Shown here: positions 1 to 64,000 of the stretch, in pieces
Numbering within the stretch: the first letter of the stretch is position 1
Layout of the letters: the number at the start of each line of letters is the position of its first letter
NCBI GenBank assembly: GCA_000182565.2
Contig: KQ257450.1
Strand: one strand, 5' to 3'
DNA length: 64,000 nucleotides
DNA from: Spizellomyces punctatus DAOM BR117
Taxonomy: Eukaryota
Position numbers and translations under genes: made by a program
Notes under the pieces: generated by a model
What the model was told of the DNA's origin: nothing
Seen by the model: only the letters and a program-made list of their open reading frames with translations
Database searches by the model: none

Positions 1-2154
1 CTTCTACGCAAACCCTGGAAGACAAGGAGATCGTTCCGCAGACTTTGGAGAACAGCGTGGTCCAATTAGATGGGCTCGCGGCGCTGGAAGCCGAGACAAT
101 AGTGGAGGACGGATTAACAGTCGTAACAACAGAGGACGTCTGTCTATCAGCTGTAGATTCTGTGGCATCATCCATAAAGTCAAGCGAACCGCAACCGGGA
201 GAGGGGTTATTTAAGGTTGACACTCGGCCGGCTCTGGGTAATGTCTCAGCGGACTATGGCGAAGAGCGAGGAAATAAGGATGAGTGGAATTGGATCAGTG
301 ACGATGAAAAGCTAGGCGAAAAAGACATAAAGGAGCAACCTAGAGAGCGTCTGCCAACGGGATTAGGTGTTGGAGAAATGGAAGAAATCAGCGAGGATGA
401 GGAGCAGGAAGAAAACATAGATCAACCGTCGACCATATTGTCGAAAACTGTGGAAACTACCATTAAGCCGGTTCCTGAGAGCGAAAGAAGCGTCGCCACT
501 GATGTATCATCCATTTCAACGAAAATCGAAACCGCGTCTGACACTGCCCTTGAAATCAAAAGCGAGAAGATTGAGCTAGTAGAAAAATTGGAATCCGTGA
601 TCGAACCGGCTCTTGAGGTCAAAGAGGAGAGCAAATACGAAGGGGACGCAGATGAGGGAGAAGGAAGTGACTTTGAATTCAGTGATGAGTATGTATGGGT
701 ACCTTTTGTGGCCTCCCGTGTAGATTTTCTGCTGTAAGCCTCCTACTTATGCTCATCCTGTTGGACAAACTAGAGACACATCATCAGATGAAGAAGTTGA
801 ACCCACGTTGAGTCTTCAGGAAAGAGAACGTCGTTTGGTCGCCATGGATGAAAACGGTGGCGATGATGATGACCAACCCTCCGCTACCCGTCTTCGCACA
901 AAAAACGAGCTCGCCGCACTCCCAAAAATAGAGCCCATAACAGAACCGATACCGCAAGATGCTTCGCTTCGCTCCATTGGTACCATCCATTCCACTGTTG
1001 ATGACCTCCTTGTTATCCAATCACCACCTACAGACAATACCGATCGCGTCTTGGACGCAGATACCATTGTTCTGTTCTCGGACAGAACGCCGTTGGGAAG
1101 GATCTTTGAGACTTTTGGACCGGTGACAAAGCCGCTTTACAGCATTAGATTCAATTCAGTCGAGGAGGTGCAGGCGATGCTGGAGAAGAGTGGAACGGGA
1201 ACAGAAGTGTTTGTTGCTGAAGGATTGGAAAAAGTGGTGTTTACTAGGGTTTTGAAAGCATACAAGGGCAGTGATGCTTCTAATATCCACGACGAGGAAG
1301 TTGGTGAAGAGGTAGGTCTTGATGCGACACAGATTGTCTAATTATGAACGATATGTTAACTATTTATGGCAGGAGATGGAGTTTTCCGACGACGAACAAG
1401 AAGCAGAGTTTAAACGTCAACTCAAGTTGAAGCGGAAGCGAGCTGCAAATACACAGGTGGACGGGTACGTATTTCTCATTTACTGCAACGGACGTGCAAT
1501 AGGTTTTCACAGCCCCCTTTCATCAGAAATACCGGTTCTCCGGGACCAGCGGACCAGGCACTTATGGATAATGCGGAGTATCAGATTCTTCAGCGCCCTC
1601 GCGGCCAGCAGCAGGCGCGAGGCCGATCACCTCAAATGTCAAATTACAACAATCGGTACCCTAATTCTGGCGGTTCGCACTCTCATACAAGTTTGAACGA
1701 CGGGTTCAGACGAGGCCGGGGCAGTCATGACGGCGGTTTCAGAGGCCACCATCAACGAGGGGGACGAGGCGGACGGGGTCGCGGAGGATATCAACAGTCA
1801 CGAGGAGGATATGCTCAGTCACATCCATTTCAACAACAAGGTTACCCACAACAATATCCATCTCAAGCTTTCCCACCATACCCTCCCAACCCGATCCCCA
1901 ACCAGCAGCAGCAGCAACTGGCGCTCGCTGCGCTGAGCTTGCTCAACGCAAATAATCCGGCGATGCAGAATATGGGAATGATGGGCGGGTTTGATATTTC
2001 CAGCATGATGGGAATGATGCAAGGGGTGTTGCAACAGCAACAGCAACAGCAGGGAAGTGGAACTGGTCAAAACCAAGGGCAGTCACAAGAACAGCAGCAA
2101 ACGCAGCCGGGTGGGTACGGATACGATCCGAGATTGAATGGTGGAGGTTTGTAA
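1..2154 (+). CDS. NAF1: H/ACA RNP assembly factor Naf1 (5' truncated by the window edge; introns at about 688-773, 1311-1372, 1465-1526)
   Basis: Gar1/Naf1 domain LGRIFETFGPVTKPLYSIRF followed by KGSDASNIHDEEV..EMEFSDDEQE; acidic N-terminus, RGG/Q-rich C-terminus; frame is open back to the window start. Confidence 0.9.
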
Positions 2155-2315
2155 AGATGCAGGTGGTTTATGTAGATAAGTAATAGTTATCGTATATATT
2201 GTATTAATGGTAGAACGCGAAAGAGGTTACTATTTTGTTGCTGCCGGTGATCCCCTTGTTTAGCAATCTACTCTACAACGACGAGGGCACTTCCCCCAAA
2301 GTCCATTCCTTCGAT

Positions 2316-3840
2316 CTACAACTTTCCACCCAGTAATTTGTCTTGCGTTGTTTCAGCACCGTACACCTCACCAAGATCTTCTCCACGAACTCGTCTCACT
2401 AGACGCATGTCAACAAAACGTCCCTTTTCTTTCTTCACCAAAACACGATGCACATCCTGTGAGTCCACCGTCTGTTGAGCTGCCGACGAGTGCAAAGGAT
2501 CACCAGGCAAGACCATGGCTGTTTCTCCTCCCGTTAACAAAGCAGGTTCGGGAAGAATCGGCGCGAGCTCTGCCGAGGTCCTAGATTTTGTTCCAGCTAT
2601 ATAAGATCTCAGATCCGACAACCGTAAGCGTGACAAGGTCAAGAGACTGCAGTATTGCGGTGGAAAAAGATGTACTCCTGAAAAGGAGGAATACCAAAGT
2701 TGTAAAAACCGGTGGGAAAAGCAGTGATATTGATATCAGAGACATAAGCAAACTCACGTCCTTCCCGAAAGGCCTGCAGGGCCTCTTGAGGCGTGAACCA
2801 ATCTAATGCAAGAGTCTCGATCCCGTCAACCACAGGAACCATTTCAGTCGCATGTTCTGCCTCGAGGACCGTAAGAAAGAAATGAGTATCGAATCGAGAC
2901 TTTTCAAAGGCGGGTGTAATCCAGTTGGACCAATGAACGAGTCGTGCGATTTGTGGGTGCGACTTTGTTTGGATGCAGAGGTTGAAAAATTCTTGCGCAG
3001 ATTTGTGGACCTTTTTGAGGAGGGCATATATGGGTTTGATGGCAAGTCTCCAACGGAACATTGCTGACTACACACCGCGTTCCTCCATTTAGATGCGTTT
3101 TCGGCGCTGAGGCGCAGTGGCGGATCTAGCAAGGGAATTCCACATTCCTCATATGTCTATTATATGTAATCGAGTCAGAGCCGTAAAGGCTACACCACGA
3201 TCGCTTGCATCCAGAAACAAACCTCTCGTATGGCAGCGATCCAAAACGACAGCGGAAGCTTCGAGCTAATCTCATAACTGTATCTAGATCCGCACGACTG
3301 TTTGCATATCGTTTTGGCATACCTCTGCGTCTCTGCCTCCTGATGTGGTATTACCTCTTTCCATCGCAAGTCTGCATCAAATGCGTCAACTGCCCCACCT
3401 AATGGTTTGCAATTATCAGCATTGCTCGTCAGGCAAATACATTCTCTCGTCAGTTACCAGGATAAACATGCAGACTTCCGAATGGTCCTCTTGCGTTTCT
3501 GAATAAAAGCAAACAGGTGAGTATAGGGCAAAAACGTGAAGTACTAAGCAGGTACCTCTTCAGCATTAATACACGAAAGTCTGCACCAGGAGAATGCTCT
3601 CCTTGCCGCAGCGGTGCACATATTATGATACTGGCGCATTGGATAGGAATGCAACTTTACTTAGACGTCTATCGCAAGAGTTTAAAATATGAATGTACCT
3701 CGAGGCTGGACGCAAAGGTTTGGACATTGCTGCCAGACCAGAAACATGGTTACCCCTGAGAGTTGAACACCTGGCAATGTTTTAGAAAAGCTCCTGAAGA
3801 TACCTGCAGCACCAGAGAGTAGACGTACAGCACGTTTCAT
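2316..3840 (-). CDS. NUDT19-like Nudix hydrolase (acyl-CoA diphosphatase), multi-exon
   Basis: Spliced Nudix box AAIRE|TYEECG, motif HWSNWITPAFEKSRFDTHF, N-terminal LRPASS..RVLMLKR; ends GKL*. Confidence 0.75.
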
Positions 3841-4083
3841 CAACGTTACGTCTTCCAAAGCCTGACGCCAAGTTCAGTAAGATCAAAAGACGAGATCTTG
3901 CCTCTTTGCAGAGTACACCATCAGCGCACCATGAGTGGTTGTTGCTGACCCATCAATCCAATTGCATTGGATCCGGCGAGCATCTCATCATGGATGACTC
4001 ACTCGATGACTCACCTACCTCTTCATTTCCTGTCCAGTTGCCCCATAACTTTCTCCTCTCCTCGTTAGAATACGGCGGGCAAG

Positions 4084-5235
4084 ATGGCTACATTTCACGA
4101 CGAACGGAGTGTGTGGAACTTTTCAGCAGGACCTGCAGTTATGCCTCAAGTGGTTCTTGAACGCGCTGCTGCCGAACTTCCAAACTGGAACAATACGGGC
4201 ATGTCTGTGATGGAGCTCTCTCACCGTTCACCGGAATTTGAATCCATTCTCGCAAGCGCCGAGTCCGATTTACGGAAGCTGCTCAATATTCCCTCTACCT
4301 ATAAAATACTTTGGATGCAAGGAGGCGCCACCTCCCAGTTCTCGACCCTCTTTTACAACCTGCTAGGGGATCCCACAAAGACGGCTGACTATTTAGTAAC
4401 CGGCGGGTGGTCCGAAAAGGCGATGCAGGAGGCGGCACGGCTAGGTGCTAAGGTGAATGCCGTGGTCAATACGAAGAGTACTGGACACAATGGTGCTGTA
4501 CCACCGCCATCGGAATACAAGTTCACACCTGCGGCCGAGTCCGCATATGTTTATTACTGCGATAACGAAACTGTTCACGGCGTAGAATTTCCTTCGTTCC
4601 CGGAAGGCGTTCCTGAAGGCGTTCCGGTTGTGTGTGATATGTCTTCAAATATTCTGTCAAGGAAGTTTGACGTCACAAAGTACGGAATCATCTTTGCTGG
4701 AGCACAAAAGAACATTGGCCCGGCCGGGGTAACGGTTGTCATCATCCGGGAAGATCTCATCGGAACGCGCATGCACCCCAATTTAAAATGTCCGGTTATG
4801 CTCGACTTCAAAGTTTGTGCCGACAATGGGTCAATGTATAATACTCCTCCCACTTACGGCATCTACATGGCGGGCCTGGTGTTTAAATGGCTACTGGAGA
4901 TTGGAGGAGTGGATGCGATTGAGTCAATCAATGCGCAAAAGAGCGGACGCTTGTACGACGCGATCGATAGCAGCAACGGATTCTATAGATGTCCCGTGCA
5001 AAAAGGGTTCAGGTCGAGAATGAACATCACATTCCGAATTTTTAAGAATGGGGCTGCGTCCAAGGACCTCGAGGCGGATTTCTTAAAAGGGGCAGAGAAA
5101 CTTGGAATGGTACAGCTCAAGGGACATCGTTCGGTTGGTGGTATTCGAGCGTCGCTATATAATGCCATGTCACAGAAAGGAGTAGATGCCTTGATAACTT
5201 ACATGCAGGACTTTGCGCGTCAACACTCAGAATAA
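4084..5235 (+). CDS. SER1: Phosphoserine aminotransferase (intronless, 383 aa)
   Basis: NFSAGPA, MSVMELSHRS, YCDNETVHGVEF, AGAQKNIGPAG (PLP lysine), LKGHRSVGGIRASLYNA. Confidence 0.97.
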   Translation: MATFHDERSVWNFSAGPAVMPQVVLERAAAELPNWNNTGMSVMELSHRSPEFESILASAESDLRKLLNIPSTYKILWMQGGATSQFSTLFYNLLGDPTKTADYLVTGGWSEKAMQEAARLGAKVNAVVNTKSTGHNGAVPPPSEYKFTPAAESAYVYYCDNETVHGVEFPSFPEGVPEGVPVVCDMSSNILSRKFDVTKYGIIFAGAQKNIGPAGVTVVIIREDLIGTRMHPNLKCPVMLDFKVCADNGSMYNTPPTYGIYMAGLVFKWLLEIGGVDAIESINAQKSGRLYDAIDSSNGFYRCPVQKGFRSRMNITFRIFKNGAASKDLEADFLKGAEKLGMVQLKGHRSVGGIRASLYNAMSQKGVDALITYMQDFARQHSE

Positions 5236-5346
5236 TTGTGAAAATAAAATATACGTAGACCGCCCAAGCTCTGTACATACACTCCCAAATCTCTGTAAAT
5301 CACTGATGCATTGAGTATTCTCGGCTCAGTGCAAATTAGAGTATCA

Positions 5347-6401
5347 TTACGAAGAATCCTCCGAATCGCTGTAAGCCCCACCGAGAAGATCTAGTGCGGA
5401 CGTTCCGGGCGGTGGTGGATCATGCGTACGAGAGGCAGTACTACTAGATGTATCCGCCTTTGTTGGCGGCTTTGCATCCTCTGCCTTCTTCCGTTTGACA
5501 ACAACGCCGAGATCGAAACTATTTATCTTTCGTTTTGGCCCTGAAATATGCCAAGGGAATGAGCCCCAACGACTGTTGAATCATTCGCCTAGTAAAGACG
5601 TGTACCTGTACTCAGAAAGTTGTCATTTCCAGTCGCCACAGCATCAGACAGGAGTTTCACTGCTATCTCCTCCCCATCCACATCATCCAGGATCCTCTTT
5701 ACGTTTTCCCCATCAACACTTTGAAATATACTCTTAGCTATCCGATCATCTTCTTCCTCCTGCTCTCTCTTTGATCGCTCTCTTTCTTCCTCTCCCAGCA
5801 GTATGATTTGTTCCAGAACGTTATCTGCATCTACCCGCTCGTTTTTCGCGTTTCGCATTCGTATTTCGTCAAGCGCATCCAAGATATCCATCTCTCTTTT
5901 GGAATCCAGTGTTCGATTTTCCAATGCTTTCATAGGATTATTCTCTTCTGCTTCTGCTCGTTCGGTTTTACGGTCCTCCAAGACCGCAGCATCATCTCGC
6001 CATGGTTCAAAGTTCCGTTGCGCACCGTGTTCCGCCACGTAATCTGCATTCTTGGGATCTGTTTTGAACGTAATCTCCCCGGAGCATCGTGGACATTTAA
6101 TGTAGAAGCGAAAGACCTATATGACAGAAGCGAAACCATATGCGTAAGTCGGACAAAGTCTCTTCACCAAAGGCAAATAACAAACCTGAATGCCCAAATA
6201 GTGTTCCCCATCGACTCGTTCTTTTCTGGCGTTGAATTTTTTGCCCTTGTACACGTACTCTCCACACATGTTGCAACGCATAGAAAATGGTGTCATTAAC
6301 CGAACTTTGTGTTGCTGGTCCTTTGGAAGTTTTCGTCGTGGGATTTTCGACGGGTCAAAGTCCGGGGGGAAGTACTTATTCAGCACTTTACGTTCAGACA
6401 T
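5347..6401 (-). CDS. YJU2: Splicing factor Yju2/CCDC94, multi-exon
   Basis: [69 protein letters not shown]. Confidence 0.93.
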
Positions 6402-6638
6402 ATTGCAGCTCCTTCAGCGTTTACGCAGGTATTTGGATGACTGCCGTGGCTAGCGATGTTTTCAACACTTTTATAGAAGTTGCTTGGAAAGAAGTCCGTG
6501 TTCAGCTGTTGCCTAAGGCTGCTGTTGCCATGGGAATTGAGTCACCTCATTAGTCACTGTCAGCGAGACTCTGCGAGACTTCGAAACCCCGTCGCGCATA
6601 CGGGAAGTTCGGCTAACTTCTTCCCGAGACGAACCCAG

Positions 6639-9419
6639 ATGTATTCCAGAAGTTTGCTACGACGAGCAGGGAGTTCAACCCCGAGTTCAATGCTGCGCGT
6701 TAGCTACGTGAAGAAGTCAGTTTCTTCACCAACCCGCATCTATGCCGGGCAAGGTGTTGGGTCTCCATTTGGACGTTCGACAAACCCCCAGCTGCAGCTG
6801 CTGGGTTCAACCTCCAAAGCACTCGGATATACGTCAGCGCATCCTTCCGTGGTCACAAATGCAAGGCAGCTCCTGTCCTTATCTACTACCTCCAGGATAT
6901 TGCGGGAGCCTGAAGCACCCGCACCTCCGGTTAACACCAAACCACCGAAGCAGGAAACTCCAGTGGAGAAGGCAATTCGCGAGGCAAAGGACGAGCAAGT
7001 TGCCGCTGCTAGTGTCCTAGCTGCTGCTGCTGCCGCGGGGGCCGCAGGGCCTGCCGTGGAATCCACGCAGAATACGGTACAGGTAGCTCCAAAGAAACCC
7101 CTTACCGTTCGCATCAAGGAGGAGCTACTCCATTACTGGCATGGGACAAAGTTGCTTGGTGCTGAGATTAGCATTTCTAGTCGATTACTTGTGAAGCTAT
7201 TGCGAGGAAACCGACTATCTAGAAGGGAGCACAGACAGGTATATCGTGTGTTTACTGTACACAGACTGTATCGCAAGATCCTGATGGTTGCCATTTTCCG
7301 CTTTGCCATTATTTTCATTGGCATGCAGCTCAAACGGACAACGAGTGACCTGATTAGGCTAGTTCCGTTTATCATCATCCTGCTGATCCCTTTCATGGAG
7401 TTGGCGCTTCCAGTCTTATTGAAGCTTTTCCCTAATATGCTACCTAGTACCTTTGAAAGCAAGTTCCAGGAGGTATGCAATTTAACAAAGATTGCCGCAG
7501 TACGTAATTATTGCTACAACTGTTATCTCTTAGGAGGAGAAAAAGAAGAAGCTGTTGAAAATGCGGCTTGAAATGGCGAGGTTCCTGCAAGAGACCGTGG
7601 AAGATGTCTCAGTATCAGGAACGTCAGGAGCGGATGCAGCGAAAGAGTTTAGTCAGTTCTTTAACAAGGTAGCTACGACTTGTCCATAGAGTTTATTGCC
7701 CTCCTCTGTTTTACACCTACGATATTGGTAGTGTCGATCGAGCGGTCAACCTGTACCAACCGAGGAAATTCTGCGCATAGCCAAGAAGTTCCCTGACTCG
7801 CTTACACTGAACAACTTATCGCGGCCTCAGCTTGTGAGCATGGCGAAGTACATGAACATTCAAGCATTTGGCACCGATACGTTCTTGCGCCATCAAATTG
7901 AAAGGCGTCTTCGGTATCTCGAAGAGGATGACAAGGTGCTTGTCATCCATCCGAAAGATTCCTTTCGATTTCTTCTGACCTAATTTCTCCAAAGGTTATC
8001 ATGGCTGAGGGCGGTGTTGATAAACTTTCGATCCCTGAACTGCAGCAAGTGGCCATCTCACGTGGTATTAGGACGACCGGCGTGTCTCCGGCACGAATGC
8101 GGGCAGAACTGGAACAATGGCTTGATCTCCATCTGAATCACAATATCTCATCGTCTCTATTGGTATTATCACGGGCTTTCCAAATGCAAGAACGGATACC
8201 ATCGGATAAGGATGAGGCTCTTAAAGGCAATGCCGAAGCCCTGCAGGCTACGCTCTCATCCCTACCTCACCAGGTAGTGAACGAAGCGCAACTACAAATT
8301 TCGGAAGCCGAGGGATCTGCGACATACAAGCAACGTCTGGATGTACTTCAGGAGCAGGAGGAGTTAATCCAGGATGAATTGGAGCAAGAAGCTGTACGTA
8401 TGGGAAGGGAAAAGTCTCATGTCTCATAAATGCTAACATTGGTGCATTGCGTTAGGCGATTGCGGCCGCGAAGCGGGCTAAGGAGGAGGAGGAAGCCGCA
8501 TTGAAACAAGCCAAAGAAGAACAGGAAGCGGCGTCAAAGAAAACCGCCGAAGTGGAACAGAAGGCAGCGGTGCCAGTGGAGGAGACAAAAGAGGTTCGCT
8601 GTGATTCAATGCAGTGTAAGTTTGGCGATAAATTGACTTCCTTTCCTACTACAGGCTGTTCCAGAAGTTAAAGCGCCAACTGTCGAAGAGGAAGGATTGC
8701 AAATCTCCGATGAGGAACTACAGAGGTTGAGTGATGCTTTGAAGACTCTTACGAAAGTATCCGCGCTTGAGGACGTAAAGGAGAAGCTTTCAGAACTCAA
8801 AGAAGGCCGCAAAGAATTCAAAGAGGTAGGTTTTCTATTGAGCTCCTTTTCTCTTGTAGATATTCACCGGTTCCCGCGTTAGGACATTGAGGAGCTCAAG
8901 CAAGTGACGCAAAAGGAGCCAGCCAAAGCCTCTAACCGTCTTGGCCAACGGATTGACAAAATGGTCGACAAGATTGAACAAGAATTGGCAAAGTACGACG
9001 AAGAGATTGGATCCAGTCTCAACCTTGTGAGACCGAACGAGGAAGGCAAAATTACAATTGCAGACCTTGAAGAAGCACTAAAAGTAATCCGAGACCATCC
9101 AGATGATGAGCGTATCAAAAAAATTGTCGTTAAACTTGACGCAGACGGGGACGGTGTTGTAGCTATGGATGAGATCTTGCATTTGGCGGATGAGGCAGAG
9201 AAAGAGGGACATGGAGAGATTATTGGAGAGATCAAACGGGTAGCAGCGGAAGGGAAGAAATTATCCGAACAAGCCGTAGAGCAAATCATACAAATTCAGC
9301 ACACAGTAGCAGACGAGAAGGCAGCTGCCGCTGCTGTGGCGAAGGCGGCCGAGAATCCCGAGCGAGCCCGTGCCCAACAGGATCAAGCAAGGGTTCCGGA
9401 GACAACGAAATCCTCATAA
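6639..9419 (+). CDS. MDM38: Mitochondrial inner-membrane LETM1/Mdm38 protein with C-terminal EF-hand-like region, multi-exon
   Basis: Presequence-like N-terminus, HYWHGTKLLG, DLIRLVPF..PFMELALPVLLKLFPNMLPSTF, LDADGDGVV EF-hand loop. Confidence 0.92.
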
Positions 9420-9780
9420 AAGATCAGGTGGGCGATAATCATTTACATAGGAAGAGCCGAGTAGTGTAAGACCGTACGGTGGACTTCGTTTGGCGAGTGA
9501 CGTCCGCTTTCATTCAGCATGCTGCTTGTACCAGCTTTCCAGATCATCCATGTCACATATAGACGAGCCTTGGGTTCAGTGCAATTCTATTCTAGATTGC
9601 GATAATATATTTACATACGCATTGCAAATGGTTATGTTACAGTGCTTTACTAGGGGATCTGAATATGCTCTTTATGATTACGCGAATCCGCGGAGGAGTT
9701 GGACATACGCATCGGGAAGGGGTTCGGACGATGTGGCAGCAACCGTGCATATGTCTATACAACCTGCTTTCCGATCCGTT

Positions 9781-11236
9781 TCAATTCTTCCGAGCTCTTG
9801 AGCTGACCGCTTGGGTATTCAAAAGATTAATCGCTATCAAACAGCATAACCTGTCCAGTTTGAAGATGAAGCTTACCATGCGGCCAGAATATCTTGTCCG
9901 CGTGGAGTCCGAACGTGACAAGGGATATTATGATCCTGGATGCATTTCGAGAAGCGCTATATATAACAAACACCATAAGATTGAATGTGCTAAAGCTGAT
10001 TCGTGTGACAAGATTTACCTGTATCACTTGGTCTGATGACGGTTCGTACTGTGATCCAGGCCAGGGATTGAATGGTATCAAGTTGACGTGCGAAGGCAGA
10101 CCGCCTATGAGTTTCACAAGCTGCCGAGCATCCGCCATCGAATCATTGATTCCGTCTAGCATTACATACTCAAAGGTGATTCTTCGATGTCTACTCGTTG
10201 GGGGCATGTGGTCCAGGTATCTTTTACATCCAGCGAGGACTTCTTTGATCGGATATTGCTTATTGAGTGGAACCAGAACATCACGTAATGCATCATTCAC
10301 AGCATGTAGTGAAACGGCCAGTCCGCAACCCAAATCCTTTCCAACACGCTCCATCAACGGTGCGACACCCGATGTACTGAGAGTTATTCTCCATGGAGAC
10401 AGTCCAAGAGCGGAGGGAGAAGTGAGGATAGAGATGGCTGCCGAAACATTCCGGAAATTGAGCAGTGGTTCTCCTTGGCCCATCATCACGACGTTGGATA
10501 TTTTGCGTGGTTTGCCCGGATTGAGAGGAAAGTCCCCTACAGAGCGCATTGCATGCATCACTTGAAAGAGTATCTCGTTACTCGACAGATTTCGGAGGAG
10601 TTTCTGCGTCCCTGTATGGCAGAAGCTAGGAGTGCCCTGTCAATCCCGAGAATGTGCCGTTGGTTGGCCCATATGCACGTACCTGCAAGCCAAGGAGCAT
10701 CCGACTTGTGAGCTTACGCAAACTGTTCCATTATCCCCATGCTGGCTTGGTATTATGACTGTTTCGACCTCGGCACGTCCCCCAAAATTCAACAACCACT
10801 TTCGCGTACCGTCCTTCGATATACAGTCCTTCTTGACTGTACCAACTCCCAACTCACAAGAGTTTGCCAGAGCTTCTCTCATATCCTTTCTCAGTGAAGT
10901 CATCTCATCGAAGCTCTCTACGCCTCGTCTATATAGAAACCGCCATATCTGATCTACCACGTATGGGCGCTGAGATATTACATTCTGAATTTTCGCTGGA
11001 AGCAGGTCCCCAACCAACAAGTCCTTCAGCTTGTCCTTTGGTAGGCCCAAAAGCGGTGGTTTCTGCGGTATCGGCGGACGACGCTTGACTGAACGCAGGG
11101 CAGGCTCATGGGACACAGACGTGAATGTTTGCGAAAATTGTGTGGGTATTGAGCGATCGGGTGGGAAAGGTGACCATTGGACTGCCAACCTAACATACAG
11201 CGCCTGTCGCTGTCCTCTGATTCGCGAGAGTCTCAT
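9781..11236 (-). CDS. rlmN: RlmN/Cfr-family radical-SAM RNA methyltransferase with 3 introns, probably mitochondrial
   Basis: SKDGTRKWL, TVCVSSQVGCSLAC|SFCHTG (CxxxCxxC split by an intron), NVVMMGQGEPLLN, LAVSLHA, ITFEYVML, NLIPFNP, RGQDILAAC|GQL; R-rich N-terminal extension. Confidence 0.9.
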
Positions 11237-11611
11237 TGCTGCAATTATCGTCGTGGCAGAACGAAAAGTCTGCTCTTCAGGCTGCGTGTGGTTTGATCCA
11301 CAAAGCACGTGACTAGCAACTTTGAGAAGAACATGATATGCCAACAGAGCCTGCATAAGGCAGCGCAGCTCCATCCTCGGCATGTCACTTGTTTTTTTGC
11401 GTGCATTTTGGCATATCCTCAAAGTGATGACGCTTTGACAAACCAACCTCTAGAATAATGATAGCCAACTTTTTCCAACCGGCTTTCACTTGCCATTGCA
11501 GTTGCGCGTAGCTAAGCACGACACGTGACTTTCAACTTTTGTGACGAGCTGCGTCCGTGACAAAGCTTGCCGAGAGGCCTGCCGTGAGTTGTGCCTGCCC
11601 TGAAAGTGACG

Positions 11612-13816
11612 ATGCTTACACCGGCATTCACCATATCTCAGGATGAAGAGTTTGTTACTGTCGTAATAAAATGTCCCTATATAAAGGTACGCTTTCCTTA
11701 CCTGCACGCTGTAATGCGGAGCCGCCGGTTACTAACTTCCCTTGACCGCCTAGGCACAAGAAGTAGAATTCTTCATTAATGACACAGAGTTCAAGTTTTA
11801 TGTGAGACCATATTTCCTACGGTGAGTGACATAGAACATAATTGAGCTTTAAGAGACTTGACGTAAGCACGGCAGAAGATAGGAAGAAGAGGATAGGTGG
11901 TTGCCTTTGGACCTTTTAGAATGGATAGTTACGATTACATAGGACAGCTCAAAATGTGCTATGAATGAGAAGGATATCTAAACACTTGAATGTGATAGAC
12001 TCACATTTCCCGCATCCATTATCGAAGATGGGCGAGAGAAAGCATCGTATAATGTCGATCGAGGAGAAATCACTGTCCTTCTGCCCAAAGCAACACGCGG
12101 AGAGGAGTTCCCGGATCTGGATTTGATCACTAAGCTTATGGCCTCCAAAAGCGGTCCACCTGGCCCAGACTTCAGATTATCATCTGAAGGACGATCCGTT
12201 GAGCAACTTGCACCACCTCGGGATAGCCAGAAGCCGCTGATTGAGGTTATAGGCGAATCTCCCGTTCTTGAAACTGATGGGAATCAAGCCGATAGTATGA
12301 TATCTGATGGTATGTTGACTAGATCAATGCCAGAGGGGGGGCTTCAAATTGACTTACCGAAAACTTGTTGCCTCCTATACTAACAGAAATTGAGGAAGAG
12401 TTCAATTGGGATTACCCGCAGGAGGTTCCTCTGCAGCCCGTAAGCAGTTCGTAATATTCCAGGGTAAAACATCCCGGCTTTTTAACAGAATTCCGCAGGA
12501 ACTGCAAACAGGAGCGCGGTACGGGTTCAACAATGCGTATAGCGGATACGGAACACATGTGGAGCATCTTACCCAGGAAATCCTGGACATCACCCATATT
12601 GATACATCTACGCCCTCTACGAGGAAGGAAGCGAGAATAGCGAGAGAAGATGCTAAATTTGACGACGAATATTTTATGTGGGTATTGCGAGCCAGCGCGC
12701 AGAATGCAGGGTTGGCTAATAGTGTTGCATAGGGCCGATTTTGTAAACGATGAAGAGATTCAGAGATTGATCAAATTCAGACCAGATTTCTGGAAAGCCT
12801 TGAAACGGATTCAGAAAGCAAAGTCCTCTGCCGATCCGGGCAATTCGGGTACATACACTGCTGCTCGGTCGTACTCGGTCCGCTTGTGCTTAATGGAATA
12901 ATTATAGCGACCGCGCCGGTATCCACACCTGAGGGTGAACAAAATTTCAGCGAGTCTGCACCAGGACCATCACCAGCATCAGCCATCGATAGCCCTTGGT
13001 TAACGTTTACAGAGGAGGAGCAAGAGCGTATGCGTCAGCTTCCGAATAAAGAATGTACGTAACCCTCGCAGACCGTTCTAGCATGAATCCCCCTAGTCAA
13101 ACTCTTTTTTCCTAGATCTTCTCGACAATGGGCGCGCCATTTACCTCGGTCTAGTCGATATCGTGTATGCGTACTGTTACAATTATCGCACCACAGAAGG
13201 TGAAAGCACGGTTGAATCCCCATGGACCATCGCTAAATTAAGTTCGACTCTATCGTGCTTCGATGTATGCAAACATCTCTTGCGCGCACTATTTCATGTT
13301 TTTGCGATGGATCAGGAACTAATCAGTATTCCCTACTAGACCTTTTCGACCCTCCGCGAAACCCTCATTGCGAGTATTCGACGAACCCTGGCATACCCGC
13401 TTCACAGGCATTTCGCATTATCACTCCGTTGCATTGAGGACACTGCTATCCTCTTCAAGCTTGGAAAGCGTGCATTGTTGAAAGTTCTTTTAGAAGTGAA
13501 CGCACTCATTGGAAGAGACGATCGGATGTACGTATTGAGTACATTGTGGTTGACGGATTATTGTGTATGGATACAGAGGGCAAAGTATGCATCCGTTCAT
13601 TATTATTTTATCTGCACCGAGCTGACTAATGACCCGGCGCTATGTAGCGATAAAATGCTGCAATCGTTAGCGAGCGAGCTTAACCACATCAGCATATCGA
13701 AACAGGAGACTGGATGGCCATTGGAAGAGTTGGAGCAAGTCGCGCAAGAAGTGACGGCAGAGCTGGATGAAGAGGAACGAGATTCAGACAGCATGGAGCG
13801 ATCATACCTCTCTTGA
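11612..13816 (+). CDS. SHQ1: H/ACA RNP assembly chaperone Shq1, multi-exon
   Basis: MLTPAFTISQDEEFV (CS domain), FKFYVRPYFL, YGFNNAYSG, EDAKFDDEY, LWLTDYCVWIQ, GWPLEELE. Confidence 0.9.
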
Positions 13817-13994
13817 CGATTGATCTTGTACCGCTATCATAAATTATACATGTTACGTTCCATACTCCCAGCGGGGAGCATAGAATGATGAACGCCACAT
13901 ATTTTCTTAGACTTCCATTTTACTAATATAAACTATACAAAAGACTCAGATCTAAAAAATATACATAAGGAACGCTACAGTATCTTCAGCATGG

Positions 13995-16900
13995 CTAACT
14001 CGGGTTTGGAAAAGCGCGTAACGTTAAGGAGCGCACAGAGGTATATAAGAAATAATAGATCCCTGTGTACCCCCGCTCTCTTAAATACTCTAATAAGTAC
14101 AATCGCCATTCGTTATATGACATCATCGGGTTCTGCAACGCAATAACAATGTGAGTAAGCAACACGGACGTACTGTGGACATGATGAATAATAAAGGATG
14201 ATACCTCTTTGGACATCAGCAACTTCGGTGTTATCGGACGGAAATGGGGCTTGTCTACCCCCAATACATTCTCACACACCTATAAGGCGACGCTGGTGAG
14301 TAACGTCGTATTCAGTTAGTAGCTAATGATATAGATAGGTACCCGAGTATATTCGTTTGCATGAAGCGCCATCGTGGACGAGAAGGCAAAGCTGAATAGG
14401 CGTTGAGGGTCCGTTCGATTCCGTTCAGCGAGCGAAAGGATGAAATCCAACGCCTCACTAAGGGGAAAAGGCTGCACTTTTAGACCCCAATCGGTAAAGT
14501 GCTCATACGAAATGAAATATGCTTACGAAGAGATATTGAAGAATTTCGCAAACCGGCTGTCGTTCATGAAGGCTTTGTTCAAGTAGATGCAATCGACCAT
14601 ATCCGTGACATAAGCGTTTAGTTGTGTAACCTCTGTCGGATCGGCATTGTAGAATGCCTCTTTTTCGCTAGCATTGAGTACGTCAACAATAGCATAGGCC
14701 TCCTTGTAACTGCAAAGCCGTTAAACGATTGCCGCGAAGAATGGGGTAATAGTTGATCCTTACTCAGCAACCACGCTGCAAATTCGTGATATGGCCATAG
14801 CTGACCCGGAAAAGAATAAACGATATACAAGAGGGGCTGAAGGCAAGGGCATGACCGGTACTCGAAATTCTCTCAGCAGGGAAGGGACCTTTTTTAGGAA
14901 CGGCATATTAGTTTGACCATCCATCAGAATGGAGAAGAGTCCCACTTACCGTCTCCCAGAAGCGCAACGCGGCGTGTTGCAAGCACAACGAATCCCTTTC
15001 CATCTGAAACATCCGTAAGAAGCCCCGCAACAGCAAAAGCAAAGAAACCTGAGTAAACTCACCACAAGACCAACTAAAAGAAGTTTATCAATCTGAAGGA
15101 TTAGGTCATACATGAGACGGAGATGCCCCAATAATCGGCGCTGCTTCTTCTCAGCACTCTCTTGTTCCACCGCTCTAAAGTGTAACAGAGTCAGGCCGGA
15201 ATCCCTCCCTCACCCGTCACGCTGGGTGCACTTACAGCCCTAAATGCAAGGGCCACTCATGATGCCCCCAGCGAATCAGCAGTCCTATGTACATGTGAAT
15301 CAGGGAGGCCTGATCATGATTATGTTACGCATGAGCACATCGTTAGCGTGATCAAGAGCAAAAGAACATGGTACCTTCCAAAAAACATTTGACGTTTTAT
15401 ACAGTTTAAGCAGCGGATTAAAAAATCTGCGGGAAAATACTGTTCAACGGAACCATAAGTACGCGGAAGCAGCCCAGTCAAAGGCATTTTGCATTACCTT
15501 CGTCCGAGAACAACGGCATATATGTGGCTAGCTCGAACACCACCTCAGAATTAGCCGAGCCGTCCCACATTTCAACGTATGCAAGCAATGACTGGTGCGC
15601 GGCATCAGATAACGTCTAATGGATAAAGTGCCGGTGAGATTGAGAATAGACGGCTTGCAGGCTTTGAAAAGTGCTCCCAACCTGTGCTGCCTTGGTCGTC
15701 AGCAGTAAACAGTCTAGACATAGTTTCAACTTCTCTGCTGCTAAAGATATACAATCATAAGACTGCAGCAGTGCTCTCAGACTTCTTCCAGCAGACTCCT
15801 GAATCTCCAATAAGCCTGTGATAATATTAGTTGGTAATCGACTGGGGGATAATGTGCGATCAGATCTTCATGTACTTACGTTGCAAAGAGTATACAGATT
15901 GAAGTTTATGTTTTTCCAAAAACACATCATCACGTTCCCTTTTTCCATGTACGTGGTTGCGGAAATCCGCCAATAATCGCAGATCTTCCCGCATACTTTC
16001 ATCATCCAAGATAAGAGAGGATACGCCTTTTGCCGCTGCCCACTTGTCGCGTATATTCTTTGACAATGCACACCAGAGGACGTCGGAAATCTGATGGTAG
16101 ATCTTAGGCAAGTCACCAGATGTTGGTATTAGGTCCGAGTGACATACCTCCACCTCCATGTGTGGACAATTGGGTGGCATATCAACCAAGTAAGGCCTAA
16201 ATCGATGGAAGGTACCAATGAGGGAGCCCAAATGTGTCGGCTCGTGTCGCGCCTTCGCCCATATTTGTTGCCTAAAACAATTGATCAAACGCATCAACTC
16301 AATGAGTTCCTAGATCTATCCCCCTTCCCCCTTCGCTTGTCTTACAGCTTCCGTATTCGGTAGGGTTTAACATGATATTCCTCGGTAAGATTGCATAACA
16401 AAGAGCAAATCGCGCGTCTTGGACGAATCTGGGTGAGGCCGAGATCCGGTGTTTAGGATGCTCCCGCAACATTTCACATACTGTAGGTTTGGTACCGCCA
16501 GGTAATGGAACAGCACGCCGTAGTACTTCGAAGCGAGCATCTTGCGGTCAGCAGGGTTTATGGCAGCTAAAACCCTCGTCAGCCAAGTCAGAAGAGCTGC
16601 CTGAAAGTCAACAATGAGTTTTAGACAAGGTAGCCGTTGCACCAACGATTCTGAGTGAACGACCTTCAATGAACACCGAGCGGTATTCAGCGATGGATTT
16701 CCTAAGAAGGCCAAAACCTTTCGTACCGCCGTAAGAGACACCTGCTCCTTGGGATAGAGGGACTCCACCAATGCCCGGGCTAACGTTGGATCTTGGTATT
16801 GGGTGGTATAAAATAAGCTTTCTGATATGCTATAGGCATGGTAGAATCTAAACCATGCTCCCCTGACCCGGAAATTCGAGTCATACCAAATTGAGGTTCG

Positions 16901-17230
16901 ACGATTATGTCCAGGAGAGACGCGATCTGGGATTCGGAAAACCCATTTGTAGATCCCAGATCCCGAATCTGTGAAACCAGAAAGGCCAATCTCTGAAGCG
17001 TCTGTCTATCTCTCCGTCGGCGGACAACAGGGCCGACCAATTGAGGCCCTAATCGGAAAAGAATGGTGAATTTCGTTGGTAGAGGATAGTTGACAGGTCC
17101 TCAAAACATCATGACACCCACGTATCAGAACTTTCTTGTGCTCAATTAGCAAGGAGTCTACAAGTGTTTGCATATCCCCGCCATTGACCTCCTTCCTGTC
17201 TGAGAGTGTTTTGACGTCACGAAGGCTCAT
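13995..17230 (-). CDS. Centromere protein I (Mis6/Ctf3)-like, many exons; start approximate
   Basis: LLDIIVEP, SLYPKEQVS..VRKVLAFLG, QAALLTWL, YYGVLFHYLAVPNL, C-terminal YLLEYLRERGYTGIYYFL resemble the Mis6 family pattern. Confidence 0.65.
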
Positions 17231-17480
17231 GGTAAGTGCAAAAGCAATCGTCCTATGCCATGAAGATAACGCTGCTGAACACATCCTCCTGCTGATCACG
17301 TGATTCCGAATGCTTGACTTTGTCCAAGGTGCAATGTGGTAATGCCATACCACTAGCTACTGGCCAAATAAGTACGCATAGTAGGAAAGCTTATACCAAG
17401 GAGGATGACTTTTGTGATAGTAAGACTTTCATACAAAACTTGAAAATTATTTATTGAACATGCAGCTCCGCCCAACAGGT

Positions 17481-18070
17481 CTAAGTGCGGAAGCCCAAGC
17501 CTGCTATAATGATAATTAAAATAAAAGAGATCGCAGCAAAAGTCAATGGGACAGCAGAGTGACGAACTAAGGCCACCGCAAGAATGTGGAGGACTGAAAT
17601 GCACATAAAAGTCCAGAGTAGAGCAGAGGTAGAGCGAGTTCCGCCGGAGAGTGCATTAACCAAGATGGTCGCAACCAGAGCCAAAATCAATGTCATTCGC
17701 GCAACACGCTCGGCATTCTCGGCACCCCCGTGAATCTGCATCATGATATTAATGTTTTGCAATTATACTTATGGGAAATATAGTGAATGCTTACCAGGCC
17801 AAGTTTGTTGGGGCCAGCCTTGCCAGTAGTGGGCGCGGTGTCCGTTGGTGCTGTTGCAGGTGCTGGAAGATCACCTCTAACTTTGCCATTATTCCGGTAG
17901 ATGTAGGCAAGAACCCAGCAAAGGGCCCAGAGAAATAGGTGGATGTAGACTACCACCCACATCTGCCTTCTGTAGTCCGCTGTGGTTACCTCGTTCCTGT
18001 TGATTTACATGGTTTTAGAACCTTTTGTCACTTTTTATAAAGTTAGTCAACTACGATAATGCACATACAT
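17481..18070 (-). CDS. Small (about 150 aa) four-transmembrane protein of unknown function; introns 17997-18068 and 17736-17794
   Basis: Splicing gives MNEVTTADYRRQMWVVVYIHLFLWALCWVLAYIY...GL|IHGGAENAERVARMTLILALVATILV...IIIIAGLGFRT* with four hydrophobic segments and canonical splice sites. Confidence 0.65.
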
Positions 18071-18171
18071 CTTTGCAATTTTGATTAATAGTAGCGTCTG
18101 ACTTGCAGTGGGCTCTCAACTGTGCATAGTAGAGGGTTCAATCGCAGAACCTGGCCCATTTTATCATTGAA

Positions 18172-21084
18172 ATGGATCGGAGTTTCCTTACGTCAGCGCG
18201 ATCTGAGTTTTGCGAGGATGAGGGTAACTGCGTCATTACTGTTTGTGCGTTGCGACGGTACAGGTATGGGATTCGGTTAGAGCGTACGGAGACGGATGAT
18301 GCAACCACGTGCTCGTTGGAAGTTGACGACATGTTTATCTGGCCTGCTGATGAGGGTATTTAGATATCAACACCGAACCTAGTGCCTTACATTGTGTACA
18401 ACTGCTATGCTTTGGAGCATCATATTCCATTAACCATCAGTACCAAGGTTCAGGCATTGTCGGGAGACATGTCGTTTGGTAAGCCAAAGCATTGCTTTAA
18501 CGCGTCGATGGGCGGTGCAACTTGATTCTCATGCGATGAACATTCCTCAGGTATGTAGCTCGGTCGTAATCTCAGATCTATGCCAACCAGTAGAGAGCCA
18601 TAAATAAAATATTTTTTCCTGCCAAAGCTTGAAACCCACATCCGTACGACAACTAGCACTCACCGTGACCAACTGAATCTTTCGGACGATGATCTGGAAG
18701 ACACTATCAAACGTCTCCTTATCGTGCTGTATTCTTGCCACCGGCGTATATCAGAGGACCAGCTGACATGTAGTTCGCCCTCAAAAGCCGCAGTTACACG
18801 TCGAACAATTAGGAAGCACCTATGGGATGCTGTACAAGATTGGGATTTTACGCATTCGGCAAGGATGGTGATTGATCTCTGTTTTCCGGCTCAACTAGGA
18901 ATATTAGGGAACGCAGGTGACCGACGAGGATTCTCCACAATAGATAGGAGGAGCAGTGTTCCACCTGCCTACTCGGATGTGACCGTAGCAAGTGTAGGGT
19001 CAGCAGAGAATCCAGTACCAGACACAGCGCTCTCTGGTTCAACGACGAATGATGCTAGCACTGCCACGATAAAGCCCGCTCCTACCAATGACTCTCCTTT
19101 TGCCGTTCACTATTCAGTCAAGGTGACAAGTCCCGCTGCTAGCAGCTACATTTTTGACGAGTTGGGACCGAAAGAGGAAGCCACGCGAATCATCAAAACG
19201 GCTTTTGAGAAGATCCTCAAAACCTGGACCACATCAATACGTAAGCCTCCAGCAAACAACCAAGCTCTCCGCTGGCCATGGCATCCAATCGACTTGAGCC
19301 ATGAAACACCGGAACTACAGGGGATCGGCCCAGAAAGTGGTCTTTGTCTAGTTGTGCACCACGGAAGTGAACAATTTTCGGCGAGTGATACGAATATCTC
19401 CACCATAATCCAATATTATCTCCGTCACCCTAAGGCGGAGACTCAAGTCGACGTTCACTTCTCGGATGAGAAACCGGGCGCCGATAGTATCCAACGATCA
19501 GTCGAGCGGTCATCCCTGTCGAATGATTTGCACATGTTCTGCTCCTTTGTCAGATATCACACTGAGGGAATAGCAACACTGTCAAAAGCACTGGTTACTT
19601 CAGCCCTTCGTACGTCGACAGGGACGATGACAACGATTTTGACCGCGTTATGGCCTCTGACGGATGCGCGACGGCGGTTGGAGGAAAATGCGCCGAATGG
19701 GCTTGTTATTTGGGGGCCGGATTCAGTGACGGACGATTTGGACCGAAAACAGATTGGAAAGGACATCTGTAGTCTGGTGGAGTTGGATGTTGTTAATAAC
19801 TGGTGTACGGATCGGGAATTGTGCGAGAAGGTGGACTATGTTGTCAATCTGGCTCGAGAGGTGACCTTGACCTTGTTTTTTTTATCGTCTCCTCTATTCC
19901 AACTTATACTATTCTGATCCAGACTCCATGGCGGCTCTTTGCGGTCACCCTATCAATCTCGTCAGAAAGTGCTGTAGCAGCAGAGGGTTTACAAGGATGG
20001 GAAAGTGTACTTCATCAGTACAAAAACATTCTTCTCCTTGTTTTTTTGACAACTGCTGTTGAGCACAAAAAGCGGAGCCTGGTCCATAATGTATGCCTTT
20101 CCCTAGGCTTAGAGTCAGTGTATATTCCGCGTCCCTCTCCTAATGAAAAGGAACGACTTATCCAGCACATTGTCGAGAATTACGCAAACGATGGTATTTA
20201 TATGCTGTAACTTACGGCTATCCTCTAACCTTAAGCTGATACTTTTAGCAGACGCAACAAAGCTTCTCCCAAAATCAGCCGTTACCTTCCTGGCTCACTC
20301 CTCCCTTAATTTCTCGCGGGTCTCGCTTCGCGCGTGCGTATACTCTATCCTCGACGAGCAATTTTGCCAGCGCATCAATGTGACTTCACGGAGCTCATTC
20401 TACGCTGCAGTTGATGTAGTTCCTTTCCGAGATATGCACGCGCATTTACACAGGGTGGCGCGGAAGCATCAAATATCATATAGTCATCCGTCTGAGCTGG
20501 ACGCCGTTCATTCAGTGTGGAGAGCAACGTTTGACAGCCAGGAAGCTATTGCAGATCCTGATTTATTGGAAATCATGCAAATGCGATACACAGAACTTCG
20601 AGATGATTGGTCAAAAGGGGATACGGCAAAGCAACGTACCCTCGATGGAACAACAGGCGCAAGTGCGGACGTGGTTGGATCGTGGATATGGGAGGATGTG
20701 GTGTCTGCAGCAGCCTGTTTAGCAGGACGAATGAGCGCATCCTTTCTCATGGGTATACATTGTTTGCAAGGGGCAAAAGATGATCAGGTACCCCTTGGTT
20801 GGAGGTTGTTGTAAATAGCATGCATGACACCAACGACTTTTGCTTCCGCCTAGGTCTCATCGTTGCAAAGAATACGGCTCGATGCATTGTATCATAACGA
20901 CTCGATTCTGATCATCAATCTCGTCAACGTGGAAGTATCAGGTGCAGTAGAAGCTGCACTTTTGAGTTTTCAAAGGATGGTCGGTGGTGGCAGTGGCAAT
21001 GTGTATATTATTGCATGGACAGATAAGCAGGAGGTAGCAAAATCCGCAAGTGCTTGGGGCAGCCTAGTAATTCGTTGTACATAA
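18172..21084 (+). CDS. Large multi-exon hypothetical protein; start uncertain
   Basis: Long + strand ORFs (18724-19917, 19803-20210, 20143-20814, 20863-21084) joined by GT-AG introns; no family confidently recognised. Confidence 0.55.
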
Positions 21085-21224
21085 GATTGGCTTCATCATT
21101 TGGCCGTGTCCATATATCTATTTCCGCGTACAAGGTGGTCCCCGCCATTAAGATCAAGGTCCGGTACGAACAACCCAAGCATTACAGGATAATACGCCAT
21201 CTAATATAACCTAGTCCCTTATAA

Positions 21225-22092
21225 TTAGAGTTCCCTGTTGAATTCTTCCTCAACAGGAAGCTCAACACAATCTCTGATGATCACATCAGCAATTGGTTTG
21301 TCACCTACAAAAGACAGGAAGATTTCGTTGATGAGTACCATGGCTGACAGCTAATGTGTAGGCAAGCATACCAGGAGCGGTAGGGGTCTTTTCAATGGCA
21401 GTAACAACTTCCATGCCATCAACAACGGAGCCAAAAACTACATGGCGCTGGTCCAACCAACTGGTCTGCACCGTAGTGATAAAGAACTAAATTTAAAGGA
21501 TAAGGACATGTAAGGAACAATTCGTACATATCATCAAAACAAACTTCCATATACCTGACTTCCATTAGTATCCTTCCCAGCATTGGCCATCGACAAAACG
21601 CCAGGACGAGTGTGGCGAAGCTTGAAGTTCTCATCGGGGAACTTGTCGCCATAAATGGATTTACCACCAGTACCATCGCCGCGAGTGAAATCGCCACCTT
21701 GAATCATAAAGTTCTTGATAACACGACTTGTAGGATATTCTATCAGGGGAAATATAGTGACAATGTACACACACACAGAGTTTCTTACTGGAACTTTGAT
21801 CCCTTGTATCCGAATCCTTTCTGTAAAGTGTCACAGAGCGTTAGCAGAGCAAGCGCGATTCGCTAAAAGCAATCCTTCTTTTGCCCACCTCTCCGGTACA
21901 TAAGGCTCGGAAGTTCTCTACAGTCTTTGGTACAGTTTTTCCGTAGAGTCCAATCGTAATGCGGCCCAAGAACTCGCCCTTTTGTTCAATGTCAAAAGCG
22001 ACCTTGTTGGTAACTTTGGGGCCTTTTGCAGCTTCTACGGCAGATGCCGATGCAAGCAAGAAGGTCAACGCGAGGGTAAGAATGTTCCGCAT
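21225..22092 (-). CDS. ER cyclophilin B (peptidyl-prolyl isomerase), multi-exon
   Basis: Signal peptide, [56 protein letters not shown]; ends EEFNREL* (KDEL-like). Confidence 0.95.
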
Positions 22093-22095
22093 GGT

Positions 22096-22179
22096 TTCTT
22101 CAAGTTGGATGGATGAAGATCAGCAACGATGGTGGTGTTCTTCAAGTTGGATGAAGGTAGATCAACAACGATGGTGGTT
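22096..22179. repeat. Two imperfect 42-bp tandem direct repeats immediately upstream of the cyclophilin start codon
   Basis: TTCTTCAAGTTGGATG...AGATCARCAACGATGGTGGT at 22096 and 22138. Confidence 0.85.
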
Positions 22180-22287
22180 TATAGGGGTTGCCACTAGGGG
22201 TCTAGGGTGCTAGGGTGGGGTCCCAACTGATGTGCGCGCCAATGATGAGTGCGCCAAATGTGTCATAATTGTGTTCATCACATGAGT

Positions 22288-22838
22288 GTCACGTGCATTT
22301 TCAATAAGGTTAGAGCATCTCCACTGGTTATAGCATTTTATGGCACAGTCTAGGGCTACTATTTGAATTTGAAATATCTTGATATTTATAGAGATACAGG
22401 GTTAGAGTTGTGGGGAACCAATGAGCCAGCATCTATTTGGAATGCAAATACCGTATGGGTACTGCTGGCCATTTTTGATGCGCGAGGCCTAAATTTCATC
22501 CTTACAGGTGGAATTAACTCTTGCTAATCCTCAGATTCGCAGCAACAGGCGCAAGACGCCTGGGGTTTGCCAGAATCCATCAGTTGGTGGCACCGCGCCG
22601 GATTTGCACCAACAGACACGAGCTTGGCAGGACGCCTGGGGTTTGCCAGAATCCATCAGTTGGTGGCACCGCGCCGGATTTGCACCAACAGACACGAGCT
22701 TGGCAGGACGCCTGGGGTTTGCACCAACAGGCACAAGCCAACAAGCGATGGATTAAATCCATCAACAGATGGCTTCCCCGGTGAGAACCGTACGTATCAG
22801 ATACTGGGAGTCATAACCTTATTGAAAATGCACGTGAC
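22288..22838. mobile_element. MITE-like non-autonomous element bounded by a perfect 25-bp inverted repeat (degenerate similarity may extend to about 22220 and 22905)
   Basis: GTCACGTGCATTTTCAATAAGGTTA (22288-22312) is the exact reverse complement of TAACCTTATTGAAAATGCACGTGAC (22814-22838); no credible coding capacity; no clear target-site duplication. Confidence 0.55.
22555..22738. repeat. 76-bp tandem repeat: 2 identical copies plus a truncated third
   Basis: Unit GACGCCTGGGGTTTGCCAGAATCC...GAGCTTGGCAG starts at 22555, 22631 and 22707. Confidence 0.95.
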
Positions 22839-23056
22839 CAGAACAAAAAGTCACGTGGCAAAGTGCGCGCTCATACTGTAGCAGTGAGTGGGCGCCAGTT
22901 GCGACAGTGTGCGGTGGGCTCTGACTTTGCCACATTGTAGAGGCACAGTTTCCCAAAGCATGCCAAAGTAGGTTGTCCGATGGAATGCAGTTGCAATGTT
23001 TTAACAGCGGTCTCCTTTGCCAGCGACCAGACTATCTAGTGATCTAACCATCTGCA

Positions 23057-23854
23057 CTACATCTTTGCCTTTGACAACCGAGCAAATACGCCCTCTAGTG
23101 CCTTGATGGTAGAAGGCAACGACAGCATCTTCCACGCGGTTTCAGCTTCACTGTTAAGCCACCGTTCATCAGCCCATTCCTTTGCCAACGCTCCCCTCAG
23201 GGAGTTCTTTGTTAGCTGCCTTCCAGGGTCGGGTAGCATCAACAAGCCTTGCATGACCGTTTCCGCCCGTTCCAAGAGTTCCTTTTCATCTTGAACAACC
23301 TCATCGACGAGACCAATAGCCAATGCTTCCTTTGCCTTGACCATTTTAGCAAACTGAGTAAGCTTGTCAGTTTTGCCCTGCCCAATGACACTGGCCATCA
23401 ACTTGATCCATTTGGGTGGGACACTGATCCCGAGGGCCACTTCGTTCAGACCCATGGTTCCGTCCGTAGTAATGACGCGGTAGTCACAAGCAATAGACAT
23501 ACATGTTCCGCCAGCGGGACAAGCACCTTTGATGGCCGCAACCGTTACCAAAGGCGAGTTTGACAGTCGCGCAAGGAAGGTGTTTGAGACTTTCCAAAAC
23601 TTTTCGTATCGTTCACGGCTTGTCGCTGGGGCATATAATTCTTGCAAGTCGTTCCCAGCTGTAAAAACCGGCCGAGAGAGTCCAGAATGGAATACAACCC
23701 CACGGACTTTTTTGTCGTTCTCGAGAGAAGTGAGAGTTTCGAGGAGTTGCTCCCACATTTCCAGGTTCATACTATTAACCGGCTCACGGCGGATGGAGAC
23801 CAATGCATAGTTACCGCGAGTAGTGACGTTGATGAAGCGATCTTTGCCGGACAT
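23057..23854 (-). CDS. Enoyl-CoA delta isomerase (crotonase family), intronless, PTS1-like end
   Basis: PVNSMNLE, FTAGNDL, AIKGACPAGG, CDYRV, MGLNEVALGI; ends AKM*. Confidence 0.9.
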   Translation of the reverse strand: MSGKDRFINVTTRGNYALVSIRREPVNSMNLEMWEQLLETLTSLENDKKVRGVVFHSGLSRPVFTAGNDLQELYAPATSRERYEKFWKVSNTFLARLSNSPLVTVAAIKGACPAGGTCMSIACDYRVITTDGTMGLNEVALGISVPPKWIKLMASVIGQGKTDKLTQFAKMVKAKEALAIGLVDEVVQDEKELLERAETVMQGLLMLPDPGRQLTKNSLRGALAKEWADERWLNSEAETAWKMLSLPSTIKALEGVFARLSKAKM

Positions 23855-24345
23855 TGTTTAGATGCAGATGGAAGAACTGAGATGGGAAGGAGATGGTCTC
23901 GTGGGCCACGCGCCTTGCTTTAAAGGCCACCATGATCTCGCTATCACGTGTCCCCGTTCAGGGTTGCGATGGATTTGGGAATGGATATGGCGGATATTCA
24001 GATATCAGCACACTACGAGAATGCAATCGCCCATAATTTTAAAGGATATGCCGGCCATACTGCACAAGTTATCATCATCGCAATGCGCTCAAAATAAGCA
24101 ACACAACGTGGACGACGAGATCTCTGCCCTGAAGCAAAAGCTGCAATATGACATGAGGGCCGATGGGGGGCTCAGCAGCTGGAGCGGTTAATTAGGTGCA
24201 TAGCCACTTCCTATCACCTAATGCGCCTTTCGGGTCCGCTTTTGCAGAGTTTTAACGCTGACCTTGTTTGCATCGCCATCGCAAATCAAACACCCACTCT
24301 CTGCCCTCTGTAAACTACTTTCTTACACTCGAACTTTTAGCAGCA

Positions 24346-25802
24346 ATGCCTATCGATCGCTTCGGGAGCCTAAAGGTAAGGTTGACCATACTCGTACGCG
24401 GTGGGCCAACCCATCTTCAACGCTTTGTTCCAGCAGGCCGACACATCGCATCAAACTGTTGTCGAAATGGAAGGGCTTTTGACGCAGCCTTCAGTGGGGG
24501 GCGAAGGTTTGGACACATTTTTCAACGAGGTGCGGTACATTTATCTCTACCAATCCAGTTTAAAGTTGAACTGATGGCAGCACATTTTTTATTAGGTCGA
24601 ATTGATGAAATCGGACATTAAGATAGTACGAAGGAATGTGGGAGAAATTGAACGATTGCATTATGCGGGGTTACTGTCGGCCAATGATAAAGGTAAACGG
24701 CTTTGGTTCCTATGTTTCTAAACGTGTGTTGAAATGATCCAATCAAACTTTGTAGAAAATAGGGATGCGCTTGAGAGGGCGTCGAACGATACAAAGAGGC
24801 TCATTGGAAGGCTCCGAGCAAAAGTCAAGGGTAGATCATCCACTTCATTTTCATAATGTTCGCCTTGCATTGAGTTATTCTGATTATTGTGTAGATCTGA
24901 TGGAGGCAACTGATCGAATGAAGCCAACACGGAACGCACAAATACGTCGCACGCACGAGCGAAGCCTGGTTAATGAGATTGTCAAGGTCGCGGCTGAATA
25001 TCAGCAGATGGAGCAACAAGTGAAACAGCAACACAGAGAGCGTTTGGAGCGCCAGTACAAGATTGGTACCTATACTATGGTCTGCTGTAGCGTGACAGTG
25101 ACTGAATGATGGCTACTAGTCCGCCCGGGTGCCACAGATGAAGAAGTCTCTAATGTCGTAGAACACGGAGGCAGCGTGTTCTCTCAAGAGGCAAGAAAAC
25201 AAGTTACGCAACTTTCAGTACAGTCGGTTATATTGACTAGGCAACCCAGATCCTCAGCGCCCGCGTAGGAGAACAACGACAGGCTTTGGAAGAAGTACAG
25301 TCGCGACATGTCCAAATCAAGCAGATCGAGACTGCATTGGTGGAACTGTTTGACCTAACGACGGAGATGAGTCATCTATTGGACCAGCACCAGGTTCGCC
25401 AAAGGCATAATATCATCGAAATGGGTGCCGTGATTAACATTCTCATGTATTACAGGAAATCATTAACATTGTAGACGCTCAGGTGGAACAGGTTCACGTG
25501 TGAGTAGCGCAATGGCGTATCCTTTCAAATGTGTCATCGTACTGTCCTCACACTATCATAGGACTGTGGAGAAAGGGAACCGGGAGCTTACTTTTGCAAC
25601 CGCAAGTGCTAAAAGTGCTCGAAAAGTGAGATAATTATGTGCTTTTGTCCGAGCAATCTGCCATCATACTCATCATTCATGTTTGATATTGCAGACCAAA
25701 TGGATCATTGCAGGGATAGTCTTGGTGGTTGTAGGAGTTATTGCCGCTGTTGTAGCAGTGAAGCTATCGCAATCAAAGAGCCAGCAAAGAAATAATGCCT
25801 GA
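24346..25802 (+). CDS. Plasma-membrane syntaxin (Sso1-like Qa-SNARE), multi-exon
   Basis: RERLERQYKIVRPGATDEEV, ALEEVQSRHVQIKQIETALVELFDL, SAKSARK|TKWII plus C-terminal transmembrane helix. Confidence 0.88.
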
Positions 25803-26281
25803 CTCTATGCATCTTGTATACAAAATAATTACCCTTTATCGCATTCCTTTGAATTCATCAGCAGCAACTACCCCAGCATATCTTGCTTCGTGCAGATAGC
25901 CATATCAGGCAACATTGTGGCGGCATAGTCACGCATAGTAGGCTTAGTAAGGAAAATAGCTAATCGATGCGCTGCTGGTCATGGGATCATCTTATCAAAC
26001 CTCCGTCCGAACGACCGAGCCGTTTTGGAGGGCGGTCGGGGCTTATAAAAAAGGGAGGAGCTTGTCATTTCCTCTTGTTTTTTCCTTCTTCCGTTTCTTC
26101 TTGTTTTCCATATCACGCCTTGTTGGGATTTCGTGCCTTGTCTTTAGCCGTCCATCGCTACCCAGCTCTTGCACACGCTCAAAGCACAGCTTTGCCTGAA
26201 AAGCCTCAGTTGACACGTCGCGCGTCAAAGAGGTTCCATCCAATCCCCCCGTATTAGAGACTCGCGAAAGAATCAAGAACG

Positions 26282-26910
26282 ATGGCTTCTCGCCCAATCC
26301 CGACGCCTGCAGTATCTAAAACTCGCTTCCCTTTAAAGGCCTCTCCAAGCGCATCTCCCTTGGCCCTGTCTTTCCTCCCCCCAACTCGTCCCTCATCCCA
26401 CCCTCTGATTCTCCTCAACCCGTACACATCCCGGAAAAATATCACCGCTATCATCGATGAAGCTCAACTGTCACCCCCTTCCGACGATGTACATGTGCCC
26501 ATGACGAAAATTGAGCCGTTTGTGCATACACGACAGGTTGGAGGCGTTTTTGTACGAGGAATTGACGCTGGGGAACTCGGGTTGGCGCCATTGGGTGAGG
26601 CCGACACGTGCTATGGTCGAGTTCAGAGGTAAGCTTTGTTTTTTGCTGGTTTCTGAATTAGGTTGCTAACCTCTGCGCACGCACATGGCACAGATACTCG
26701 TCCGTTGTCGCCATTGTTTTTGGTCGTCAGGCTGTTATTGAGAATGTCTATGAACTTCCTGCTGCCTTCAAGAACACTCAGTACGCAGAAGGCGTCATTG
26801 GAATGGATACCCTTTGGTCCCTCGGTTTGAACGTTGCCGTCGACCGTGGAATGGTATATCTCCAGGATCCCGAGCTGAGCCAATACGTTGACCATGGCAA
26901 GTCTGCCTAA
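26282..26910 (+). CDS. 187-aa hypothetical protein, retropepsin-like fold suspected; intron 26629-26693
   Basis: In-frame GTAAGC...GCTAAC...CAG intron; motifs KNITAIIDEA and EGVIGMDTLWSLG. Confidence 0.6.
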
Positions 26911-27418
26911 GTTATGCTGCCGCGCTTCTGCCACTGCATCAAATCCTCCTTTTTGTATACGTTTATACCCGCCTTTTTTTGTGTACATGCTGTTGTTCTT
27001 GTCCCCGTTATCTTTCAGCGGAGAAAGTGTTATTGTACACCCAGACTATGCATCTGTACAAAAGTAGTAGAAAGCAAAACCCGAGGACGTTGTCTCGTGT
27101 TAAATGAATCCTGCAGCAATAATACATTTTTCTCTTTTTATTTTGGTGCATTGACATGGTCTCTGAGTGTGCTTTCCTTGTCTCGTTGCCATTGAAAACT
27201 TCAAATCGATCGCTCACCATATGTTCAACACTTGGATGACGATACGGAATATGGGCTGCAAAAGGAGGACATGTTTAGCATTCGGCTATTTGCTTGGCAA
27301 GGAGGATAACGCGTTGTTCACTTACAACAAGCACCATTGACCTTTTAGCCCCAAATCTGCCCTCTTTCTGAGATTACCTCTTGGCTCAGTCCACCCAGCT
27401 TTTATCGTCGTCGTTAGA

Positions 27419-28162
27419 ATGGCCACCACTACACTGAAATCAACATCCTCCCACGGCCTGGCGGCTCCCTCGCTGGCCCAAGCGCAACTCCTTCAGGTAG
27501 ACTGACGATCTCTCGCCCTGGTGCTACACCATTCAACTCACATTTTGTTCACGGCTAAAGACCCTCCGCACAACAACCCAGACGCTCACCACCCAATTGA
27601 CTACCCTCGCTCAGGACACAACGCTGGTCCTCAATCACTACATGCAAGTGCACCCGCCCCTCAAAACATTTGTTACAACCGCTGGCGTCTTGAGCGCTGT
27701 TCCCGTTGCGGTCTTCTTGGGGTGGATTGTTGTGAGCTGTGTGGGAACGTTTGTTGTTGCATGTATGTTGTGTGCATTGTGCTGTTTTGATCATGTTCTT
27801 TTCGCTGACATGGCAGTAGTGTTGAGCACAATCTTGCTCGAATCGACACTTGTCTCTGTGGGGTTTTTCATTCTTCTTCCAATCGAAGCGTGCATCCTTT
27901 TCGTAGCGGGCGCTGCGGCGGCCGTGAGGTACGGAGGCGGAAGATGGGGCGATGCGGTGGAAAGGGTTGTTCGAAGGTGTGATTGCTGTCTTTGGTGTAC
28001 TTGGGGTCTACCGGTTTTAACCTAGGCTTGATGACTCTTAGGATTTGGATCCTAACTGGTGAAGTGTACCGGCTGCTTGGCGATAGGCTGGAAGCGGTAG
28101 GAAAGGTAGAGATGCCAAAGATGGAGAGAAGGTCCATCGTGACGTGCGACGATGAGGAGTAA
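27419..28162 (+). CDS. Promethin/LDAF1-like lipid-droplet membrane protein, multi-exon
   Basis: HPPLKTFV..LSAVPVAVFLGWIV...GFFILLPI long hydrophobic hairpins resembling promethin. Confidence 0.6.
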
Positions 28163-28586
28163 GGAGTACCGCCATTGTCAGGATTTTATTCTTTGTACAT
28201 TTTTCCGTCTTGTTGTGGGCAAAATATATCCCAAAGCCTCCTTCTTAAAGTGGAGACTCAAGTTCTAGATGAGTGTATCTGATGCTCATACTCAGAATAC
28301 TATCTTTCTACAAGATATTACGAGTAATTTCATGCGCCTGTGTTCAGGCGTTGCCACGATATATGCAGTAGGATTAAAATCCCTAGAATGCTAATGGTAG
28401 CAAGACATACCCACAAATCATCTCGAACTAATTCCACACACCCCTCCCATGCAAGTGCATAAATATAAACAATGCTACATCTAAGATCCGTCACCCTTCA
28501 TGTATATACATACCCGCCGGCCTTTTGGCGTTTAGGAACTTACATGCTTGTAAATAAATACTTAGCACCATGCAGCCCATCTCGCA

Positions 28587-29285
28587 TCAAGGTTCTCGAT
28601 ACACCTTCTGCTCCGTGTGATCCAATTCCAAAATCTCTTGAATGGCTTGCAACACAAGCTTTATGTGTGCTTTTATTTTTGATGCCGTCTCCGTGTGTTT
28701 GTCAGCCGCTCTGAGGAAACCGTGGGGTCAGTGAGATACTGAGAATGAATGAAAAGAAACAGAAACTGACTTTAGTAATGATTTCTCCTTTTCTCCAATG
28801 AAAGTAACGGCTTCGTCCAGCGTTAGTTCAACGTGGTAGCCTGCTCCTACTTTGACGTAGATCCTCGATGTATCTGGCCTACAAAAGCAAAACATTGTCC
28901 AGGAGAAAGGAATGAGGAGAAAGTAGGAGAACTACATACACTTTGGCTTGCATGAAAAACTCGCATCCAACATCCATCATGGTTTTCAGCTCGTTGAGCT
29001 TTTCATTTCTGAGCAGGTCAATCTGGTTACGCAACTTTAGGCTACAACGACTATGTGTAAGTTCACAGGCCTACACCCAACCGGTAAACAGTCGGCAGAG
29101 AATGTTGCCCAAGGGTGTGAGCAAAACGCTACGCACTATTCAGCAATGGTCTCGTAAATCTTGTCCCGAGCGACCACAGCCTTTTGTAGGTCTACTCGTA
29201 GTCGCTCATTTACAAAGCGTTCGTATCTTTCTATTTGTTTTGTTTTGTCTCGTGAGCCGGACTCTGTGAGGTTTGGCTTGTCCAT
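28587..29285 (-). CDS. UXT: Prefoldin alpha-like protein UXT, multi-exon
   Basis: [58 protein letters not shown]. Confidence 0.9.
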
Positions 29286-30152
29286 GGTTGCTGATTTCAG
29301 TTGAACTGATCTGTCCTATTCCCATCCCACTAGATCTGTTATGAGCTGCATCCCCACAAATTCACGTGACAGATTTGGTGAAGGTTTTGAAGGGACAGTG
29401 GAGCTTTCCATTTGATTTGGTGAAGGCATCTACTTGGGATATCTGCTACAAAGGGATGGTCGGACGGGCCGACTGGACTATCTAGCTGGATATGTCATGT
29501 TTTAAAGCAAGCAGCCCCGTCACAATGAAGGCTGATCGTGCAATCATGTGCATGTTTTCTGTACATGAACGAGATGTGCCATGGGCGAGTCAAAAGTCAT
29601 TGCAGTCAGAGGTGCACAAGGCAATGTTGTTTCTTCAGAGGCGGGGGTCTTACGTCCCACTCGGAAACACGGACCAATGCTTTTCATCATCCTGCAACGA
29701 ACTCTGCTCAAACCCACGGCACTCTCCCGTTTAAACCAAGCAGTTTCGCTCAACCACTTCTTAGTGCAGTGCCAACAGCCGAATGTAATTTATCGCCGAC
29801 AGTGAACTAAAAAGTCGTTGGAAACAACGGGCTGTATTCCTCTGCGGGATGAAGAGTAAAACGCAAAGGTTGACTTTGGCTGCACACGATGCCTATTTAT
29901 ACGCTTTGAATAGCCAATCAGAGCGCTAGAAGTTTTTTTGTCACCAAGCCATCTCGCGCCACAAGCAATATTTCGTATTTAAAGCAACTTTCTTTTGAAC
30001 ATTTGGTTGATACTCGACAGCTCGGCTTGCACCGCACACAACGCTCTCAAATAGGTCGACATAGCAATAGTGCCATGGTCGACCAAGCTGTCAGCGTTTG
30101 TGCGGGTTGATATCAATTGGTAAGTAGATTTGGCCCATGCAAGGATTGCAGT

Positions 30153-30262
30153 GTATGAATGATGATCAAAAGGCATTTGGTTGTACGGGGCCCCCGCGTT
30201 ATGTGGGGTTACTCCGGATGATAGTAACACCCGAGCTACCTAATCTTTCACCTCTGACATAC
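30153..30262 (+). ncRNA. Intronic box C/D snoRNA, snR13-like
   Basis: Terminal stem GTATG/CATAC, box C ATGATGA (30159-30165), box D CTGA (30254-30257); AGGCATTTGG and GCTACCT are both complementary to conserved 25S rRNA AAGGUAGCCAAAUGCCU. Confidence 0.75.
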
Positions 30263-30413
30263 GACATGCATGATTTGTGCTCATGTTGACTACAAACTTT
30301 TTGCTGATCTGTTTGTTTGCATTCAGATATCTTCGACTGTCTGCACGGAGCTGCCGTTCGGGACAAGTGTACGTCGCGAGATCTAAAGGTAAGCATCAAA
30401 TTCTTGAACTTTC

Positions 30414-30523
30414 TGCGGAAATAGAGGTTGCAGGGATTAGAATTAGATGATAGGGACAGCTTAGACTTCAAAAATGCTGATTTCATCTGGGTGAACAATC
30501 AATGAGCAATCTCTATTTCCGCA
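30414..30523 (+). ncRNA. Intronic box C/D snoRNA, snR64/U74-like, with non-canonical boxes
   Basis: 18-bp closing stem (30414-30431/30506-30523); guide GATAGGGACAG (30449-30459) complementary to 25S CUGUCCCUAUC; D' CTTA, C' ATGCTGA; C GGGATTA and D ATGA. Confidence 0.65.
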
Positions 30524-30739
30524 CTGTTTTTACGTCCTCTTGGTTTGTCAAATACTAATTTCGTCTGTCGTATACGATAGGTAAGCCAGTAGTAAATAGC
30601 AGATAGGTGTGATCCTTTATTTGTTTAATAAATATTCAATTATTATGAATTATACGGTTGCTCTCGTGAAAAGGTTCATTCCGCAGCCCATTATGCGGTA
30701 TTGGTGAATAGCTTGAGTCCTTCGTCGAAGGAGTTGCTG

Positions 30740-32993
30740 TTATGGAATGGGAGATTCCTCAACTCTAGCCTTTTTCTCTGATATCTGGATCGGCTCCGAT
30801 GATGGGCGCTTGTTTATATCGCTGCAATGGAGATGCATACGTCAAAGCGTCAGGTACTGTCTCAAGGGCACAGGATAATGAAGTTAAGCCAAGCCAAGTC
30901 CAAGATTGTGCGCTTACCTGTTGGAGTCAACTGGCGTAGCGAATGCCACTTCGGCCGGTAACCGAAAGCTTATGCACAACATCTCCTTGTTGGGGGCTAC
31001 ATTTCGTACATCATGTACAAGCTCGACATTGTCCCCAAGGGATGCGCCAATTACACTTTCCACTCGCTGTAGGCCACGAAGTTAGCCCTTGGTTCCCTTA
31101 GGAATACGAAAAATGGTGCTTACTTTTATGACATCAGCTCTCGCATCCACCTCGCGTGAAAAGCAATGGCAATGTATCATGGGAAGCCGATCATTTGAAA
31201 CCAAATCTTGGCGACCGTACAAGAACCCCCGGAAGGCGTCTGAACAGATTAAAAGTTAGCACTCGGTAAATAGACCTTAAGAATATCCGTCCTTACCAAG
31301 GAACTCAATGGCTGTTGCGGGCAAATTCATGATATAATGATCGAACCATCGGAATACTGGCTCTTCCCCTACTGGGCCTTTTCCATTCTCCTTGACTTCA
31401 GGTGCTGTCTCAGTGTGAGGTTTAGTTGATGAGTCTAAAGCGTCGTTGGAGGCCGCTTTGGTAGTTTTGGGCTTCTTTGGCGGTGGAGCTTTACTTTCAA
31501 GCTCCCGCCACACGCTTGGCGTATTTAGGTCTTTTAAAGATTGTCGAATGAACTCTCTCCCGTCCATGTTGTAGGGTCTTACCAGGTGTTCCACCTACGC
31601 GAGCGATTCCATCAACGCTGATTAGCTCTAACGTCACAGAGGGTACAATCTTTGATAAAAAAGATCACCTTGTTAAGCCGCACGTTCTCACATAGATATT
31701 GGTGGCTGGCCGGATTCAAATCGTTCGCAAAGACAATGCAATTCTTTTTCTTAGCGGCCGGTAACGCATATGGCCCAACACCGGCGAACACGTCGCATAT
31801 CAGTTGTCCAGGCCGGAACGCTTTTACAATGCGGTTGTGCTCGGCTTGCAAGCGTGAATTCCAGTAGACCCTTGAAAAATCGAACCGGAAGCGACAGTCC
31901 CCTTCTTTCTAGATGCCGCAAGATTATGGCCTGATGAGAACCGAATTCCTTCTCTGAGTATCAGCTGCTTATGATGGACTAACCAGCTCTGCCATCATAT
32001 TGTTTTCTCCTGCTAGCAATTCCATTTGGAAAAATCGGAACGTATGGTCGATATTCCCCGTTTTGTTGACAATCGTGCGCAAGTTTTTGTTTTTCTGCAG
32101 AGAAGAGAGCATCGTTTCAGTTCCAGTCCGCTCCAACCAGGTGCAGTAGCAGTCTTGGTACTCACGTCAAGTAGGACTTGACCAATAATACTTTTATATG
32201 GGATGTGTTGATCACGGAGGTTGAGATGCGCTGCACAGAATTTGTATCTTAGCCCGGTCATCGGTATTCAGGTTAGCAGAATGATTGAGCGACCCTCACC
32301 AATGTGTCCAACGGATTCAAATGCACCTGGCACTTCTAATTCGTCTGGTAGGATGGATCTTAACACTTGATCTATGATACTGTTAGATGAGATTCCAAAA
32401 GAGTAGAAGCCGCTTGAATGGGGTCACAAACCTGCTGTCCAATAATCGTAGTCAAGATCCAGCTTATAACGAGTCACTTCTGCCCCCTCCTTCTTAGCGA
32501 ACTCGTCCACGGCAGGCGGAAGAGCGTCTATGTAGGAGACATTAATCAGGCGGGCTGACCAGGGGAACGTTTGTCTTTATATCGTATCGTCTCATCCGAT
32601 ATATGGAGAACCACCCATCATATGTGTCTCTAACTATCGCTGTTTCCAAGTAGAGTAACAGCAACCTACCCTTCGACGTGACGACCTCAGGGTTCAAGAG
32701 AACTAACCGCCTCACAGCTTTCTTGTCTGCGCCTTTCGCAATCTCCTCTGGATCTTCTATGATTGCTCGAAGCCTCGGAAGCTCCAGAAGCGGGCTATAA
32801 GACGATTGAGTAACCGCTGCTACCGTCGCAAATATGCAAGGGTTCGCTCTTACCCGCCCTTTAACTCAACCATGGCACGCCTACATGTTGAGGCAGGAAC
32901 ACGCAGGGCGACCAAGTCCAAACTCTTCCGAAAAAGTTCCCTGTTGAGAGTTACCAACCCTTTATTCGCTGGTGGTGATATCGTTGCGGACAT
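30740..32993 (-). CDS. TRM5: tRNA (guanine-37 N1) methyltransferase Trm5, multi-exon
   Basis: [82 protein letters not shown]. Confidence 0.93.
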
Positions 32994-33139
32994 TTTTGGT
33001 CAATGGGTGCAGCATTCAAGAGCTTCAGCAGGGCTTTTGAAAGAAATGACTGTGCCTGCAGTATGAGTCATCCAACGTAAAAGCGCAGCACCAGAGAGGA
33101 TAACGAGATCTTTAGATCAACGAGTGACCGCCTCGCAAT

Positions 33140-34229
33140 ATGACACAAGAAGGAGAGGCAGCAGGGATACTATCAGAGGTTGAAGATGGGGTTGTTGATG
33201 AACTAGAAGAAGGAGAATATGTAGAAGGAGAGGATGAGGAGCTGAATGCTACATGCGAAGCAGAACCCCGGACAAGAGTAACATTTTCTCATAAGGTACG
33301 CAGAACCACATTGGCAGTTATATGAGAACGTCTATCTCATACCATGGTGCTCAGGACCTGCATGCAGAGCAATGGGATGACAGCGCACTGATCGAAGCAT
33401 GGGACGCCGCAGTTAGAGAATATCAAGTAGGCAATTTCCAGAATGTAAGGCCGATGCCGCAATTTCTTATTTTGTCCGCTACACAGATGTATCATAGCGA
33501 CCAGCCACCAATAGGCGGGAAAAAAAAGCGGAAAAGGTGCAGCGGGTTGAGCTACTGTTATGATGTTGTTGGGGATGCTGATATAATGAAGACCCCCACA
33601 ACAGTACCAACAAGCGAATCCGAGATCAATGACGGGACCCGACGTGATGGAAGTTGATGATACCCAACAACAGAATGATGTGGCGGAGATAGAAAGGGTA
33701 AGCAGAAGAATGCGTACTGTTGATAATGCACGATGACATGTTGACACATATGCAGGAATCAGCCGGTCAAAATCATGAAACTGTAGACAATGATTCCACC
33801 ACAACTCAAGATTACGTCGAGACACAGAGAACGTCTCGATTGGAAGACCAGACTAGTTATCAAAATGGTAAAGTGCATGATTAGCGTCTCTGGTCGTCCA
33901 AATGCTTATCTACTCGCAGCAGGGGTGAATAGCGATGGCGTAGACTACCCACCTGGACAATGTGCCTCTTGTGGAGTTCCGACCGAGATGCCAACCGGTA
34001 ATTTTGACAACCTAATGCATATCATATGTCCTCAGTACTGATGTGCACGCTATTCCAGCACTTCCTGAAGACGAGGATCTGGCGAACGTGATGATGGCTT
34101 GGTACTATGCTGGGTATTACAGCGGGATTTACGCAGCGAAGGTACCATCTTTTCAAATTGCTAATTTGAGATGAGACATACTGAGCTTATCGTCCCTTGC
34201 TTTAATAGCAGAAGCAACGGAATCAATAA
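33140..34229 (+). CDS. SMN1: Survival motor neuron (SMN)-like protein, no Tudor domain evident, multi-exon
   Basis: Gemin2-binding motif WDDSALIEAWDAAVREY and YG box LANVMMAWYYAGYYSG. Confidence 0.85.
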
Positions 34230-34433
34230 TAGTTCATACATTCACGCATCATTATTTGGGAGAATGGTCCCACCTGTATATTTATTACAATGAGCACTTG
34301 GTTAAAGCGGCTGGAACCTGGATCTAATCGATTACACATGCTCGGCGCCACATGATAGATCGCCCAACATCATGCAGATAGTGTCATTGAGGTCTACCCA
34401 ACTGGTGGCATTGGGTCCACCGTGAACTTGCTA

Positions 34434-37400
34434 ATGGACTCTAGAGCCCAAATAAAAGATTTCTCCTATTGTCTCACATCGGATCTCGACCTTCTTGTCC
34501 GCATTAAAATGTAACTTGCATAGCCAGCCGTGTCAATGTACCTTGAGGATATTCACCGTTTATTTTCTTGCAAGTTCGTCCTTGGAGGGATGTCCCCCTC
34601 AAAGAGACTTTGCTGAAGTATTGAACGACCCGCATCTACGATGCAGAGCTACTTCCCGCTCGAGGTTGGCGTCATACAATCGTTGACTCGGTACCAACAA
34701 CTCCATTTAACCCAACTTTTGACATCTGTAAAGTGAGCTCCCAGATCTCTACGTGACTTGTCAACTGTTCTCCGATAATAAGTCTATAACCCTGCCCATT
34801 CGTACTGCATATCACTCGTTTCACACACACTGGACGTGAGTAACGGTCCACATTTGTATTAATCTGCAATCCTGGCCGATCACGCTTGTTCTTTAATATT
34901 CCAATCATTTCAAAGAGATAATGGTGCTCTCTTTTACCAGATGGAACGAATGGATAGTAATACCATTGAAATATCGAGATTTACCTTTGGGCGCGCAGTT
35001 GGCACTGACCGTATGGGAAGCATACGCCCCGAGAAAGGCTGTCCCATTGGGGGGCACGACATTTCGTCTATTTGGAAAAAACAAGTATGATTCCTTTCCT
35101 TTAGACATAAACTGACTTAGGCTGTCCATCGGCTTATGAGATTCCTTGAATGCGTCAAAGTACTGTTAAACAAGGCAAACATAAATTATTTATATGGCCG
35201 TGGAAGGAGGCTGACGGTCAAGTTATGACCTCGACTCCAAGTAAAGTTGATACCGCCAGTGATATGGATCGCTTGGAGAAGGTGCTCACATGGATGTCAC
35301 ATACTGTGTTGCGAGTATCGAGATTAAATGCTCTTTCCTACGTGCTCATAGTTGATGCGCCGTTATGAACGTGGCGACATGACCAGAGTCGACTGGTTAG
35401 ATCGATTGGCGTTCCGAGAAATCGAAAGAATAAACAAAGTACGACCTTGACACGGACAGATTTCATGATTTCAACATATTAATGCCTACCCTAGATGGAA
35501 GGGACGCACACGAAGCATCTATTTCTCTACGTTGACTTGCCACAATTCGATTTTCCACTCGTATTCAACGAGAAGGTTGTGTTATGAAATCCTGGCCATG
35601 GAAAGTGTCTGTGCGTTGCTAACATGGTATGGACAGGAATATCGACTTGCAGCACCGCCACCACCTCCAGTTGAGTCCAATCTACAAATAGTGGCAGACC
35701 CAGAGGCCGCTAGGGACAATCCTGTAGAGAACAAGCATCGTAAACTAGCCCGAAGCCATCGAAATGGGCCCTTGGACAGAGATCTCAAACCCAATGCCAA
35801 AATCCGAGATGAATTAAACGTAAACCGTGATACCGCTATTTTTTTCATACATTCGACTAATCTAATGCGGTCTCTGTTGCAGAAAATACTGCGATATCCA
35901 CCAACACAGAACTTGACGAGCGAAGAAAAAGATCTACTGTGGAAATTCAGATTTTATCTTACCCGGGACAAAAAGGTGATGCCGTCTGGTGTCCCCTCAT
36001 ATTGCTTAATGCATTTGCTTACCAAAGAAGATAAATAACTCTAGGCGTTAACCAAGTTCCTCAAATGTGTCGTATGGACGGATAACGTCGAAGTGAAGCA
36101 AGCTGTCGATCTACTACATGTGTGGGTTGACATTGACGTCGAGGATGCGCTGGAGCTACTGGGACCCACCTTTGAGAATCTGAGCGTCCGCGGATACGCA
36201 GTGATGCAGCTCCAGAAAGCAGACGATGAGGTCCTCGGCGGATTTGGATGTTACTGACTTGTTGAAATACTCACAGGCATTATCTTAGGACCTGCAACTT
36301 TTTCTATTGCAGCTTGTGCAGGCTCTTAAGTTCGAAGGCATTGGAGATAAAAATGTGCTGCAAAACTCTCCTTTAGCGGACTTCCTGATCGACAGAGCAA
36401 TCAAGAATCCGATCCTAGGAAATTATTTTCATTGGTATGACGGATGTCATTCAAGAGGAGAAAATTGACCATGTATTAACAGCGACTCAAGGTACTTAAT
36501 GGTAGAGTGCGAGGACAAACAATGGGGAAAGATGTTTGCCAAGGTGGCTTTTCAATTCATGAAGATCATGGTCGAGGTACTCGTTGGGCCCCTTTTTGAT
36601 ATTATATTTGCGTCTAATCCGCACTTTCAAGGTTCCCGAAGGAGTACATCGACGAGACATCTTAAAACGGCAGGCAGAGCTAGTAAAAACATTATCTGAG
36701 CTTTCCAAGGCAGCTCGATCAAAAGACCCGCGACCAAAGAAGGTATCATTGCTTAAGAAATATTCAAGTTAAACTGTGCGGATTCTAAGAATCTAGGGAA
36801 GGTTGAATTGCTCCGCCACTTTGTAGCGGATCCAAAGAAGGGTTTATTGTCGTTTCCGCCTCTCCCACTTCCATTGGATGCACAGGTCCAGGTTACTGGA
36901 CTGATTCCTGGTAATATCCCGTATTGTCACTTTTTTGAAAAATGTGGAATCGACCGTTTTTCCCGTGATAGAGAAAGCGAATATTTTCAAAAGCGCATTG
37001 TTCCCCTTAAAGCTAGCATTTTCATGCTTGGATGGGTCGGAGTACACGGTAAGTCTGTTACGTGAAATGAATCGACCATAATTGTACGCTAAATGCGGCC
37101 ATCAGATTATCTTCAAAACGGGCGACGATTTGCGGCAGGATCAACTGGTTGTGCAGATTATCACGTTGATGGACAAGCTCCTTCGTAAAGAGAACCTGGA
37201 CTTGAAGTTGACGCCCTATAGGGTGCTGGCCACAGGATCTGATCATGGTAAATGCAAAATGTAACCAGTATGCGGTCTCCTACCTGTTGCGTTGACACTG
37301 CATCTTGTCCCTCAGGCATGGTCCAGTTCATTCCTTCCTATCCTTTAGCCACAATATTGGCTGAACATAGCAGTCTCCTGGCGTATCTCAGAGAGCACAA

Positions 37401-38124
37401 TAGCGCAGACGGTACCAAACCAACCAGTATTCCGGCTGTTGTGATGGATACGTATATTCGCAGCACATGTGAGTAATGTTTTACCTAATTCTGCATGCCC
37501 ATCATTGATATTTCTATTTGCTTGGATAGCTGGCTACTGCGTGATCACGTATTTGCTGGGGATTGGCGATCGGCACTTGGATAACGTACTTCTCACTACT
37601 GCAGGTGAGCATGCGCGGAGTACGTTGCAAACCATACCACTAAAAGCTGAGCGTACGCTACAGGGCACCTCTTCCATATTGATTTCGGGTTCATCCTTGG
37701 ACGCGACCCAAAGCCTTTCCCGCCGCCCATGAAATTGTCCAGAGAAATGGTTGAGGCTATGGGAGGCGCTTCCTCACAGGCATATCAGAAATTCAAGTCC
37801 TACTGTTTCATTGCGTTCAACAGCTTGCGCAAGAACGCAAACTTGATATTGAATCTGTTCTCACTCATGGTCAATGCGAATGTGCCCGATATTGCCATAG
37901 AACCTGATAAAGCAGTGCTTAAGGTAATTGCAAAAGATATCTGCGTTGGTGTACCTTCGCTCAAATTCTCCAACCCATGTTAGGTTCAAGAAAGATTTAG
38001 GTTGGATTTATCGGATGAGGAGGCTATACAATATTTTCAAGGATTGATCAACGAAAGCATCGGGGCGGTTTTCCCGCAAGTGATGGAGAAAATTCATCAG
38101 GTTGCACAACTTCTGCGCAGTTAA
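34434..38124 (+). CDS. VPS34: Class III phosphatidylinositol 3-kinase Vps34, many exons
   Basis: [15 protein letters not shown] (C2), [50 protein letters not shown]. Confidence 0.97.
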
Positions 38125-38242
38125 ATCCAGTGTTTAGACACTAGCTAGTGAAGATTGGTTAGTTCATAGCAAAGTATAATGTGTGGGTATGATATAGAAA
38201 TTAATGTAAACATGTACATTTCAACGTGCCCACACTTTTGCA

Positions 38243-39083
38243 CTATTGGATTGCAAGATAAGCTGCTCCCAAGGCACTTGCCGCCATGATTGCATAACCA
38301 GAATTGTACACGTTCTTCACAGTAAGCATTCGTCCCGTATCCCAAATCTACCAAGTGACATTATAATCAATATCAATTCTGAGATAACCCGCCTCGCCGG
38401 ATGAGGCCAATTCAAAGACATACCAGGTGTCGCACACCAGTCAACGAGTGGTATACCATGGGAAGGGCGAGGGTGAACTTGCCCGCAAAGATCACAGAGG
38501 GAGGCAAAGAGTGGACAAGGTTGACGACTTCAGCAGAGGAGTAGGGAGAAACGGCGTACCAGATACCGCCCAAATAAAACACTGATAGAAGAAGTCTGTG
38601 AGATTCCCAATTTGCGCGTCGACATAAGGAGATCACAACTTACAGGCTCCCAACCCAACGCCAGTGATACGGTGAGTCAAAGACATGTACATCTGCTGCT
38701 GAATTTGGTAGATAGTGAAGTGCGGCGAGCTGGGACGTCCTAGACGCTCAGACTTTGCATAGGCATCCACCTCCAACGTAGGTTTAGCTGCATCTGGGTC
38801 GTTGACGTCAACGGCACGGCGCGGGGCGGGTGTGGTGGTGAACCTAGTATGAACAGGGCCCCTATGAGAAAATGGTTGTTCTGCTTGATTTTACAACAGT
38901 TCACGTACTTTGACCGAGGGATAACTGCAACCGCGGCGCATTGTCGACCGAGGCCCGCCGCCCTGATGAGGTCTTCATAGACGATGCTTAACTAACAAAT
39001 CAATCCGACGTTCACATGGGCTGGTACTCACTCAGCTGAGAGACGGCGACGCGAGAGCTCTGAAGCGAACGAGAGGCAAACAT
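38243..39083 (-). CDS. SDH3: Succinate dehydrogenase cytochrome b560 subunit, multi-exon
   Basis: Presequence, RPSSPHFTIYQ, SLTHRITG, YHSLTGVRHL|IWDTG. Confidence 0.9.
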
Positions 39084-39327
39084 GGTCGGCGGTGTTCGTC
39101 AGGATATCAAGGAGAACGAGGACAGCGAAATCGAACGGACGCTGCAGCCAATGCGATGCGAAGACTGACCGGGTTGCCACGACAACCCATCTGTTGGCAC
39201 AGTCATCACAATACAGGTCACTGTGCCACAAGACATCTCATTGCAAAGGACGACTAGATGTCGGGCTTTGATGCGTTGAAGGGAGCAAATCGTCTATCAA
39301 TAATAAATACAAGTTGCAACCCCTAAA

Positions 39328-40096
39328 CTAACGCTGGCCTTGCATTTTCTTTGCCCGTCTCTCTTGCTCCCTATCTCTAACAACCATCTCATCGATTTTG
39401 GTGAATCCAAGTGGTGCCGCCGAAGGTTTATCCCGCAACCAGTAAATGTTGTCACCTTCCGTGACGCCCGTCACCCTTTTCAGCACCTTTATTCTCTTCA
39501 CGCTCGGCGAGAAAATAGGCAACACCAATTCTACGCCTGTCCCCAGCACATAATTTCGGACCACAATGTTCGTCATAACTCCTTTCCGTCTGACAGCAAT
39601 CAAAACCCCAGCAAACACCTGTGTGCGTGGGCGTGACCGTGAGGAGACTTGCTCAATCAAAAGAACTGAACCGGGCTCTACTGCCGTAGGAGATCCTTTT
39701 CGAAATAATTCGGCTCTGTTGTCCGGGTCTAAACGAGATCGGAGTTCAACGTCAATGGAACGAACGAGCCGACGCCCCTTGTAGTGTCCGCGTGGGTCGT
39801 AAGAAATTTGGAGATCGGATGGAGATTTTCCCTTCAAGTCGGGAAGAGGACCTGATGGCGCGCGAGGATAAAATGGGGGCAACGCGGCTTCAGGTTCTTC
39901 TTCTTGAGCTAGATATAAACGGTTAACATGAACCAACAACGGAGCGCGGTCCAACAAAGTCTTCCCGCCTACCTACTGCTCGCGGTGCCGCATACCGCCG
40001 AATTCCTACAGCAGCGTTCACATTGCATGCGCATCGAGAGCTCGACAGTCTCGAAACGGCGGCCGTCAATAAAGTGATGCTTTTGTTTGCGTTCAT
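39328..40096 (-). CDS. MRPL19: Mitochondrial ribosomal protein bL19m (Img1/MRPL19), one intron
   Basis: VEPGSVLLIE, FAGVLIAVRRKG, VRNYVLGTGVELVLPIFSP, IYWLRD; presequence-like N-terminus. Confidence 0.85.
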
Positions 40097-40295
40097 GATT
40101 TGTTGCTTCCTTGCAGAGGAAATTCGGCCATCGGATGAGTTTCGTCCAGCAGTCACATGACATTTTTGTTGCTACGTGAGGTTTGGTTGCTACGGTCAAG
40201 TCGTTGCCGGACGGATCCGCGCTTCGTTCGACTTGGTGGTGAACCGAGGTCTTCTCCACGTCAGAGCGACCTGTAACCCTATCACAAGCGTCGAC

Positions 40296-41035
40296 ATGTA
40301 TTCGGTGCGCTCTTTACGACCATTGGATAGATGCGCGAGCCGCTGTTGCCTGCTTATACCCGTAAGTAATTGCGCTGTGGTCCGACCAGTTAAGAAAGCG
40401 TGTTCTCACTATCAGCAAATTGCAGCTTGAACGAAGAGCTATCCAAATCTCTTCAAGCGCACAGGCCAATCGACCAAAATCCTCACCAACCCCTCACCCC
40501 TCGTCTTCGCTACTTGTCTCCTCTCCGCACCCTGTATCGCACATTCGCCTGCTCCGCTTTAAAGAAGAAATTGACAGCCTGCCAGATGTAGAACGCTCTT
40601 GGCAGCGACACCGTGAACATGTTCAACAATGGCACCATGAGTTCTGGGAGAGCAACAATAAACACTTCCAGGATGCAAAGCTGAGCTTTGAACTTGAAAG
40701 TATGTATGCTTTGCAGTCGCTGAGTTTCAAATGCGTGTATTAATATGAGCCTTCCAGTACGCAAGACGCATGATCGATTGCCGACATCCACTGAACTTTC
40801 GTCCTTCTACAAAGAGTACTTAAACGCCTCTTACGAACGTCACGCGAGATATAACAGCGATTGGTGGAAAGAGAACACACAAATGCTTATTCCTGCGTTC
40901 CGCGCGGAGATGAGCGCGTTGATGAGATCGGCAGGCACTACGATGATGGCTCTTGACGCATGGTGGCAAAGGATGGGGCATGCGATTGTGAGGGTGGGGG
41001 GTGGTTATAGAGCACAGGGCGTCACTATGCGGTGA
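40296..41035 (+). CDS. COA8: Cytochrome c oxidase assembly factor 8 (APOPT1) homologue, multi-exon
   Basis: PHPVSHIR, WHHEFWESNNKHF, ELSSFYKEYLN..HARYNSDWWKEN. Confidence 0.82.
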
Positions 41036-41369
41036 CAAGGGATCGATGTAGCTGTTTTCATTCTATAGTATCATTATTTTTCTCGTGGCATCGCACACCC
41101 TCTGATATTACGTTTTAATTGAGCACATTCGGTAGATATCTGTCTACCAGCGGACCATCCGTGCCGTATCTATGAAACATTGGTTTTTCAACGGAAAATA
41201 TAGTAGATGTTTGGATATAGCCGACAGCGGCTGACCTAGTGAACTGTCAGTGTATGGTTGGCGACGGGGCACCAATGACGTATGTATTATGTGTGTATGC
41301 CGCATGCACATGAATGTGTTCAAATAAATAAGACCACGTAAAACACGGTCGAAGTCAAGCAGCGACTCC

Positions 41370-44127
41370 TCAAGTAGTCCGCAGCTTCTTGATAGCGCTG
41401 TCGTCAGCAGTTTGTTCATTCGGTTGCTGATCGGTTCCGAATTGATCTATATCACGGGAGCGCTTCTTATTCCCGCCTAGTAAGCAAGCAAAATGATTTT
41501 GAGACTTCCAGATGGCCGGCTTCCTGTAGCCAAATGCGCTTACCTACCATTAACTTCTTGTGTTTTCTTGCTGCCTGCACGCTCCTATGGCACCCATGAG
41601 AAAATTTTCATTTCAAGGGAATAAAATGCTCTTACCATTGGGCCCCAGTATGCAGTCGGGTTTTCCTGATATCGAACAAGTTTCATTTTTCTGGAGCATG
41701 GGTTTGCTTGTGGATGATGCTCCCAAGACACTTCATTCCTATAAATCTGTCAGATGGCTGTTGAGGCTCTGCATGTCGGTACGCACGCCACCTACTTTAA
41801 CGGCTTTGCCAGGATATTGGAACCAGGAGTGTCAGCAGGTCGCTCCTTGACTGGCTGTTCTTGCACGTGTTTTCTTATCACATCCCATACCGCCCATCCT
41901 GGGGCATTCGTTTTGACGCAATTCTGAGCAGCGTGAGTTAACGACACTTTGTAACCCATGTTTAGCAGAGCCGATCTACATGGAGAAGACGGCTAAGCGA
42001 ATGTCCGTTAAAGGTAAGTCATAGTCCCTTACGTGAATTTCAATAGAGGAAGAGGCATGGACTTCGTAGTAGCGACCAAAGAGGCTATATCGTAGAAAAA
42101 TGGTATTGGCAGCTCCTGAAGCGAGATTGGTATACAAGATTCATCCAATCGAAGGAAAGCCTTTAACGGTGAATTACCTCTGAAGCGACCGTGAGCATTC
42201 CAATCATTCTCGACTTTGTTTTATACTTTTCTTGTGGCGCATCTGTCACATGCCTTAACATTCGTTTGATGAATTCTTGGTTGTGGATCGGCGCGCTGTA
42301 GAAAGGTCCACCGATCTAAAGAAAAACTATCATTAAGCGTACACGGCTGACTTCGTTACGCCCAGCGTCAAAACCTTACGTGAAATCGCCGCCCGCAGTG
42401 CTCACATGTAAATCCAACATTGGGCCCACAGGCAGCACCCACTTTCTTCCCATCACCATTTTGAGGCGACTTGCCTATAGGCTGTAGCACAAAGGATCTA
42501 CAGCCTGAGCAATGGTAAACCATCGAAGTTTTGCTGGACACGAGGAATGGTTCATATAAGAGGTTGTTACTGACCCCTCTTTATATCGCATCGACTTACC
42601 CTGCAGCTTTCTTTACAAGGGCCGGCGATGTGTATACGCGAACGAAAATGCGAACGTAGAAGTCAATGCTCAAGCTAAGGAGAGGTTCTATGCAGCGCTT
42701 ATAGCGAGCTGCTGATGTTTGCACAGTATGTAAGAGCAATCGCAGAGCCTGCACACAGAAATGGTTAAACATGACATACGACCTTAGTCTGGTGAGCTGC
42801 CAAACAGTAGACTGACCAATTCATGACAATACGGTGAATTTGGCAACGGCATTCCTCCGTATTTGGCCCAACAGGCGTCGGGTTGATTCCCAGCCAGAAC
42901 TGCCAGATCCGTACAAGTAATGCACAGCAAACCTGTTTTCAAAATGTCACAATGAGAAAATACGGGAGCCAAATGGGAAGCCTAACACTGACAGATAGAT
43001 ACCTCCTTCAGAGACCGCTTGTACAGCAGCGTCGAGAAAAGGGGCAGCGGAACCATATGGATCCAAATCGATGACATCGTACGGCTTTTTTATGGCTTGG
43101 TACATGGAAATGCTAGTCACTACAATTAGGTCGAGTTTCCAAATGTAAATATTTGGCAAGCAAATTTAGGCTTACTTTGCATCACCCTCGTTGGCCACCA
43201 CGATGTCCTCCACGTTGTTGTGTTTGACATTCTGTCTAATAGCCTCAACAGCATCTGGTAAGATATCGTTGGCCACTATGGTTTCCACATGGGCGAGGTC
43301 TTTTGCATATCGGATGGACCGCAAACCCGTCGCGGACAGGGCCTCAAGGACTGTGAAGCGCTGGTCCTTATATTGCGGTTGACTTAAATCTATATCATCC
43401 AAATCTTCCATTTTGATATCTTCGTGTTCCTCAATGTAACCATTAAAAACGGCAGGTATAGCACTCTTCTGGGGGCTTGTTGGTTCATTTCTCTCGTTCT
43501 TGTCACCGTCTTCTCTCCCTGATGGTGCTGCTCCGGTTATAAAGAGGATGAATAAAGAGCCGATGTCCACAGACCTATCATACCTTACCTGACGGTTGCT
43601 TGACCTTTCTTCGTCGCCCTGCGGTCTCTACTCGTTCTTTAAAGAACATTTTGCTCCAAGTGCTGATTGCGGCTATGGACTAATGAGAGTCGACATAAAT
43701 AACCAGTGAACGCCGAGTGAACCAAACAGTGTACTGACAGTATCGCGGTTGTATTCCTGTCGAAATAGAATGTATGAAAACAAACTTTAGTTAAAGACCT
43801 TTCGTGATCACAGTTCTAAACCAACCTGGACAGGGTTGTAAAACACAGAGTTATCTGAAGGGAATTTTATGGTCGCTTTCCCTATTTGCGTATTGCAGTG
43901 AGGACTCAAAATAAAAGAAGTACGAAACTGGCAATAATAATACCTTCTGCAACGAAAACCGTCCCATCCTCTCCCTTGGTTTTCCAGGTAGGCTCTTGCG
44001 GGTTTTTCGGCTTTTTGGACTTTTTGGACTTCACGGAGTCCTGTAAACCTTCCTCACCTTCGGCCGCTTTGTAAGCTGAAGTATCCACTTGTTCTTCTGC
44101 TGTTGAAGTCGGTTGCATGGTGGTCAT
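41370..44127 (-). CDS. TRM1: tRNA (guanine-26 N2,N2)-dimethyltransferase Trm1, many exons
   Basis: [60 protein letters not shown]. Confidence 0.95.
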
Positions 44128-44284
44128 GGTTTCTTCTATGAATTCGACCAGCGTTTGCTCTGAGATTTGATGGTGCTGCGCATGGTTGCCATGGGAACAA
44201 GCTCAAAGCTGCTCGTCCATGAGAATGCCAGGATTTTTGCTGGCGAGCCTGCTAACTCACGATAACTCCGGGTAGAAAAGTAGA

Positions 44285-44857
44285 ATGTCAACGACACTTG
44301 ACCAGAAGGCTGAGCTTTGGGCTCTTTTTACGGACGCCGTTCAGTGTGTATTTGAACGATGGACTGCATTGCAATTGGCACTTGATCACCAAATGGCTGG
44401 GATATCAACCGCCGAGCGACCTCAGGAACTCCTTGAACATACGTGCGCATTCTTTCAGCAATATCGGACTGACGTCATGCCGCATGAGATAGCAGAGAAT
44501 TTGAAGGATTTCTTTGATGAAGTTTTCAACGCCGAGTTGGACGACGGTAGCCCAGAACAAATTGGCAAGACGTTAGTTCGCCTGTATCGTGACGTCGTAG
44601 TAGAAGGAAAGACGGAGGAAGTTTTGGAGATGAAGGCGAAGGCGCAAAGCAGCGGTCGTGCTGCTGGGGAATCGGTGAAGGCAGGTGACGGAGACGACAG
44701 CAGCGATGACGAGGTTGATGGTTCGACAGGTAGCGACGCCATGGAGGTGGATAGTGGACCTACACAGTCCGAGACGTCAAATCGACGACCAGATCCTGTC
44801 GTCGATGAAGATGGATTTGAACTAGTTCAGTCAAAAAAGGGGAGACGAAGAAATTGA
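44285..44857 (+). CDS. TSR2: Pre-rRNA-processing protein Tsr2 (intronless)
   Basis: WTALQLA, FNAELDDGSPEQIG, C-terminal VDEDGFELVQSKKGRR. Confidence 0.9.
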   Translation: MSTTLDQKAELWALFTDAVQCVFERWTALQLALDHQMAGISTAERPQELLEHTCAFFQQYRTDVMPHEIAENLKDFFDEVFNAELDDGSPEQIGKTLVRLYRDVVVEGKTEEVLEMKAKAQSSGRAAGESVKAGDGDDSSDDEVDGSTGSDAMEVDSGPTQSETSNRRPDPVVDEDGFELVQSKKGRRRN

Positions 44858-45174
44858 GAGGCGGACGCTAAAGACCGAAGTTATTTGCCATTTGAGCACA
44901 GCATTCATCGCATGATTTTGTACATAAACTGTTAGAAGCGTCGCAATACATTACACTTTTGGTAATTTTGCAGGCGAAGGAAATGGATGTGGTTAGCCCT
45001 AACTATTGGCGATCTGACAGTCGAAGAATTTTGGCCCCAGTGATTAACTGCTGCTTCAGTGTATCCATTCCTTGGAGGACGGACGCATTAAGCTTGTAAC
45101 AAGCAGACATTATAATTAATACCCTTACTATATACAAAAGATACAAAAGAAACCTTCAAAACTCCACATGGACT

Positions 45175-45666
45175 TTATGAATCCACCATGTGCAAGGTGA
45201 GCTTTATGCAAGGCAAATGCCTTGTTACAAGTAACCTGTAGCGAGTGTAATGTAATATATTAGGGCCGTTTAATCAAACAACAGCAAAGAGACTGCGTAC
45301 CTATCCAAATCTTCCTCAATAGGATCCCACACATCTGTGGCTTCCACACTACAAATATCGGTATCCTGCTTCACCTTTCCATCTAAGCGCCGCTTGGCAA
45401 TTTCGGCGACCGTCACTGCCTTATTGATGGTCTTCCCCTTCCCAATAATAACGACATGCTTCCCTTCCTGTAGGCGCACAATACAGAGTTATACGGAGGT
45501 TCTCGTCTCAAATCATATAATGCAACAGGCAGGAGACCTTTAAAAGGCCCAATATCTGAGCAACATAGGTGCGGATTTTGCCATGGGACGATATCCTAAT
45601 TTCATTCTCTGCTGCTGTATCGCCTTCCGCTTCCTCCCCGACAGCAGTGCGCCTATACTTTTCCAT
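45175..45666 (-). CDS. Alba-domain RNA-binding protein (Rpp25-like), 2 introns
   Basis: NEIRISSHGKIRTYV, GKGKTINKAVTVAEIAKRR, DVWDP..RHLPCIKLTL. Confidence 0.8.
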
Positions 45667-46011
45667 GCAACGCAGTCTTTGCTGAAAGGAGATACCCGAG
45701 GGTCAGTACCAAATAGCGAAGTGGAAATAGATAGTATCGATGTAGCAGGTTTGCTATCCTCACCCAGCTGCCCCATGCTACTGCTAGTGTTCGACCTACG
45801 CAAATATCCTCACCGTCACAAACACGAACTTACATTGCCTAACTGGAATTTAACCCGATATCCAAACCACGATGGACAAAGGTCTGTACGTGTAGTTGTT
45901 GCCATGACGATAAGCAAATGAGTATGCACAGCCCCCTAAGGTTTCCCTCACGAGCTTTGACGATCGGTTGACATCCCATCCCGGCTGTCTCTCCGGCGAG
46001 CAACTGGGAGC

Positions 46012-49000
46012 ATGAAGGTATGAGGTAACACTACGTCGCATAACTTTGGCACCTTTTACGATATTAAGTTCTGATTGACAATTTCCCAGGTGTTATGCGT
46101 GGCAGAAAAACCTTCCATTGCAAAGTCTGTTGCACAACTGCTGTCGAACGGGGGGCTTAGAACGGTACCTATACCGCGGGAAGGATATTAGCGGAGCATA
46201 CTGGTCTAAATGAAAACTCCTTCTGGTTTAACGCAGGTTGCCACGCGAAACAAGTACATTAAGAATTATTGCTTCGACCAGCTTCTGAACGGCCAACAAT
46301 GCCAAATAGTCATGACTGCCCTGCTGGGCCACCTGATGGAGTCAGACTTCCCTGCCGAATATCGTAATTGGAAAGCGGTTCCACCTATGGGATTGTTCGA
46401 TGCTACTGTTATCAAGTCTGTGCGAGAGGTGAGCACCTGAGAAGATTTGCTGTCAGCGCGCGAGGAGGTGTTGACTCTCAACAGGATTTGAAAACTATAG
46501 AGGATAACCTCAAAAAAGAGGCGCGATACGCGCAAATGCTCATAATATGGACCGATTGCGATCGCGAAGGAGAGAATATTGGTGCTGAGGCTGCAGAAGT
46601 TTGCAAGAGTGCGAATCCTCGCATACAAGTCAAGCGAGCACGATTTTCGGTCATTCAGCGTCGGTGGGTTTTCTCCTGCACGACTTTGTGACGCTGCGGT
46701 GAATAATGTGGCTTTCCATCATTCTAGTGAACTGCAGCAGGCATGGAACAGTCTTGGGGAGCTCGACATGCGTCAAGCTGCTGCGGTAGACGCTCGAGCA
46801 GAGTTGGATCTGCGCATTGGAGCAGTGTTCACTCGCTTTCAAACTCTTACCTTGAGAGGAATGTTCCCTGAGCTCGGCGAAAATAAAATTCTGAGTTATG
46901 GTATGATGTTTGTTTGGTTCGCTGGGTACCAATTCTAGGTGTATTCACACCATTTTGCCCAGGATCATGCCAATTCCCGACTTTAGGATTTGTGGTTGAC
47001 CGCTACATGAAGGTCCAACGGTTCGTACCGGAAGATTTCTGGAAGATCGACGTATCCATTGAGAAGGACGGGAGCACGGCCAAGTTCGACTGGGGGCGCA
47101 CCCATCTATTTGATCAACATTTCACGTTAGTCCTATATGAAAAGTGCATGGATAACCCAACAGCGACAGTGGCGAGCGTGAACACAAAGCCCAAATCGAA
47201 ATGGTGCATATATGCAGTTGATTACGGCGAGGTCCTCAATGGTCTGATTGCATCCTTTAGGGCACCTTTACCGCTGACTACGGTGGAGTTTCAGAAAGCC
47301 GGCTCGCGAATACTGCGTATCAGCTCTGATCGCATTATGAGTGTGAGTGTTGAGGAAATTCGAAAGGCACCAAAGCTGTGACGTTAAACTGCCCTAAATT
47401 TAGATAGCCGAGCGGTTATATCAGCAAGGAATAATCAGTTACCCACGAACAGAGACTGATGTGTTTGCAGACAGTTTCCAACTACACCCTCTTATAGAAG
47501 CCCAAGTGAACGATCCAAGATGGGGCCAGTATGCACAAGGGTATGGTGTCGTGGATCATCCGATTAGTCGTTTCAACTTATTTAATGCAATATGAATAGG
47601 CTGCTTGGTGGAAGATTCAGGCGTCCACGAAAGGGAAAGAACGACGATCAAGCTCATCCTCCTATACATCCAGTCAAAGCCGCGCTGGATTTGACTGGTG
47701 ACGATCAGCGGGTTTATGAGTTCATTACGCGCCGCTTTTTGGCATGCTGTTCAGATGCCGCCAAGGGCAATGAAACCGTAGTGGTTGTCCATATTGCTGG
47801 TGAACAGTTCACCGCGAAAGGTACGTGGCGGCGATCATGAAAGGACTAGGTGCTGTCGCTCATTCTATATATTTCTATCTTTAAGGACTCAGTATTCTTG
47901 AACGCAATTATCTGGAAGTATATCCCTACGACAAGTGGGCTGAACACTCAATTCCCAACTTCTACCAAGGAGAACAGATAATGCCCTCGGAGTTGACAAT
48001 GACCAGCGGCAGAACATCTGGGCCGGATCTCTTGACGGAGGCTGATTTAATTGGCCTTATGGAAAAGAGTGGTATAGGTAGGCAGCGATTGACAGCCATC
48101 GAACGCCTACATTGTCTGACTGTACAACATCCAGGCACGGATGCGACAATTCATGAGCATATCAAAAAGATTCTGGACAGGGAGTACGCAAATAAAGAAA
48201 ATCAGTTCTTTTGCCCAACTGTGTTGGGCATGGCCTTGATATCTGCCTACGACGAGATGGACTTGGAGCTTTCATTGTCGAAGCCATATCTCAGGAGTTT
48301 GGTACGATATCGTTAATGAGCACCAACAAAGCTCTGTTCTTATTGGGTGAGAAATAGATGGAGGCCAATATGAAAAGGATCTGTGAAGGAACGCGATCAA
48401 GATATGACGTTGTCCAAGAATCACTGGAAATGTACAGAGGAGCATTTGCCAGAGCGAGCCAACAATCTCGTCGACTGAAAGAGGTACGATTGCATTTACT
48501 GCGAACGCAAGCGAGCATTGTAGCTCACGATGGCCTGCCAGGTTGTTGGGAGATATCTCAGGGGTGGCGACCGGAACCATACAATACCGGTTGGTGTACA
48601 TGAGATCCGCAGGCTCCGCGATGTGTCTATCTGATTGGAATTATACCCTTTAGCAGATCCCTCCGACAAGACCGCCGAGCAGTCCTTCAGATGGCGCTCC
48701 GTACACAGTCCCTCGACCGACTGCTGGATCGCGCCGAACGGCGGGAAGGCAGCCCGATAGTAGCACCACATCTCAAGGTCGTTCGAGAGGCAGGGGTTCT
48801 CGCGGATCGCGTGGATCAACGCGGGCACGCGGGGCCACGCGGCGGCAAGCTGGAACTTCTTCATCTGATACGCGGGTATGTAATCTGCAGTTCACATCCT
48901 CTTTGCCGCCTGCCGACTCATGATTCGGCAGGCCGATTACACCAGAAATCGATCCAGCGATACATCCGATCCGAAGCCCAAGTGCGACTGCAATCTGTAC

Positions 49001-49193
49001 GCGGCTAGAAGGACATCCCGAAAGAATAACGAAAATCAAGGTATCTATATACTAGCGATTGCCCTACTACAAATTCAGACTAATAATATTTCCAATAGGT
49101 CGTGATTTTTTTACATGCACAAAGGCAGGGGCGAAGTGCAGGTTTTTTGCCTGGGCAGATGAGTGGAGTGCAAACAATACCAACGGCAGATAA
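46012..49193 (+). CDS. TOP3: DNA topoisomerase III (type IA) with RG-rich linker and C-terminal GRF zinc finger, many exons
   Basis: MK|VLCVAEKPSIAK, IWTDCDREGENIG, SYGSCQFPTLGFVV, ISYPRTETD, DQAHPPIHP, GIGTDATIHEHI, CDC..NQGRDFFTC..CRFFAWAD. Confidence 0.95.
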
Positions 49194-49408
49194 CATCTGC
49201 TCTCTCATGCACATAGATAGACTCGTAAATAGAACCATTGTATATAGATATTTAAATACTCCTTTCACGCAGATACACATTTAACCTTCGCATTCAATGC
49301 GGCAACTTTTGTTTGTACTGTGATGTGGAAGCCACAGCTAAGCCATCCATCTTGTAAGATCCGCTGCCCACAAAGCACCCTTGCGATATACCACAGACAA
49401 GTTGCCCA

Positions 49409-50850
49409 ATGCCCATGACAAGAGCGACACGCAACCTTTCTAGGGTACACTTTGGGGTTTTCAAGCGGTTCAGTGCAGCTTCATCCTGGAATACGCTGAC
49501 ATCCACGCACCTCCCGCCTTGTCGACATCAATCTTCGTCACCTTCGCACGATCATCAACAAGATGTAACTCCTTACGAGTTTCGAGGTGTTATGCGAAAG
49601 GTTCCTTCACAAGGTATGAGTGCTGAATAGCTTGAAACATGCATGTCAATCGTTTGCACATTTAATGACTTTGGTAGGCGCTCATAGTCGTTGTTGTAAC
49701 ACTCAACGCTCCTGATACGCAAACAAAGCACCTTGGAACTACCTGCAGCTCATTCACATCAGTTTCCCTGTATCCCCCGACCATCTCCTTTTGCATTCGG
49801 TCACCGTCTCGCACATCCACCATTCTCCAAGACCGCCTTACAGCCCATTTTGCTGTCCACATTCTTTCCAAACACCAAACTCAACATTCGCTCGCGTATT
49901 CGTCCCCTAAAACTCAACACCTGTTTAATTCCTTCCCTCACCACATTGATGCATCGACCAAACTTCCTATTTTACATAATTGCTTGGGTGTTTTGATATG
50001 TCAGCCCATCAAGAGTGTTCGCGTTGGTGACCATGAGACTTGGTTTGGGCAGGTCAAGAGGATCGTCCATGGAGTTGGGAGTGTCAGCGGTGAAACACAG
50101 ATGGAGCCACTTGTCTACTATGAGAGTTCTTATAGGAGTATTGGGGATGAGGTATTTATGGAGCAGGTTGAAAAGGGTGCTTTATCATTTGAAGAATGGA
50201 CACATCGGGCCCATTTGAGGTACGTGGCAATTTGGATCCGGTGCTACTATGTGATATCAGTATAACTCCTTGGGAACAGAATGGCATGGATATATCTCCG
50301 AGAAGCTGGATCAAAGGAAGCCGCCTACCCGTATATAAAGTATGCGATACGCCAAATGAAGGAGTGAATGAATATCTCTGATATATCCCTGCGTCTCATT
50401 CCCAAACGCAGAAAAGCAATCTTAACTCACAATGCAACCAACGCCCACCTAATCAGACACCCATACAACGAAACGATCACAAGATTCTATCTCCATTTGA
50501 TTGATCTGGCTGTACGAAATGATATCCAGTCGGGCAACACAAAGTCGAACGAACCTTGCGATCCAATTCCTGATTTTCTAGAGTTTTTATCAAAGCATCC
50601 CTTTTTGGAGGATCGATCTATCATTGGGAGATATTACAGTCCTGCAGCATTGATGAGTGATCAAGCAAAGATGACGTAATGTTCTTTCTTATGTTCTGCT
50701 TTCTTTGGATATGGAAAGCTGACTATTGTGTTATCAATCAGTTGGTTGGAGCCTGATCGAAATCCGCTGCCAAATTCATTAGAGGAGCTAGACAAACGAG
50801 AATTGGGTTTGGAAGATGCGACTCCTGGCATGTGCAGTTCCTTGGGGTGA
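49409..50850 (+). CDS. Flavin-reductase-like protein fused to an uncharacterised C-terminal domain, multi-exon, probable mitochondrial presequence
   Basis: FRGVMRKVP, TCSSFTSVSLYPP, VGDHETWFGQV, PLVYYESSY, then FEEWTHRAHLR|MAWIYL..YNETITRFY..YYS..WLEPD. Confidence 0.75.
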
Positions 50851-50921
50851 CTCGAGAAGATCAGCTTGAAGGTAAATACATCGGATAGTATTAAATCAAT
50901 ACATTTTAGGTAGACGTAGTT

Positions 50922-51686
50922 TTAGTTGGGCCTGCATTCTGGGTTGGGTATCTCCGCTTCAACTGGCGTATCGCCTCCCTTGACTCTTCGCACAGCGACT
51001 TGGTCATTGGAAAGCACATCATTTAATATACCTTTCTCACACATCGTCAACAATTCCCATGCAATTTTAATCCTCCTCGGAACAAAAAATCTTGTCATCG
51101 TATCTTGTTTGATCGCATCCTCTCTCTTTAACCCGACTAACAACCAAGGTCGAAATTCAACGTCAGGAGATGTATGGCGGAATTGGTTCAGCTCGTAGGT
51201 GAACTCCCAGAGTCCTTCAACTCCCACGTCGAAAATGGCTCGCGATGACGAAAGAGATATAGCAGGATATCCTAACGGCAGGTCAACGGTGTACTCCCGA
51301 GCACGTTCTCCTCGCCCGGTGCACGATATGGTTACACCTTGCACACGATAAAATGTATCGCTAGCCCATATCTGATAATGATTTGGTCCAAGAATCTTGG
51401 CTGCTGCGGGTTCAAAGAGAAATGATCCAACTCTTGCGGTGTCATTTGCATCAGTTGAGGAGCCACCGTGCGAGCCTGGAGACATCAACACCATCTGTAC
51501 TGGTAATGGTTTTGAACGACCACAGTCAATGAGCACCGTAGCAGTAACTGAGTGAAGGTAGACTGCAATTTGAGGTCGGACAAGTGTTCTCAGTGTCCGC
51601 GACACATTGTGCATAGCGAGGAGGGAAGGAAACGTGAGGTAGGGTATGATGTGGGCCTTCAGCTCTGTAGGCAGTGCATCCCACAT
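50922..51686 (-). CDS. F-box domain protein (intronless, 254 aa)
   Basis: N-terminal WDALPTELKAHIIPYLTFPSLLAMHNVSRTLR F-box pattern. Confidence 0.75.
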   Translation of the reverse strand: MWDALPTELKAHIIPYLTFPSLLAMHNVSRTLRTLVRPQIAVYLHSVTATVLIDCGRSKPLPVQMVLMSPGSHGGSSTDANDTARVGSFLFEPAAAKILGPNHYQIWASDTFYRVQGVTISCTGRGERAREYTVDLPLGYPAISLSSSRAIFDVGVEGLWEFTYELNQFRHTSPDVEFRPWLLVGLKREDAIKQDTMTRFFVPRRIKIAWELLTMCEKGILNDVLSNDQVAVRRVKGGDTPVEAEIPNPECRPN

Positions 51687-51973
51687 GTTGCCAAGCGCGA
51701 ATACGCATTAACCAAGGACTCTAACCAAAGCTTTACACACCGCTACATCCAATATATATGAGTTTGACACTGTTGTGTTTTGTTTAGACTCTGACATGGG
51801 TTTCCCATGGCATATTTGTGGAAACCCGTCCGTATTTGCTAATCATTTGGGGATAACGCCTCAAAATCCCAGAATAGAGCCTGCAATCGGTCTCTCTGCA
51901 ACATCTAACCCAGCACTTACAATTATATTTACAACAGGGTGCGAAAAAATAAGTATCGCATGAAATACATCGT

Positions 51974-52497
51974 TTAGGATCGAGTTGGAGGGGATACGAG
52001 TATTACGCTGTCGCCGCGCACGAAGAGCATTTCGTGTTGTTTCTTTACCGTCTGGATACAGCAACATGAATTGTCGCAATCGAAACAGCCCAAACTTGTT
52101 GTGCATTCACTTACTTGAACGATTTCTTCATATGTTTGTTCATTTACATCCACCACTGTAATGATTTCTTCCACGTCCCCAAGTACCATGTTCATATGCT
52201 GATCGTACGCCTGTAGCGAAAAGGACCGGGTGAGAAACGGACAAACCCATTAAAAGCTCATAGATATGTCTTAGTTACATGCAATCGGCCACTTAATTCC
52301 CGGTCACCCCGCATTTTGACGTACACACGTTCGTCGAGGGAAAGCCGGACCAAGTCTAGTGGCTAATTGAACACATATTTTCAGTTAATATACATTCTTT
52401 GCCGTCCTAACTTCTCCGGTACATTATCCAGCACACAACTTACTTCGGTTGTCTCGCGTGCTTCTGGGGGTATTGCAGCGGTGCCTACTTCTGCCAT
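51974..52497 (-). CDS. LSM3: U6 snRNA-associated Sm-like protein Lsm3, multi-exon
   Basis: [56 protein letters not shown]. Confidence 0.95.
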
Positions 52498-52734
52498 CTT
52501 GCTTTTACAATTTGGGACTTGGGTTGGCTTGCAAAGGAGAACGTCAGTTCAGATCTGGACGACCGTGCGGCACAATCACGCAAGTGTTGTCTAGGAAACA
52601 TATCACGTGAGCCTATCGGACAACCGGACACTCCGGACATCTTCAGACTTCTTTTACTCGCAGCACTTCCGTCCAAACCCTCCGCACTCATCGTACAGCA
52701 CCTTCCCCAACTATCTATCGCTACCTTTGCCACA

Positions 52735-53764
<1,030 letters not shown>

Positions 53765-53883
53765 GGAGATTTCTGAACAGGAAGGCAAACTGGATCTATT
53801 GGGTATCGGAATGGGTTGGGCGTGGTAGTTTATGTAATTTGTAATTACAAGATTTTTCGAGAATGGTTTGAGAATTGACGTTG

Positions 53884-56812
53884 CTAGATTCTATGTTTGC
53901 ATTTTGTTTCTGCGTCTGTTATTTCCGAAAAAATCATGCGAATCTCCTGAAAGACCGCCGAAAAGGTCGGTCGATGACGCGACCGAGAAGGTAATGTCGG
54001 ATACTACCAACAGGTCAGCCGTACCCCGAAAGCCAGCATCAACAACATGAGACGAATCTTACTTGAAGGCGCGGTATGCTTTGGATATTTCTGCCCGTAA
54101 ACAAAGAATCGATAATACCTGAGAGCAGGTAATGGGTTCGCAGTCTGCAGGCAAAGAGAAGGTCAAATTCTAGTGACAATTAGGTCTACACCGCCGCTAG
54201 TAATATCATACCTGCTCCAAAGATATCTATATTGGTAGAAGATGGAATCGAGTCCCAATGGGACGCTCTGTAATAGGAGCGTCATCCTGATATCACTCAA
54301 CCTGCCGTCGATCAGAACTGTTCCTCCTCACCTTCATGGCCATGTACACACTTTTTGGCGAAGCGGCCACTTTCCTGCTCACTGCTTGTGATTGAAATAC
54401 CAGTCTTTTCCACCAAGCCTTTTTGCATATATAACTGGGCGAGCATACTTCAAACGTGATACCAGCTACAGCTCCACGTCAATATTCATGCAGACGTTGT
54501 TGACGCTTTAAAAACAAACCTGGTAACCGCTTCGGATCCTTGAATCTTAGCATGATGGCAAATAAGGGGAAATGGTTTACCATCGCCAACATGATTTCGA
54601 AAACAGCTTGCATTAGCACGATTGTCAGCCGGACCTAATAGAAAAAGGTTGCATTCTCAAACAAAGAGGCCATATCGACGCAGGAGTGTCCACACGTACC
54701 AGCGAGAAAAGGATGTAATAAACCGCCACAGTTGGAAAAAGGAAGATGAGAAGGGTGAAAACAATGGTTCCTAGTAATAACTGGTCGAGACCATATTCCG
54801 CTGTGTCTATGCGGTTACGCAAAACGTTCTTCTTTTTGCCTAGATTAAACAAATAATGCTGAATAAGTCCCTCCGGCCTTTCTTGCGGGTATTCTGTTGG
54901 CAACCATATTCACCTACCACGAAAGAGAATGAATAGCGATAAGATGCCTTTCACTTGCCAGTAGTAGATCTTTGAGGCAACAATATAGCACAGATGTAAA
55001 TGCAAGGTGACAAGGGACAGAAGATCAGAGAGTAAAGATATTGGCATCGCTACGCCGAGGACTCCACACATTCCGATCACGTAGATGATCTCTGGAAGGA
55101 ATTGACGTAGTATGAAAATCCAGTCTAAGAAACAGCGGTGGCATTTTAGCAATCTCTGAGGAGAAGTATCAAAAGAAGTATGTGTGTACCGCTCCACAAC
55201 ACCATGAGCTCCAGAAACATTTCGCCCAAGAAGGAAGTGAGTTCACTGTTCAGCTTTAACCCGGCAGGTGCCCCCATCAGCCAGGAGATCATACTACGTG
55301 TAGTTCCGAGTGTGTACATCTTTGCGCATCTATCGTCAGTACTGCATAGCAGTTGGAAGGGAATCTTGCATAACTAACCGATATACCAGAGTCTATCAGT
55401 TGGGCAATGGCCTTCGAGTTTTCCATCAGGAAGGTCCCAAAAGCGACGCCAACAATAATGTCATTTGCAACGAGCCAGACAGTGTTGTAGAAACTAGCAT
55501 TTGTTCGTTATATGCTGGTACATGACCTGCAGTTAAGAGTGTTGAGGGCAACTCACCCAATATATCGCGCTTGAGCAAGTCTCGAAAGTTTTTGTGGAGA
55601 ACGTCGCCAATTTATATATTGCAACGGCCAGTAACACGCTTGCTGTAGTCGGAGATCCACCTGTTGTGCTTTAGCTCGACGATGAATATTGGATTGCGCT
55701 CCGCTCAGTACTCGGTGGGACTATGCCTCTAGATACCTGCAGCAGATAAGTCTTTCAGCGCAGTGCCTTGAAACAGCCACGCAGGAAACCTCGCATTAAG
55801 CATCCAGATAAGTAGGAATGCCGTAGCTCGTAGAATTGTGGTCACGAGTAAGATGAATCGTCCGATATACTGAGCAAATGGCGCGCGGAAAATTCGTGTA
55901 CCAGCAGCCCAAATAATTGACGCACGAGAAGGGTTGGCATGTAGGAGTCGGCTGAGTGCTCTCTCGAGGGAAAAACACAGATTGACCTGAATTCAAGAAG
56001 CTGGTCATTACTCTTACTCCGGACTAGCCCACATCTGTGTACGCGATCATATTCGATGATGCAAACCTGGTGCAGCAAGATCTCTAAACACTCCACACGT
56101 CCACTCGACCTTTCCTCCACAAAGAGTGACTGTATCTGCTGCGACAACTTACGACCGGTCCGCGGTATTACTGACGGTGGTGCCGTGTTTATTTCCACTT
56201 CCGTCTTGACAGATGTAAGCTCGTCTCGGACGGTGGTGAGATCCAGAATCAATGGATGGAGGGAATAATATTGCAATGCTCTGGCATTGGGACGGGCGAA
56301 GTATATTATGTGGACAGTGGTGTCCTTTAAACATTCACGGTCTTGATAGCAGTAGCTTGAGAATGTGGACGGGTCAACACTAGGCATCCAGAAAGCGCCA
56401 GAGATACGAGATGAGGGTACCTGGGGAAGGGTATTCCGTCACTATTCATTCTTACGATAACCAGGACATGCCCTAATAATGAATGATCGAAATCTACGCA
56501 TCCGTTGGTCAATGGTGATATATTCTGGCCACCCAATTTGCGGGCCAAGTTCTTACTTGACAGCAGATTTTCTACATCCTCACGTCTCACATCTATGCCC
56601 CATCCACATAGTCCAATCAACTTGGGTGGTATTTCCCTGCTGGCTTGTTTTGCAATATAGCTCTTCAAAGTTTCTTTCAGAGTTGGTGGGAATACTGTTG
56701 AGACACAGAGGGAAGACGAGCCGGTTGACCACCCCACCAAGTATCCGATTCCCTTTGGGGTGATATGTGCGCACTTTTGAAGATCGTCAGGCCAGAATAG
56801 CTTGACGAGCAT
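53884..56812 (-). CDS. GPI1: GPI-GlcNAc transferase subunit Gpi1/PIG-Q, many exons
   Basis: KLFWP, GYLVGW, WLMGAPAGLKLNSEL, LFRG|KKKNVLRNRID..LDQLLLGTIVFTLLIFLFPT. Confidence 0.9.
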
Positions 56813-57264
56813 GCTTGTTTTGGTACGCTTCACGCGAGAATCACGACCATGTGCTCCGCCCTTTTGGGACTTGCTTCAACTTTTGCTTCGCGGGACTTGG
56901 GTAGGAATTTGGTTCCTGGGGAGCCACGCATGTATATCAGCTCATCACGCTGTAAGTGAGAGCGATGTGTTTTGCTACCTTCCCTTCTGCTTCTCGTGCC
57001 GCAATTCTATCCAACCACAAAACGATTGCAACAAAAATAATAAACCACCAAGTGATGCTCAGCAGTGATGAATTGTCGTACATTTGTCAAAACGAGTATT
57101 TAAGTATTATTGATGAATAGTCTAGATGCAGATTGTGAATGCCATCCTTGCTGACAGCGATCTACAAAGTTCAAAGGCTTGTCTCGCAACGCGTCCAAAC
57201 TCCACCTGGCCCCACCAAGCCTTTCAACCAGGAATGCTACGAGTCTATAGGCCACCATTGCAGG

Positions 57265-57972
57265 TCAGCCAGTATTCATAAGATGATGGTATTTGGGTAA
57301 CACCTTGTTATATATAAAGTCAATACCAAATATGATATCCTTGGCCACAAAGCAAACACAGTTACCTCCCGCAAATACTCCAAATGTCTTGAATGCAAGT
57401 TGGCCTGCAACCTATTTGATTTGGTTTGAGTTCTGGCCGTATGACTTTCTCCAAATATCACAGTATCATTCGGTACGATCTGGTTTGGCCGTGTATGGCA
57501 TTTTGCACCGATCACAGAGTTATCGCCTAATGTTGTTCCGACGGATACGTATGCTCGCGCTTCGATTGTGCAGCCGCTTCCGACAGATGAGCCTTCGAAT
57601 GCTGGTTATCGTTCAGGATGCTGCACATCATGATGAATATATTGAAAGTTCAAAGCAGAGTTGACATACTGCATCCAATTTGAAATACGTTCTCGTCACC
57701 AATCACCATCTTTTGTCTTCCCCTGTGCAATGAACGGATCCCAATTCAGTATCTCCTCATGGCCTCAAACCGGACATTGGGCAACAGTAGGACCTGTTGA
57801 CTATGATAGCACTCTCCTCAACAATGTTTCCCCGGCCAAATACAATTTCTCCTCCTCCTTCGCTTCTTATCACACATTTAGGATGAATAACATTGTCTGG
57901 ACCGAACGTTATGGGACCCTCTAGAATGGCATCTTCACAAATGACGGTGCTAGCTGGCGACGAGATGGACAT
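57265..57972 (-). CDS. DCTN6: Dynactin subunit 6 (p27), multi-exon
   Basis: VICEDAILEGPITFGPDNVIHPKC..GEIVFGRGNIVEE, HSRHLEYLRE|VLPKYHHL. Confidence 0.88.
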
Positions 57973-58109
57973 GAGGAATCATGAAGGTGTGGGTTGAACG
58001 AATCAGAAAGTCAAAGAGGCGAGGCGGTTGAACGACGCGTCCTGATCGCGTCTCATAAACTGAGTTTCCTCGTTCTCCACCTGCCAACGTCCAAACGAGT
58101 CCTAGGGCA

Positions 58110-58769
58110 ATGGCTTCCAACTCTTACTTTGTCATAATTGGAACACGAGACAACCCACTGTACGAAGCCGAATGGGGTCCACAAGCGCGGGGTGAAGGTG
58201 GAAAGAAAGAGGAGCATAAGCATTTGAATCAGTTCATTGTCCATGCGGCACTGGATGTTGTGGACGACTTGATGTGGGGAACGAACTCCATGTGAGTCTT
58301 TACAGGACCACTGACGATGAACTTTACCGTGGTGTTGTGGAGAGTACTGTTTGCTAATGTGAACCCTGCCCATGAATAGGTACCTTAAAGTGGTAGACAA
58401 GTTCAACGAATGGTACATTTCGGCGTATATAACAGCGAGTGGTGCGTACGGCGCATGTTGTCCAACTTCTCCGATGGCCGGTTATATGGATAAAACGTAT
58501 TCGGTTCCTTGTACTTGGTCATGATGGCAGGTGTCCGTTTCATGCTCTTACACGATGCAGCAAACACGGACGGAATACGCAATTTCTTTCAAGATACCCA
58601 CGAACTTTACATCAAGGTATACGATTGGTCTAATCTGTTGCGTAAAGTAGAGGAGCTGAACTGATCTCCTACCTAGACACTCTTAAATCCCTTTACCGAA
58701 ATTAACGCACCAATAACATCGGCATCGTTCGATACAAAAGTCCGAGCTTTGGCGCGGAAATGGCTGTAA
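58110..58769 (+). CDS. TRS20: TRAPP complex subunit 2 (sedlin/Trs20), multi-exon
   Basis: YFVIIGTRDNPLYEAEW, HLNQFIVHAALDVVD, YLKVVDKFNEW, LLNPF. Confidence 0.95.
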
Positions 58770-58820
58770 ATATCATACCCATTACTTTAATATCCATATC
58801 AAAGCTGCAAAGGTTGTTTT

Positions 58821-60441
58821 TCATAACTGTATTGTAAACATGCCACCTCGTCCATCCCTCATTGTTCCTTCCTGCGCCTTCAACCCAACTCTATGCAAAT
58901 AATCCCGTATCGCTGGTAATACTTTAGCCTTCTGTCCACGACTGTGATGGCCTGTTCCCGTCACCGCTACTACATGTCCTCTGAAATGCTCTCTTCGCAG
59001 CTTTCCAATCGTAACTTCAAGCATCTCCACAGCTTCTGTTGGATGGAGACCGTGTAAGTCGATCATATGGCCTGTAGTATCTGAATTTGTCCCCGCTTTG
59101 TTACGCTCTTCAAAGATGCGCACACCAGCTTGTCGATGGAGTTCTTGGACGCGTTCGTTGAGACGGTGTGCACCGAGGGAAAAGGCTTTTGCAGCGGCCT
59201 TGTTGCCGGAAAGGTAGGCTTCGGTGGCTCTATAGGAAAAGTGATGAGGATGGCACCATCTGTCAGGTTTAAAACTTCTTTCCATACCTTTGAAACAGTT
59301 TATTTCGTTGTATGGCGGCGTCAATTGCTTCCTGTCTATATCGTGCATACATGGCAGCAAGTGTATCACCCGTTGACACCCACTTTGCTTCCACCAATTT
59401 TGTCGACCTACGATGAGATGTCATAGGATTCTGTGCAGACTGTTTTGCTGCCACAATAGCAGGTTGGACAGCAGGCTTTTTCTTGGCGACGTCCACAAAC
59501 TTTTGGGTCGGTCCCCAAAAATCGATTTTGGGCGCTTTTTTGGAAGCCGACGGTGTCAGCGCGGGAAAATCTTCACCGCCCAATGATTGCCGTGGGCTTC
59601 CGGTCGAAGTTTGAGCAGTCTGAGCAGTCATGGACTCGATCCTTTGCACCAGTTCATTCCCATGTGTAAATAGGCACTGGTCCCCTTTCATACACGTTCC
59701 GCTCAACCAGAATTTGCACACCATTGCCTCCGGGTCATGACTAAACCAACAATCACTTCGCAGACATCGCCCTGCTAGGAAATGTCTGCAAACTTGCTTG
59801 CCGGGCTGGGTAAATGGCTGTACGATCGAATTGCCGGTACCCTCTGATTGTGTCGGTAGTGGGGAGGAAGAAGGAGCGGGCGCTGGTGGTCGAAGAATAG
59901 CTTCAACAGTTTTTTCGACGCTATATCCATTTGCAGCCAGCATATTCTGAATCTCATCAACGGGCAGATCCATGAATACCGATTGGAGGATTTCTTCTGG
60001 AGAAAAAGAATTGTATCCCTCCGACTCTTCATAGTCCAAATATGCAGCATCCCCATCTTCGCCAATATCATCAGTATCACTCGTGTCCAATCGCTGAAAG
60101 CTCACTTCCAACTCGGACCATCCACCGCCCAAGGGAGTAAATTCGGGTGCATCGACTTTGAAAACAGATTTCGTTGCTGCTTTCTTGGGGAGTGAGGTAG
60201 GTGCTGGTGGTTCAAGGGGTATATCATCTTCAATCAAACTATCCACTCCACGCATCTCGAAAGTGTCCAAGACATCCCGCACGAACTTCTCGGCGGGTTT
60301 TGGTCCCAAGATTTCTTCCGAAATTCCCAAAAGTGCTTCGCATTTTTCTACAGCGTCCAAAGGACCCTGAAGAATGTTTTTGACATATGGCTCGTAGGAA
60401 TAGGGAAGCCGGTTCTGAGCCAACAGATTTCGCAGCCACAT
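58821..60441 (-). CDS. CCCH zinc-finger / DUF1771 / Smr-domain protein, one intron
   Basis: PAM2-like FKVDAPEFTP, CUE-like segment, two CCCH fingers, IDLHGLHPTEA and VTGTGHHS (Smr). Confidence 0.85.
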
Positions 60442-60869
60442 TCCCCTCCCGTTCAATGGTTTGAATTACAATGCAGTTTGCCCATTCTCCAGAAACCCCA
60501 GGACAAACGTCAAATCGCGTTCATCACGTGATCTATCCGTTAGTAAGCCTCTGGTAATTCCAGATTAAAAGCACATGCAACAAGAAAAAGCCTTTGGCAC
60601 ACGGCCCTAAACTGCATTGCCTGCGAATCCTAGATGCAAGAAAGACCAGCTTCATTTAGCTCAAGTCGTAGTTGCAACTATTCATTCATCAGATTGGAAC
60701 TGGTTCCTGGTAGGTCAACGAGTATAAACAAACCATATCATACAATTGAACGACGAGGGGCGTAGTTCGCACACTTTTGCACACAAATAATCTCCCCCAA
60801 AACGACAATTACGCGTACACACACATCAACTCGCACTTCTATCCACACCTCGAATGTTTGATACAGTTC

Positions 60870-63086
60870 TACTCTACATTCGACTGCTTCAAGCTAGACC
60901 GACCCGCCCTCATCATTTCATCCACTAGCAAGAAGTTACTTGCAATGACGGCACTAACAACAAGACGCTCTTGGTTAATTATGTTCCTTCAAGGCAAAGG
61001 ATCAAGCTAGAAGCAGATGGAACGCTAATCCTTACCATGAGTGCAGCATGTGACGGTGAACGCGGTAGTTGTCCCAGATACCCTCAGCTACAGGATCCAA
61101 AGTCTCACCAGTTGTAAGATCAATTCCCACAATGTGACCAGCGGCATATTCCTCCTATTGGCAGTACCTAGCGTTAAACCCTGATTGATTATTATCCACA
61201 CACTCATACTCACCTGGAGGGCTACAAGAACATCTTGCACGTCAAATCCTCCATTCTGGGCTAGCACCTTGGGAATAATCAACATTGCATCCGCAAACGC
61301 TTGGACACCCATCTTGGGCCGACCTTTCACGCTGTCCTTGAACTTCATCAAGTGCGCATGCAGCGCAATCTGGAACGCACCAGCGCCAGGAACAAGATGC
61401 TCGTCCTCAATCGCGTTTTTCACGGCACGCAGACCGTCCCGAATAGCGTCATTAATTTGAAGGAGTGTATGGGCGTTGGGACCTGGATGGGAAAAACGGA
61501 AGGTTAAGTGATGAAAATCAAATGCTCATACATCAAAAATAACTAACCAGTCATCAAAATAGTGACTGATCGTGGGTTCTGCACTTCCTCTACAAAGGTG
61601 AACTTTTCCTCTCCCAACACGTGTTCGTACACAAGGCCGGCATGACCCAAGATGTCTGGGGTCAGGTCGTCTACAGAGTTTTGAGCAATACCCCCGCAGC
61701 ACAGTTGAAGCCTAAAGTCCCGTTTGTAAGCAAGGCGCAGTAAACTACTGGGCAAGCAATCGAAAGATGCTACCTTTCCATGTTCCTTCGCTTAGCACGA
61801 CGCAACGCCATAATGCCATTTTTCGCCAATACGTCCAGAGACAAGGGATCGATACCCTTCTGGTTGATGACGATGAAGCCCTTCTTGTTCCCGTCGCATA
61901 CTTGCTTCTTCAGCTCCACAACCTTTGCCAGTTTTTGGTCCACAAATCTCCTCTCGGATTCTACCAACTTCTCTCTTTGTTCAGCGCTACTGTAGAAGAA
62001 CCCAGAATTGATTTCACTAGACAATGACATTGTCACGGGTGAGATCAATAAAATTTCCAGACGTTCGACCATGGAAAAAAATAGACGGTACCTCTTCTCG
62101 TACTCCAGTGACACGTTCAAGGTCAACACAAAGGCGTCCTCAACCCGCTTTGGCATGTCTGGATGCCGTGCACCATGGTCTAATACCAGACCCTTCACTA
62201 ATCTAGTGTCCGTGTCGCTCTTGTGCATCATCTTCATGATCTCAACCATGTGGAGATCAATTGGCTCGCCTTCCTTACGAATGCAGAGTACCGCGTCGAC
62301 AACCGCTTCCATCAAAGCATCAGCCAGTTCTTGGCGAACTTTGGTCCGTAGAGACGTCCGTGCAACGTTCAGCAATGTTTCACGATCAATTTCCTGCTTA
62401 ATCTTAAACTTCTCCAAAAACTGTTGGGAAATACAGCCGTCAAGATCAGGCAAAAATTCCGAATGCTCATTTTGGAGTAGAAGTTACCTCAAGAGCTTCT
62501 TTCTTGGCAATATCAAATCCTTCAGTGATCACACGTGGATGCAATCCCTCAGCGATGAACCTCTCGGCTTGCTTCAAAAGTTCGGCAATAAGCAATACAT
62601 TGGAAGTTGTTCCATCACCGGTAACATCATCTTGCGCCGTAGCGGCCCGAGCAATCATCGCTGCCGTGGGATTCTGGATTTGCTGTTTACGCGGACTTCA
62701 GGTTTAGTGATTTGAGCGATGCACCACGCGATCTCTTGTAACTTACCATTTCCGTGAGGAGCACCTTACCATCCTTGGTGAGCTTAATATCACCCGCACC
62801 ACCCACAAGCCTAACAAAGACACGGTTATTGATCGCGTCGCAAACGTCTGCGCAGACATAGATCACAAGTCCTCACATCTTCTGAGTACCCTTCGGCCCC
62901 AAGTTGCTCCTCAATACATCCTGCAGACCTCCCGCGGCAGTGATGTTAATGCTGAGGGCCTGCCCTTGGCGAGCCACCTCGGCTTTTGGGTTAGCAAGCT
63001 GTATTGCTGATGACGACCTAACATGAACCGCGGTATCAGATGTGATTGCCATTACGTGTCAGCTACCGTGTCGAGCGATCTTACAT
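60870..63086 (-). CDS. CCT6: Chaperonin CCT/TRiC zeta subunit, many exons
   Basis: [56 protein letters not shown]. Confidence 0.97.
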
Positions 63087-63390
63087 GGTGGCTAATAGAG
63101 TTACAGGGGACTGCAAAAGAGAAGAACACCAAGCTAAAATACAAGGAAGGACGATGTGCCAGGGATGGAATTCACGGGGGAATGAGCGAGGTGGTGGTCT
63201 CCCAGTTCTTTCTTGTGCAAGGTTTCGGACACGCCAGACATTGCATTTTCGATTGGACTCCTGGCCTTGGACGCGTTTATTACCATGGCAACCAAATTAC
63301 TAAGCCATCTGGACGACATCTTGTTTCGCTGACAAAACTTGCAACTTATAAAGAGTTTTGAAGCGTCCTAGCAAAGACAACGTTTGAACC

Positions 63391-64000
63391 ATGGCAGGAG
63401 AAGAACCGGCACCGGTTGCGTTCTTCAAGCGTGGGAAAAAGGGATTGGCGAATCAACGAAAACGAATACGGCTGTCCGATGATGAAGATGACCAGCCAGA
63501 CAAGGTCACAGATGCTGCAACTGTTGCACGAAAGCTACGAGAAAAGACCAGCGGAGCGTTCACCTCAACTACTGCAAGTAAAAAGCGAAAGGAGGAAGCT
63601 GATATTTCAGGGGCCGATGAGAGGTCGGTTCTCGACGTTGCTTATGCCGCGAGTGGGACGGCAGCGTCGCTGAGCGCGGACATGGCGACCCGTACGCTGG
63701 ACGTTGACGGCAAGGAAGATGTAGCGCCCGCAAAGGTGCTCGCTGGGGACGAAGCAGAGTCAGCAGATAACATATACCGTGGACTCTCAGCATACAAAGA
63801 GTATGTGAACAAGCGCACGGATACAGTCACACAATCGAATGCATCACGTATTCGCGCTGGCCCATTGCGTGGATCGACGAATGTTCGTATCAGTTGTCGA
63901 TTCGATTACCAGCCCGATATTTGCAAAGATTACAAGGAAACAGGGTTTTGCGGGTACGGGGATTCATGTAAATTTATGCACGACCGAGGAGATTACAAGA
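63391..64000 (+). CDS. CWC24: Splicing factor Cwc24/RNF113 (3' truncated by the window edge)
   Basis: GPLRGSTNVRISCRFDYQPDICKDYKETGFCGYGDSCKFMHDRGDYK. Confidence 0.93.
   Translation, partial: MAGEEPAPVAFFKRGKKGLANQRKRIRLSDDEDDQPDKVTDAATVARKLREKTSGAFTSTTASKKRKEEADISGADERSVLDVAYAASGTAASLSADMATRTLDVDGKEDVAPAKVLAGDEAESADNIYRGLSAYKEYVNKRTDTVTQSNASRIRAGPLRGSTNVRISCRFDYQPDICKDYKETGFCGYGDSCKFMHDRGDYK

Follow-up and report, generated by a model that had tools for sequence, protein, structure and literature searches.

The gap of 1.4 kb between the prefoldin/UXT and TRM5 genes of Spizellomyces punctatus DAOM BR117, although 'empty' in appearance, holds three predicted snoRNAs and a short, spliced transcription unit. 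It lies within a 64-kb stretch of contig KQ257450.1, the whole of which is referred to here as the window. The spliced unit is on the plus strand, both neighbouring genes being on the minus strand, and it carries a box C/D snoRNA in each of its two introns (snoRNA 1 and snoRNA 2). The third snoRNA, which is U18/SNORD18-like, is found upstream of the UXT ATG (29285), in the same gap but outside the plus-strand host. It has a 6-bp stem and a 14-bp Watson–Crick guide to LSU position 640, and minus-strand RNA-seq depth peaks at 16–19 over it. A filter for canonical C and D boxes plus a guide, applied to both strands of the window, gave only two matches, both of them in this gap and one of them snoRNA 1. 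The coordinates of all features are collected in Table 1.

Evidence for the host transcript comes from raw 60-nt cDNA RNA-seq reads labelled as the same species (run X8), which were placed on 2.4 kb. Because the neighbouring minus-strand genes yield first-mate-on-minus reads, the first mate was taken as sense, and the reads then describe a plus-strand transcript running from approximately 30029 to approximately 30655. The original prediction, made from the sequence alone, had placed two introns of about 200 nt here, and junction reads fall exactly at these positions. The joint for intron 1 (30118>30326, cut +1, plus strand) is given by 14 reads at 9 starts, and 16 loose-end reads at 30119 run on into the first letters of exon 2. 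That for intron 2 (30386>30579, cut +2, plus strand) is given by 4 reads at 2 starts, and 15 loose-end reads at 30394 run on into the letters of exon 3, the exact cut being ambiguous because the same 8 nt recur at its two ends. Exon 1 has the deepest coverage within the 2.4 kb (169–384 on the plus strand, compared with 0 in the bin 29891–29971), and toward the 3' end depth passes from 68 (30539–30619) to 29 (30620–30700) and then to 0.2. Minus-strand depth over the neighbouring genes is 1–43. The introns are covered at 29–31 (intron 1) and 39–59 (intron 2), and unspliced precursor could account for both. The promoter-like and polyadenylation signals that had been noted in the sequence were also recovered, with TATTTAAA about 45–60 nt upstream of the pile-ups of read starts (30029–30046). 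The host is a gene of the Pol II type, presumably transcribed by that polymerase. No reads of a metatranscriptome run (X9) were placed at the locus. A single unspliced 202-nt contig of uncertain nature (X1) corresponds to it over 198 nt with 2 differences, which is too close to inform on conservation; neither X9 nor X1 was counted as evidence.

Table 1. Features of the gap between UXT and TRM5 (positions in the window)
Feature	Position	Strand	Description
U18/SNORD18-like box C/D snoRNA	29602..29695	-	RF00093 match at 34.8 bits (E 9.2e-05; gathering score of 41 not reached)
Promoter-like signals	29914..29983	+	CCAAT at 29914; TATA-like TATTTAAA at 29976-29983; putative promoter function
Exon 1	30029..30119	+	5' end approximate; read pile-ups at 30029, 30032, 30033 and 30046
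Intron 1	30120..30326	+	207 nt, GT..AG; GTAAGT start, branch-like CTGAT at 30304, CAG end
snoRNA 1	30152..30263	+	box C/D, snR13 / N. crassa CD1 type (predicted), in intron 1
snoRNA 1 terminal stem	30152-57/30258-63	+	6 bp, 5 Watson–Crick and 1 G-U
snoRNA 1 box C	30159-65	+	AUGAUGA
snoRNA 1 D' guide	30171-30184	+	
snoRNA 1 C'-like box	30218-24	+	AUGAUAG
snoRNA 1 extra base-pairing element	30234-41	+	AGCUACCU, 12 nt ahead of box D
snoRNA 1 box D	30254-57	+	CUGA
Exon 2	30327..30388	+	62 nt; limits set by both read joints
Intron 2	30389..30580	+	192 nt, GT..AG; GTAAGC start, branch-like CTAAT at 30555, TAG end
snoRNA 2	30414..30523	+	box C/D, snR64 / U74 / N. crassa CD36 type plus second guide (predicted), in intron 2
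snoRNA 2 stem	30414-31/30506-23	+	18 bp, single G-U
snoRNA 2 C-like box	30433-39	+	GGGAUUA
snoRNA 2 D' guide	30449-59	+	GAUAGGGACAG
snoRNA 2 D' box	30460-63	+	CUUA
snoRNA 2 C' box	30474-80	+	AUGCUGA
snoRNA 2 D guide	30488-30500	+	UGGGUGAACAAUC
snoRNA 2 D-like box	30502-05	+	AUGA
Exon 3	30581..30655	+	AATAAA at 30627-32; 3' end approximate, estimated from a partly filled bin

Guide complementarity was assessed on the rRNA of a fungal-type rDNA contig (L091), an unrelated contaminant that comes from another organism than this one. The contaminant rDNA contigs given by an ITS4 primer scan extended no further than about 2,250 nt into the LSU, as judged from the listed coordinates, and so ended short of the targets; full rDNA units were found with two rRNA segments taken from Liu 2009. 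Equivalences between Neurospora crassa and yeast sites follow Table 1 of PMC2780460 and a table of PMC5699541. The offset between the two numberings is 38 for the pairs 2242/2280 and 2299/2337 and 42 for 2904/2946, 2906/2948 and 2917/2959. The sites of the D' guides of snoRNA 1 and snoRNA 2 are 47 nt apart in one region of 25S rRNA, so that the expectation of complementarity to the same 25S domain is borne out on this contig.

A closed C/D-type structure had been predicted for each intron, and in intron 1 it is present as described, with canonical boxes and a 6-bp terminal stem. The fold of snoRNA 1 has no significance (z +0.44), as is usual among C/D snoRNAs. Its guide forms with LSU GTAGCCAAATGCCT a duplex of 14 bp with 3 G-U pairs, of which the core is 11 bp with 1 G-U. 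The yeast snR13/N. crassa CD1 family is characterized by a D' guide to GCCAAAUGC (Am2280/81 in yeast; Am2242 in N. crassa) and by a conserved element that pairs with the adjoining AGGUAGC, and snoRNA 1 has both. Comparison by eye finds the guide core GCAUUUGG identical in CD1, as is AGCUACCU, which there likewise lies 12 nt before box D. CD1 has been cloned and verified by northern blotting (PMC2780460), and PMC3116282 lists snR13 as one of the snoRNAs whose 'extra base-pairing' is conserved. On these sequence likenesses, snoRNA 1 is the counterpart of yeast snR13 and N. crassa CD1 and a predicted guide for 25S A2280/81. By pairing with 25S GUAGCCAAAUGCCU, its D' guide would specify 2'-O-methylation of the equivalent of yeast A2280/81, with AGCUACCU supplying the extra base-pairing of the snR13 type. 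The degeneracy of its D' box (UGUA or GUAC), a property shared with CD1 (UAGA/AGAG), leaves the choice of A at this site ambiguous. Compared with CD1, snoRNA 1 is about 30 nt shorter in its internal region. The 3' end of snoRNA 1 also contains a 14-nt match to 18S rRNA, which is unexplained.

In intron 2, the predicted closed structure stood as regards the stem, which is 18 bp long, but not as regards canonical terminal boxes. The intron folds with z -4.55, and none of 200 shuffles folds equally well. The C-like box agrees with RUGAUGA at 5 of 7 positions and has G at position 2, where U is normally conserved; the D-like box agrees with CUGA at 3 of 4. Internal AGAUGAUAG and CUGA, which had probably been meant as boxes C and D in the original prediction, are more likely part of the guide and part of the C' box, respectively. 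A reading of these two motifs as boxes C and D', in which the guide would end in AAAAAUG, was rejected on comparison with CD36 and with the homologue L102 described below: AUGAUAG shares positions with the C2337 guide, and CUGA lies within the C' box UGCUGA. On the rRNA of contig L091, the D' guide forms an 11-bp Watson–Crick duplex with LSU CTGTCCCTATC and the D guide a 13-bp one with GATTGTTCACCCA; in a shuffle control for the guides of snoRNA 2, a perfect run of at least 13 occurred in 11 of 2000 cases.

The D' guide GAUAGGGACA, directed to CUGUCCCUAUC, is common to snoRNA 2, yeast snR64, U74, CD36 and Drosophila Me28S-Cm2645 (Cm2337 in yeast; Cm2299 in N. crassa), and the fifth-nucleotide rule leads to the first C after UGU, the same C as in the snR64/U74/CD36 family. 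CD36 has the same arrangement GAUAGGGACA-N-CUUA, and its guide-plus-D' string equals that of snoRNA 2 at 14 of 15 positions when compared by eye. As far as guide and D' box can tell, snoRNA 2 corresponds to yeast snR64, human U74 and N. crassa CD36 and is a predicted C2337 guide, in which the D' guide and the CUUA that follows it would direct modification to the C2337 equivalent. It departs from the family in its terminal boxes, its 18-bp terminal stem and the presence of a second guide: where snoRNA 2 has this guide, CD36 has the extra-pairing region UAGUAGAU and no A-loop guide.

The second guide, which lies one nt before the terminal AUGA, fits the A-loop at U2921 over 13 bp. By the fifth-nucleotide rule its target would be the A-loop U that corresponds to U2921 of yeast and U2552 of E. 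coli, which is the second U in GAUUGUUC. This U is universally conserved; in yeast, snR52 guides its methylation and Spb1 acts as a backup. snR52 and the second guide of snoRNA 2 thus share a predicted target nucleotide, but snoRNA 2 has no guide of the 18S A420 type, and the likeness is one of function only, with no sign of common descent. The N. crassa counterpart of snR52, CD42, has no A-loop guide in PMC2780460, and the comparative table of PMC8817022 lists no human guide for the equivalent of U2921.

Both guides recur at equal spacing in a snoRNA on an AT-rich metagenome contig (L102), the only metagenome match for snoRNA 2. Three extra guide letters, the position of C' and the 1-nt spacer are likewise common to it and snoRNA 2, as are a long stem and a box of the form NNGA; the spacings were taken from motif positions, MAFFT having mis-registered the 5' halves. 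Box C of L102 is canonical (AUGAUGA) at the place of GGGAUUA, whereas its D box, CGGA, is non-consensus too and in the matching place. L102 scores 27.9 bits, below the gathering score of 48, on RF00530, a Drosophila family with the same GAUAGGGACA guide in its consensus. A bacterial chromosome (L103) that matches the guide-pair pattern has no C box, stem or C'; it was set aside as a coincidental match and provides a negative control.

With G at position 2 of the C-like box and AUGA in place of CUGA, snoRNA 2 could be a decaying copy. The host and snoRNA 1 would then be functional and the intron 2 element a snoRNA pseudogene that forms no snoRNP, with drifted C/D boxes and a stem that is splicing baggage; the insignificant 18.5-bit match to plant snoR64, which is all that Rfam gives, would be in keeping with this. 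We consider such decay unlikely, since both guides are intact and form perfect duplexes, the stem is kept with a single G-U, and the distant homologue L102 also has a non-consensus D box. Moreover, the two box changes together restore a Watson–Crick pair (U-A for G-C) and leave the G.A/A.G/U.U core in place, and RNA-seq depth over intron 2 is not below that over intron 1. In a functional snoRNA 2, GGGAUUA and AUGA would form the terminal k-turn, with the tandem G.A and the U.U kept and U-A replacing G-C, and the 18-bp stem would clamp it.

A broader proposal can be made tentatively. Possibly snoRNA 2 belongs to an unrecognised, old dual-guide fungal lineage (C2337 plus A-loop U2921), in which non-consensus boxes (D as AUGA or CGGA; C as GGGAUUA here) are tolerated by way of the long stem and the co-varied k-turn pair, and the gap, with the divergently placed U18, might be a small snoRNA island served by one bidirectional promoter; we regard this as worth proposing but would not yet rely on it. 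snoRNA 2, which combines an snR64/U74 guide with one for A-loop U2921, would illustrate the reshuffling of guides between snoRNA families and the extent of C/D box drift that is possible where the k-turn is supported by a long stem. Both these families and the switch to an A-loop guide may already be catalogued in the supplements of 'The fungal snoRNAome'.

An Rfam covariance search, proposed earlier as a check on the locus, was run and gave no matches at gathering thresholds in the whole window. Between 29800 and 30800 no match to the snR13, snR64 or SNORD74 families was obtained even at E up to 10; the matches there to sR35 (14.9 bits), plant snoR64 (18.5 bits) and a Tetrahymena H/ACA family are at chance level and are not treated as evidence. 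All three snoRNAs are below the gathering thresholds, and the Rfam models for snR13 and snR64/U74 do not recognize their counterparts here. For a comparable family, snR76, Rfam has one model based on Saccharomycetales sequences and another based on Pezizomycotina sequences, according to PMC5824354. A paper on the ncRNAs of A. fumigatus does not mention snR13, snR64, snR52 or U18. The expectation that protein-centred annotation would miss the host was upheld, and the locus provides a read-supported example of a gene left out by Rfam-based annotation as well. For the annotation of filamentous fungi, long introns flanked by tiny exons that lack an ORF can serve as the signature of a snoRNA host.

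Taken together, the observations make it very probable that the unit at approximately 30029–30655 is a non-coding host of the UHG/GAS5 kind, whose only evident products are two intronic C/D snoRNAs of the snR13/CD1 and snR64/U74/CD36 types. A spliced snoRNA carrier of this description, on the plus strand, lacking an ORF and with one C/D snoRNA per intron, is what had been predicted; guide and architecture assign each snoRNA to a known family. Splicing frees the two introns, a step seen in the reads; after debranching, exonucleases would trim each intron to the core protected by the snoRNP, as in the known pathway for intronic snoRNAs. The spliced exon RNA of about 230 nt is probably a by-product.

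That the function lies instead in this RNA itself, whether as a regulatory lncRNA or as an mRNA for a micropeptide, and that the snoRNAs are passengers, seems to us highly improbable. The depth of exon 1 might be read in its favor but fits a 5'-biased library, because reads accumulate at the start and carry short unmatched prefixes. A scan of the exons (30029–30119, 30327–30388 and 30581–30700) agreed with the earlier view that they lack a real ORF: the longest closed ATG ORF, from 30074, has 11 codons, and an 18-aa ORF is open at the arbitrary 3' end of the exon set. Such an ORF is tiny; no homologue of the host gene was located, and only one was found for snoRNA 2. The exons of known fungal and animal snoRNA hosts are unconserved (section 4 of PMC2780460). 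Least credible of all, and disfavoured, is a by-product of a bidirectional U18/UXT promoter or an antisense RNA to the TRM5 3' end with C/D motifs arising by chance, for although the host starts about 230–280 nt from the likely minus-strand start and its 3' end overlaps TRM5 minus-strand coverage (30620–30700), splicing is precise, cloned N. crassa snoRNAs have corresponding guides and accessory elements, and both of the window's canonical C/D candidates lie here.

Comparison with known hosts places the gene in an established class. Like mammalian GAS5 and UHG, it is spliced, has a polyadenylation signal and no meaningful ORF, and carries its snoRNAs in introns, one to each. GAS5 hosts U74, which we take to be the human counterpart of snoRNA 2. 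A 5'TOP start and turnover coupled to NMD are features of the mammalian GAS5/UHG hosts; the start region here, GCACCGCACACAACGC, has no pyrimidine tract of the 5'TOP kind. The host is also far smaller than GAS5 or UHG, with 3 exons, and its exons have no sequence relationship to theirs. Yeast snR13 is an independent gene, whereas snoRNA 1 is intronic. The biology of the host is itself not new. A non-coding host of this type is present, as predicted, but the kind has been known in fungi since UHG-like hosts, clusters I–V, were described in N. crassa (Liu et al. 2009, PMC2780460). As that source describes them, each of their introns contains a single box C/D snoRNA, their splice sites are canonical and their exons have short ORFs only, and they were missed by genome annotation, all of which holds for the S. 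punctatus gene. The arrangement of the snoRNAs is different: the N. crassa loci of CD1 and CD36 are separate, on chromosomes III and I respectively (Table 1 of PMC2780460), whereas here their counterparts are brought together in one host.

The stretch flanked by a prefoldin-domain (prefoldin/UXT) gene and TRM5, both on the minus strand, holds a plus-strand gene whose RNA is transcribed and spliced. Reads from X8, a raw RNA-seq run bearing the same species label, were mapped to 29000-31400, with about 6 in every 100 of the run's reads examined; 1801 mapped, 1482 of them at ≥99% identity. The first mate was taken as sense because both minus-strand neighbours are covered by "first mate on minus" reads. 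Plus-strand depth is 0 at 29891-29971, 169 and 384 in two exon-1 bins, 29-31 in intron 1, 39-59 in intron 2, 74 around exon 2 and 68 around exon 3, and it falls from 29 in 30620-30700 to 0.2 further on. Plus-strand reads with short unmatched prefixes pile up at 30029, 30032, 30033 and 30046. Only two joints are reported in 29000-31400, both on the plus strand with GT..AG ends: 30118>30326, which skips 207 nt (14 reads at 9 starts), and 30386>30579, which skips 192 nt (4 reads at 2 starts). Loose-end reads at 30119 (n = 16) run on into exon 2, and those at 30394 (n = 15) into exon 3. Because joints and loose-end reads agree, the introns are exactly those named in the original prediction, which had also seen no real ORF in the exons; the longest closed ATG ORF of the spliced RNA (exons 30029-30119, 30327-30388 and 30581 onward) is indeed 11 amino acids.

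The 8-nt string AGGTAAGC occurs on the plus strand at 30387-30394 and again at 30579-30586, at either end of intron 2, so that the read joint of this intron can be placed at several positions; the repeat also makes the start of exon 3 a second GTAAGC donor-like site. The 3' ends of the host and of TRM5 overlap at 30620-30700, where the convergent transcripts give bin depths of 29 and 23.

Features of the host gene, its candidate snoRNAs and their surroundings
Feature	Position	Strand	Detail
Prefoldin-domain gene (PF02996)	28728-28895	minus	domain match; gene ATG at 29285
U18/SNORD18-like box C/D snoRNA	29602-29695	minus	Rfam 34.8 bits, E 9.2e-05, gathering score 41
CCAAT	29914	+	sequence motif
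TATA-like TATTTAAA	29976	+	sequence motif
Intron 1 ends	30120; 30326	+	GTAAGT; closing CAG
snoRNA 1 terminal stem	within 30152-30263	+	6 bp
snoRNA 1 box C	30159-65	+	AUGAUGA
snoRNA 1 predicted duplex	30171-30184		LSU GTAGCCAAATGCCT; 14 bp, 3 G-U
snoRNA 1 C'-like box	30218-24	+	AUGAUAG
snoRNA 1 predicted duplex	30246-30259		SSU TGTCAGAGGTGAAA; 14 bp Watson-Crick, takes in box D
snoRNA 1 box D	30254-57	+	CUGA
Branch-like CTGAT	30304	+	upstream of intron 1 acceptor
Intron 2 ends	30389; 30580	+	GTAAGC; closing TAG
snoRNA 2 putative D' guide	30449-63	+	GAUAGGGACAG then CUUA; resembles CD36
snoRNA 2 predicted duplex	30449-30459		LSU CTGTCCCTATC; 11 bp Watson-Crick
snoRNA 2 predicted duplex	30488-30500		LSU GATTGTTCACCCA; 13 bp Watson-Crick
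Branch-like CTAAT	30555	+	upstream of intron 2 acceptor
AATAAA	30627	+	sequence motif
TRM5 methyltransferase gene (PF02475)	31612-31851	minus	domain match

Judged by its sequence, the intron-1 RNA (snoRNA 1, 30152-30263) is a box C/D snoRNA with every mark present. A filter combining RUGAUGA, a CUGA 45-170 nt on, a stem of at least 4 bp and a guide of at least 10 bp to rRNA yielded two candidates only on both strands of the 64 kb, snoRNA 1 and a minus-strand RNA at 29606-29690. snoRNA 1 and Neurospora crassa CD1 have the guide core GCAUUUGG in common, and both show a degenerate D' box, a variable internal region and an identical AGCUACCU, 12 nt upstream of box D in each. CD1, which has been cloned and seen on northern blot (Liu et al. 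2009, PMC2780460), is the snR13 counterpart and guides 26S Am2242 (PMC2780460, Table 1; duplex in Additional file 4). Passages of Van Nues et al. 2011 (PMC3116282) count snR13 among snoRNAs whose conserved "extra base-pairing" region overlaps the guide target; AGCUACCU of snoRNA 1 is complementary to AGGUAGC immediately 5' of the target, a pairing that would fit that description. Minor X8 variants occur in its GC-rich internal hairpin (30199 T>G, 8/59 reads; 30201 A>T, 3/59; 30211 A>T, 3/60) and may reflect differences between strains or structure-induced errors of reverse transcription.

The intron-2 RNA (snoRNA 2, 30414-30523) is built on an 18-bp inverted repeat (30414-31/30506-23, one G-U) enclosing 74 nt, with a fold z of -4.55 that was equalled in 0/200 shuffles. 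Its GAUAGGGACAG-CUUA matches the string GAUAGGGACA-U-CUUA of N. crassa CD36, the counterpart of snR64, U74 and snoR44, which guides 26S Cm2299 (PMC2780460). Beyond CUUA comes AUGCUGA, a one-change variant of the C' box; 7 nt later stands UGGGUGAACAAUC, which a single A separates from AUGA, and the stem's 3' arm follows. GGGAUUA stands one A after the 5' arm. GGGAUUA and AUGA are read as putative terminal C and D boxes, between which established k-turn geometry would allow a k-turn with tandem G.A/A.G and U.U, the usual G-C becoming U-A.

A metagenome scan with the two guide cores of snoRNA 2 and a gap between them matched one contig, L102 (GC 0.30 versus 0.47 for the window). Here the 11-nt stem shows, by eye, one mismatch, the site of GGGAUUA is occupied by a canonical AUGAUGA, the D' and C' boxes are CAGA and UGUUGA, and a 1-nt spacer and CGGA precede the stem. 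Three further guide letters (UCU) beyond the scan pattern are common to both RNAs, and the motif-to-motif distances, window/L102, are 16/15, 11/11, 15/13, 11/11 and 16/16. L102 scores 27.9 bits on RF00530 (Me28S-Cm2645; threshold 48) and carries a U18-like RNA (23.3 bits) about 300 nt upstream of its snR64-like RNA. One bacterial chromosome also carries the guide-core pattern but none of the additional features, which shows what chance looks like. In snoRNA 2, AAUUAGAUGAU (30441-30451, +), immediately 5' of the C2337 guide, is complementary to LSU GUCAUCUAAUU (11 bp, 1 G-U), which lies 35 nt upstream of that guide's target within the snR75-targeted region, and could be extra base-pairing; L102 lacks this element.

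Eukaryotic rDNA for target prediction was taken from contigs filed under bacterial assemblies. Both introns were searched for duplexes, unbiased, against L091, a fungal-type contaminant contig and not this organism's own rDNA, which holds a complete unit (SSU 1801 bits, 5.8S, and an LSU of 3103 bits interrupted by a group I intron). On L091 the CTGTCCCTATC site lies 47 nt downstream of the GTAGCCAAATGCCT site, in keeping with the shared 25S domain originally proposed for the two guides. Perfect runs of at least 13 arose in 6/2000 shuffles of snoRNA 1, 11/2000 of snoRNA 2 and 7/1162 110-nt tiles across the window; single rRNA matches are therefore suggestive, not proof, and the guide matches draw their weight from position beside the boxes and from homologues. 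Five from AUGA, the 13-bp guide reaches the second U of GAUUGUUC, which is N. crassa U2879 because the CD17 duplex sets the first G of GGAUUG as G2875 (PMC2780460). The N. crassa/yeast offset here is 42 (2904/2946, 2906/2948, 2917/2959; PMC2780460 and portions of PMC5699541), which therefore gives yeast U2921, described in portions of PMC11121408 and PMC5699541 as the A-loop site at which snR52 directs Um formation and Spb1 serves as backup. Likewise, with an offset of 38, N. crassa 2242 and 2299 correspond to yeast 2280 and 2337.

The 3' end of snoRNA 1, which takes in box D and some of the terminal stem, can pair without a mismatch over 14 nt with L091 SSU 893-906, a run reached in 1/2000 of its shuffles; the same 18S stretch (Um893) is the target of the N. 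crassa CD22 D guide, and protein binding and 18S pairing at this box D are mutually exclusive. Eukaryotic rDNA units, complete or partial, lie within many bacteria- or archaea-labelled assemblies among L001-L101 (L091, L097, L070 and L089 included), for example in a Nostoc assembly contig and in a Bryobacteraceae MAG contig that has tandem rDNA with an LSU group I intron; such units are contaminants of the reference collection.

The U18-like snoRNA, upstream of the prefoldin/UXT ATG, has AUGAUGA, D' CCGA and CUGA boxes, a 6-bp stem and a guide, UUGGUCCGUGUUUC, with 14 Watson-Crick bp to LSU position 640. Minus-strand X8 depth peaks at 16-19 over it versus 1-7 over the coding part, and no minus-strand joints are reported over 29000-31400; the snoRNA may be intronic, part of the 5' UTR or a unit of its own.

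In essence, the host is probably transcribed from the TATA-like promoter, its RNA is shown here to be spliced, and by analogy with the known intronic snoRNA pathway we infer that the excised introns are debranched and trimmed to a snoRNP-protected core. snoRNA 1 is predicted to direct Am at the A2280/81 equivalent, whilst snoRNA 2 is predicted to direct Cm at the equivalent of C2337 and, probably, Um in the A-loop. Most likely the RNA of the joined exons is a by-product.

The finding is real, and the original reading of a non-coding host with two intronic C/D snoRNAs was sound. Neither an snR13/snR64-type pairing in one host nor a combined C2337 and A-loop guide was found in the literature examined, in a search not aimed at these exact combinations, and the main text of "The fungal snoRNAome" does not mention snR13 or snR64. 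A comparative table in PMC8817022 gives snR52 in yeast, CD25 in Dictyostelium and none in human as guides for the A-loop site; for CD42, the N. crassa snR52 counterpart, no A-loop guide is given (PMC2780460), and CD36 has none. In N. crassa, 45 of the 55 C/D snoRNAs lie within introns, each in an intron of its own, and five cluster hosts have short ORFs only, like UHG and gas5 (Liu et al. 2009, PMC2780460). Only snoRNA 2, with its two guides and weak boxes, might repay more work; the host is of a type already known from fungi, another example of the UHG-like hosts of N. crassa with a different pair of passengers.
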